Positions 1 to 64,000 of a stretch of DNA of 64,000 bases are shown one piece after another (within the stretch, counting starts at the first letter, position 1; each line of letters begins with the position of its first letter). The DNA is from Octopus sinensis (lineage: Eukaryota): NCBI RefSeq assembly GCF_006345805.1, contig NC_043012.1, positions 4,402,001 through 4,466,000 on the forward strand, read 5' to 3'. A model generated the notes under the pieces. The model was not told the DNA's origin, ran no database searches, and was given only the letters and a program-made list of their open reading frames with translations. Both the position numbers and the translations under genes were made by a program.

Positions 1-49
1 ATGTCTATTTGATATATATATATATATATATATACAAATTCTATGACTG

Positions 50-435
50 GCATCAGTGCTAGTGGAGAGCTAAGAGCACCATCCGAGTTTGATCATTACC
101 AGTGGCACTTTACTGGCACTTGTGCCAGTGGCATGTGAAAAAACATTCAAGCGAGGTTGTTGCCAGTGCTGCTGGACTAGCCCCTGTGCAGGTGGCACGT
201 ATAAAACACCATTTGAGCGTGGCCATTGCCAGTACCGCCTGACTGGCCCTCATGCTGGTGGCATGTAAAAGCACCCATTACACTCTCGGAGTGGTTGGCA
301 TTAGGAAGGGCATCCAGCTCTAGAAACTCTGCCAGATCAGATTGGAGCCCAGTGCAGCCATCTGGTTCGCCAATCCTCAGTCAAATCATCCAACCCATGC
401 TAGCATGGAAAGCAGACATTAAACGATGATGATGA
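50..435 (-). mobile_element. SINE/LINE-tail family C with (CAT)n end
   Basis: CATCATCGTTTAACGTCC...CATGGGTTGG...CTACAGCTGGATGCCCTTCCTAA motif. Other copies at about 5500-5720, 18350-18600, 18640-18860, 21100-21345, 33100-33560, 38200-38615 and 41720-42010. Confidence 0.8.
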
Positions 436-1655
436 TGATATATATATAAGATATAAACTCAAATTAGGCAGTCATACACATACAGTTATAAATTCAACTT
501 AAAATGCACATGCATATATTAATACATATCGACACATATGAATATTTAAAAAAATACTTATAAGATATAAATATGTATGTATATATATAAATATACATAA
601 AAATAGAGCTGGCTGTCTGGTTTCCATGGCATACAAGCAACCAAGATCACAACACTCCCTAAAGCAATGCGAAATGAAGTGTTTTGATCAAGAATGCAAT
701 GCAGTGCCTAGTCTAGGATTAGAAACCGTTATCTTGCAACTGTGAGTTCGAACCTCTAACCCATTTGGCAAAAAACCTTCACCCTTACTTATTCAGGAAA
801 GAAAGATTGAACCTTTTCTGTCTGGATGCACCTGTAGAAATTTCTAAGCTTAATGAAAATTTTAAAATTTGGTATATTGATGTAATTTTTCATGCTGAAT
901 CTCAAGAGATAATTCACTTTTCCAGAAAAAAAAAGAAAAAGTTACAGTGTTTAAAGTTTGATAATTTTTACCCAGTCAGAAAACAAGATTTGGAAGCTGT
1001 CATTTTGTACATGACTGCATGTGTTGTCAACTGTAAAAAAAAAAAGTGTAATATTGGCAAAATTCTGCTCTATGGACACCATATAACCCCTTAACTTTTT
1101 TTATTTTGGGGAATTTTTGTAAATTTTTTGTAAATTTGTCTTCTACACATGGAAATTCATATGGCTATGTAAAAAAAAAAATTCATGTGTAATCTAAGGC
1201 CTATCTAGCTATTATTTTTAGCACATCTCATGATCACTTCAGACCAGATGTGTTGTAAGCATTCAATAAGCGACAAAAAGAAGACATTGTAAGCAGCTTG
1301 GTAATAGCTTAACTTGTTACTATAGAAACAGGCACCTATATGTCTGTGGCTTTGAACTGGGTAAAATTATCCAAAATTTGCAAACTTTAAAAGCTATTAA
1401 CTCTTTATTTATTGATTTATGGTGAAAATGAATGTCATGTCAATGATTACTTTAGAAAACTACACAAATACACCAAATATGAAATCAATTGGAACAAAAA
1501 TTAAAAAAATGGAACAGTGACAGCCAAACAGAAAAGATCCCCAAAATTTTAAAATGCAGACAATAGAATTTTCTAAAAATCATTGCAGGAAGAACAGAGA
1601 GAATGAATCAGTCTCTGATCAGTTTGTTTAGGATATGAATAAGTATAGTACTTAC

Positions 1656-1709
1656 AAGGATGTCACCTCTCCTGATCTCCAGACCTGAAGTTGTTGTATT
1701 GTAAAACAT
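1656..1709 (-). CDS. PHM: PHM coding exon 10 (gene continues below position 1)
   Basis: MFYNTTTSGLEIRRGDIL completes PQMFY...GDIL. 54 nt, GTAAGT donor. The downstream AxRC/EMCN exons were not found in 1-1655. The ten exons sum to 798 nt = 266 codons with no stop. Confidence 0.92.
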
Positions 1710-1766
1710 CTGAAGGATAGAAAAATACAGGAATACAGCAAAAATAAAAATAACAACAACAACAAC

Positions 1767-1816
<50 letters not shown>

Positions 1817-2159
1817 TAATAATAATAATGATAATGATAATAATAAATTCGTTTATTGGCCACAAGGGCTTACATAAATTTACATTAAAACACATACAAC
1901 ATAAAAGACAAAAACAGGACGATACAATGGGTTTTACAACAAGTAAACAATACATATATAACGATTAAAAATTAAACAATTTAAAACTCCTTCTTTTTAA
2001 TTGCAAAGTCTTTGATCAGATCCTTGCTATGTCACCATGAACACTTAGAAATTATACTTCCGATCATATAAACCACTCGGAATATTATCTTAGCAAGTTT
2101 AAAGGGATTTCTCTTGCGGTGGTGCCCTTCTCACTCCCATTGACACCTTGTTTCCTTAA

Positions 2160-2380
2160 CCCTTTCGTTACCGTATTTATTTTGAGATGCTCTGTATTTC
2201 TTTCAATTCATTTTAAATATAACTAAGAATTTAGTAAAATAATTTGGTTATCATTAAGCTAGTGTTAGGAACATAAATTGTGACTAAGGTTTGATGGAAG
2301 ATTTTAATTCAAAACTTATTAAAAACAAGACATTTGTACTGAGAGCCAGAGCCGGTTTCAGCCGGGTTGGTAATGAAAGG
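2160..2380 (+). mobile_element. piggyBac-type MITE (TTAA TSD), copy 1
   Basis: TTAA|CCCTTTCGTTACC...GGTAATGAAAGG|TTAA. Confidence 0.8.
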
Positions 2381-3473
2381 TTAATCCAACACTTTCATAC
2401 CAAAATTTTCTTTACTCCCACCACACACAAAAAACCCCCCAAAGAAACAGAAAACCGAAAAAAGTAGCTCGAATTATACACCAAGACGACTTTGGAGGAC
2501 CAAAAATATTTTCAGCAGAGTGAACATTATGGATCGCTGTTTTGGCTTTTCTTGTACTGTTGCCTTTACACACATTCATTGTATTTTAAGTTAAATTCAC
2601 GATATTCTTGTTCCTTTCCTCTCCTTTTCCCTCTCCTCTCATACGGTTTGCTTTCTGCTTCACATCGCTAGAAATGACAATTCGTACGAGTTCTCTCCCC
2701 TGAACAATACATTTATTTGGAATTATTTTTCGAATTTCTTGTAGCGACGGGTTAACTTCGAATTAAAATAAAAAAAAAAACCCAACTCGGCTACATATAC
2801 ATATATGTAAATGTAAAAAAATACAAACTGGGACAAGAACGTGGAACATTTAGAAGATGATACAAAAAACACGGACGGGACATTCGAAGCCTTCAATCTT
2901 CAGTCAAGAACCGGATCATCTTCGCAATTTCGGCTGATTAATCTTATATACGTTTTAAGCATTGTGTACGTGTATGCGTATGTGTAATGATATCTTATAT
3001 AAAGTTAGATCCACTGATTTTATAGGCTGTTCAAGTCAATTGTAGCATTTTAGGAGTGGATTATTATTTTTTTTTTTACTTCGTCACTGACCCTAGATGG
3101 GAAGTCAATCTGAGAATGGCTCGAATTCCAAATAAGTAAATGCCACAAACTGTAAAATTCTGTCAGTCTTCCCCACCTTCCTAGACGACGATGTTAATGA
3201 TAATGATAATATTAGAAAATAATAATAAATTAATGAACTTATTGTACACAATCTCGGGGAAACTATAATTAGTCAGAGAAAGAAACCAGAAATTCATAGA
3301 ATATGCTGAGGAAGAGAACAGTGAATAAGTCGTTCAGAAATAAGAGGGGGTGGTGGTGCGTCAAGTGTGCTGTTTTGAAGGATGTAGGGTCCCAACAGCT
3401 AACAACTGATGCTGGTAATTTGTTTCATGTTTCAGCAATTCTGAGCCTGTAAAAATGATATCAAATTATTTAC

Positions 3474-3550
3474 CTGGGGTTTTTGTGGGTTTTTGCGTCC
3501 AAGTTCATGCCATTTCCCATTGTGAATTAGATAACCAGATACGACTTTAC
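3474..3550 (-). CDS. PHM: PHM coding exon 9
   Basis: KVVSGYLIHNGKWHELGRKNPQKPQ (GKVVSGY...PQ motif). 77 nt, phase 1 to 0. Confidence 0.95.
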
Positions 3551-3792
3551 CTGCACAAGATGACAAAAGACATGATTTGACAATGATTTGAAAGGTGATT
3601 CGAAATTTATTACCAACAAAGAGAAAATGGTAAAAATAATTTTAAAAATTCAGCAATATTGAGTGTGTAAACCTGTTTATTCCAATTGCATTCTTTTTTG
3701 TTATTCCTTCTCATTTACGAACTCTTATACATACAGTTTATAAACATCAATCTTATTTTTAATAACAATCCAATACAATTTATGCATATAGC

Positions 3793-4410
3793 TGTAGCGT
3801 AACTGATATCCTCACAGTTTGAGAGATATATTAGAAATGATCTTGTGTGAGATAACAACCATCTTTGGCTAGTTTGATCCTGTTGTGTCCACTGCTCTGA
3901 TTGGTTGGCATTGGTGCAGTTTGTCTCTCGACTTATTTCGCGCCAATGTGTAAGCCAACCAATCACGGCCTTCGGATAAGGTCTCATGATACTGTTTTTC
4001 AGATGCCTTGTTTGAGCCTACCCCAGGCTTTATAAAGCGCCAGCATTCACTGTTCCAGGCTTTTTGGCTCTAGACCTTCTAAGGTCTAGTCACTGACTAC
4101 AGAGCACTCAACCATGTTCCATCAACACCAGTCTTATGTTCCAGTCCTTTTCAGGACTAACCTCTGACCACCGAGTGACTCAGCCATGTTCCAGTTCTAG
4201 CGACAGACGACCAGTCAGCCAACCATGTTCCTGATCCAGCCATGACGACGCTAATATACACCAGCAGTGTAGGATGTCTCCACCACCGTCGCCATTACCA
4301 CCGTCAACTTCAAATACGTACACAGCACTCGCTCAGTTTTAAACTCCACTCTGTTAGCTATCTCAGCTCTAAAACTTAAACAGTTATTACAGCCTTTCTC
4401 CAACACTACA
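3793..4410 (+). mobile_element. Putative solo LTR
   Basis: TGTAG...CTACA termini, CCAAT boxes, TATAAA at 4031, higher GC than the flanks. No TSD found. Confidence 0.45.
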
Positions 4411-4687
4411 GCACATAAAAAATAATTTATTTGTTTATCTTTTTGAAATGGGCAATGTAAAATTTTTCCATGTCCAGACAGGTTCTTGCAAAATATTGGA
4501 AATGAATGATATGACTCTCTGCCAACAAAATACACACACACATGCACGCACTCACACATGCACACACAACAAGCTTCCACACAGTTTCCTCAACCAAATT
4601 CCTAGTTGCAACTATATCTCATATGCTAAATATCAATGATAATAACCACAGGTTTCCAATGCAAGCATGCCCTCATTGATACTTTAA

Positions 4688-4907
4688 CCCTTTCGTTACT
4701 GTATTTATTTTGAGATGCTCTGTGTTTCTTTCAGTTCCTTTAAATATAACAAAGAATTTAGTGAAATAACTCAGTTATCATTCAGCTAGTGTTAGGAACA
4801 TAAATGGTGACTAAGGTTTGGTGGAAGATTTTAATTCAAAACTTATGAAAACAAGACATTTGTACTCAGATCCAGAGCCGGTTTCAGCTGGGTTGGTAAC
4901 AAAAGGG
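4688..4907 (+). mobile_element. piggyBac-type MITE, copy 2
   Basis: Same internal sequence as copy 1, TTAA on both sides. Confidence 0.8.
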
Positions 4908-4975
4908 TTAAATCATTATTGATGACAGTGGAACCTCGAGTAAGTAAATGTTATTGCAAATTTTGTTTGACTTAC

Positions 4976-5056
4976 CATGCGAGTGGGTGTGTGTCCGATA
5001 ACTGAATGGGTGAAGAACTATTCTCTCATTATAGAGACAAGCTGTCTCAAGATATA
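4976..5056 (-). CDS. PHM: PHM coding exon 8 (CuM HxH)
   Basis: (V)YLETACLYNERIVLHPFSYRTHTHSH(G) carries the HPFxYRxHTH copper-M ligands. 81 nt, phase 1 to 1. Confidence 0.96.
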
Positions 5057-6593
5057 CTACAAATAAAAAAAGAAAGCAAAAAACAAAAAATATGGATTAG
5101 AAATATTTTAGTTCTGTTTTCTCCCTTAAATTGTATTTAGTGATCATTGGACCCCAAAAAGTGAGGGTTTTTCCCCCCCCCCCATTTTTGGTATGGTAAT
5201 AAACTTTGAGGCCTAGTAAATGCCATTAGTTATACATACATTGGTCTTCTTTAGTGTTTCCATCAACCAAATTTCATGCACGAGTTATTAGTCAGCATAA
5301 GGTTATGGTAGAAAACAGTTGTCCAAAGGCACCACGCCATGGGATTGAACCCAGAACCCAGAACCATGTAGTTGTGATGCAAGCTTCTTAACCACACATT
5401 CAAGCCTAGATCTATCGTTTATCATAATCATCATCATCACCATCACCACCACCACCACCACCACCGCCACCACTGCCGCTGCCACTACCATCATCATCAT
5501 CATCATTTAACATCCATGTCCCATGCTGGCATGGGTTGGACAGATTGACAAGATCTGATGAGTCCAACGGCTGGCACTGGGTAGCAGTGTCTACTTCAGC
5601 ATGGCTTCTACAGCTGGATGCCCTTCTTAAAGCCAACTACTTTACAGCGTGTACTGGCAGCTTTTTTATTTTGCATTTTGCACCACTAGCATTATTGAGG
5701 TGACCATGCAGCTTACAAATCCTGAAGGAGGTGGTGGTGGGGGTTGCTTCTATGTTACGGGATGAGGAGTTAAAGTGTAAGAGAAGAGGAGGGAGGAGCA
5801 GAGCAGGTTCTCATAAAAGAGCTGCCTGGTTACTCACATTTAGTAGGGTAAGGAGAGAATGGTCAGCAGGAACTGCAAAGAGACCGACATTAGAGATGAG
5901 GTGTCCAGAAGCCCCCCCCCCACACCACCCTTCTACTCAAGGCACAAGCTAAGTAGAAGTGGTTGGGGTGGGGTGGAAGGTTTCTAAGATTGTATGGGGA
6001 GAAAATGAGGGGATGCAGAGGTAGCCTGAAGCTGGGTAGAGTTGAAGGGTGATGGCCACTGAGATGTGAGATGAGGAGGATAGAGGGATGCAGAAGAGGA
6101 CAATGGGACAGTAATGATGCAGTCTCGACGGGGGGGGGGAAGACAAGAGAGAGAGAGAAAAAGAGATGACTGAGTGGTGGTGGGAGTTAGTCGTTGTTTA
6201 ACCCCAGGTCAGCTTTGATCAAACAGACCTATGATCAAAGATATTCCTGTCATGACACGACCTCTTCGTCTTTCTTGGGTCATCTAGGGTGACATTATCC
6301 AGTGCATCCTTTCTTCTTTCAAAAGGGTAAGATACAATCCAAGAGAGATCTGGTTGCACTTTCTAGCAGGTTGAAGCTAGAAATAACAGCCATGTCTGTG
6401 GACGGTGTGATGAAATGTGACGAAGTAGGAGCTTTGATTAACAGGTAGGATCTAATTAACTGTTTAGCTATACCACAGTCATACCTGTATCTTATAAAAT
6501 TTAATAATATTTATTGAAAATAAGATTTGAAGAAAATAGCAGATTTTTTTTCTTTTTAAAGAATTATTTGGTTGCATATAGGATGTAACTTAC

Positions 6594-6658
6594 CTGAAGA
6601 ACGCCTGGGAATCACACCACCTGTTCCTAAAAGATATACTCCAGCCCTTCGTCTAATT
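6594..6658 (-). CDS. PHM: PHM coding exon 7
   Basis: IRRRAGVYLLGTGGVIPRRSS (AGxxLLGTxGxIP). 65 nt, phase 2 to 1. Confidence 0.93.
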
Positions 6659-8210
6659 CTAAAAAGATAAAAAAAAAACTAGTTTCAGTTATGCCTTTTA
6701 TTATTGATAGTTTTAACGATGGCCACAACAACAAGAACAAGAAATAGAACAACTTATCTAGGTGATATTGTTAGTAATGTTGTTGATCATCATCATAATC
6801 GCCACCACCACCACCACCACCATCATCATCATCACCATCACTTAATATCTATTTTCCATTCTTGCATGGGTTGGATGGTTTGATAGGAACTGGCAAGGTG
6901 AGGAGCAGCACCAAGTGCCAAATGTCTGGTTGGCCATAGTTTCACATTTCTTTACTGCCCACAAAGGGTTACACACAGAGGGGCAAAACAAGGACAGACA
7001 AATGGATTAAGTCGATTATATCGCCCCCAGTGTATAACTGGTACTTATTTAATCAGCCCCGAAAGGATGACAGGCAAAGTCGACCTTGGCGAAATTTGAA
7101 CTCAGAACATAACAGTAGACGAAATACCGCTAAGCATTTTGCCAGGCATGCTAACGTTTCTGCTGGCTCACTGCATAGTTTCTACAGCTGGATGCCCTTC
7201 TTAATCCTTTCTACAGGAGGCACAATGCCTCAAATTTTGGGCGGGGGGTGGCAGTCGATAACATTGACCCCAGTGTTTCACTGGTACTTCATTTCTCGAC
7301 CCTGAAAGGATGAAAGGCAAAGTCAACCTTGGTGGAATTTGAACTCAGAATGTAGAGACAGACGAAATACTGCTAAGCATTTTGCCCAGTGTGCTAACGA
7401 CTCTGCCAGCTCATTGCCTTTGGATGCCCTTCTTAATGACAACCACTTTGCAGAGTGTACTGGGTGCTTTTTTGAGGCACCATTACCATTTCTTTCTATG
7501 TGGTCTTATCACCAGTGTCTTTTATGTGGCACCATCGCCAATGCTTTTTTACGTGGCACCAGTGCTTCTTATGTGGCAATGCTGTTGTTGATATTGATAT
7601 TAATGTTGTTATTAAACAAGTATCTTTTGTTATCATCACATATTCTGTTTCCAATCAGAAATGTGATTAGCCTGCTCAGGTGATCTGGTGCCCAAAAGAT
7701 CCCAACCCTACCAACAGCCCAGAAGCGTCACTGATGGCACATCCCAAGAGTATCCATGAGATGTTTCTTGGAGCTAGAAACATGAAGTCTGTTAAATTAA
7801 ATACATTCCTGTGTTTAGTTTCATGATTATACATCGAATTCTATCAAAGCTAACTTGACCTTTCATTTGGGGTCAACAAAAACATGTCAGAAATACAATG
7901 AGAGCTGATTCAATTACTTTTCCCTCTTCAATATAGATATGTGGCATCATAATTAATGTAAGAAATCATTAGTATATCATTTTATTTTTTAATTTAATCA
8001 GCAAAAGTTACATAGAAAAAGAGAGAGAGAGAGAGAAAGAGAAAGAGAGAGAGAATGTTATATCAGGGAAAAATTTTAGACAATAAAATATAAAAATATA
8101 ATAAAATGAATAAAAATGAAAAATAGAAATTATTTCAGGATAATAAGCATTGTCTTAACTTTGCAAAGAGTTTGTGGGTGAGGACTGAGAATTATCGAAC
8201 GAATACTTAC

Positions 8211-8259
8211 GGTCCATCTGTAACAGTGAGTGTCAATCCTGATGAATCGGTTTCATTTT
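8211..8259 (-). CDS. PHM: PHM coding exon 6
   Basis: (K)NETDSSGLTLTVTDG(P), matching the D-x-SG-x-x-L strand. 49 nt, phase 1 to 2, TAG acceptor and GTAAGT donor. Confidence 0.9.
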
Positions 8260-8809
8260 CTACAAGAGAAAGAAATAAACCCTCTTTGAACAAATAAATC
8301 CCATTGTTGTAGTATTTTCTTGAGCTGTGGTGAATGTAACAATGATTATAATCTTCTTTATTATTAACAATGATAATCTACTTTATCTACAACATAATAT
8401 CTTCTGGCATGCAAACCAATGTTGTATACAGTAAAAACATGCTGTGTAAGCATTCAGATGACATCACTATTTTACCAAATCTTGCTGGATTTCATCTGAC
8501 AGTTTTGGTCCCCCAAAGTTGTCTCAGTGTATAAGTTGACCTCTCTTTTTTAAAATGTAAATTTTGGTCTGAAATATTTTACTTCTGCTCCATTAGGAAT
8601 GGATTTCTCAGCGAGTGACAATTATACCATTCCGGTTTCAGCTTTTAAATGTCATCTCTCTGAGGAAGTTTCCAGGCTTGATTATGTAGGCTACACTTAT
8701 AAGGTGCATCAATGGATTGCATTTATAATGTGACATCATTTGTTACCAAATACTGAAACATGTGTAACGGATGTAATAAAGGAGTTCTTTTCTTTCATTA
8801 TTATATACA

Positions 8810-8847
<38 letters not shown>

Positions 8848-9824
8848 GGTGTAAAAGCCATAGGCTTCCACACAGTTTCTGTCTGTCAAATTCACTCACA
8901 AGACACTGGTTGTCTTAAGGATGAAGTAAAAAATATTTTCCCTGACTTGCTGTACAGTGGGATTGAACATAAAACCTCAATGTTGCAAAGCGAACTTCTA
9001 AACCACACAGCTAGGCCTTACAAAATAGTTGATGATGATCACATCATCATACCATTGATGGGCAGAAGCCCTTAGAGTGTCTGACAAAATGCCTTGTGGT
9101 ATTCATTCTGGATTTTTGCATTCTAGGTTTTCCGTATTTTAACGTGACACTCATGTATAAGGAACCCCTTAATATTTTGGGCTTACAATTTGGAAAAAAG
9201 GTTTTGTAAGGGATTATAATTCTATCCATGTATAAAAAGCTCCCATGTTTTTTTAACCTAATTTTTGACAAAAAAGGGTTCCTTATATACATTAAAATAC
9301 AGTAAATCCTGTAAGAATTACAAAAACAGCTTTGCTGTTATTCTCCATAAAAAAAAAAAAAATATGTGCCCTTTTTTAAAGCCTAGCCAGGCTCATGGGC
9401 CCAGTTTCCTGGTTTCAATGGCATATGTGTTCCCCAGCTGGATGGGATACCAGTCCATTGCAGAGTTACTCATTGTTGCCAGCTGAGTGGACTGGAGCAA
9501 CGTGAAATGAAGTGTTTTGCTCAAGAACACGACGTGTCACCCAATCCAGGAATCAAAACCACAATCTTACGATCATGATACTGACTCCCTAACCATTAGG
9601 CCACGTGCCTCCACTTTATTCTCGATAGGGTTAATAAAATAAAGTACCATACAAGTACTAGAACCTATACCCACCCATCTCTCTCTCTCTCTCTCTCTCT
9701 CAATAATGACTGAAATGTGCAAAGACTCATAGGATTCCTTTTCTCTGCTTCCACTCTGTCTCAGTGGAAGAACGTGATCAAGGATACCCTGGCAAGAATG
9801 TGGCACGTAATGATGGTGATGTTG

Positions 9825-10320
9825 CTGTTTCTGCTGCTGTTTCTGCTGCTGCTGCTGTTGATGATGATGATGATGATGAAGTTGATGAGGATAGTAATAT
9901 TGGTGTTGGTGATGGGATGATGATACTGATGATGGTGGTGGTGGTGGTGGTGTTGGTAGTGCTGTTGGTGGTGATGGTCATGATGGTGATGAAGATGAGT
10001 ATGACAATGATGATGTCGATAGTCGTGTTGGTGGTTGTGGTGGTGGTGACGTGATGATGATGGTAATGGTAGCAGTGGTGCCAATAATGATGATGAAGAA
10101 GAAGAAGAAGAAGAAGAAGAAGAAGAAGAAGAAGAAGAAGAAGAAGAAGAAGAAGAGGATGACAACGATGATGTCGATAGTGGTGTTGGTGGTTGTGGTG
10201 GTGGTGGTGATGTGATGATGATGATAATGGAGGCAGTGTTGACAATAATGATGATGATGATGAAGAAGAAGTAGATGATGATGAAGAAGAAGAAGAAGAA
10301 GATGATGATGATGATATGCC
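9825..10320. repeat. Compound trinucleotide repeat (GCT/GAT/GGT/GAA)
   Basis: Read directly from the sequence; explains the poly-S, poly-H and poly-L ORFs. Confidence 0.95.
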
Positions 10321-10411
10321 AAAAAGTTACAGGCAGTCTATTCCTTTGCACTTTCAAATAAACACACACACACACACCACAAATAAATTGCTTAGAAAGA
10401 AATATACTCAC

Positions 10412-10501
10412 TTGGTGGGAGGAATTTATCCACATTCTTATAGTGAATTTGCAGGACAAGATATTGCACGTCGGAATTGCCACCGACTTTGAATCCAACA
10501 T
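10412..10501 (-). CDS. PHM: PHM coding exon 5 (third CuH His)
   Basis: (D)VGFKVGGNSDVQYLVLQIHYKNVDKFLPP, with VGFKVG and VLQxHY motifs. 90 nt, phase 1 to 1, GTGAGT donor. Confidence 0.96.
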
Positions 10502-10652
10502 CTGAAAATTTTTTTTTAAAAAAGAAGGAAACAGAGAAAGAAATGGATAAACCATTAGCAATCATTGTGGTAAAGATTCTTGCAAGAAAAAATTACTAAA
10601 AAACCCCAAAATTAAAATGCAAAAATTATAAAAACAAAGCAACACATCTGTA

Positions 10653-10692
<40 letters not shown>

Positions 10693-10695
<3 letters not shown>

Positions 10696-11542
10696 TTTGA
10701 TACTTTGATACTTTGATAGGTTTCGGCCATTATTGGCCCAGGCCATGTCTAACTTAATAGCACCACCTGGTGAAGTCTTTCAAGTCAGAATTTGGGCACT
10801 ATGGCCCACTCAAGTAGAGAGTTATTGTTTACAGAGACATATCCGGGTGTAGGGGGGTTATCCGGGATTTCTTGAAGGAATCTGTCCAAAGACTTCTTGA
10901 ACCCTAGGGTCAGTTCTGTTTTAATGTGTTTTGGTGTAATGTTAAAGAGAGCGGGGCCCATTGAGGTGAAATAATTGTGCCGTATTGTTGTTATGAGATG
11001 AGAGTGCGATTTTTGTTTTGGGCGGATGGCACGGGGCCCAAGCCTTGGATGTACCTTAAAGGTGATGCCAACATCATTTGGGCAATGCTGATGGAATATT
11101 TTCCACATCATGCAGATGATGTAGCGCTCACGACGACGTTGGAGAGAATAGAGTTTTAGCTTTTCTAGTCGACCCCAATAGTCGAGGCCTGTCATGCCAT
11201 CTATCTTTTTTGTGATTGCCCTTTGAGGTGCTTCAACTTTTATGATACCTTGTATTGTGTGGGGAGACCACAGTGGACAACAGTATTCAAGGTGGGGTCG
11301 GGCAAAAGTGGAGAAGAGAAGGATAATGGTGTGGATATCTCTCGACTGGAAAGTTCTGAGAATCCAGGAACACTTCTGGCGGGCCATGTCAACTTTGGTG
11401 TTTATATGTGTGCCCAGCTTACGTTGTTGTCCACAATTACTCCCAAGTCTCTGATGTTGTTGGATGCCACGAGAGTTTCACCTGAAGGAAGGGAGTATGG
11501 GAGTTTCAGGGCATCCTCTTTTCCAAAGTGGATTAGCTCAAA
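10693..11542 (-). mobile_element. CR1-like LINE 3' fragment (5'-truncated)
   Basis: ORF 11387-10785 reads RPHLEYCCPLWSP...RLEKLKLYSLQRRRERY, the CR1/L2-type RT C-terminus. Octamer microsatellite tail at 10693-10718. Confidence 0.88.
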
Positions 11543-11604
11543 TTTATCTATGTATGTATACACACACACATATATACACATACAACTATATATATCTATA
11601 TAAT

Positions 11605-11648
<44 letters not shown>

Positions 11649-11854
11649 AATATATATATAATGTCTATCTATGTATGTATACACACACACATATATACAT
11701 ACATACATATATGTATATATTATTATATATATATATATATACTATATATATATATATTTATACACCTATATATATATGTATGTATGTATGTATACTCACA
11801 TATATATATTAACATATAGATACATACATACATATATTACATACATACATATAT

Positions 11855-11894
<40 letters not shown>

Positions 11895-11939
11895 ATATAT
11901 ATAATAATAATATATATATTATATAATATATATATATAA

Positions 11940-13165
11940 AAATTGTCACCATTTTATATTTTTTATTTCACATATCACATTGTCTTTTTTAAATTTTACT
12001 GACTACACAGTATAGTAGGGTCAGTTGGGCACCGTCTGTGAGAAAACTAGTACCATGACACAATTTACTCTACCAGAAATTTGGAAATGGCATGCTGTAC
12101 TGCTCAGTATTTGAACCAGAAGTTCCAATATGAACATTGGAACAATATGAACACATGGGTGTTAATCTGAGGACAGTGCAAATGATTCGGAAAGAATTGG
12201 ATGAGTCTAATGGTGATTATGAAGGTACAGCAGCTTGGAAAACTCACTCTGATTGTTCTGATAAGAAAAGAACTCCTGAACTCCAAGTCAATCAAGTTCA
12301 TCACCAGGGACATGGGTGTGTCTGAGTTTCTTATCAGGCAGGTAGTGCATGAAGACATTCGGTATTCCTCATACAAAATGAGAAAGGGCCAATTTTTATA
12401 AAGGACAAGAGGAAAGACTGTGCTACGAAGCTTTTGAACAAACTCAAGCATCCCTTTCAACTGAACATGCTTTGGCTTTACTCTGATGAGAAAAATTTCT
12501 GCCAAGATCAGATGGTGAATACACAGGACAACAGTTGGCTTGCTGCATCCCCAAAATGTACCGAGAGTGATAAAAATTAAACATCCAGTCAACATCATGG
12601 AGTTTGGAATGATCAGTAGTGATGGTGACATTATGCCTGCATTCATCTTCCCGCATGGCCCCACACTCAACAAGGAGGCCTACAGCAAGTGCCTGGAGGA
12701 GGTAGTGCTGCCCTGGGTGAAGAGTGTGGCTGCTGGAAGACCCTATGTCTGGTAACAGAACTCTGCACCATACCACACAACCAGGAGAACCCGTCATGGC
12801 TGTCAGACAATTTCTGTGATCACACAACCCCTGGCCACGTGACACCCCAGACTGTAACCCCCTTGATTATTATGTTTGGGATGTAGTTGAGTGAGAAACC
12901 AACAAAACTCCTTGTAACATCAAAGATAAATTGAAGGCAAGGATTCACCACCTTAAACAAGGAGAGTGTCTAGAAGGGCCGCAGGATATTCTGAAGTCAT
13001 CTGGAGGTTGTGGTTGAAGCCAATGGTGATTTTATTGAATAAATTTACTCTTTAGTATTTCAAGATATTTTTATGTAATTTTGGTAAATATATCTGTTAA
13101 AATGAGATGTCAGTGTTATATTCATTTTTGAGTAATTTAGATGACAATATATTCACTGCACCCTG
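11940..13165 (+). mobile_element. IS630-Tc1-mariner (maT/DD37D-like) transposon, decayed
   Basis: Fragments SDEKNF, GRPYVW*QNSAP and PDCNPLDYYVW. The 3' TIR ends CACTGCACCCTG|TA; the 5' TIR is eroded by (TA)n. Confidence 0.85.
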
Positions 13166-13175
13166 TATGTATGTA

Positions 13176-13221
<46 letters not shown>

Positions 13222-13740
13222 CATACATGCATAGATATATACATACATATATAGTTATATGTATGCATATATGTATTACACACACGTGTGTGTGTGTGTG
13301 AATTTATGATGGGTTGAATGATATGTCAGGGTCTTGATATAACTATCTAAAAAAGCAATTATTTGGGTCAAGCAGATCTTATGGATTACTGCTGGGAAGA
13401 AATAGAAACAATAAAAAATTTTAACAAAGGCAAAAGTATTACAGGATAACAACAACAATAAAGATAATAATAATAATAATAATAACAATCATCTTGAAAA
13501 GACAAAAAGAGAGCACCTGCGGTGAGTGAAAAAAATATTGACTTCAAAGCTGAATGCCAGAAACATAATTTTGGCATTAAACTTAATTCCAGTATTTTTA
13601 TTTTGTTGACCCCAAAAGAATGAAAAGCAAAGCTGACCACAGCAGGATTTGATCTCAGAATGTAGTGAGTCAGGAGAAATGCTCTTAAGCATTTTGATTA
13701 CAGTCCTGTAACTTAGTGGCGCATCAAAGGAGACACTTTT

Positions 13741-13960
13741 ACTCTTCTACTCTTTTACTTGTTTCAATCATGTGACTGTGGCCATGCTGGAGCACCACCT
13801 TTAGTTGAGCAAATCGATCCCAGGACTTATTCTTTGTAAGCCTAGTACTTATTCTATTGGTCTCTTTTGCCAAACCGCTAAGTTACGGGGACGTAAACAC
13901 ACCAGCATCGGTTGTCGAGCGATGTTGGGGGGACAAACACAGACACAAACATATACACAC

Positions 13961-14055
<95 letters not shown>

Positions 14056-14232
14056 CTATACATATATACGACAGACTTCTTCAGTTTCCGTCAACCAAAT
14101 CCACTCACAAGGCTTTGGTTGGCCCGAGGCTATAGTAGAAGACACTTGCCCAAGGTGCAATGCAGAGGGACTGAACCCGGAACAATGTGACTGGTAAGCA
14201 AGCTACTTACCACAGAGCCATTCCTGTGCCTA
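13741..14232 (-). mobile_element. tRNA-derived SINE family A (internal TA/TG microsatellite)
   Basis: Head GGAGTGGCTGTGTGGTAAG...GGGTTCAGTCCC (A/B boxes), 3' end AAACAAGTAAAAGAG. Further copies at about 20229-20672(-), 28557-28950(+), 29110-29390(-), 29937-30352(-), 36270-36475(+), 36773-37150(+), 40770-41180(+), 44395-44870(+) and 59374-59762(+). Confidence 0.85.
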
Positions 14233-15585
14233 TGGAGAAAAAAATTCACTGTGGAGAGGCTTTTTGAACACCCTGTATGATTTGTACAGATTAGTGTGAA
14301 GGTTAAATCTAAAGAATTAATAACAATAAAGTTTGTTGCTATGGTGATTTTAGCCTTGAAGTGTTGTAGAAGTGGAACATGTCTTCTCTGAATATATCTA
14401 GATTGTATCTGCTAGCATTATTGGAAATGGCTAACATAACCGATACAATTTAATACACCAATCTGTTATGTAAAACAACGTGGAGTATTAAGTTATGTTA
14501 CTTAGTATAACCAGCTAAATTTCAAGCCTTGTACCTAGAGTAGAAAAGAATATTAAGTGTTTATTTGATAGTAAAATGACAAATTGTAATAAGTCCTCAT
14601 ACTGTTTTTATTAACTCTTTGTGTTCAGAGTTTAATTTCTGCAATGGCCTACTGATATGGCTTGTAAACTGGTGTTTGGGTGCCTTTAGTAAAATTCACC
14701 CTGTTTCAAGCATGCAGTCCAGGTTTCTGATGTGAGGTTATCTTCCTACTTCCCTCACACTCTCTTTCTCATCAGTCTCAGGAGCTTTGTAAAAGGATCA
14801 GAGCTAATGCCTTCAATATAGACCAGTCATAAGCTATGTATATGCCTAACAAAAACAATTACCTTGAATGTTTTTAATGGTGTGGCCAGCCTCATGCCTC
14901 ATGCGGCCTGCTTCTCAATAAACGTTGACCATACCTAATATAGACTAAAGTGGTTTCAAATTTAGATGCACGGCCAGAAGTTTCATGGGAAGTAGGGGAG
15001 TTAGATACATTGCTACCCCAGTGCTTAACTGGTATTATTTGTTTTATCAACCCTAAAAAGATGAAAGGCAAAGTCGAGACTTGTGGCTTTTGAAATCAGA
15101 ATGTAAAGTCAGAAGAAATGCCACTAAGCATTTCCTTTGGCACTGCAACAATTCTGCCTGCTCACTACCTTAGCTTGGAATATACATTAGTTATGAAGGC
15201 GGGGGGAGCCAGCAGAAATGTTAGCACGCCGGGTGAAATGCTTGGCGGTATTTTGTCAGTTTTTATGTTCTGAGTTCAAATTCCACCAAGGTCAACTTTA
15301 CTTTTCATCCTTTTGGGATGAAAAGTAAATAATTATTATCATTATTTATCATCATTATTATTATTGTTATTAAGGTACTGAGCTGGCAGAGTTGTTAGCA
15401 CACTGGATGAAATGCTTAGCGGTATTTCATCCGTTGCTACATTTTGAGTTCAAATTCCACCAAGGTCGACTTTGTTTTTCCATCCTTTTAAGGTTGATAA
15501 ATTAAGTACCAGTGAAATTCTGGAGTTGATATAATCGACTAGCCCCTCTCCCAAAATTTCAAACCTTGTGCCTTTAGTAGAAAGG

Positions 15586-15640
<55 letters not shown>

Positions 15641-15679
15641 TATTATTATTATTATTATCATCATTATTATTATTATTAA

Positions 15680-15895
15680 GGTGGTGAGCTGGCAGAATTG
15701 TTAGCACACCTGGTAAAATGCTTAGTGGCATTTTGTCTGTCTTTACATTCCGAGTTCAAATTCCGCCAAGGTCGACTTTACCTTTCATCCTTTTGGGGTT
15801 GATAGAATAAGTACCAGTTGTGTATTGGGGTCAATGTAATTGACTATCCCCTTCCCCAAATTTCCCACCTTGTGCCTATAGCAGAAAGGATTATA
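15680..15895 (+). mobile_element. tRNA-derived SINE family B
   Basis: Head GGCGAGCTGGCAGAA...GAGTTCAAATTCC, body GGTCGACTTTGCCTTTCATCC. About 20 copies, e.g. 6945-7165(-), 7215-7410(-), 14960-15170(-), 15375-15590(+), 21350-21570(-), 22690-22930(-), 26960-27150(-), 27195-27420(+), 50765-50985(+), 51180-51400(-), 52670-52870(-), 60050-60275(-), 61265-61485(+), 62420-62550(+). Confidence 0.85.
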
Positions 15896-15905
15896 ATTAT
15901 TATTA

Positions 15906-15944
<39 letters not shown>

Positions 15945-16195
15945 GTAGTAGTAGTAGTAGTAACAGCAGCAGTAGTAGTAGAAGCAGTAATAGTAGTATT
16001 GATTGCAGTGGGACCCCATTTGATAACGTACTTTTCCTATTAGTATCAAGGTGAGGCAAGAAATGAAGGAGATGTATTTTGTTTGCCTTTGTTTAAAATA
16101 TACAACGGAAAAACCACCACCACACTTCAAATCGTGACTATCTAGGTATTTACTGACAGATAAACAAAAGAGACAACATAACAGACACTCACTTC

Positions 16196-16259
<64 letters not shown>

Positions 16260-16454
16260 AAAAGAAAAAAATCAAAAAGAAATCTGTCAAAACTATTCTG
16301 TACAAATATACACTTTGATATAAGAAAAAGAAAAACAGTTAAATAGAGAGTCTCTAATATAGATAAGTTTTGAACACCTTCTTGTTCAGGACATTTCAAC
16401 ATTATTAGCACCACCTTATTAGTAAATGTTATATAAGAGTACATGTGTTGTATA

Positions 16455-17040
16455 CACAGGGGTTGGACAAAATAATGGAAGCACCTAGCATCATAGCATC
16501 ATAATTTTGAAATACTTATAAAAGTATCAAAAGCTTGTTTATTTTTATGTTTTTTGATTTATTATTAGTGTTGCTTAATATGTTTTGCTAAAATTGCTGT
16601 TTCTTTTCAGATATCATCAGAAAAAGGTAATTAAAATTCATTAAAACGACAGATCTATTGGATTTTCAAAGAGGTTAAATTGTTGGTGCTTGTATGGCAG
16701 GTGCTAGTGTAACATAAACAGCCAAAATGTTTGGTGTATCAAGAAGTACTGTCTTAAAAGTAATGACAGCCTTTGAGAAAGAGGGTAAAATCTCCTCATC
16801 AAAACAAAACTCTGGAAGAAAACCAAAACTTTCAGATAGGGATTGTCGGACTCTTATGTGAATTGTTAGAAAGGATCACAAAAGTACAGCTCCCAAAATT
16901 ACTGCAGAGCTTAATGACCACTTCAAGAACCCAGTTTCAACAAAAAACGGTTTGCCAGGAGTTGCACAAAGTCAGATTTCATGGGAGGGCTGGAATCAGA
17001 AAACCACTACTTTCAAAAACAAATATTGCAAAGTGTTTAG
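16455..17040 (+). mobile_element. Tc1-like transposon 5' half (decayed)
   Basis: TA|CACAGGGGTTGGACAAAATAATGGAA TIR, then an HTH region DFQRG*IVGA...GRKPKLSDRD...RKPLL. Confidence 0.85.
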
Positions 17041-17778
17041 AGGGTGATGACCTTCTTTAGCTTGGGATGTTGGTGTTTCTCCTTTCCTTACCCACTGTCT
17101 TTGGTGCTTGACATTTTTATAGAGAACCCATTTATTGTCACCAGTCACTAGTCAGTTCAAAAAGGTTCATTCGCGAGACATGACAGCAAAGAAGAGCACA
17201 CATTCACTCACTGCATGTGATTAGACTTGGAAAGTTTGTGAGGAACACATTGACTCGATTTGCTGACTTTTCCAATGGCACACAGGTTTTGATGTATGGT
17301 AGAATGACCAAATCCAAGCTTCTCTGTTAGTTCCTCAACAGTTACAATGAGATTTTGCTCCACCAGGGTTTTCAGGATGTCCTCATTGAGCTCTACAGAA
17401 TTCCAGGTCGAGGCTCATCTTCTAGGCTGTAGTTTTCAGCTTAGAATTTCTAGAACCACTGTTGACACTGGCTTATGCCTATTGTCCAATCCCCATAAAC
17501 TGCCGCATTAATATTCCTTGTACTTTCTGTTGTGTTGCTGCCTTTACTGAACTCATAAAGCAAAATGTTCTGAATATGCTCCTTTGTCACTTCCATCATA
17601 GCTTTGAAAATATAACTGTTAAAATCAAACTGCACCCGTCAAAACTTACACTAAGAATAAGTACATGGTAAAATTACTGCCTACCTTTATAGAAAGTTGA
17701 TGCTGGTAGTTTATCCCATCCCCTTCAACTATTAGTTCATGCAGTTGAAAAAATCATATTATTTATGGGATGACCCAA
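17041..17778 (-). mobile_element. Mariner transposon 5' half (decayed)
   Basis: TIR TTGGGTCATCCCATAAAT. MEVTKEHIQNILLYEF...QWF...EDEPRPG..., running to QWVRKGETPTSQAKEGHHP. Confidence 0.87.
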
Positions 17779-20041
17779 GATATATATATCATCATCATCA
17801 TTGTCATCGTTTAACATTCACTTTCCATACTGGCATGGGTTGGACGGTTTGATTGAGGACTGGCAAGGCAGGAGGCTACCAGGCTTGCCAGTCCTCAATC
17901 AAACCGTCCAACCCATGCCAGCATGGAAAGCAGATGTTAAATGATGATGATGATAATATATATATATGCACACTGGATGGGTAATGTCAGAGTGCATATA
18001 CAACAGGGTGTGATTTGAGAGAAAAACTGGGTATACATAGCATCAGATGTAGTGTGCAAGAGAGAAGACTGTGCTGGTATGGCCATGTAATGTGTATGAA
18101 AGAAGACAGTTGCATCAAGAGGTGCCAATCTCTAATTGTAGGGGTAAGAAGTGGAAGGGGTAGACCCAGGAAGATGTAGGATGAAGTTGTGAGAAAAGAT
18201 CTGCAGATGCTGGGCCTCACAGAGGAGATACCCAGGGACTGAGAATTCTGGTAGCTTGCTGTGCTTAAAAATACACATCAAGCTAAGTAAAATTATTGTT
18301 GTCCTTGCATAAAAGCATGTCCCCTGCATCCCTCTTCAGCTGAGTGATCCTAATCTTGCAGGCTCACGGGTGCCCCTGTCATATAAAACACACCTGTGCA
18401 GGTGTCATGTAAAAGCATCCATGCTGGTGCTGCGTAAAAGCACCCAGTACACTCTGTAAAGTAGTTGGCACTAGGAAGGGCATTCAGCTGTAGAAACCAT
18501 GCCAAGACAGACGACAGGAGTCTGGGCAGCTCTTCGGTTGGCCAGCTCCTGTCAAACTGTCCAACCCATGCCAGCACGGAAAACATTAAATGATGATGAT
18601 GTGAGATTATAGACATGACTGAAGCTAGTGTTACGTAACTGGCACTCATGCCAGTGGCACGTAAAAAGCACCCACTACACTCTTGGAGTGATTGGCATTA
18701 GGAAGGGCATCCAGCTTTAGAAACCATGCCAAATCAGATTGGAACCTGGCACAGCTCCCCAGCTGACCAGTTTTCAGTCAGACCGTCCAACCCATGCCAG
18801 CATAGAAAATGGACGTTAATTGATGAGTATGATGATTATGATGATGATGATGATGATGATGTGTGTATGTATAAATGTATGAGAAATTACGATAAACACA
18901 AGTTTCTATTATTCATTCCTATGTATGTTTCACCATTATTGTCTCTTGGAGCCCTGCAATGGATGTTCTAAGAGCATTTGGATGCTTAATCAGAATGGGT
19001 CATCATGGAACATTCCATTGCATTAAATTACAAAGAATTAATGTGAAGAGTCAGGGAGATGGCAAGGTATTTTATAAGTATTTTGAAAGAGAACTAGAAG
19101 GAAATTAAGTGGCAGAGAAAGGAAAAATATTAACTAAAAAAAAGAAGAGAGAAGGGGGAAGAGTGAAAGAAAGACAGAGAACACAAATAGAGAAAAAGAG
19201 ATAGGAAAAAGAAGAGAGGAAGAATTGGAGAAGAAAGTAGGAAGGGGGGGGAAGAAAGGAAAAAGAAAGGAAGAGTGAAACGAGAATATAATTTGGACAA
19301 ACATAAAAGGGATAAACAAAAAATATAAAAATATATAACACCCTGGTAATTTAAGTGAAAAGAAAAAAATAAACAAATAAATGGAGAAGGAAGGAGAGAA
19401 AGACAGGAATGCAGGGTGGGAAAAACAGCAAATGAGAGGGAGAGGGGTGTAAGAGGTGACAAACGGGGTTGTGAGTCATTAACATCATTGATTGTTACTT
19501 AACCACTATACTATGTGGTACTCTAAACAGCATAACAGTAGTAGTCATTTATCTGTTGGTACATGCAACATATATATATATATATATATATTTTCAAAAT
19601 GTAACCACATGTGAATCGTTGGCAATTTTCTTCTTGGTCAACTATATGTCATTTTGGGAAAATGTCATTTTTTACAACCTAAGTTTTCATAAATAAGAAA
19701 AAAAAATAGCCACTTATAGATTAGGTAATATAGTGGATATAATATGTATATAGTATTACTTAATTTGATCTCACAACAGCCAAATCATGTCACACACACG
19801 AACATATATATATATATACATGTATATGACGGGCATCTTTCAGTTTCTGTCAACCAGGTCTACTGACATAACGCTACATAATAATCACCACAAAAACAAC
19901 ATCGACAAGCCTTCTTAAAATCAGAATAACACTCCTTCACACACACACAAACACACATATTTACACACATATTTATAAGTAAACACAGAGTGTAGAGAGA
20001 ATACACACATATACAAACATATATAAATGCATGCAGCTTAC

Positions 20042-20163
20042 CTTTGGGAAGTTTTAGACTAGGTGCATCCATTGCCCAGGCATACAAAATTGAAGGGTTT
20101 GTACGACATGTTGGACCAGTTGCATAGTGTCGAGAAAAAGTTGGTCCCATTTCTCCACAGTTC
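20042..20163 (-). CDS. PHM: PHM coding exon 4
   Basis: NCGEMGPTFSRHYATGPTCRTNPSILYAWAMDAPSLKLPK, with WNCGEM and ILYAWA motifs. 122 nt, phase 2 to 1. Confidence 0.96.
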
Positions 20164-21019
20164 CTTAAAAAGAAACGAAATCAATAAACAAAATGAAAAG
20201 GGGGCAAAAGGTGTTCTTTCTTTCTTTCTTTTTTGTTTCAGTCATTTGACTATGGCCATGCTGGAGCACTGCCTTTAGTCAAACAAATCAAGATCAGGAC
20301 TTATTCTTTGTAGTACTTGTTCTATTGGTTTCTTTTGCTGAACCGCTAAGTTACGGGGATGCAAACACACCAACCATCGGTTGTCAAGCAATGCTGGGAG
20401 GACAAACACAGATACATAAATACACACACACACACACACACACATACGCGCGCACACACACACACTCAAGCCTCAGGTTGACCAAAGCCTTGTGAGTGGA
20501 TTTGGTAGATGGGCTTCTTTCAGTTTCCGTGTACCAAATCCACTCACAAGGCTTTGGTCAACCTGAGGCTAGAGTAGAAGACACTTGCCCAAGGTACCAC
20601 GCAGTGGGACTGAACCCAGAACCATGTGGTTGGTAAGCAAGCTACTTACCACAGAGCTACTCCTGCACCTGTATGTTTACTGGTTGTTCCCAGATTATGA
20701 TGTTACAATTGATGCACAGATCATGGAAGCTGAATAAACATGCTCCGCACATACATTTGTTTTTTTCATTTTTCTAAGTCTTGTACTTATTCTGTTGATC
20801 TTGTTAGCTGAACTGCTAAGTTACAGGGATCTAAAGAAAACAACACTGCTTGTTATGCAGTGGGGGTGGTGGAGATATGTGTGCACAACACAAACATAAA
20901 GATGCATACACAAACACTCACATACATATATATATGTATGTACATACATATATATGATATATATAGATATATATATGTGTATGTGTGTGTGTGTATGTAT
21001 GTATCATTGTCATCCATTG

Positions 21020-21064
<45 letters not shown>

Positions 21065-21642
21065 ATACACATATCTATATCTATATCTATTGGTATGTAA
21101 AAAGCACCATTCGAGTATAGTCAATGCCAGTGCCACCTGACTGGCTTTTGTGCCAGTGGGATGTAAAATGCACCATTCGAGTGTGGTCAATGCCAGTAAT
21201 CCCTGTGCCAGTGGCATGTAAAAAGCACCCACTACACTCTCAGAGTGGTTGGCATTAGGAAGGGCATCCAGCTGTAGAAACCTCGCCAGATCAGGTTGGA
21301 GCCTGGTGCAACCTCCTGGTCTGCCAGTCCTCAGTCAAACTGTCCAACACATAGGCTTATTCTTTTCTACTCTAGGCACCAGGCCTGAAATTTCTGGGGA
21401 GGGAAGCACTCAATTAGATCGACTCCAGTATGCAACTAGTACTTAATTTATCGACCACGAAAGGATGAAAGGCGAAGTTGACCTCAGAGTAATTTAAACT
21501 CAGAATGTAAAGGCAGATGAAATACCACTAAGCATTTTGCCTGGCATGCTAATGTTTCTGCCCAACCCCATCTGCCGTACTCTATGGCACAGTGCCAAGA
21601 TAAAGAATAAATTAAAAAGGTAGAGATTAAATATTTACATAC

Positions 21643-21730
21643 CAGATTTTGGCGTCTTTGCCTGGTGTACCACAACCATACAAGAGAATATGGTGAGCAG
21701 TTGCCATATTGGCATGGGGCTGGAAGCCAA
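21643..21730 (-). CDS. PHM: PHM coding exon 3 (CuH His-His)
   Basis: (V)GFQPHANMATAHHILLYGCGTPGKDAKI(W) carries the AHHxLLxGC copper-H ligands. 88 nt, phase 1 to 2. Confidence 0.96.
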
Positions 21731-23326
21731 CTGAAAGAAGAAAGAAAAGGAAATAAATTAAATGAAAAGCAAATTGATTAATAAGTAAATTAATATATAA
21801 AAACTACAAATGGTTGTTCTCTTCTGGACTCATGTCAGGGTCTCAGAACTATATTGGTTGTGCTCTCACATCACACCTCCAAGAGCAAGTTACAAGCTTA
21901 TTGCTGGTTGTACCAGCATTGAGTAGAAACTGCAATATATTTTTCAAACAGATCCCTCCACCTAAGGTTCAAACACATCTCTTGTTAACCCATGTAACAG
22001 ACAATGTGGTATGGTTATTTTCTCTTAACCCTTTTCATATTGCAGTTTTTGGCGGTCTTATTCACACCAAACCCCAAGGCTGCATTTGTATTGAACATGT
22101 GATGCTATTCAATGGTGTGTATAGCTCAAAGATCAGGGAGTCTCTCTAGGTCAAACTGCTAATTTTCTGCACTGAGAAGCCACATTTCTGGGGCAGCAGA
22201 CATATGATTAGAATGTCACAAGAAAGAATTGTAAGAGGATTCTTCAAGAGACCTCAGGGTTGACTAAGAATGAGAGGGATGGATAATATCCATAGTCTCA
22301 ATTGGTTAGGCTTGGGAATCCAGCCAGGAATTCAAATGACCGTTGCTTCTGATAGAATCCTATGGAGGAAGTCCTGAGGACTCTATCCTTATGATATTCC
22401 TAAGAATAGTGGGCAGAAAAATATGGATGGACAGATGGATGGATATAAAGATATTTTTTTTTACCATCCCACTATAATTATACAGTTCATAACATTCTGA
22501 GTCATACAATTTTAGTCAAAAGAATCAACCCCAGTAATTTTTTTTTTACATTTTTTTTTGTATTAATCTCTTTTCCTGAGCTGCTAAATTAAGGGGATGT
22601 AAACACACAAACACTGGTTGTCAAGTGGTGACGGGGGAACATACACAGATATGAAGATACACACATGTAAATATATATATGATGGGCTTCTTTCAGTTTC
22701 TTATTTCTTTACTGCCTACAAAGGGCTACACGCAGAGGGGACAAACAAGGACAGACAAATGGATTAAGTCGATTATATCAACCCCACTGCGTAAATGGTA
22801 CTTATTTAATCAACCCCAAAAGGATGAAAGGCAAAGTCGACCTTGGTGGAATTTGAACTCAGAACGTAGCGGCAGATGAAATACTATTAAGCATTTCGCC
22901 CAGCGTGCTAACGTTTCTGCCAGCTCACCGGCTTCTTTCAGTTTCTCTCTACCAAATCCACTCACAAGGCTCTGTGGTTGGGGACCTTAGATCTGTCAGG
23001 TAGATCAGGGTTGTCTTGGGGAGGACAAACAACAATGGCAGCAACAATAACAACAAAAACAACAACAACAATGACACTAGACATTTCAAAGGAAACTTTA
23101 TATAATGTAGTCTTGGATACTCCAAAGAAGTTGGGAAGGTCATAGCTGGAATGCCCGAGATCATAGATCGGTTGGGCTGATCAGGGTTGACTCAAGAGAA
23201 TAGGCACCACCACCACCACAACAACAACAGCAACAGCAACAACGACAACATAAAAAAACAAAAACAAAAAACATCTCAATTCTTAGTGGAAGGCAAAAAT
23301 ATCAAAGTAGTTGTATTTCTTCTTAC

Positions 23327-23381
23327 CTATGTAGCTTGCTGTAGTATTTGCCTTCAAGGAGAGACATAAGTACGTATCAGC
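23327..23381 (-). CDS. PHM: PHM coding exon 2
   Basis: ADTYLCLSLKANTTASYI (DTYLC motif). CAG acceptor, GTAAGA donor, 55 nt, phase 0 to 1. Confidence 0.92.
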
Positions 23382-24773
23382 CTGGAAAAGAAAAAATGAA
23401 AGAGAAGCAATCAGTAATTAATACATAACGAGAGAAAACTTGATTGAATTTGAGTTGTTTTATTTGACATTATATATTGATTGTGGCCAAAGGTATAAGA
23501 GTAAAGACCTCCGTTGACTGACTGGTATTTTGAATATTGTTTTTATAAGAGGTACAAAGGGTTAAATATTTGTGGAAAAAAGTAAATTTACCTCAAAACT
23601 TTATTTTGTTAAGTGCAGGTATGGATGTGTGTGTAGGGATCTAGCTTGACCCTGCCTGAGACTTGAAACAAAATCTACCCACTTGTTGCTTGTCAAAGCA
23701 AGTGGGAAATCCTCTCCATGTCAGATAATTGATGAGGAAACATTTGATGCCTTAGGATCTGTGATGGTCAAGGAATGGTCAGTCGTTTGTTTAGGGTTAG
23801 ACCTACATTACTGACCAGTCTATATAACAGAGAGAATTTCCTATCTCTTCCTCTTTTGTGTCAGCCAGACCAAGGAGCAGCACCTGCTTTAGCGTCAGCC
23901 TTAACCAAGAGCAGCACTTCCCATCGCCCTTCGCTCGACATGCGAAGAGAGGCTTTCGGCTGCAAGAAAGGTGATACCACCTTTATCCTTTCTTCCTTTT
24001 TAGTCACCCATATATATATGGGTGCAGGCATGGGTGTGTGGTAAGAAGCTTGCTTCCCATCCACTGGGTTCAGTGCTGCTATGTGTCACCTTGGGCGAGT
24101 ATCTTCTACCGATTCCCAAAACAGACTTTAAGACATCTCACCTCATGCTACCATACTAAACATTTGGACTTTGTGTTCCCCTATTATCGATTATTGCAAT
24201 TTGGAATTCCTCCTCCTTTGGTGACAATGGGGTCGCCCTTGAATTTGACCTCCCCACCTGGGCCCTGACAATAAAATACAACATATTGCAAAATCCAAAA
24301 GTGTCACCCCTATAAAAGTGCTTGCCAAGTTAGGCTGTTTCCAGCCCTTTAGCTATGCTACTGTTCTCCATGCATCAAATTTTTTCAAACCGACATTGAC
24401 CCACAAATGTTGAAACTGAACATTAGCCACATCAATCTCACAAATAATGGACTGAGAGATTTTTGAAGTGCATGGGTACTGGTCTTGATCCCTTTGCTTT
24501 GTTCATTTAACATCTATTTCCCTAAGCTGGCATGGGTTAGACAGGGAGTTAAGTGAAGCAAGATTACATATCTGGATGCTTTTCCTGTTTCCAACGCTCA
24601 TCTGTTTTTTTTTTTTTGAATCCAAGGATAATTTATACTAGAGGTCCTTGAAAGTGCAGAGTGACAGGTCATGATGTCAACAAAAAATGTCAACATTATT
24701 TTGCTTTAGTGATGACAGATATGGAACATTGACACACACACGCACGCATACACACACACACACACACACGCGC

Positions 24774-24812
<39 letters not shown>

Positions 24813-25982
24813 ATGGGCTTCCTGCAGTTTCCCTCAACCAAATTTATTCACGAGGTATTGGTCAGAGTGTCAACATGGGGCTATAGTAGAAGACACATCC
24901 CCAAGTTACTGTACAGTGGGCCTGAACCCCCCGCCACATGGTTTACAATGAGAACTTCTTAACCACACAGCCATGACTGCAATATTGTCATTGTCATCAT
25001 TGCCATTGCCTTTGTAGTCATCATTTAATGCCTGTTTTCCATGCTGGTATGGGTAAACAGTTAGACAGCAGCTTACAAGTCAGAAAAAGTTCTATTGCCT
25101 GCAATGGTTTGGTTTCTACGGCTGGACGTCCTTCCTAACATCATATATATATAAAAAGGTGGCTATTATTGTTGTTGATATTGTTGTATAATAGTTATTT
25201 TTTTGTGGCGATAGGTGGTATGAGAATGATTTTATTTTTATGTGTGTCTAGTATTGGTGTTTATTCTGTTATGGGGGCTGGTTGGTTTTCTAATTCTAAA
25301 TATGTTTTATTGGGGTCTGTTTGTGCAGTTGCTCAGAGTATTTCTTAAGAGGTTAGAATATCATTGATTTTAATAAGTTGTTTATTGCTAGGCTAGTCCT
25401 AATCAAGCAGACATAGGCTCTAAGGTATTCCAGCCATGATCCTCTCATCTTTTTAGGAGTATCTAGAACTCCATTATATGATATAATGTGCAGTTTTTGA
25501 TTTTAAAACAAGAGGGTGTAAAATGACCATATTTGGCTGCTATTTCTAGAATGTTGAGTGACTATATAGAGCCTCCCTTGATAACTCTGTTTGGTTGTCA
25601 AGGTGATACTGAAATTTGCTGCACTAGAATTGTTGTTTTTATCCAAGGTCAACCATGACTCCATAAACTTTTGATTGAAGGTCCTTAAGTTTTGATCAGC
25701 CCTTCCTGTTTAAGGCACGATGTGTCCGGAATTACATCCCCTTTGATGAATGTATGTATCTCCTTCATTTAAAACAGACAGCTGGGTGACCTACGAGTGA
25801 GATTTGGCTTCTATTTGTAGCATGTCAAGTAGCCAGAGAAATTCCTGTTAAACTGGTGTCTGTGTCCGTTATTCATCATTTTAAATTTAGCAGCAATGAT
25901 GGGGGAAGTACCAAAATCAATAGGATATCATTGCTGCTGGCTATAAATTACTATCAGACAGCATCAATAAGGAATTTCCCAC

Positions 25983-26062
<80 letters not shown>

Positions 26063-26354
26063 AAATATTGATTTTGTTACATGCACACACATACATACAC
26101 ACACACCACACACGTGTACATACACACACACCACACACGTGTACATACACACACACACACACACACACATATTATATTATATTATATCATATATATATGT
26201 ATGAGTGTGTGTGTGTATATATATATGCATATATATATTATATATATGTGTGTGTATATATATATATATTATATGTATATGTGTGTATATATATATTATA
26301 TGTATGTGTATATATAAGTATATATATATATTATATATGTATGTGTATATTATA

Positions 26355-26520
<166 letters not shown>

Positions 26521-27463
26521 TTATATATATGTGTGTGTATATATATATAATTTATAAATTTTCTTCATATATGTATATGTATATGTGTGTGTGTGTGTAC
26601 ATGTATCTAAAAAATTTAAAGCTTGGTAGTATGCCATTAAGATTGTTCTCCTAAGCATATTCAACAACATATACTGCAGTTGTCTGAAAATCCGCAAAAC
26701 TGCTGGGTGAGCATGGACCAACACAAAGTTCGCATGGTTTTACTATTTCTGTCTTGTGGGAATCCATATCAACGTATCAGCACCACCCACTATTATGTTA
26801 TTCAACACGTTTATAGTAACTGTCAGGAGCCATCTGAAGCATCAAGATGAATAAAAGATAATACGGCAGAGTGCACAGAATATTTCTTGGTCATCACCAT
26901 TAATTTGTTATGGCAGTTCCACAATAAGTCTGTCCTGTTTGAAATAATGGTTTCCAATTGATTTTGGTGCAAGACCAGCGATTGTTAGGGGCTACTCAAT
27001 TACATCAGCCCCAGCGCTCAACTGGTACTTGTTTCAGTGAACCCATAAAGGATGAAAGGCAAGGTTGACTTTGGCAGGATTTGAGCTCAGAATGACAAGA
27101 ACTGAAAGAAATGCTGCAAAGAATTTTGTATGGCATGCTAAGTAATCTGTCAGCTCATCACATTCCTTGACTGAAACCATAGGTAGGTATGTGAAGGTGG
27201 CGAGCTGGCAGAAACATTAGCATGCCGGGTGAAATGCTTAGCAGTATTTCGCCTGCCGCAACGTTCTGAGTTCAAATTCCGCCGAGGTCGACTTTGCCTT
27301 TCATCCTTTCAGGGCTGATAAATTAAGTGCCAGTTGATTACAGTAGAGCACTGGGGTTGAAATAATTGGCTTAGCCCTCTCCACCGAAATTGCTGGCCTT
27401 GTACCAAAATTTAAAACCAATATTATTATTATTATCATCATTATTATTATTATTATTATTATT

Positions 27464-28308
27464 CAGTAGTTTTATTTTTATTTTTATAGCGTGCTTTCAC
27501 TTCACTACCGAGCGCAGCTCTGTGTGCCTTGGGTATGTGCTGTGATTTGTTGTGATGCTCTGATGGTTATTGTATGGAAAGTGTTCTGCGTAGGATGTGT
27601 GCAGTGCCTAGTAGTGCAATTTTCTGTATGTTATATGTGTTTGTAAGTCCTGGTGTTTTGTTATGTATTTTTGTCTGAATATTTTTTTATCATGCCTAAT
27701 GCACCTACTATGATAGGAATTGTTTCTGTTTTCAGATTCCACATTCTAGTTACCTCTATTTCCAGGTCTTTGTATTTTGAGAGTTTAGTTTCTCCATTTC
27801 TTTTAGAGACACGTTGTCATTGCTGGGGTACTGATACATCAATAGAAAGCATTTTTTTTCTTCAGTCTCTGACAACTATATCTGGTCTGTTGGCCTTAAT
27901 TTCTCTATCTGTGTGTATCGGCATATCCCAGAGTATGGTTGCTTGTCTCGTTTTCTGTGACCTTTTCTGGTGTGTGCCATACCATCTTTTTTCTGTTGTT
28001 ATTCCATAATGTTGGCATAGCTTCCAATGTATGTAAGTTCCAACTCTGTCATGTCTGTGAATATTTCCTTCTTAGCCAGGACTGGGCAGCTAGAGATAAT
28101 GATTTATTGTTTCTTGTCCATCTCCACATATTCTGCAGTTACTTGTAATATTTCTTTTCATTACATGTTTTTGGTAATTTCTGGTGGGGAGGCTTTGGTC
28201 TTGTGCTGCAATTAAAAATCCCTCTGTTTCTTCTGCTTTGAGTCCTGAGCTTCTCAACCATTGCTGGGATTTTTCTTTGTCTATTTCTTTTGCGTTTGTT
28301 TAGTCCAG
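27464..28308 (-). mobile_element. RLE-type non-LTR retrotransposon 3' fragment (R4/Dong-like) inserted in (TAA)n
   Basis: CRIC..ETINH zinc knuckle, RHD, RPDIVV, SKYKDLEIEVTRMWNLKTETIPIIVGALG. Flanked by (TTA)n on both sides. Confidence 0.82.
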
Positions 28309-28689
28309 TATTATTATTATTATTATTATTATATATTATTATTATTATTAATTATTTTATTATTATTATTATTTCATTATTGCTCTTGTTGCTCTTGTTG
28401 TACTCTTCTTGATTTCTGAAGAAATTCAGCCCTTTGATTAACACATGCAAACAATCCTTTCTTTCATTGTAACATAATACTTTTTCTCTATTCTTACCCC
28501 CCCCCCCCGCACGCACACACTCATGATTATTATAATAGTGGCTGTGTGGTAAGTAGCTTGCTTACCAACCACATGGTCCCAGGTTTAGTCCCACTGCATG
28601 GCACCTTGGGCAAGTGTTTTCTACTATAGCCTCAGGCTGACCAAAGCCTTATGAGTGGATTTGGTTGATGGAAATTGAAATAAGCCTGT

Positions 28690-28734
<45 letters not shown>

Positions 28735-29746
28735 ATATGCTTGTATGTCTGTGTTTGTCTCCCCAACATTGCTTGACAACCAATGCTGGTGTGTTTACGT
28801 CTCCGTAACTTAGCGGTTCGGCAAAAGAGACTGATAGAATAAGTACTAGGCTTACAAAGAATAAGTCCTGGGGTCGATTTGCTCGACTAAAAGTGGTGCT
28901 CCAGCATGGCCGCAGTCAAATGACTGAAATTAGTAAAAGAAAGTAAAGAGTCTACACAGAGTTTTGCCCCAGACTGGGCTGATCACAACTACCTAGCCTA
29001 AAGGTAAAATTCTGAACAGTCCATCAACTCTTAATATAATGGACATATTCATACAATCTCCCTTGCATACTGAAGGGTTTAGCCAAAGGGACCCGGTCCA
29101 TATTTTTTAAAACCTAGTACTTATTCTATTGGTCTTTTTTGCTGCACTGCTAACTTACAGGGATATAATCAAACCAACATTGGTTCTCAAGCAGAGGTGG
29201 GGAACAAACACACACACACACACAAATTTATGACAGGATTCTTTCAGTTTCCATCTATCAAATCCACCCTCAAGGTTTTGGCTGATCCTGAGCTATTGTA
29301 GAAGATACTTGCCCATGGTGCTTCACAGTGAGATTGAACCCAAGACCATATTGATGGGAAGCAAGATTCATAATCTCACAGCCATGCTTCAACCTAATAT
29401 TCTTTTTATGCGAACGAAATTAGACATAATAAACATTATCTTGAGTGATAAAAATTAGCAATAAGCTCTCAAGAGAGACATTTAACAACATTGGTCATTG
29501 GCAAAATAACCCACCTGGTTAGTATTAAGTGACTGAAGAACTATTGAACTAATGAAAGCAAGAATAAATTATGGTGTCTCATTTTAGGAGACAAAATGAC
29601 AAATACTTGAAAGTTTAATAACCAATGAAGTTGCTTAACAAGCAATGCATACATTAATGCATTCACTAGCAACTTTCTGTCTCAGGATAATGTTTGTAAT
29701 ATTAGCAATATTTTAAAAAAGAAACAAATGATATATGAACACTCAC

Positions 29747-29863
29747 TACTCTGGGTTGTACATTGGGCATCAAGAGTTCCACTTTTCTGGCATTTCCAGA
29801 AATGGCTGTCACAGCAAGGCAGAACACGAGTAGTGACAGACTCACGGCTGGGGTACTGGCCAT
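29747..29863 (-). CDS. PHM: PHM/PAM coding exon 1 (start codon, signal peptide)
   Basis: Encodes MASTPAVSLSLLVFCLAVTAISGNARKVELLMPNVQPRV: hydrophobic signal peptide plus the PHM N-terminal LLMPxV motif. A polypyrimidine-CAG acceptor lies 18 nt upstream of the ATG (exon starts at 29881). GTGAGT donor, phase 0. Confidence 0.9.
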
Positions 29864-30403
29864 CTTTTGTAAGTTGGTGTGCTGGAAAGAGGAAAGAAAA
29901 AGATATAGATATACTTGGGCATGTGTGTGTATACTCTTTTACTCTTTTACTCTTTTACTTGTTTCAGTCATTTGACTGCGGCCATGCTGGAGCACCGCCT
30001 TTAGTCGATCAAATCGACCCAGGAACTTATTCTTTGTAAGCCCAGTACTTATTCTATCGGTCTCTTTTGCCGAACCGCTAAGTGGCGGGGACGTAGACAC
30101 ACCAGCATCGGTTGTCAAGCAATGCTAGGGGGACAAACACAGACACACAAACACACACACAAACATATATATTATATATACATATATACGACAGGCTTCT
30201 TTCAGTTTCCGTCTACCAAACACTCACAAGGCATTGGTCGGCCCGGGGCTATAGCAGAAGACACTTGCCCAAGAATGCCACGCAGTGGGACTGAACCCGC
30301 AACCATGTGGTTGGTTAGCAAGCTACTTACCACACAGCCACTCCTGCGCCTATTATATATATATATATATATATATTAATATATATATATATATATTTAT
30401 TTT

Positions 30404-30436
<33 letters not shown>

Positions 30437-30479
30437 TTATTTTTATATATACATATTATATATATATATATATATATAT

Positions 30480-30519
<40 letters not shown>

Positions 30520-30558
30520 TTTTATATATATATTATATATATATAATATATATATTAT

Positions 30559-30589
<31 letters not shown>

Positions 30590-30615
30590 GTTATATATAT
30601 AGTATTATATAAAAA

Positions 30616-30650
<35 letters not shown>

Positions 30651-31029
30651 CAAAACGGAAGTGGAAAACATTTTTGGCTATTATTTATTTATCATTAGAC
30701 ATGTGTCATTTGCTAATAGGAATTATGAAATTCACATTTATGTTTATATATAACTAAAATACTGGAATAAACAGATGTGCTTCAAGGGGACACAGCTTGG
30801 ATTTTAACTCTACCAACATAACACACACATACATACACACACACATTCGGACACACACACACACACACACCACACACACACAGCGTAGACAAAAACGGAT
30901 AGTTCAAAACATCACTACACACGTTTTAAAAGCATGCTATATTCGCAAATATGAGTGCTTTATATAATATAATAGATAACATTTTGTTCATTTGTATTGT
31001 TATATAACCATTCCATTTCTTCAGGTGAT

Positions 31030-31330
31030 ATTCTGCCAAACATTTTGTCGAACATGCAAAGGTAATTTAAAAGTTGTTATGCTAACCACCAGTATCTTTC
31101 CGACATAGTGATAAAAGTATAGCCACTAAGCTGACAAGTCATGTATGGGATCTGAAGACCAACTGCACACAACCAACTGGAGAATCATGAAGAAATCTGC
31201 ACCATATGTAAATGGATCAAAGAGATGTAAGCTATGTATAGCTGAAAGAGTGCACATTCTTTTTAGATCCAAGTATTCCACCACACTACTTAATTCCGAA
31301 TCCTGACAAATTTCTTTTGTTAAACCTGCT
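31030..31330 (+). mobile_element. Penelope-like element GIY-YIG endonuclease remnant
   Basis: Frameshifted YANHQ/SFRHSDKSIATKLTSHVWDLK/WRIMKKSAPYVNGSKRCKLCIAERVHIL matches the second half of a PLE endonuclease, including CxLC. Confidence 0.72.
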
Positions 31331-32290
31331 CCAGATTGAGCAGCTGTCTCATAACCTTTGCTCTTCCCCCTATTCAATTATTCAACACCAGCTAGATTAT
31401 TTATGGCTTCTGCAAACAAAGGGAATGCAACTTTTGGTTTTCTTTCTTCTCCTGTTGTTATCCACCTTTCTTTTCTTGTTTCACTTTTTAGGTCAGCATA
31501 CTTGTTGCTCTTACTTGTGTTTTCTCATAGACTAGCATCCTGGTTTTCAAATAAGGCCAACTACATCTACTGAGCCCGAAGGACTGCTTGAAGACACAAG
31601 GCACATTGCATAAATCTGCTGAATTATCGTGCTTCCACAGCATGAAACTATTAGCAGCTCTTATCTAAATACTGGGTACATTAAATATTTATCTTTCAAT
31701 AGATGGATTACTTTTTTCATTGATCCTACCTATAATGGAACAGTAAACTACATCTATGTATCACCATCATCATTTAACATCTGTTTTCTATGCTGGGTTG
31801 GACACATATACATATGTATGTATGTATATACATATCCCTGAATGTATATACATATGTATGTGTCTGTGTGTGTGTATTATATATATATATATATATGTAT
31901 ATAAATTAGAAAAAAACACCTTTTATTAATTCAAAATGAACAATTAAATTACACCATCTAGAAAATTACATATAATAGAAATATTAAAATTAAGATAACA
32001 ATAAAATACCGATGATTAAGAAAATTGCAAAAAAATAATAAAAGCATATATAATTGGTATATAATATTTCTATTATATGTAATTTTCTAGATGGCGTAAT
32101 TTAATTGTTCGTTTTGAATTGACAAAAGGTGGTTTTTCCTAATTTATATATATATATATTATATTGTGTGAAATTTGATTTAGTATTTCTAAATTGAATT
32201 TTTTCCCTGTAAGTTATTTTATTGTTATTTTAATTTTAATATTTCTATTATTCCCTGAATTATTATATATATTTATATATATATGCCAGT

Positions 32291-33128
32291 GGGTGTAACC
32301 AGCTCACTTATGAGTACCCCTAATTCATTGGACAATAAACTTTGCTTGCGTAGACCTATTGAGGCAAGTGAAATCAAATCAAAATCACTGACATGGCCGA
32401 GGACAGTACTGCCTGGTTGGCACTCATGCCAGTGGAACATTAAAAGCACATCCAAGCGTGGGGTGTAACCAGCTCACTTATGAGTACCCCTAATTCATTG
32501 GACAATAAACTTTGCATGCAAAGACCTATTGAGGCAAGTGAAATCAAATCAAAATCACTGACATGGCCGAGACAGTACTGCCTGGTTGGCACTCATGCCA
32601 GTGGAACATTAAAAGCAACATCCAACGTGGGGTGAACCAGCTCACTTATGAGTACCCCTAATTCATTGGACAATAACTTTGCATGCAAAGACCTATTGAG
32701 GCAAGTGAAATCAAATCAAAATCACTGACGTGGCCGAGGACAGTACTGCCTGGTTGGCACTCATGCCAGTGGAACATTAAAAGCACATCCAAGCGTGGGG
32801 TGTAACCAGCTCACTTATGAGTACCCCTAATTCATTGGACAATAAACTTTGCATGCAAAGACCTATTGAGGCAAGTGAAATCAAATCAAAATCACTGACG
32901 TGGCCGAGGACAGTACTGCCTGGTTGGCACTCATGCCAGTGGAACATTAAAAGCACATCCAAGCGTGGGGTGTAACCAGCTCACTTATGAGTACCCCTAA
33001 TTCATTGGACAATAAACTTTGCATGCAAAGACCTATTGAGGCAAGTGAAATCAAATCAAAATCACTGACGTGGCCGAGGACAGTACTGCCTGGTGGAACT
33101 CATGCCAGTGGAACGTTAAAAGCACACC
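32291..33128. repeat. ~170-bp tandem array (about 4.9 units), SINE-derived
   Basis: Unit starts at about 32291, 32461, 32630, 32798 and 32968. The last unit runs into a family-C SINE body. Confidence 0.92.
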
Positions 33129-33849
33129 CGAGTGTGATTGTTACCAGGGCCACGGATTGGCTCCTGTGCTGGTGGCACATAAAAAAGCACCATTTGAGTG
33201 TGATTGTCGCCAGCATCGCCTTACCAGCACATGTGCCAGTGGCACGTGAAAAACAAAATTCGGGTGTGGTCGTTGCCAGTGTCACCAAACTGGCTCCTGT
33301 GCAGGTAGTATGTAAAAAATATCTTTTGAACATGGTCATTGCCAGAACTGCCCGACAGGCCTTTGTGCTGGTGGCATGAAAAAGCACCCACTACACTCTT
33401 GGAGTGGTTGGTGTTAGGAAGGGCATCCAGCTGTAGAAATTTTTCCAGATCAGATTGAGCCTGGTGCAGCCTTCTGGCTCACCAATCCTCAGTCAAACCG
33501 TCCAACCCATGCCAACATGGAAAGCGGGCATTAAATGACAATGATGATGATGATGATGACATACACCCACACATATATATGCATACATATATACACATGC
33601 ATATATACAAACATACATGCATACATCCATCTATCCATCCATCCAGCCAGCCAGCCCTCCATACATGCATGCATGCATGCATACATACATACATACATAC
33701 ATACATACATACATGCATACATATATGCATATATACATACATACGTACATACATGCATACATACATACATACATACATACATACATACATACATACATAC
33801 ATACATACATACATGCATACATACATACATACATACATGCATGCATGCA

Positions 33850-33884
<35 letters not shown>

Positions 33885-34239
33885 GTCAATACACATATTG
33901 ACTCTAATAATAAGAATTTTCAAGGAATTTACGCACTAAATTACTTGAAAACAACCAGTAGAATGAATTATTATTTATTTATTTATTGCTTGTTTTTCTT
34001 CGGTTTGTGAGGTTATTGGATTACATATTTGGTAGGTGTTGGTCATGTAATTCACACAGAAACTATGTATAAAATTGTGGTCAATGTTGTTGCTGCTTGT
34101 TTTCAAAACAAATAACTTCATGCTAAACAAATATTGGCACAGAACGATTCCGTGTATTTTCTTTAGCAAAACGGTGTGAACTTCACTTGGTGCCCAGTGT
34201 TATTGAGTATGCATAAACACACACACATACGCACACACG

Positions 34240-34275
<36 letters not shown>

Positions 34276-34329
34276 TCACACACACATGCTCATTCACATG
34301 TATTTCATCGTCCTCATATTATCATTACT

Positions 34330-35230
<901 letters not shown>

Positions 35231-35262
35231 AATGTGTGTGTGCATAATAATAACAAAAATAT

Positions 35263-35793
35263 AAGGCGTGGCTTCTGATCTTAACTGATTGGAATTGTTA
35301 TCATGTACATTGTTTTGTCTTGGTATTAAAAGATGGGCTACAGCAAACATTCTGCGCAATATAACAGATTTGCTTATCAGTTGCTTGACCTTAACCAATG
35401 GAGCAAGTCCCTTAGTGGCTGACAATATGTGCATCTCTGATCACAAGCAGAAGTAGTGGAGGAGTATCATAGCCATGTGTTGAGATGAATTTTTTGAGGT
35501 TTGGATAATTCAGCTCTTGAAACATTGATGTTTCGTTCATCGTCCTTAAACATTATTCAGGGACCTTTTGAGTGGGATGGGCTACTCGACTTAAAAATAA
35601 TTCTAAGTGAGCTCCATCTGCAAAGTCATATGCTGTTTATCTTGTTTTGAGATCACCATGTTGTCCACATATGGTTGTGAGGCATGTGCCTGGTGTAACC
35701 TTACCAGATGGGTAGTCATGATGGGTATATTGGGCTTTATATATAAGTACCCCAGTGTCACTTTGATGGCATGTGCTGCTCTCCCAGTAAATG

Positions 35794-35864
<71 letters not shown>

Positions 35865-35870
35865 AATAAG
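35263..35870 (+). mobile_element. Unclassified interspersed retro-element with (TAA)n tail
   Basis: Complex sequence bounded by TAA repeats and ending in a long (TAA)n at about 35795-35870. Family not identified. Confidence 0.4.
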
Positions 35871-36099
35871 TGCAAAAGATTGTCTTAACTGGTACATCAC
35901 ATGTATTGAGAAGAGCATTGTCGATGTGAGAATTATTACTACCCATGTATTTTAATTTAACTTAAAAAAAAAAAAATGAACGAACTATTGAGTTTAGTTT
36001 AATGGCCTACCAATGTATACTATAAGTTTCTTTGCCCTAGGAGTCGGGAAGACACTCGGCAAGAAATGGAAGCAAATTTGAAAGAAAAAAAAAAAAAAA

Positions 36100-36144
<45 letters not shown>

Positions 36145-37202
36145 GCAGAATGTGTGGGAAGAAGGTTGAAAGTGTGACTCATATAGAGCTTGTGAAAGTC
36201 TAGACAGTCTAGAAAGTCTAGAAAGTGTAGACATGACAAAGTTGCCCACAAGTGAGTGTGTGTGTGTGTATGTTTGTGCGTCTGTGTTTGTCCCCCCATC
36301 ATCACTTGACAACCAATGCTGGTGTCTTTACGTCCCCATAACTTAGTGGTTTGGCAAAAGAGAAACCAATAGAATAAGTACTAGGCTTACAAAGAATAAG
36401 TCCTGGGGTTGATTTGCTTTGACTAAAGGCGGTGCTCCAGCATGGCCACAGTCAAATGACTGAAACAAGTAAAATACTAATAGACTATCAGCGAGAAAGA
36501 GAGAGAGACATCAATACTGCATTGACACATGAGAACGGCAGACACGTTCCGTCTTTGTCGGTGGGGGGGGGGGGGGCTTGTCAATGTCATCTATGTCATT
36601 GCTCTCAATTGTCATTAGCTTTAATGAAATGAATACCTCGACATATATATATGATTCCATACATACATATTATGGAAGCTTGCCAGGCTGCGGAAAAAAA
36701 CTCAGTATACACAATTGAAACAGTACTAAATTAAGATTGCAATCTGTGGATCATATCAAATATGTATACATAGGCGTAGGAGTGGCTGTGTGGTAAGTAG
36801 CTTGCTTACCAACCACATGGTTTAGGGTTCAGTCCCACTGCGTGGCACCTTGGGCAAGTGTCTTCTACTATAGCCTCAGACCGACCAAAGCCTTGTGAGT
36901 GGATTTGGTAGACGGAAACTGAAAGAAGCCCGTCGTATATATGTATATATATATATATATATATATAGATATGTATGTGTATGTGTGTACATGTTTGTCC
37001 CCCCTCAACATCGCTTGACAACCGATGCTGGTGTGTTTACGTCCCTGTAAATTAGTGGTTCAGCAAAAGGCTTACAAAGAATAAGTCCTGGGGTTGATTT
37101 GCTCGACTAAAGGCGGTTGCTCCAGCATGGCTGCAGTCAAATGACTGAAACAAGTAAAAGAGTAAAAGAGATGGCAATCATCGTAATCATCATTACCATC
37201 AC

Positions 37203-37235
<33 letters not shown>

Positions 37236-37315
37236 TATCATCATCATCATCGTTTAATGTCCATTTTCCATGCTGGCGTTGCATGGTTTGATAAGATCAG
37301 GTGAGTTGTAGGGCT

Positions 37316-37415
37316 NNNNNNNNNNNNNNNNNNNNNNNNNNNNNNNNNNNNNNNNNNNNNNNNNNNNNNNNNNNNNNNNNNNNNNNNNNNNNNNNNNNNN
37401 NNNNNNNNNNNNNNN
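37316..37415. other. Assembly gap (100 N)
   Basis: Run of exactly 100 N, likely a fixed-size scaffold gap. Confidence 0.99.
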
Positions 37416-37742
37416 CACACAGCCACATCTGCGTATATATATATGTAAACATATATGTCTTTGTGTCTGTCCTTTGCACCACTGCTGGACAATTGATGAT
37501 GGTTTACATCACCATAAATTGGTGGTTCAGGAAAAGTGTTCAAAAAAAGAAGTATCTGGCTTGAAAAATAAGCACTAGGGTCGTTTTGCTTGGCTAAACA
37601 CTTCAATTTGGTGACCGAGTATGACCACAGTCAAATAAGTCAAACAAAGCACACACGCGCGCACACAGACACGTGCACACAATGCATGCTAAGATTCTTT
37701 TGGGCAGTAAATCAGCTGGCACCATTTTCAAATATCGATTAA

Positions 37743-37950
37743 CCCTTTCGTTACCAACCCATGTGAAGCCACTTCTGGGTTCTGTAGTACAAATGTTCCG
37801 AATTAAACTCTTCCACCAAACCTTAGTCACAATTTATGTTCCTAACACTAGCTTAATGATAACGAAGTTATTTTACTAAATTCTTTGTTATATTTAAAAT
37901 TAATTGAAAGAAACACAGAGCATCTCAACAGAAATATGGTAACAAAAGGG
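37743..37950 (-). mobile_element. piggyBac-type MITE, copy 3 (inverted)
   Basis: Reverse complement of copies 1 and 2, TTAA on both sides. Confidence 0.8.
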
Positions 37951-38739
37951 TTAACAAATGATTAGCTTAAAGAACCACAAATTTTGCCCCAGTTATGATA
38001 AAGGTCACTAAGGGTCAATTACAAACTACATTGGTTTCCCAGGTTGTGAGCATAAACATCACACATAGACACAGTACACACACTCCTACACATACTCACA
38101 CTTACGCATACACGCATTTGATGAAACATTTTAATACAAAAATAACAATTTTTTAAATATTTGTTATAATTCAGTTAGTTGAGATGTGTCAAACAGCTGT
38201 GATTTCAATCCACTGGCATCCAGCTGTAGAAACACTGCCAGATCAGACTGGAGCCTGGTGCAGCTTCCTGGCTTCCCAGACCCTGGTCGAACCATCCAAC
38301 CCATGCTAGCATGGAAAACGGACGTTAAACGATGATTGGGACATACTTGAGCCCCGACAAAAACTGAATTCACTGCTGTTTATTGTTGAGAAGAATTCAC
38401 ATAAAAGCACCCAAGCTGGTGCCATGTAATGGCACTTGTGCCAATGCCACATAGAAAGCGGCCAGTACACTCTGTGAAGTGATTGGTGTTAGGAAAGGGG
38501 TCCAGCCATAGAAACCATGCTGAAGGTAGGGAGCTGGCCAGTTCCTGTCAACCCATCCAAACCATGCCAGCATGGAAAATGGACGTTTAATGATGAGGGT
38601 GATGATGATGATTATGATGATGAGACACGCACACTCACACATAGGCATTTCAACTGTTACATACATTACTCCCTGCCATACACAAAAGCAAATTAATTTA
38701 AAAAAAAACAAAATAAATACAAAAGTACAAAAATATAAA

Positions 38740-39021
38740 TCACTTTTTTTTGTTTGTTTTGTCAATTCTATCGATGATTCGATCACCGTACAACTTCAGT
38801 GAAGGCGGCAGTTCATATTTAACTCCCATCAACATGTCAAAAGGCAGCCAAACTCTCCCTGGTCCAAGGAATTTATTATTGGGACCCGTTTGAAGCTGGT
38901 TGACTACTTTGATGCTTGCTTCACCAGGAAACAGCTTCCTGCTGAATGGTTTCAGGCGAAGGTCTTCAGCTATATCAAAGCCAAGGATATCTTTGCCACA
39001 CTGCTTCCGGAGTCGGGATTC
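38740..39021 (-). CDS. YqaJ-like nuclease, putative terminal exon
   Basis: Polypyrimidine-CAG acceptor at 39022-39023, phase 0 matching the previous donor. Open frame ESRLRKQCGKDILGFD...DKTNKKK* followed by T-rich, UTR-like sequence. Confidence 0.7.
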   Translation of the reverse strand, partial: ESRLRKQCGKDILGFDIAEDLRLKPFSRKLFPGEASIKVVNQLQTGPNNKFLGPGRVWLPFDMLMGVKYELPPSLKLYGDRIIDRIDKTNKKK

Positions 39022-39524
39022 CTGTAATGAAGAGAAGACGAAGAAGAAGAAGTAAGGCTTGTAATTACACACACACAGTCACTCACACATGTATACACAT
39101 ATATTTTTATTAATATTTAACGGAAGCAACAAATAAATATCAATACAAAAATATATATATACTTATATTTTGAGTTCTATTTTACCTGTTTGCATCACCA
39201 TACCTGTATATGTATCTATATCTATAAAAGGCAGGATGTGTGCATGTGTGTACATAAATGTACTTTATGCACGTCCACAAATTAGCACACATGCTGCTCC
39301 AATTTTAGGAGGACATTGGTCACGACCATGGCTGTGCTTTTCTCAACTTATTTTTCCTGAGGCACTCCCGGATAGCAGTAAAAACTGATTTTCAACCATA
39401 ACTTTTACCAATTTTCAAGTCAGTGAAATCCGTAAGTTTGCTAACATGAGTTAAGTCCCCTGTATTGCATATAGGCAGGAAGGAAAGGTCAAGTAAAGAG
39501 TTAAAGAGTGCGCGCCATAATTAT

Positions 39525-40306
39525 TAATAAAAACTTACTTGGAGAAATAAGAAAGTGACGCCTGTCTGTCTTCCTCTCTACCTGTCTTTCTCTTTATTTG
39601 TCACCCTTTCTGGTTTCTTTTCCTCTCTATCTCTCTCTCTCTCACTCCTCCTCCTCTCTCTGGCCGCTGACCGGACTACTAAACTTCCTTTCGCTCGCTG
39701 ATTTCAACAAGCCAACATCGACTTTCTTCTGTCTCTAGCAAGTCGATGTTCTGAATTGCGTTCCAACGAATTTTTCCACCGTCTAGGCTTAAAAAAGCCC
39801 TTAATGTTGGTTTCCTTGTCCTGTTTTTATTCTTTATGTGTACTGTATTTTTATTTATTTGTATTGCATTTACGTCCTGTTCTTGTCATTTTTTCACCCC
39901 TCTGCAAAAGAATTTTATTTAATTCATTTTGCAGGAAGGACTGCTTCGGCCGGATCGTGTTCTGCCCTTACCTTCGAAACACGCATTGAGTCGAACCAGG
40001 GGCAGCTGATGAAGGGGAATATTCCTTGTATTGTTTGTCTTGTACTCTGTTTTTTCGTTGTTAAAAAAAGTCCGTTTCCTTGTTTGTTTTATATGTTTTC
40101 GTTTCTCGTTGTGTTCTACATTAATTGTGGTGTCCTGTACTCATATATATATATATATATATGCATGTATATATACATATAGATATAGCTATGTACATAT
40201 AGGTATGTATGTATGCATATGTTTTATTTGTTTTATTTGTTAAATTGTTATTATATGATCGAACACCTTGCGTCACTTTCTTATTTCTCCAAGTAAGTTT
40301 TTATTA
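39525..40306. mobile_element. Non-autonomous TIR element (37-bp perfect terminal inverted repeats)
   Basis: TAATAAAAACTTACTTGGAGAAATAAGAAAGTGACGC at 39525-39561 and its exact reverse complement at 40270-40306. Confidence 0.8.
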
Positions 40307-41179
40307 TATATATATATATATATATATATAGCATGGAGAACGGACGTTAAACGATATATATATATATATACATGGTGGTGCTCTGTCAGTTATGACGACG
40401 AGGGTTCCAGCTGATCCGAGCAATGGAACAGCCTGCTCATGAAATTAACGTGCAAGTGGCTGAGCACTCCACAGACATGTGTACCCATAACATAGTTTGT
40501 GAAGAGATTCAGCATGACACACTATATGGCAAGGCTGGCCCCTTTGAAATATAGGTATAATAGAAACAGGAAGAAAGAGTGAGAGAAAGTTATGGTGAAA
40601 GAGTACAGCAGGGTTCACCACCACCCCCTGCCAGAGCCTCATGAACCTTTAGGTGTTTTTGCTCAATAAACACTTACAACACCTGGTCTGGGAATTGAAA
40701 CCATAATCCTACGACCACAAGTCCACTGTTCTATCCACTGGGCCAATTTTGCCTCCACACACACACACACATAGGTGCTGGTGTGGCTGTATGGTAAGAA
40801 GCTTGCTTCCCAACCACATGGTTCTGGGTTCCATCCCACTATGTAGCACCTTGAGCAAGTGTCTTCTGCTATAGCCTTGGGCTGACCAAAGCCTTGTGAA
40901 TGGATTTGGTTGATGGAAGCTGAAAGAAGCCTGTCATATATCTATATATATACATATATATATGTATAACTTTGTGTGTCTGTGCTTGTCCCCCCACCAT
41001 CACTTGGCAATCAATGCCGGTGTGTTTATGTCCCCATAACTTAGTGGTTCAGCAAAAGGGCCTGATAGAATAAGTACTAGGCTTACAAAGAATAAGTCCT
41101 GGGATCGATTTGTTCAACTAAAGCCAGTGTTCCAGCATGGACGCATTGAAATGACGGAAACAAGTAAAAGAATAAAAGA

Positions 41180-41214
<35 letters not shown>

Positions 41215-43658
41215 GATTAGTTACAGGACTCATTAGAATCTTGGCAGGACTGGCTGACTTGCTCATTGTGTTAGTTGGTCATCTTCTAGGTTTATCTTGG
41301 CTGTTTATAAGTGTTTAAAATTTTACCTGAGGATGGTGGATTTCTGAAATGATGTAATCCAAGAATGTATCAATAAAATGCAAGTGAAACAGTTGTAGTA
41401 AATTTTAAACTCCATTTGTGTTCTTTGATATATATATATATATATAGGTGTGTGTGTGTGTGTGTGTGGGTGTGCCTGCGTACGTATGTGCTGTGTGCCT
41501 TTGTGTCTGTTCTGTGTTTGTCACCCACCACCGTTTGACAACTGCCGCAGTCTAAGGCATGAAACAAGTAAAAGATATCAGCGTGCAGCAAGATCCAGTA
41601 GTGAAACAGAAATAGTGGTACTAATGCCTGACTGAATTATCTCCCTTTCACCTCAATCATTATTTTGTATGAAACCAATGTTATTAGTAGAAGTATAGTG
41701 GTCGATATAAACAGCTTCCTCATCATCATCCTCGTTGTTTAACGTCCACTTTCCATGCTGGCATGGGTTGGACGGTTTGACGGAAGACTGGCAAGCCAGG
41801 CGGCTGCACCAGGCACTATTTGGATCTGGCAAAATTTTTACAGCTGGATGCCCTTCCTAATGCCAACCACTCAGAGAGTGTAGTGGGTGCATTTTACGTG
41901 CCACCAGCACAGGGGTCAGTATGGTGACACTGGCATCGACCATGCTCAAATGGTGCTTTTTACATGCCTCCGGCATGGGAGCCAGTCGGGGGGCACTGAT
42001 GCAGTACCAGGCAGTGGCTTTCATGGCATCTCATCTGAACTGATTGGAAGTGTCATCATGTACATTGTTTTGACCTGTTATCAAAGAGGGGTTGCAGTAA
42101 ATTTTCTGTTCAACACCATGGATTTACTTGTCAATTGTTTGAACTTAACTTTATTGGTTAATATTAGCTAACTGTTGGTTAACTTAACTACAACCATACA
42201 GACATGTGATTTAGATGATTGGATAGCAACCTCATGTTTCTGTGGCCCCGTGAACAAGTGTCTTTTACTGTAGCCTTGTGAATGGAATTTGGGTAATGGA
42301 AATTATATGGAGGTCATTATTATGCATGTGTGTATGTGTGTGTAGGTATGTGTGCACAGATGTATATGTGTGTTTGTGAGTGTGTGTGTGTTCACTGGCT
42401 TTGGTCTGGAGGAATGAGTTGTGGCCATGACTTTCACAGACCCTCCAAGACTGGTGAAACTGACACAGAACTGGTGAGTGGAAGTGAGTCCCTTCCAGAT
42501 GTGGTGGGTGTGCACAGCACATCCATTGAAAATGGCAAATTCATTATAAATATTAATCTTACTCATTAATTTAATCTCAAATCATAATGGAAAACGTTTG
42601 TTATACCTCTGCTTGAAATTTGATGGCAGGTGTCCTGAAATAACACTGCATACCTCACAGTGCTTTGTATCATAATATGGTACCACTGAGGTCAACTTTG
42701 CCTTTCATCTTTTTGGGGTTGATAGGATAATTACCAGTTATGTACTGAGGTCGATGTATTCTACTGGCCCCCTCCCCAACAATTTCAGGTCTTGTGCCTA
42801 TGGTAGAAAGGATTATTGATATGATCTAGCTTAACATATTCACTATTTGTCCTTGAATTTGGGCCATATATGCTTGAGTATGGCAAAAAATTAATGGTGA
42901 AGGATGTACGACAGCTTTGACAGTGCGGTTGCACATTCGTTTTCGTGACAAGAGGTTGCATGTTTAAATTAATTTAAAATTTCTTAACTAAAACTAATGT
43001 TAGTCATAGCATGGTCTGTGTGACAACAACCATCCCATACACCACTGGTCCCTTCATGTTAAAAAGCAACAAATAAAGATTAATAAAGGATGTATCAGAC
43101 TGAAAAAAGTACTTGAGGTTGATCTGATTAACTAAAACCCTCAAAAGTGGGACCCCCAGCATGCATGTAGTCTAAAGACTGAAACTGGCTGAAGACTAAT
43201 TGGTTAACGTAAACAACTGGTTAATATAAACATTTGGTTAACATCAGCAGTCAATTACCATGAACAGTTGGTTAACAAGTAAGTTAACATAAATAATTGG
43301 TTAACGACAACAATCAGATAACATAAATAATTAGTTAACATCAATAATTAGCTAACATAAATAGTGAACATGTTAAGCTAGATCATATCAATAATCCTTT
43401 CTACCATAGGCACAAGGTCTGAAATTGTGGGGGAGGGGGCCAGTAGAATACATCGACCTCAGTACATAACTGGTAATTATCTTATCAACCCCAAAAAGAT
43501 GAAAGGCAAAGTTGACCCCAGTGGAATTTGAACTCAAAATGTGAAGACATGAAATATCACTAAACATTTCACCCGGCATGCTAACAATTCTGCCAGAACA
43601 TTCGTTTAATGACAATTACATGAGGAAATCAATTTTATCATAAAAATTTCCAACATAC

Positions 43659-44258
43659 CTTTAAAACTTGGCAAAAAGCTATCAATTCCATAGAGATATA
43701 TTGCCAATATTCACGGCAGAAGTGAACTCGTTTTAGCATAATCTCTTTCGTTTTTACACAAACTGCCATAAAGTCACACCATTGCATTCGACAGATTGCC
43801 ATTTGTCCTTGAATTTGGGCCATATATGCTCGAGGGATGCCATGGATGAGATTATCTCCAGAGTAAAGTTTATAGATGGGGGCTTTGAATTCAGCAAGTC
43901 CAATAGTCCAGTTCAGCCCACTTCCTTCACAAACCAAAGCATCAGGGGAAGCTCCAACATAACCAGCTAACAAGTCACTCTCTTGTGGAACCCAAAATCC
44001 AGTTTCATTTGTTTTACAGCCAGTTAAGAGTTCGTAAGCTTCTCCAATGATTTTTTCCATTTTAATTCCATGACTCATATTTCGTGTTTGTTCATTTTCT
44101 TCTTGGTAATGCTCACTGTCTACTATTAGGGAGACAAAAAAATCGTAGGGCTTGCCTCTGCCTAGACCAAGTGCTTCACCAAATTTAGAAGCTGTCAGGG
44201 TTACTTTTTTCCGAGCTTCAAACCATTCTGGAGTTCTTTGCTTCACTTTAACTTCCAT
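43659..44258 (-). CDS. YqaJ-like / lambda-exonuclease family (PD-(D/E)xK) nuclease, main exon
   Basis: MEVKVKQRTPEWFEARK..LTASKFG..HGIKMEK..GASPDAL..LAEFKAP..YMAQIQGQM..WCDF gives the full YqaJ motif set. Acceptor TACAG at 44297-44298 (exon starts 44296), donor AAG|GTATGT at 43658. The ATG at 44258 is an inferred start. Confidence 0.88.
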
Positions 44259-44574
44259 CCTGGTTATTATGAATGGTATGCTTCCTAACACTGGAGCTGT
44301 AAAAGAAAAAAAAACAACAAAAATTAATATGCTTGCCTCAGCATGGCATGTCTGCAATCTAATGACTGAAACAAGTAAAAAATAAAAGATATAAGCATAG
44401 GAGTGGCAGTGTGGTAAGTAGCTTGCTTATGAACCACATGGTTCTGGGTTCAGTCCTACTGTGTGGCACCTTGGGCAAGTGTCTTCCACTATAGCCTCGG
44501 GCTGACCAAAGCCTTGTGAGTGGATTTGTTAGACAGAAACTGAAAGAAGCCCGTTGTATATATGTGTATATATG

Positions 44575-44630
<56 letters not shown>

Positions 44631-45092
44631 ATGTGTGTGTGTGTGTGTGGTGTGTGTGTGTGTGTGTGTGTGTGTATGTTTGTGTGCCTGTGTTTGTCCA
44701 TTGCTTGACAACCAATGCTGGTGTGTTTACGTCCCCGTAATTTAGCAGTTCAGCAAAAGAGACCGATAGAATAAGTACTAGGCTTACATAGAATAAGTCC
44801 TGGAGTTGATTTGCTCGATTAAAGATGGTGCTCCAGCATGGCCACAGCCAAATGACTGAAACAAGTAAAAAACAAAGATGAAGAAATTGATAAATGGATA
44901 AAAAATAGTGTATTTGTGGAAGAGATTTATTTATAGATTGAAAATGGGTGAATCCCTGGAAGTAGAAAAGTGGAAAGGTTGAAAGGCTGCACATAAATTT
45001 ATGATTTAATGGTGGAGCTCTGATTAGAAAACCCATTATAACTGGCAGTAAACATTGTCCTATTGGGGAGTGAAATTTCTGTCTGCAAAGTG

Positions 45093-45272
45093 TTGGGTTG
45101 TCTGGAAAGTTTGTGCCGATTTTTAAAGAAAGAAAAAGATCAATAAATACTTGCCATTACATTTTCAATCAACCAAATACGAACCATTTTGTTGCAAACT
45201 GCGTCTCCATCTTTCCTTTAACTTGAAAATACCCTCTTCCCAGAATTGAGGTGGTTTCATAGCAAAGAAAAC
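45093..45272 (-). mobile_element. Mariner 3' end fragment
   Basis: FFAMKPPQFWEEGIFKL C-terminal motif and a TIR (TTGGGTTGTCTGGAAAGTT on the + strand). Confidence 0.7.
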
Positions 45273-46182
45273 ATCAAGGTATCTTTTTACGTCATCCAAG
45301 GAATTGAAATTTTTACCAGCTGGCAGAATCATTGACACATCAGACTAAATAGTGGCATGTTTTCTGATTCTTTACATTCTCAGTTCAATCCTGCTAAGAT
45401 CAACTTCGCCTTTCATCCCTTTGGGGTCGATAATATAATAAAGTATCCATCAAGTACTGGGTAGGTGGCCGGGTGGGTCGTTGTTATCAATCGATTTTTT
45501 TCCTCCATTCAAAATTATTGGCCTTGAATTTAGCAATGGATTGCATCCTGTTCAGGGGAAATGTTGTGGTCTCAGTCACTTTCACCATGGAAACGAGGTA
45601 ACTGGACTTATGAAAAAAGAAAAAGACGAAATGTAATGAAGCAGTGTGATCGCGGGATTAGGGTGATCACAAAGTCGTGGGTTCGATTCCTTGAGGAAGG
45701 CACTATATTTCACATTACTGCCGTCCACTTAACTGAAACAGAGGAGGCACATGGTTTAGTGGTTAGAGCAGCGGGCTCGCGGTCGAAAGATCGCAGGTTT
45801 GAGCCTCAGACCGGGCGATGTGTGCGTTTATAATCGAAACACCAAGGCTCCACATGGCTCCGACAGAAAGTAATGGCGAACTTCTGATGACTCTTTCGCC
45901 ACAACTTTCTCCTCCTGCATCTAGCAGCTCACCTGCGACGGACAGGCTTCCCGTCCAGGTGGGGAACCTATACGCCAATGAAACCGGCCCTTATGAGCCA
46001 AGCATAGCTGGAGAAAGAACAACAACAAAAACACTTAACTGAAACATGAATGCCAGCCTAGTTCTGGGGTAGCTGTCATTGTAGTTGTCACATCCTAGAT
46101 GTTCTGCTGCTAATCAAGTGTAGGAGGATCATGTGGGTGCGTCTACGTCAGCTCATGACGACATAGGCATCTTAAACATGGT

Positions 46183-46558
46183 GGAGGCGCAATGGCCTAG
46201 TGGTTAGGGCAGCGGACTCGCGGTTTCGATTCCCAGACCGGGCGTTGTGAGTGTTTATTGAGCGAAAACACGTTGTGAGTGTTTATTGAGCGAAAACACC
46301 GGCAGAGATGGTGGTGATCCCTGCTGTACTCTTTCACCACAACTTTCTCTCACTCTTGACTTCCTGTTTCTGTTGTACCTGTATTTCAAAGGGCCGGCCT
46401 TGTCACTCTCTGTGTCACGCTGAATATCCCCGAGAACTGCGTTAAGGGTACACGTGTCTGTGGAGTGCTCAGCCACTTACACGTTGATTTCACGAGCAGG
46501 CTGTTCCGTTGATCGGATCAACCGGAACCCTCGTCGTCGTAACCGACGGAGTGCTTCC
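46183..46558 (+). mobile_element. tRNA-derived SINE family D
   Basis: GGAGGCGCAATGGCCTAGTGGTTAG (A box) and GGTTTCGATTCCC (B box). Other copies at about 49461-49840(+) and 40375-40760(-); related subfamilies at 45745-46035(+), 62547-62858(-) and 9370-9615(-). Confidence 0.82.
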
Positions 46559-47826
46559 AAAAACGGTACGTACTGCCAACCTATTGTCGCTTGTGAATAG
46601 TTGTTGCTGTTTGGTTTGTTGCGATGAGAGAACCATTACACATATAATAATTAAAAGATTGGTATGTGCCATGTATGCCATGGCATAAAGTGAAGAGTTA
46701 AATCATGGAGATGATTGAGGCTTTGCGAATAAACATGTTCCCAGCTGGCTTAAAACACCTTGCCTCAACGAACAAATAAGCAGATTTGATAATTATCTCC
46801 CTTCAATTAGAATCAATTAAACATGTAAATTATATTTTAACAGCGTATGGGATGCTGTTAGCCGCCTCTGTTTCTCCGAGATTGGGAATGTGAAAGCATT
46901 TACTACTTAAAATGGGGTACCAGGAGAAAGTTTCGGTTTTTACGAATGAAGGAATCTTAATTTAATTTTTGGGGTTTAAATTAATATAAAACGTTGATTA
47001 TTTTGAAGCCAATACAGATATAAGACCTATGCTTCTATTTCTCCTTACTGAATTTGATTATTTGTTAACTAAAGAATTTTTGCATGCAACGCCATAAAAC
47101 CTACAAAGATCGATTTTGGTAAAAACGAAAAGAAATGTAAGGGAGACAACCCCGACATTTTAATTGAATTCTTTTGTTGAACTCAACTCATTTGTTTAAA
47201 ACATTGATTTAATGTTTTAAAAATGAAGTGGAGGAGAGGATATTACAATAACATTTATCCATTCTCATCTAACAATTGTTTTGCAAATAAGTTTTATAGC
47301 TTCTCTACGTGTAGCTATTATAAAGTGGACGCAAAGCTAAAGTGTTAAAACGAAATCGTTGGGCGAAATGCCGAAGACCAAACTTGGATCGGTTCCAGTT
47401 TTCAGTAGCATTCGGAAGAATTAATCGCTGATAGCTTCCTTATCTCAATCGACAAGTTAACGACGGAACATTTATGTGGTCGCTCGACCGGTTGACAATA
47501 ACAGTTAAATCTCTCACAAATCAAACTCTATTCTAATATAAAATGAAGGGAAAAATACTTTTAAAAATGCAGTATGGTCACAACGTAAATATTTTCGTAG
47601 TAAGTATACTTCAGCAGAGCTAACCTTGGTTATAAAAAAACAACGACAGCAACTATTTAATTAATCAAGATTAATAAGTGAAACAAAATAACACGCCGCG
47701 AAATATTCTCTGGGAAAGTTATTAACGCACGGAAATAAATTAAAAAACAACAAAAAGGAAAACGAAAAGTCATGCATATCTGAATCCCCAATGTATTTGT
47801 GGCTGTATTACAATAGCAAAGCTTAC

Positions 47827-47960
47827 CTGTAAAAATAAGTTTAGAAACAACTTCGCGATTCTCCGTAAATAAACAAAAACAAATTTCTTGATTATTTTCA
47901 TGAGAATTTTTCAATCTCTCATCTTGAAGAGTTCGACTGAAATTATTTGCAATTAGAGTT
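47827..47960 (-). other. Candidate 5' non-coding exon / promoter-proximal region
   Basis: Strong donor CAG|GTAAGC at 47826-47821 in a repeat-poor, CpG-retaining stretch upstream of the YqaJ acceptor. The 5' boundary is unknown. Confidence 0.35.
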
Positions 47961-49057
47961 ACCTACCATTATTAGACCTATTACCAACCTCATTAAAAAT
48001 ATATTAAAGATTAAAAAAAGAAAAAAAGAAAAAAACAACAAAACTCGTCTGCTAGAATGAATTTCACCATGGAAGTTTAACGATTTATTTCTGAGCTAAT
48101 GAGGTTATTAATTATTTATTTCCCGAAGAAGGCTTGATTGGTATGACCAGCTGGTTTTAACATCAATTGAATGTATTTATAGAGAGTCGTTAGTAAATAC
48201 ACAGCATTGATATAAATCGGTTTGCAAATATAAAACAAAAGAGGTCTAGCTGTCGAGGATCTTGTTTTGATAGTCCCTGCAGAAGCCACAAGTGTTAACG
48301 AGATCTTTACACTAACTTTGAATCTTACGTTTGTCTCCATCGGTACACATTTGGAAGAGAAATCGATCAGCAAAGAACAAAACAGAATACAGAACGAAAG
48401 AATACAGTCATATTAGCCTAGATCTCTGGTTGATTTCCTTGTCAAATCGATAATAAACGGTTCCATATTATTTACATATGAAAGTGTACAATATGAGTAG
48501 TAACAAAAAAAAAAGTGTTTTTGACAAAGGACCTATACCAAAATGTTACCCTTTGTACCCCATATCATACACACACACACACGAAAGCACTCACATACAC
48601 ACGCACACACACACATGCTTACGCACACACGCTTACATATGCACGCGCACGCACGCGCACCACACTCACACAAACACACACACACATGCTCACGCACGCG
48701 CAAGCAATACAGACGCACACACGTACCATGCATGCACGTACACACACACACACACACACACCCACCCAAACGCTCACGTACGCGCACGCTCTCTCTCTCT
48801 CTCTCACACACACACGCTAACGCATGCGCACGCACACACAGACACACGCTCACACACACACACACTGTTATGCAAACCCTAACGTACATTATTTCATAAA
48901 TTCTCATGCTACATAACTTTTAAACGTTGCACTTGACAACTATTATTTTATAGCTATATTTCCTATTATCTATTGATTTATCGATCAGTTTAATTACCTA
49001 TGAGTCTGTTTAACTAGAGACAGTGACTGAGAAAGAGAGAGAGAGAGAGAGGAAGAA

Positions 49058-49088
<31 letters not shown>

Positions 49089-49362
49089 CAGATAAAAAGT
49101 GAAAGAAAGAAACAGAGAGAGGGAGAGAGGGAAAGATTTTAGATATACAGAGAAACGAACAGATCGATAAATCAATAGATAGATGGTATGAAATAAAATA
49201 TAAAACATTAGTTAGAAAGGATAGCTAAAATATTAATTTACACACACACAGACACACAGACACACACACACATACAGATGCAGATACACAAAAACATACT
49301 GATATCCACAGATGTCTCATACATCCTCTCACACACACACACATAAATCATAGATATATGTG

Positions 49363-49404
<42 letters not shown>

Positions 49405-49871
49405 ATATATATATATATGTATGTATATATATATATGTATGTGTGTGTGTGTGTGTGTGTGGAGACGCAATGTTCAAGCGGTTAGGGCAGTGGACTCGTG
49501 GTCATAGGATCGCAATTTCGATTCCCAGACTGGGCGTTGTGAGTGTTTATTGAACGAAAATACCTAAAGCTCCATGAGGCTCCGGCAGGGGGTGGTGGCG
49601 ATCCCTGCTGTACTCTTTCACCCCAACTTTCCCTCACTCTTTCGTCCTGTTTCTGTTGTATCTGTATTTCAAAGGGCCAGCCTTGTCACACTCCGTGTCA
49701 CGCTGGATCTCCCCGGGAACAACATTAAGGAACCACGTGTCTGTGGACTGCTCGGCCACTTGTACGTTAATTTCACGAGCAGGCTGTTCTGTTGATCAGA
49801 TCAACTGGAGCCCTCGTCGTCGTAACCGACGGAGTGCCACGATATATATTATATATATATATATATATATC

Positions 49872-49944
<73 letters not shown>

Positions 49945-50153
49945 TATAATATATATATATAATATATATATATAGAGCAATAAGAAAATGGAGGGGATCA
50001 ATAGGTGGTTCCACCCATTTAATACACTAAGTAATGTAATTGCAATGCAATAAAAACACTTGTGTATTAATAATTGGGTATTCTACCAGCAGTATATTGG
50101 ATAGATATTATCCCTTAGTGGGTTGGATTCACAACCTCTAACTTTCTTGAAGT

Positions 50154-50188
<35 letters not shown>

Positions 50189-50190
50189 TA

Positions 50191-50234
<44 letters not shown>

Positions 50235-52085
50235 ATGTATGTATGTAGTATGTATGTATGTATGTATGTATGTATGTATGTATGTATGTATGTATGTATG
50301 TATCACATTTGTTTTTATTGCTATCATTTATAATACTGAGCTTGATGAATGTGGAGTCAATGATTTAAAAAAATTAATATTTATTATTCAGTTATTATCA
50401 TTAGGTTTTCTTAAACGCACGACACACTTTATTGCCAGTGAAAAAATTTTGATGGCCGACATGTATAAAGTGATAGAAAAGTGTGTTAAAAAATGATATT
50501 TATTTCATGCTCATAAGTATAAATAATTTAAACGGCAGAATGTATATAAAGTACTATTTTTTTTAATTAAAAAAAATGAAGCATGAAATATTTTTTAGAT
50601 AAAAAAAAAAATGTGTTGCTCCGCTTGGGAACTACTGATGTATTACCATCCGTATTTTACAACAAAGGAATTAAATTCCCCTTCACAAGACAACTAAACA
50701 CCTGGTAATTCCACAATAGCGATGCTTTGATTATGCCAGCGTTGCTGAAATTATTCGAGGTTAGATGAAGGAGGCGAACTGGCAGAATCATTAGAAGGCC
50801 GGGCGAAGTGCTTAGCGGCATTATGACCTTCTTTGTTCTGAGTTCAAATTTCGCCGTGGTCGACTTTGCCTTTCATCCTTTCGGGGTCGATAAATTAAGT
50901 ACCAGTAGAGTATTAGGGTCGATGTAATCGACTAGCCCCTCCTCTCAAATTTCAGCCCTTGTGCCTTTAATAAAAAAGGATTATTTAAGGTTATATTAAC
51001 TCGGATATTGAAAGATAAATGTTTTGATTTCTAAAGCATTACAGTATCAAAGAGTAATCAGCCAGGAAACCCCTCTATGTGGCCAGACGACCTGTTAGAA
51101 ATAACAGCTAAATCTCCCCCAAATTACATAATCTCGTCTTGAATATATAAAGATTTTAAAGATAATGTAGCGTCTGATATATTGGTTTCAAATTTTGGCG
51201 CAAGGCCAGCAATTTCAAGGAAGGAGGTAAGTCGATTATATCGACTCCACTGCTTAACTAGTACTTACTTTATCGACCCCAAAAGAATGAAAGGCAAAGT
51301 CTTTCTCGGCGGAATTTGAACTCAGAACGTAAAGACGGACGAAATGCCGCTAAGCATTTTGTCTGGCGCGGTAACGATTCAGCCAGGTTACCGCCGCCTT
51401 GATGTAGTTTCTGGCATATTTCGGATAGAATGCTTTTGATCATAAGATAACTCGATAAGGGGCTCAGCAAGAGGTAAACAGAACGAACTACGAATATGTC
51501 GGCTGACTGTCCAATACTTTATCACTTGATAATTCCCACTTTTGATTATCAACCGAACAGTAGATTATTTAATTAAATGTTCCAAATACCAAGAAAACAA
51601 AAAAAAACAGACAAGAAAAAATACAAGCCAATGAGAAGAGGTGTCTCATTACGAATTCAAACAGTTTTTTTCTCTCTACCAAAGATATATATTAAAATGA
51701 GACCAACTTAATGCCGTTAAACTAAAAGTGTAACGATTATGCTGTGGAAAATAAACAAACATAAAGTACATCTTGTTCCCAAGTCACCTAAATATAAAGA
51801 TTATCTCGTGGTTGGAGGTTAAGCACCACTCACTCTCAAATTAGATATCAGATATAAACCAGAAGCTAGCTGAAATGATGTGTAGCGAGGTCTCTATATA
51901 CGAACATAATCTATTATTGGAACCCTGTTCATTAATCAAATTGTTCCTTACATGTGCAAATGAAATACATATAGGATAAGGACAATTCGTTCCAAGCCAT
52001 ACTCAGATTCCAGATAAAGGCATGAAATGATGTTTTATTGGTCCATTCATCAATAGCAAATGTATAGATATATATACGGTTGTGC

Positions 52086-52143
<58 letters not shown>

Positions 52144-53940
52144 GCGTGCGTTTTCCCTTCTCTTATATCGATCCATGGTAATGTTTTTAGTAAAAAATTT
52201 GAGAAAGCAGCATAACATGCGTACAGGGACATTAACGAACTGTTTATCCTCGCTCTTGTAGCCACTTACACAACTGCAACTTCTACTTATCGTTCGTTGT
52301 TCAAACATCAGCTCGTTCGCTGAATATAATTTCCTCAGAAAACCGGTTCGCTATACAATTTGTTCAGTTAGCGTACCGTTCATGTATGTTCTCTCAGTAA
52401 TACGCGTACGTAGTTCACTCGTGGTTTGTCCAGCTTTCAACTCACTCAGCGATTAGGCTTCCAGTAACTTATGCACATGCGTAGTCTGTTCATAGTTCGT
52501 TGATCAATTTACAGCTTGTTATGCAAGTTTAATTTTCCTAAGAAAAACCGTTCGCTATTCAATTTGTTCCTTTTTAGAACCGTTCATATATGGGTACCCA
52601 CTCTGCTTATATTTAATGTAGCAATGTTCGGGAATCTGACTGAACAGTGTGTAAATATTCCTTTCTACTATAGGCTCAAGGCCTGCAATTTGGGGTGGAA
52701 GTAGATAGTCGATTACATCGACCCCGGTACTCTGTTTGGTACTTGTTTCATCGACCCGCAAGAATGAAAGGCAAAGTCAATCAGGGTGGAATTTAAACTC
52801 AGATTGTAAAGACAGACGAAATCTCGCTAAGCATTTTGTTCAGCGCGCTAACGATCCTTCTTGCTCGCTTTCACATTGTGTCAGTATTAAAGGTTGACTT
52901 TTTTTTTATCAGGTTTCTCTTTGGATCGGACTGAAATATACCAGCAGGAAGCAATGTATTGTGGAGCATGTACCTTGAGTTCTAGGAAGGCATTGTCGAT
53001 TCGATTGACTCCAATGCCTGATGGGAACTAACGTTGTCGATTCGGAAGGTGGAGAATATATGTTAAATAGTGTACTTGTGGTTGTTGAAGATAAAATATT
53101 GCAAACAACCATAGTGGGTTGGTTTACCCGTCAGTTCTAATATTTGTAAACAATACTGGATAAGCTAAAAACAAAATCGAAGCTATTGAACAATTGTCGA
53201 AATGACGAATCTAAATTCTTTTCAGGTATGTATCACTGAGATGTATATGAACAGGGTTTCTAGATGCTTGGAATGTCTGAACGCAAAATTCAGGATTGTT
53301 TTATCATTCGCATGTCAGAATAAGGCATTCGGCACGCTTTTGTTATTGATTAAGCAACGCATTTTACAAGCAACAAAGGTAATTATGGATCAATCAACTG
53401 TATACAACACAAAGCAGCTAAAGTGAATAGGTAATGCCAGTGCAAAACCATTCAATTTTCTTTTATGAACTCAACCGATGTCTAAATGCATATGAAAACA
53501 AAGTTTATCAACGATATAAAGGTCCCGCCCGCCAGAACTTGAACAGTTAGAAAACAACGTTGTTCTCTTTGTTTGGTTTGACAATGTCGAAAACAAAGAT
53601 ATATCGAAATCCGACATAATGAAATATCTCTCATCCAATAGCATGAACTTCTTTGATAAAAAAATCACTCAATGCTTTTTTCAAATCCATAACTATCTAT
53701 TGTACCCGACGATTTTAAATGCATAATGGATGCCATGAAATCACGCCATTTTAGTGAATATATGCATGACGGAAAAATGACGGAAACGAATCTCAACTTT
53801 GCAATGTAGATTTCTGGCAATCTCGCACACACACAGATGCGCGCACACATATACAAGCACACACACACGCATGCACACGTATATGCATGTATAAATATAT
53901 ATATTTCTCTGTGTGAGTGTGTGTGTGCGCGCGCGAGCGA

Positions 53941-53999
<59 letters not shown>

Positions 54000-55022
54000 A
54001 ATGTCGGTGCCCCAGTATGGCCACAGCTCATTAGCTGAAACTGGAAAATCAAAAAAATAAAAAAATATATATAATCATCGTTTAACAGCCGTATTTCATG
54101 CCGGCATGAATTCAGCCATTGAAGTATTGATATTACATTTATTCTTTCATTACGATCGTTTCAACAACATATGCTTCAGACACATTATGAATATGAATAA
54201 TGATTATGTAATATTACAACATATATGTGACTTATGAGTTTTGTATGATAAAGTGACCATATAACACCTATGATATGCTGAAATATTACATAATCATTTT
54301 TCCTGTTCATGATATTGTTTCAACCGTGTATTAATGAAACGATCGTAAAGAGGGAGTAAATGTAAAACTAACATCTCCATTTTGTCCAATGCTTTAAGGA
54401 GTCTGTCAATGAATGATAAAACACAACACAAAAATACTAAGAAAAATAAACAACAAACAATATCCCTTATTTTTTAAGGATTTTCCTGTTTTTATTTGAA
54501 ATGTTTAGATAAACATCAGATTGCATTTTTTTTATTAGTGTTCCTTTTAAGAAATTTAAGTCTTTCATAAAAAAAAAAATGTTAATTCTTTTATAACTTC
54601 GGATGTTTCTCGATGATTGTCTGACACAACTTTCATTACAATTCCATGCAATTCTTCTTTCAGAACAAAACCTCATCTTCTATTTGGTCATGGTCATGGT
54701 CGTAGTAGTAGTTGTCCATTTGGTCGTCGTCGTAGTAGTAGTAGTAATAGTAGTAGTGGTGGTAATTGAGGTGTGGTGATAATTTCTTGCAATTCCTTTG
54801 ATTTAGAAGAGGATAAAACATAGAAAGTATAAGGCTGACATCCTCGTGTATTTCTTTGAATCCTGATTGGCTGGAACAGAGAATAAATCTGCTGTTGTAA
54901 TAAAATACAAGATGCAATTAAAAAAAATAATATTTTGAACATATGAATAGTCTTAGAACTTAATACAGATAATTCTCTCCCCGCCCCTCTCTTTCTCCAT
55001 ATACACATACATAAACGCATAC

Positions 55023-55087
<65 letters not shown>

Positions 55088-55116
55088 CATGTATATATAT
55101 GTATGTATATATATTT

Positions 55117-55565
55117 AATTAGTCAATTTAGGGTAGCAAAAAAATTCAATAGAAATCTATCGCTACCAGCGGCCTGGTGGAAAAGAGAAAATAGTCATCG
55201 ACTAAATATATAAATATAACAATTTAGGAGTGACCCTAACAGGTCATTCGTCCACCAGAAAGAGCAGCCATAACTCACACCGCCAAGTAGTAGTAATTCA
55301 GAAATTAGGTGAAAATTTAAAAACATTTACCCTAATTCATCTTTTAGACGTTGCAACGTTTCTGTGTCATTAATGATTAAATTAGCTTAATTAAATTAAA
55401 TTAAGCCAATCTACCATAGGTTACACTTCATCAGTAAAAAACCTGGGAGAGACAAATATACACGAGGCGTCTGTATCGATGCCTACGGAATATCTGTCTT
55501 AAAATTTTCAAGACTGACGTATTCGCGCCAAACTTATCAGCAGTAAATATAAACTGCCGATTCAA
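55117..55565 (-). repeat. Inverted, near-complete copy of the 472-bp unit
   Basis: Reverse complement of roughly 55729-56172. Confidence 0.95.
55340..55441 (-). ncRNA. Type I hammerhead ribozyme motif (copy C, inverted unit)
   Basis: Reverse complement of copy A: TCATCAG at 55428-55434, TTTC at 55359-55362, GAC at 55347-55349. Confidence 0.77.
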
Positions 55566-55849
55566 GGACGAATGACCTGTTAGGGTCACTCCTAAATTGT
55601 TATATTTATATATTTAGTCGATGACTATTTTCTCTTTTCCACCAGGCCGCTGGTAGCGATAGATTCTATGAATTTTTTTGCTACCCTAAATTGACTAATT
55701 GATAATTTTCTGAATAATTCTGAGATTGAATCGGCAGTTTATATTTACTGCTGATAAGTTTGGCGCGAATACGTCAGTCTTGAAAATTTTAAGACAGATA
55801 TTCCGTAGGCATCGATACAGACGCCTCGTGTATATTTGTCTCTCCCAGG

Positions 55850-55951
55850 TTTTTTACTGATGAAGTGTAACCTATGGTAGATTGGCTTAATTTAATTTAA
55901 TTAAGCTAATTTAATCATTAATGACACAGAAACGTTGCAACGTCTAAAAGA
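55850..55951 (+). ncRNA. Type I hammerhead ribozyme motif (copy A)
   Basis: UUUUUUA-CUGAUGA(55857-55863)-A-GUGU...ACAC-A-GAAA(55929-55932)-CGUUGCAAC-GUC(55942-55944)-UAAAAGA. Stem I, an extended stem II and a palindromic stem III all pair by eye. The 10.1-11.1 pair is A.A rather than G-C. Confidence 0.78.
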
Positions 55952-56321
55952 TGAATTAGGGTAAATGTTTTTAAATTTTCACCTAATTTCTGAATTACTA
56001 CTACTTGGCGGTGTGAGTTATGGCTGCTCTTTCTGGTGGACGAATGACCTGTTAGGGTCACTCCTAAATTGTTATATTTATATATTTAGTCGATGACTAT
56101 TTTCTCTTTTCCACCAGGCCGCTGGTAGCGATAGATTTCTATTGAATTTTTTTGCTACCCTAAATTGACTAATTGATAATTTTCTGAATATTCTGAGATT
56201 GAATCGGCAGTTTATATTTACTGCTGATAAGTTTGGCGCGAATACGTCAGTCTTGAAAATTTTAAGACAGATATTCCGTAGGCATCGATACAGACGCCTC
56301 GTGTATATTTGTCTCTCCAGG

Positions 56322-56422
56322 TTTTTTACTGATGAGTGTAACCTATGGTAGATTGGCTTAATTTAATTTAATTAAGCTAATTTAATCATTAATGACACAG
56401 AAACGTTGCAACGTCTAAAAGA
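56322..56422 (+). ncRNA. Type I hammerhead ribozyme motif (copy B)
   Basis: Same motif one unit downstream: CUGAUGA at 56329-56335, GAAA at 56400-56403, GUC at 56413-56415. One A is missing after CUGAUGA. Confidence 0.75.
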
Positions 56423-56814
56423 TGAATTAGGGTAAATGTTTTTAAATTTTCACCTAATTTCTGAATTACTACTACTTGGCGGTGTGAGTTATGGCTGCTC
56501 TTTCTGGTGGACGAATGACCTGTTAGGGTCACTCCTAAATTGTTATATGTATGTATATATATATATATATATATAATATTGTATATATATATATATGTAT
56601 ATGTATATATATATGTGTATATATAATATTTATATATGTATATATATATATAATATATGATATATATAACATATATATATATGTATATAATATATATAAT
56701 ATATGATATATATTTATATATATGTATATAATATATATAATATATGATATATATATATAATATATATATATATATTTATACATACATACATACATACATA
56801 CATACATACATACA

Positions 56815-56850
<36 letters not shown>

Positions 56851-57047
56851 CAACCAAGTGAACTACGTTGCGTAGAAACAATTGTAGAGATTACAAATAA
56901 ATGTTCCTTTGTACTCTTTCTTGTTGACTCCAGCTTATTCAATTATCCATTCACACACTACAGAAACTCCAACGCAAATCTGGCAATACGCCTGGGAACA
57001 GGGTAAGTCGATTATATCGACCCCAGTCAGTGTTCAACTGATACCTA

Positions 57048-57555
57048 CTGACCCATATTGGAATACGGGATTCAAGCCTCTTCTCCTTATCTCCTCAAAG
57101 ACATACAGCATCTCGAAAGAGTCTAGAAGCTGGCTACCCGCATGGTTCATGGTCTCAAAAATTTGTCCTATGAAGAAAGGCTGAGGACGCTCGACCTTTA
57201 TTCTCTAGAAAAACGCCGCCGCCGTGGTGATCTCATTCTCGCCCACAGCATCATAAGCGGAAAGTGTAACCTCTTGAAAGAGCTGTTCTTCACTCCTGCT
57301 CCAGAGCGTCGGCTGCGGGGTCATTCCGAAAAGCTATACCTGCGACGATTTCATCTCAATCGAAGGAGAGGAGCTTTCTCCGTCCGGGTTGCGGATCCGT
57401 GGAACAAGCTGCCAGACGAGATGGTGAAGATGCCGACGACCGCTTTGTTCAAAGCCTCCCTTGACCTCAAGTGGCCGAACTCTTTACATGAACACCACCC
57501 TGTACTTAACTCCATGTCCCCCTACATGGCCTTGCTATTTGCTTTTGAGCCAAAT

Positions 57556-57591
<36 letters not shown>
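57048..57591 (+). mobile_element. CR1-like LINE 3' fragment
   Basis: PILEYG...[41 protein letters not shown]...LRGH...FSVRVADPWNKLP, followed by an (AACT)n tail. Confidence 0.9.
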
Positions 57592-57854
57592 ACTGGGTGA
57601 AATCTGAAAGTGGACGTGTTTTGCACTGTACTCTACTACGTACTTAACAGAATATAATCTAACTACACATACACACACACACATAAACATATATACACAC
57701 ACACACATACACATACTTAAATAGCCAGTACAATCAGACTCTAATAAAAATGATAGTCACTTTATGAGAAACCATCTGTTATTCTGTTGGAAAAGGAAAT
57801 CTAAGACAGAAAGATATATGATACATGCATTGATGTTTACATGTAGACCATACA

Positions 57855-57907
<53 letters not shown>

Positions 57908-57970
57908 ATAACATACAACATATCTATATATCTATACTGTAATTATATGAAATTGTTACCACAGAAGATT

Positions 57971-58220
57971 TCAATTATTCCTCCTGATAGCTCTTATTCG
58001 GAATGGTTTTGGTTTATGTAGTAGAAGGTATTCTAATTCACCCTCCATGTGAAACGGCATTTTATTGTCTGCTGGTCGAATATTCATGCGATGTAGGATA
58101 TGTGTGAAATAGAGAAAGAGATTAAGAGTTGCCAGTGATTCTCCGGGGCATTCTCGAACACCAATGCCGAATGGTAAGAAGCAGTCTGGAATGGATATGG
58201 TTTTCTCATCTTTCAGGAAT
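57971..58220 (-). CDS. Cytochrome P450, last exon (haem-binding)
   Basis: FLKDEKTISIPDCFLPFGIGVRECPGESLATLNLFLYFTHILHRMNIRP...IRRNN*, containing FxxGxRxCxG. Acceptor TTCAG at 58221-58222, TGA at 57973-57971. Not in the supplied ORF track. Confidence 0.95.
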
Positions 58221-58605
58221 CTGAAAATATACGTTATGACTATATTTAAAAAGATAAATGCATTAATTTAAAAAAGAAAACACTAAAATTTCGAAGGGTT
58301 TTTCAGACGAATGGAAGGGTGGTGGGTAGAAACAAGGATTATGGGTAATTGAAGAAGGAATCAGACCAGAGACTTGATTCAAATGCTTGCAGCAGAATGG
58401 AGTTTGCTAAAGGTAACCAAGAGCCAGGTAATGGTGTTAAACCACATGACAGATTAATGCTATTAGTTAAATAATTACTACAGTCATGGAGTGAGAAAAA
58501 TGGAATAAATTTCTTCATAACTCGAGGACTTTGTTGGATGAAAAAAAGATTGCAAGAAAATACGAGTAATATTGTCGAGGTTCATAAAGAAGCTAGAAGA
58601 GCATT

Positions 58606-59121
58606 ATGGGAACATACACCATGAACAATGGTTGCCCACCGATGGATTCTGAGGCTGCGGCTGGGAAGGAGGGACTCCCGGATAAGTTGGAGGAACCCCA
58701 TCCTCCCGTCGAGAAGAGAAAAAAAAGAAGAAGAGAAAAAAATGGGACATTACTGGCAGTTGACGATCAACTGCCAGCATGCTCCGAAACTCTGTCGGTG
58801 GGAAGTGTACCACCGACAGAGGGAGCAGTGGCCCCTCCCAGAAGGAGGATAGATAAGTTTGTCATACTCTTTCGGAAGGGAGGGGCGATAGAAAGCTTCC
58901 TAAGGAAGCGAGAAGGTTGGACGGAGGAGCCCTTAGCCTGGACTGAAAACCCGAATTGTCCTTCGCAGGTGACTGCGAAGGTCATATCGGAGGTTAACAT
59001 GTCCAGGGTGTTGGGCTTCTTTACGAAGGACTTGTTTATAGTCGATTTTTGGGACCCCGACCGGGATCCGGAGCAGTACCTATGGGCAGCTCACAGCCTG
59101 GTCGGGGGCGAAGAAGAATAG
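58606..59121 (+). mobile_element. Orphan 171-aa ORF within a LINE-like element (possible ORF1 C-terminus)
   Basis: GC-rich open frame with a basic cluster (KRKKRRR), followed by a UTR-like tail ending in AATAAA at 59368. No RT is encoded. Confidence 0.45.
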
Positions 59122-59520
59122 GCTTAGCACCGAAATATGTAAACTTATATTTGTAGATTAATATTGTTGTGATTTTTGTAAGAGATTCACTGCCTCATGT
59201 AATGATTTGTTAAAGAACAATGTTATAGAGAAGCAGAGGGTCGGCGGGCGCTTTCTGTCTTCTCCCATCCTTATCATTCTCGTATCATTATCATTCATTT
59301 CATTAATGTCTTGTTCAGCCCGCAAAGCTACCTAATCGATGTACTGTCTAGATGACAAATATAATGAAATAAAGTAGCTTGCTTGCCAACCACATGGTTC
59401 CGGGTTCAGTCCCACTGCGTGGCACCTTGGGCAAGTGTCTTCTACTATAGTCTCGGGCCGACCAAAACCTTGTTAGTGGATTTGGTAGACGGAAACTAAA
59501 AGAAGCCCGTCGTATATATG

Positions 59521-59551
<31 letters not shown>

Positions 59552-59781
59552 GTTTATGTGTCTCTGCTTGTCCCTCCAACATCGTTTGACAACCGATGCT
59601 AGTGTGTCTACGTCCCCGTAACGTAGCAGTTCGGCAAAAGAGACCGATAGAATAAGTACTAGGCTTACAAAGAATAAGTCCTGGGGTCGATTTGCTCGAG
59701 TAAAGGCGGTGCTCCAGCATGGCCGTAATCAGATGACTGAAACAAGTAAAAGAATAAAAAGAATATAGAATTGAGTTATAC

Positions 59782-59881
59782 CTTGTTGGGTCGAATTTTT
59801 TGGGGTTTTTCCAGTATCTTGTATCATAGTGAAGACTCCAAACATTGCAGAGGATCCAGGTGTCTTTGGGAATATCATAAC
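59782..59881 (-). CDS. Cytochrome P450, penultimate exon
   Basis: (G)YDIPKDTWILCNVWSLHYDTRYWKNPKKFDPT(R), giving a PERF-like FDPTRF. 100 nt, phase 1 to 2. Confidence 0.95.
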
Positions 59882-60800
59882 CTATTGAAAGGGATTTGTA
59901 ATCATATAAAGATATATGAATTGTGATATCCTTATAAGGAAACATCATTGTAAATTTATTACATGATAAAATTAAGTCAGACCATCTACGTCTATTTTGG
60001 TCTCAAATTTATATTGGTCTCAAATTAAGTCAGACCGTCTGTGTCTATATTGGTCTCAAATTTTGGCATAAGGCCAGCAATTTAGGGGAATGGGGTAAGT
60101 CGATTATATCGACCCCAGTCAGTGTTCAACTGATACCTAATTTATTAACCCCGAAAGGATGAAAGGCTAAGTCAACTTCGGCAGAATTTGAACTCAGAAC
60201 GTAAAGACGGACGAAATGCCGCTGAAAAATTTCGCTCGGCGTACGAACGATTGTGCCAGTTCGCCACCTTATCGTGTGTCTATAGTGTTAAGAAATATAT
60301 GAATACTTCTCATTTGAGAGCGGGATACTAGAGAGGAACCTCAGAAGCTGAGTAAAATAATATCTCTTATGGCTTCAAAAGAAATGAATATAAGCGAGTC
60401 ATGCAAGTATTTCATTCCTAACTTTATATCTTAAGGGGCTCTTGCCACGAAATAGTGCTATTTTTAATTGAAATATAGACAAGCTTTGAGTAAAGATCAA
60501 ATCCTTTACTGAAATGGTGAGGATAATGGTGATAATAACAATAACAATAAAAACAACATCGATAATAATGAATTGACCGCTAAAAAAGTGTTTGACAGTT
60601 TTTTTCCATAGCTGGCTTGAGAAATGCTTGGAAATACACAAATCTTTCCAGTTATTGGTAATGTTCTGTCAATAGCACAAAGCACTGGGAAACAACTCTG
60701 ATATTGAATTCAAAGGCAGGCACTATGAATGCTGTTGACAGTCAAGTACTGGGGTGGATGCATTTGACTTGCTCTCCAACACCCCTCAAAATTGCTGGCC

Positions 60801-60855
<55 letters not shown>

Positions 60856-60887
60856 CATCATCATCATCATCATCATCATCATTATAA

Positions 60888-60934
<47 letters not shown>

Positions 60935-60937
<3 letters not shown>

Positions 60938-61228
60938 TAGTTTTATTTTTATAGCGTGCTTTCACTTCACTACCGAGCGCAGCTCTGTGTGCCTTGGGTA
61001 TGTGCTGTGATTTGTTGTGATGCTCTGATGGTTATTGTATGGAAAGTGTTCTGCGTAGGATGTGTGCAGTGCCTAGTAGTGCAATTTTCTGTATGTTATA
61101 TGTGTTTGTAAGTCCTGGTGTTTTTGTTATGAATATTTTTTGTCTGAATATTTTTTTATCATGCCTAATGCACCTACTATGATAGGAATTGTTTCTGTTT
61201 TTAGATTCCACATTCTGGTTACCTCTAT
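60935..61228 (-). mobile_element. Second R4/Dong-like 3' end, in (TAA)n
   Basis: Near-identical to 27464-27760. Encodes ...IQKIALLGTAHILRRTLSIQ*. (TAT)n on both sides. Confidence 0.82.
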
Positions 61229-61234
61229 CGATTA

Positions 61235-61267
<33 letters not shown>

Positions 61268-61500
61268 GGTGGCGAGCTGGTAGAATCGTTAGCACCCCGG
61301 AAGAAATACTTAGCTGTATTTCGCCTGTTGCTACGTCCTGAGTTCAAATTCCTCCGTGGTCGACTTTGCCTTTATCCTTTCGGGGTTCGATAAATTAAGT
61401 ACCAGTTACACACTGGGGTCGTTGTAATCGACTAGTCCCGTCCCCCAAAATTTCAGGCCCTGTGCCTATAGTAGAAAGGATCATCATCACCATTATTATT

Positions 61501-61535
<35 letters not shown>

Positions 61536-61543
61536 TATCTTAC

Positions 61544-62338
61544 CTTGCAATACTGTATTTTTAACTGCTTGATGTGGGTAGAGAAATGGCATTACTGAGG
61601 CCATTCTGTGAGCTTCACATATGGTAGCAAGTGTATAAGGCAACTTAGGCTGCTCGGCAAGACTTGGGTTGTTTTCTCTTCCAACGACTTTATCTAATTC
61701 CTCCTGCACTTGTGACTGTATACTGGGGTACATTGCCATGTACCCAAGAAGCCATGTCAAACAAACAGCAGTCGATTCAAACCCACTGCCTGAAATCTCC
61801 AGTAGAATATTCTCCATGTCAGAACTAGCAAACAAACCTTTGTCATCACCGTTTTCGACATAGACAAGTAGCTGGTCAGTCAAATCCCTCAGAACACAAG
61901 GATTAAAAGTATCTTTGTGGAAGTTGATGAGTTTCCTTTGGTATTCGTGCTGGAGACGCATTCTCTCTTTGATTTGCTTGAAGCGTAAGTTTTCCAAGAA
62001 AGATGGCAAAGGGAAAATATCGGGAAATGTCTGTTTCAGACATTTTGCTCGAAGAGTGAGCGACTTGAGAATCTCTTGGAAATTGGTGTCTTTCTCATCG
62101 TTGCGGTGCCACTGGCTGAATATTATGGACAGGGTAACATTTAGAAATGAAGGATAAAGAAGATTGAAAGGATTAAAGGGAGCCTTTTCTCTTATGAATT
62201 TCTGTAAGACATCCTGAACTTCACTGCCAATCTTCATCTCCGTATCATATTCCAGACAATATGTGCCATCGACCATACAGTCTTGCAAGAAATCACGCTT
62301 TTGTTCCAGTTTATCATCATAATCAGCCGTTATGAAAC
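61544..62338 (-). CDS. Cytochrome P450 (clan 2, CYP1/CYP17-like), large internal exon; upstream exons outside window
   Basis: I-helix EISGSGFESTAVCLTW, K-helix EAHR, PFLYPHQA. Acceptor TTAG at 62339-62340, donor G|GTAAG at 61543. 795 nt, phase 1 to 1. Confidence 0.93.
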
Positions 62339-62367
62339 CTAAACAAGAAAAACAAAAATTATTTATA

Positions 62368-62412
<45 letters not shown>

Positions 62413-63162
62413 AAGAAATAACAGAATCGTTAGCATGCTGGGCGAAATGCTTAGCGGAATTTCGTCCGTCGCCACATTCTGAGTTCAAATTCCGCCGATG
62501 TTTGACTTTGCTTTTCATCCTTTCGGGGCCAATAAATTAAGTGCCAGTGAAGTTGTTTGTTCCTTCTCGAGCCACGCCTAGCTCACAAGGGCTGGTTTCC
62601 CAGTTTCCTTGGCGTTTAGGTTCCCCACCTGGACGGGACGCCGGTCCGTTGCAGATGAGCTGCAAGATGCAGGAGGAAAGAGTGAGAGAATGTTGTGGCG
62701 AAAGAGTCAGCAGAAGTTCGCCATTACCTTCTGCCGGAGCCGCGTGGAGCTTAGGTGTTTCGTTCATAAACACACACATCGCCCGGTCTGAGATTTGAAC
62801 CCGCGATCCCTCGACCGCGAGTCCGCTGCTCTAACCACTAGGCCATGTGCCTCCACTCCAGTCAAGTACTTCCCTCAAATTTTAGGCTTTGTGCCTAAAA
62901 TAGAAAGGATTCTTCTTCTTCTTCTTCTTCTTCTTCTTCTTCTTCTCTTCTTCTTCTTCTTCTTCTTCTTCTTCTTCTTTTTTCTCTTCTTCTATTCTCT
63001 TTCTTTTCTTCTTCTCTTCTTCTTCTTCTTCTTCTTCTTCTTAAGGTAGCCTGCTGGTACAATTGTTAGCATACCAGACAAAATGCTTAGTGGGATTTTG
63101 TCTGTCTTTACATTCTGGGTTCAAGTTTCACCAATGTCAGCTTTGCCTTTCATCCTTTTGAG

Positions 63163-64000
63163 GTGGCCAATGTGTTTATCGTATCGGTCATCATCTATCG
63201 CCTAACCATAATTCCTTGTCTGGATTCGTGGTTGAGCAAGTTGGAAAGACAGATCTTCCGCTTCTTGTGGAAGGGCTCGACTCCACTTGTGAGACGTTCT
63301 ATTTGCTGTCAAAAACCATTAAAGGGTGGATTAGGGATGCCTTGGCTGTTGATGTGCAAATATGCGCTGAGGTTGAAGCATCTTTGGATCCTCCTGGATG
63401 GCGAACGGATGTGGTCTTCGTTGGCGAAACGCATGTTTCTCAGGTTCACTAGTTTCGGTGGATGGGAAAACTGGTTTCATCGAAGATCAAAGTTGGGTAC
63501 TTGGTACACGGAGTGTCGTAAGGCTCTCCCGCTTTTCCGTCGCTCGCGGTTTTGGTACATCTTTTTATAGTCGGTTGGTAGATTCTAGATGTGACGATAC
63601 CCTAAGGGAGATCCTGGGTCTCGACGATAATCAACTGGACAGTCTGTTCCAACGGAAATTCGGGCCGAAGACACTGGATAACTTCAAAAAGTCTCTGGCT
63701 TGGTAATGTTACCGAGGAGCCTTACCCGTTCGGGATAAGCTTACTAGACACGGTTATCCCGGTCCATCGGCCTTTCCAAGATGCGAGCAGGAGAGGGAAA
63801 CCGTCCTGTATGCTATTGTCCAGTGTCCGGATGTGTCAGAATTGTGGGCTTATGTAGAACACCTGTTGTCCGATACAAGAAGAGTACAGCCGTCGTTTGA
63901 GTCAATTCTAAAAATTGACCCACCTGCTTTCCTAACGAAAGAAGGCAAGAATTGTTTCTCGTGGTAGTAGCAATTGCGAGAGAGGTGATATGGAAGTCGC
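63163..64000 (+). mobile_element. L1/Tx1-clade LINE ORF2 C-terminal fragment (degenerate)
   Basis: FRFLWKG...GGLGMP, then SLAW*CYRGALPVRDKL...RCEQERETVLYAIVQCP, a zf-RVT-like region. Stops are present. Confidence 0.85.

What the first reader, a model, noticed from the sequence alone, without database searches (positions are those of the whole stretch)
55117..56547. 472-bp tandem repeat carrying a type I hammerhead ribozyme in every unit: candidate cephalopod retrozyme / circRNA element
Seen: each unit contains CUGAUGA...GAAAC...GUC with stem I (UUUUUUA/UAAAAGA), stem II (GUGU/ACAC, extended by a 12-bp hairpin AUUGGCUUAAUU/AAUUAAGCUAAU) and a palindromic stem III (ACGUUGCAACGU). The two + strand cleavage sites (after 55944 and 56415) are 471 nt apart and flank exactly one monomer. 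The unit has no coding capacity. Established: tandem repeats with type I hammerheads and palindromic stem III occur in newt satellite 2, schistosome Sm-alpha and cricket satellites, and in metazoan non-LTR retrozymes, which are processed to monomers and circular RNAs and are thought to be mobilised by Penelope-like elements. Inference: this is such a family, transcribed, self-cleaved and circularised. Caveat: the 10.1-11.1 position is A.A (G.A in copy B) rather than the canonical G-C, which may lower activity or require a dimeric fold.
Basis: partly seen in the sequence, partly recalled or inferred. Interest (0 to 1): 0.92.

Follow-up and report, generated by a model that had tools for sequence, protein, structure and literature searches.

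The report
Hammerhead-bearing retroelement insertion in octopus
A 1.4-kb insertion in an intron of an octopus cytochrome P450 gene consists of three copies of a 471-base non-coding unit, each with a slightly off-consensus hammerhead ribozyme motif; it looks like a cephalopod example of the known "retrozyme" class of parasitic elements, but its activity is untested.

Summary
The sequence features are real but the anatomy needs correcting. Only 55566-56547 is a tandem repeat (period 471, 2.1 copies). 55117-55565 is an inverted copy, 100% complementary to 55726-56174. All three copies carry a type I hammerhead-like motif, with C17 at 55944(+), 56415(+) and 55347(-). The full invariant core, an 8-bp helix I, a 4-bp helix II extended by a long hairpin, and a 12-nt palindromic helix III are all present.

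My relaxed descriptor finds only these three motifs in the window (0.01 expected per random 64 kb). A canonical descriptor finds none. No Rfam hammerhead model matches, even at E<=10 on 131 nt. The base of helix II is non-canonical.

The inverted copy abutting a partial tandem, inside a (TA)n-type microsatellite, matches the published insertion signature of Penelope-like elements. The host is an octopod. The insertion sits in a GT-AG intron in the 3'UTR of a P450 gene.

Best reading: a young insertion of a non-autonomous, Penelope-dependent, hammerhead-bearing element (a non-LTR retrozyme). Cleavage, circular RNA, copy number and covariation could not be tested. No relative was found in any reachable collection. 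It is a new member of a known kind, of moderate interest.

The parts
55096..55114 (.). Left flank: TATATGTATGTATATATAT, a possible target-site duplication (left copy) within an (AGAT)n/(TA,TG)n microsatellite
   Evidence: The same 19-mer lies at 56544-56562. It also occurs at 44569 and 49414, so the evidence is weak.
55117..55565 (-). Inverted copy C of the unit (449 nt), identical to the reverse complement of 55726-56174. It abuts the direct array head to head at 55565/55566.
   Evidence: I1, 100% complementary; exact identity
55339..55442 (-). Hammerhead-like motif C: C3 at 55434, G12 at 55362, C17 at 55347. It is sense to the host P450 pre-mRNA.
55566..56037 (+). Direct unit 1 (472 nt)
55849..55952 (+). 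Hammerhead-like motif A. Helix I is 55849-55856 paired with 55945-55952. The core CUGAUGA is at 55857-55863, followed by an extra A at 55864. Helix II is GUGU (55865-55868) paired with ACAC (55924-55927). There is an extra A at 55928 and GAAA at 55929-55932. The helix III palindrome is 55932-55943. The predicted cut is after C55944.
   Evidence: hammerhead fold -27.6 kcal/mol against an MFE of -29.2 kcal/mol
56038..56508 (+). Direct unit 2 (471 nt). It differs from unit 1 only by five 1-nt homopolymer indels.
56321..56423 (+). Hammerhead-like motif B. The core is at 56329-56335, with no extra A after A9. G12 is at 56400. The predicted cut is after C56415.
56509..56547 (+). Partial third unit (about 39 nt, up to 51 nt if the TA-rich overlap with the flank is counted). 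This is the 3' end of the insertion.
56544..56562 (.). Right flank copy of the 19-mer (possible target-site duplication), followed by a (TA)n-rich microsatellite running to 56850
54871..57959 (-). Host context: a GT..AG intron in the 3'UTR of a cytochrome P450 gene. It contains the whole insertion.
   Evidence: Spliced alignment of octopus transcript L001 to the window, with donor G|GTAAC and acceptor TTCCAG|

Best explanation
This is a recent insertion of a short (471 nt), non-coding, AT-rich retroelement that carries a type I hammerhead motif. It is a non-LTR 'retrozyme', meaning a non-autonomous dependant of Penelope-like elements (PLEs).

Shown here:
- The motif.
- The unit and its copies.
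- The inverted-plus-tandem architecture.
- The microsatellite target.
- The intronic position in an octopod P450 gene.

Inferred by analogy with described retrozymes:
- Family members are transcribed as multimers.
- Hammerheads of neighbouring units pair through the palindromic helix III to form a dimeric active fold. They cut after GUC and release 471-nt monomers with 5'-OH and 2',3'-cyclic phosphate ends.
- A host RtcB-type ligase circularises the monomers.
- A PLE reverse transcriptase/GIY-YIG endonuclease copies multimeric or circular RNA into a nicked (TA)n site.

For this insertion, the process gave more than two tandem units and a second, inverted cDNA joined head to head.

This locus itself is probably a poor source of circles, because the 449-bp inverted repeat would trap hammerheads A and C in a duplex. 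Its most likely present-day effect is a long dsRNA hairpin, plus one sense-strand hammerhead, inside the P450 pre-mRNA intron.
For: - Motif: all invariant core positions (C3-A9, G12-A14, A15.1-U16.1, C17) and three helices with helix I open. Only these three sites pass my descriptor in the window, against 0.01 expected per random 64 kb.
- Fold: the hammerhead fold is within 1.6 kcal/mol of the MFE. Helix III is -1.6 kcal/mol as a hairpin but -19.3 kcal/mol as a 12-bp intermolecular duplex. This fits the dimeric mode described for metazoan type I and PLE hammerheads (PMC4209133; PMC7229834).
- PLE-type traits: an extra base between A9 and G10.1 (copies A and C), a long helix II and a palindromic helix III.
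- Unit properties: 471 nt, 34% GC, 66% paired as a circle, z = -6 against shuffles. There is no ORF with homologues. These agree with published retrozyme properties: tandem repeats of 150-450 bp, GC below 45-50%, and highly self-paired RNA.
- Architecture: 2.1 tandem units with an inverted copy directly at their 5' end, inside a TA-rich microsatellite. This equals the PLE insertion signature (PMC8557442). Opposite-strand pairs of PLE hammerheads 100-700 bp apart are also reported.
- Age: there are no substitutions among the copies, so the insertion is young.
- Partner elements: Penelope families, including young ones, exist in Octopus vulgaris (PMC13282606).
Against: - No Rfam hammerhead model matches, even at E<=10 on a 131-nt query.
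- The most conserved pair after A15.1-U16.1, G10.1-C11.1, is not adjacent to the core. All copies have an extra A between C11.1 and G12, and I found no described natural precedent for that. Mismatches at this position lower activity (PMC3088659).
- The three copies are one event and show no informative variation, so there is no covariation evidence.
- No other copy was found in the window, among 5.8 billion predicted proteins using the unit's six-frame peptides as a proxy, or in the metagenome and viral collections. No eukaryotic genome collection was available, so 'family' is unproven.
- Against real 471-nt windows of the same region, the fold is only in the top ~4%, and the strand asymmetry is in the top ~14%.
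- At 471 nt, the unit is slightly above the published 150-450 bp range.
- In Xenopus, only 1 of 9 cloned retrozyme dimers cleaved in vitro.
Confidence: 0.6

Rival explanations
1. The locus is remnants of an autonomous Penelope-like element rather than a dedicated non-autonomous family. The 471-nt unit would be the hammerhead-bearing pseudo-LTR/3' region of a PLE, present here as heavily 5'-truncated copies in the usual tandem and inverted arrangement.
For: PLE insertions are often strongly 5'-truncated, tandem and inverted, with the hammerhead in the pLTR. A 2026 preprint finds retrozymes phylogenetically nested with PLE pLTRs. The hammerhead traits are PLE-like.
Against: The units continue head to tail without any break over 2.1 periods. 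That means the template itself had a 471-nt period. Two independent truncations at the same point are unlikely. No RT or GIY-YIG coding remnant adjoins the array; the neighbouring ORFs are LINE-like tails and P450 exons.
Confidence: 0.15
2. The locus is an ordinary local DNA rearrangement: tandem duplication plus fold-back inverted duplication at an unstable microsatellite. The sequence would contain a hammerhead-like motif by chance or as a decayed relic, with no RNA function and no mobility.
For: Only one locus is known. The motif is non-canonical and is not recognised by Rfam. The inverted copy reproduces one contiguous genomic stretch exactly, including both variant types, as a DNA-level copy would. 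The flanks are recombination-prone repeats. The structural excess is modest against real genomic background.
Against: A complete motif of this quality is expected 0.01 times per 64 kb. It coincides with a repeat of retrozyme-like size, GC content and self-pairing. There is no microhomology at the head-to-head junction. The arrangement matches a known retroelement signature.
Confidence: 0.15
3. The inverted copy, and perhaps the copy number, is an assembly artefact of a repeat embedded in microsatellites. The real locus would hold a simpler array.
For: Exact 449-nt identity contrasts with five indels between the direct units. All the differences are 1-nt homopolymer indels, which is a typical long-read error type. 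The PLE literature itself warns that such insertions cause assembly problems.
Against: The arms are offset by a 160-nt spacer rather than forming a simple read-through palindrome. The inverted copy has its own unique junction with the left flank. The nearest assembly gap is 18 kb away. This rival would not remove the hammerhead motif or the tandem period.
Confidence: 0.1

Closest known systems
Metazoan non-LTR retrozymes (Cervera & de la Pena 2020, PMC7229834: coral Acropora, mussel Mytilus, axolotl)
   Same: Short, non-coding, AT-rich tandem unit with one type I hammerhead per unit. Cleavage sites lie one unit apart. The predicted RNA is strongly self-paired. Helix III is weak or palindromic, which favours a dimeric ribozyme. 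Arrays are as short as dimers and trimers.
   Different: The unit is 471 nt, against 150-450 bp repeats and ~170-400 nt circles. Helix II carries a ~55-nt hairpin extension beyond a 4-bp stem and a 5x5 loop. There is a non-canonical A.A or bulged A next to the core. No expression, cleavage or copy-number data exist. An inverted copy is attached. The location is intronic, whereas vertebrate retrozymes are reported as depleted from introns.
Penelope-like element hammerheads and PLE insertion architecture (PMC4209133; PMC8557442)
   Same: An unpaired base between A9 and G10.1 (copies A and C), a longer helix II and a palindromic helix III. The insertion is a partial tandem with an inverted 5'-truncated copy at the 5' end. 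The target is a TA-rich microsatellite.
   Different: No RT/GIY-YIG ORF is present. Helix III is a full 4-bp stem with a tetraloop rather than 0-2 bp. Helix I is 8 bp rather than 4-5 bp. There is an additional A between C11.1 and G12.
Classical hammerhead satellites: newt satellite 2, Schistosoma Sm-alpha, Dolichopoda pDo500
   Same: Tandem DNA repeats of a few hundred bp that encode a type I hammerhead. Dimeric cleavage is described for the newt.
   Different: Those are high-copy arrays with canonical G10.1-C11.1 and short helix II loops, and they have demonstrated transcripts and cleavage. Here there are only 2.1 + 0.95 copies, and nothing is demonstrated.
Intronic hammerheads of amniotes (HH9/HH10 in RECK and C10orf118 introns)
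   Same: One copy (C) lies in the sense strand of a host-gene intron and could cut the pre-mRNA.
   Different: Those are single, ultraconserved and canonical motifs. This one is a young repeat-borne copy with no conservation evidence, and it does not match Rfam HH9/HH10.

Membership tests
Hammerhead ribozyme, type I | Invariant core: C3 U4 G5 A6 N7 G8 A9, G12 A13 A14, the A15.1-U16.1 pair, and H17 (not G) at the cleavage site | tested here: met
   CUGAUGA ... GAAA C ... GU C is present in all three copies.
Hammerhead ribozyme, type I | Three helices around the core, with helices II and III closed by loops and helix I open | tested here: met
   Helix I is 8 bp, helix II is 4 bp plus an extension, and helix III is 4 bp plus a UGCA loop.
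Hammerhead ribozyme, type I | G10.1-C11.1 pair stacked directly on A9 and G12 | tested here: not met
   Copies A and C read A9-A-GUGU...ACAC-A-G12. Copy B reads A9-GUGU...ACAC-A-G12. My canonical descriptor gives 0 hits. The 5' extra base has a PLE-hammerhead precedent. I found no precedent for the 3' extra A.
Hammerhead ribozyme, type I | Match to curated covariance models (Rfam Hammerhead_1, Hammerhead_3, Hammerhead_II, HH9, HH10) | tested here: not met
   There is no hammerhead hit at the gathering score, at E<=10 on 1.8 kb, or at E<=10 on 131 nt. The ~65-nt helix II and the core-junction irregularity probably explain this, but I could not test that.
Hammerhead ribozyme, type I | Helices supported by covariation among copies | tested here: inconclusive
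   The copies differ only by five 1-nt indels, and no relatives were retrievable.
Hammerhead ribozyme, type I | Mg2+-dependent self-cleavage 3' of H17 | not testable with these tools
   This needs in vitro transcription of monomer and dimer constructs.
Metazoan non-LTR retrozyme | Tandem repeat of roughly 150-450 bp with one type I hammerhead per unit, low GC, and no LTR/PBS/PPT or ORF | tested here: met
   Period 471 (slightly above the range), 2.1 copies, 34% GC, one motif per unit, and no ORF with homologues.
Metazoan non-LTR retrozyme | Multi-copy family dispersed in the genome | not testable with these tools
   There is no further copy in the 64-kb window, and no cephalopod genome collection was available.
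Metazoan non-LTR retrozyme | Expressed as unit-length linear and circular RNA | not testable with these tools
   No nucleotide-level transcriptome search was available. The peptide proxy against Logan-derived proteins found nothing, which is a weak negative.
Metazoan non-LTR retrozyme | Highly self-paired monomer RNA | tested here: met
   The circular MFE is -128.7 kcal/mol with 66% of bases paired, z = -6 against shuffles. It is only in the top ~4% against real windows.
Penelope-like-element-type insertion | Partial tandem with an inverted 5'-truncated copy immediately at the 5' end | tested here: met
   The inverted copy 55117-55565 abuts the sense-strand array that starts at 55566. The criterion comes from PMC8557442.
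Penelope-like-element-type insertion | Insertion into a microsatellite, often (TA)n | tested here: met
   (AGAT)16 and TA/TG repeats lie on the left, and a 300-bp TA-rich repeat lies on the right. A possible 15-19-bp duplication is not distinguishable from microsatellite periodicity.
Penelope-like-element-type insertion | Sequence relationship of the unit to a PLE pseudo-LTR in the same genome | not testable with these tools
   No PLE sequence is in the window, and the genome was not available.

The most novel reading that the evidence does not exclude
An atypical hammerhead is nevertheless active as a dimer and defines the first cephalopod retrozyme family. Its atypical features are a helix II extended to about 65 nt and a purine-purine layer between the core and the G10.1-C11.1 pair.

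This young insertion would also preserve the integration intermediate: two cDNAs from one heterogeneous multimeric RNA, joined head to head in a (TA)n site. That would be direct structural evidence that retrozymes are integrated by Penelope-type machinery, and from multimeric RNA rather than from monomeric circles.

As a side effect, the locus would place a 450-bp perfect dsRNA hairpin and a sense hammerhead inside a P450 pre-mRNA, in an animal group known for heavy RNA editing.
Probability: 0.2. Interest if true: 0.65.

Novelty: new member of a known kind. Interest (0 to 1): 0.45.

Why it matters
Retrozymes and Penelope-like elements are linked mostly by co-occurrence and, recently, by phylogeny in vertebrates. 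A young insertion still carries the full Penelope-type signature: an inverted copy, a partial tandem and a microsatellite target. Such an insertion would be a clean structural example of that link in a mollusc lineage where no hammerhead element is described in the searchable literature.

If the off-consensus hammerhead cleaves, it would widen the known tolerance of the core/helix II junction and of helix II length. If it does not cleave, the locus is simply one more dead copy of a known kind of repeat. In that case its main consequence is a long intronic inverted repeat in a P450 gene.

Tried and rejected
- Rfam at the gathering score on the whole window, and at E<=10 on 1.8 kb and on 131 nt, gave no hammerhead or any other ribozyme family. 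The MIR1435 hit (E=7e-6) is only the inverted repeat and was rejected.
- blastn of the unit against the window found no further copies.
- Exact-protein look-ups of two unit ORFs and the neighbouring LINE-tail ORF found nothing on record.
- A concatenate of all six-frame unit peptides against 5.8 billion proteins, used as a proxy for other genomic or transcript copies, gave nothing at E<=0.01.
- DNA pattern scans gave 0 hits: viral contigs and two metagenome scans. These collections are unlikely to hold cephalopod DNA, so the negatives are weak.
- A tRNA or SINE-head origin was rejected: ARAGORN finds no tRNA in 54500-57200.
- A second ribozyme of opposite polarity in the unit was not found.
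- A target-site duplication was not accepted as evidence. The 19-mer flanks the insertion but recurs twice elsewhere in the window.
- A fold-back priming origin for the inverted copy has no support from microhomology at the junction, but it is not excluded.
- Shuffle z-scores for the monomer fold (-6 to -7) were tempered by a control with real genomic windows, where the unit ranks in the top ~4%.
- I prepared a six-frame Pfam scan of the whole window for PLE remnants but did not run it. Nine selected ORFs gave only P450 and YqaJ.
Full report
OBSERVATION

The region was read directly. TRF reports a 471-nt period with 2.1 copies and 98% matches at 55566-56556. It is an inverted copy, 449 nt long and 100% complementary to 55726-56174 (pair I1; exact identity checked).

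The locus therefore has three parts:
- an inverted copy C (55117-55565, minus sense);
- a head-to-head junction at 55565/55566;
- unit 1 (55566-56037), unit 2 (56038-56508) and about 39 nt of a third unit.

Units 1 and 2 differ at only five positions. All five are 1-nt indels in 2-3-nt homopolymer runs, and there are no substitutions. Copy C reproduces one contiguous stretch across the unit 1/unit 2 boundary, including the variants of both units. There is no other copy of the unit in the 64-kb window.

THE HAMMERHEAD MOTIF

Each copy contains the motif in this order:
- 5' UUUUUUA (plus a G.U pair, giving an 8-bp helix I);
- CUGAUGA;
- helix II, which is GUGU/ACAC, then a 5x5 internal loop and a 19-bp AU-rich hairpin;
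- GAAA;
- helix III, ACGU-UGCA-ACGU;
- C17;
- the 3' strand of helix I.

All invariant core positions are present, helices II and III are closed, and helix I is open. That makes it type I.

I wrote a hammerhead descriptor and ran it on both strands of the window and on 300 random 64-kb sequences with the same dinucleotide statistics. If helix II must begin directly at 10.1/11.1, there are no hits anywhere. If a 1x1 mismatch or a 1-nt bulge is allowed there, the only hits in the window are the three array motifs, and random sequences give 0.01 per 64 kb. The motif is therefore not a chance match. It is, however, one event copied three times.

The hammerhead fold of 55841-55962 costs only 1.6 kcal/mol more than the MFE: -27.6 against -29.2 kcal/mol. 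RNAfold predicts helix II and its extension on its own.

WEAK POINTS OF THE MOTIF

No Rfam hammerhead family matches. This holds at the gathering score on the window, at E<=10 on 1.8 kb, and at E<=10 on a 131-nt query.

The base of helix II is off-consensus:
- Copies A and C read A9-A-GUGU ... ACAC-A-G12.
- Copy B lacks the 5' A.

An equally valid reading is a normal G10.1-C11.1 pair separated from the core by an extra base on each side.

The extra base between A9 and G10.1 is a conserved trait of Penelope-type hammerheads. So are a longer helix II and a palindromic helix III (PMC4209133). I found no precedent for the extra A between C11.1 and G12, which is present in all three copies.

Mismatches at 10.1-11.1 generally lower activity, and U.U is the best tolerated (PMC3088659). 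An axolotl retrozyme hammerhead with U.U at that position is weakly active as a monomer and better as a dimer (PMC7229834).

Helix III is marginal as a hairpin (-1.6 kcal/mol) but forms a 12-bp intermolecular duplex at -19.3 kcal/mol. A dimeric mode is therefore the natural prediction.

THE UNIT AS AN RNA

The monomer between the cleavage sites is 471 nt with 34% GC. As a circle it folds to -128.7 kcal/mol with 66% of bases paired, z about -6 against dinucleotide shuffles. The minus strand folds 27-28 kcal/mol worse.

Against real 471-nt windows from the same 64 kb, after GC correction, the plus strand ranks 7th of 160 and the strand asymmetry ranks 11th of 80. The RNA is structured, but not extraordinarily so for this genome.

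The ORFs are 43-52 aa. A concatenate of all six-frame peptides finds nothing among 5.8 billion proteins. No tRNA-like head is present.

SURROUNDINGS

The flanks are microsatellites: (AGAT)16 and TA/TG repeats on the left, and a 300-bp TA-rich repeat on the right. The 19-mer TATATGTATGTATATATAT flanks the insertion on both sides, at 55096 and 56544. It also occurs at 44569 and 49414, so I do not count it as a proven target-site duplication.

The window carries a cytochrome P450 gene on the minus strand (Pfam PF00067). Its large exon is 95% identical in protein to a Logan contig from run SRR3401912. One paper describes that run as an octopus metatranscriptome. The exon is 72% identical to transcripts from Sepia esculenta runs.

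Aligning the octopus transcript to the window gives:
- exons at 62340-61542, 59883-59780 and 58222-57960, with the stop codon at 57973-57971;
- a canonical GT..AG intron at 57959-54871;
- the rest of the 3'UTR at 54870 to about 54562.

The whole insertion lies inside this 3'UTR intron. Copy C's hammerhead is sense to the pre-mRNA, and hammerheads A and B are antisense.

WHAT IT IS

The arrangement is a partial tandem of the sense-strand element with an inverted, shorter copy immediately at its 5' end, sitting in a (TA)n-type microsatellite. This is the published signature of Penelope-like element insertions (PMC8557442). Pairs of Penelope-type hammerheads 100-700 bp apart on opposite strands are also reported.

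Non-LTR retrozymes are described as AT-rich tandem repeats of 150-450 bp, from dimers upward. They have one type I hammerhead per unit and are expressed as self-paired circles of about 170-400 nt. They are proposed, and in a 2026 preprint phylogenetically argued, to be non-autonomous derivatives of Penelope-like elements. Octopus vulgaris has Penelope families, including young ones.

My best reading, with confidence about 0.6, is a young insertion of such an element. The life cycle of multimeric transcript, dimeric self-cleavage, ligation by a host RtcB-type ligase, and reverse transcription and integration by a PLE is inference by analogy. None of it is shown here.

TWO FURTHER INFERENCES

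First, unit 1 differs from unit 2, yet copy C equals the contiguous unit 1/unit 2 stretch. Three origins fit this pattern: both cDNAs were copied from one heterogeneous multimeric RNA, copy C was copied from the first cDNA, or copy C is a later DNA-level duplication. Simple rolling-circle copying of a monomeric circle would give identical units. This cannot be resolved without reads (note 4).

Second, any transcript that spans 55117-56174 folds into a ~450-bp perfect duplex of about -840 kcal/mol on either strand. That duplex would bury hammerheads A and C. This locus is more plausibly a source of long dsRNA inside the P450 pre-mRNA than of circles.

RIVALS

- It is a truncated remnant of an autonomous PLE rather than a dedicated non-autonomous family (0.15). 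The seamless 471-nt periodicity and the lack of any RT/EN remnant argue against this.
- It is a purely DNA-level duplication or fold-back with a chance or relic motif (0.15). The 0.01 expectation and the retroelement-like architecture argue against this, but only one locus is known.
- The inverted copy is an assembly artefact (0.1, not exclusive of the others). The homopolymer-only differences and the exact identity hint at this. The 160-nt offset of the arms and the distinct left junction argue against it.

COMPARISON AND NOVELTY

Functionally and architecturally this is closest to metazoan non-LTR retrozymes and to Penelope-type hammerheads. It differs in unit length (471 nt), in the ~65-nt helix II, in the irregular core/helix II junction, and in its intronic location.

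Membership of the hammerhead class is not established by the strict tests: the curated models, the G10.1-C11.1 adjacency and cleavage. The invariant core and the three-helix topology are met. I found no paper in the searchable library that links hammerheads or retrozymes with cephalopods. The library is incomplete, however, and no cephalopod genome could be searched.

VERDICT

This is a new member of a known kind, if the family is confirmed. Interest is 0.45.

Noticed in passing
window 54562-62340 (minus strand): A cytochrome P450 gene with exons at 62340-61542, 59883-59780 and 58222-57960 (stop codon at 57973-57971). A canonical GT..AG intron (57959-54871) sits 11 nt after the stop codon, so it lies in the 3'UTR. 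This was inferred from a 90%-identical octopus transcript.
   Followed up: yes
window 55117-56174: A 449-bp perfect inverted repeat with a 160-nt spacer. Transcripts of either strand fold into a ~450-bp duplex of about -840 kcal/mol. It is a likely dsRNA, editing or siRNA substrate inside the P450 pre-mRNA. It also explains the spurious Rfam MIR1435 hit.
   Followed up: partly
window 55664-55863 vs 56136-56335: All five differences between the two direct units are 1-nt indels in 2-3-nt homopolymer runs, with no substitutions. This could be polymerase or RT slippage, or residual long-read error. One of them decides whether the hammerhead has the extra A after A9.
   Followed up: partly
window 32291-33136: A separate tandem repeat of about 169 bp with 5 units that are 94-97% alike. 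It is unrelated to the 471-nt unit and has no hammerhead motif.
   Followed up: partly
window 43638-44357 (minus strand): A 239-aa ORF with a YqaJ-like recombinase/exonuclease domain (PF09588, E=1.4e-18). It is probably part of a DNA transposon.
   Followed up: no
window 10785-11387(-), 57142-57558(+), 63091-63964(+): ORF fragments that look like the C-terminal tails of non-LTR (LINE) reverse transcriptases. They have no Pfam hit. One lies 600 bp to the right of the array in the same intron. None is Penelope-like.
   Followed up: partly
window 37316-37415: A run of 100 N, which is an assembly gap.
   Followed up: no
window 55117 and ~56547: Both 3' ends of the insertion lie 5-7 nt after a CCTAAATTG motif that occurs twice in the unit. 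It may be a priming or recognition site, or a coincidence.
   Followed up: no
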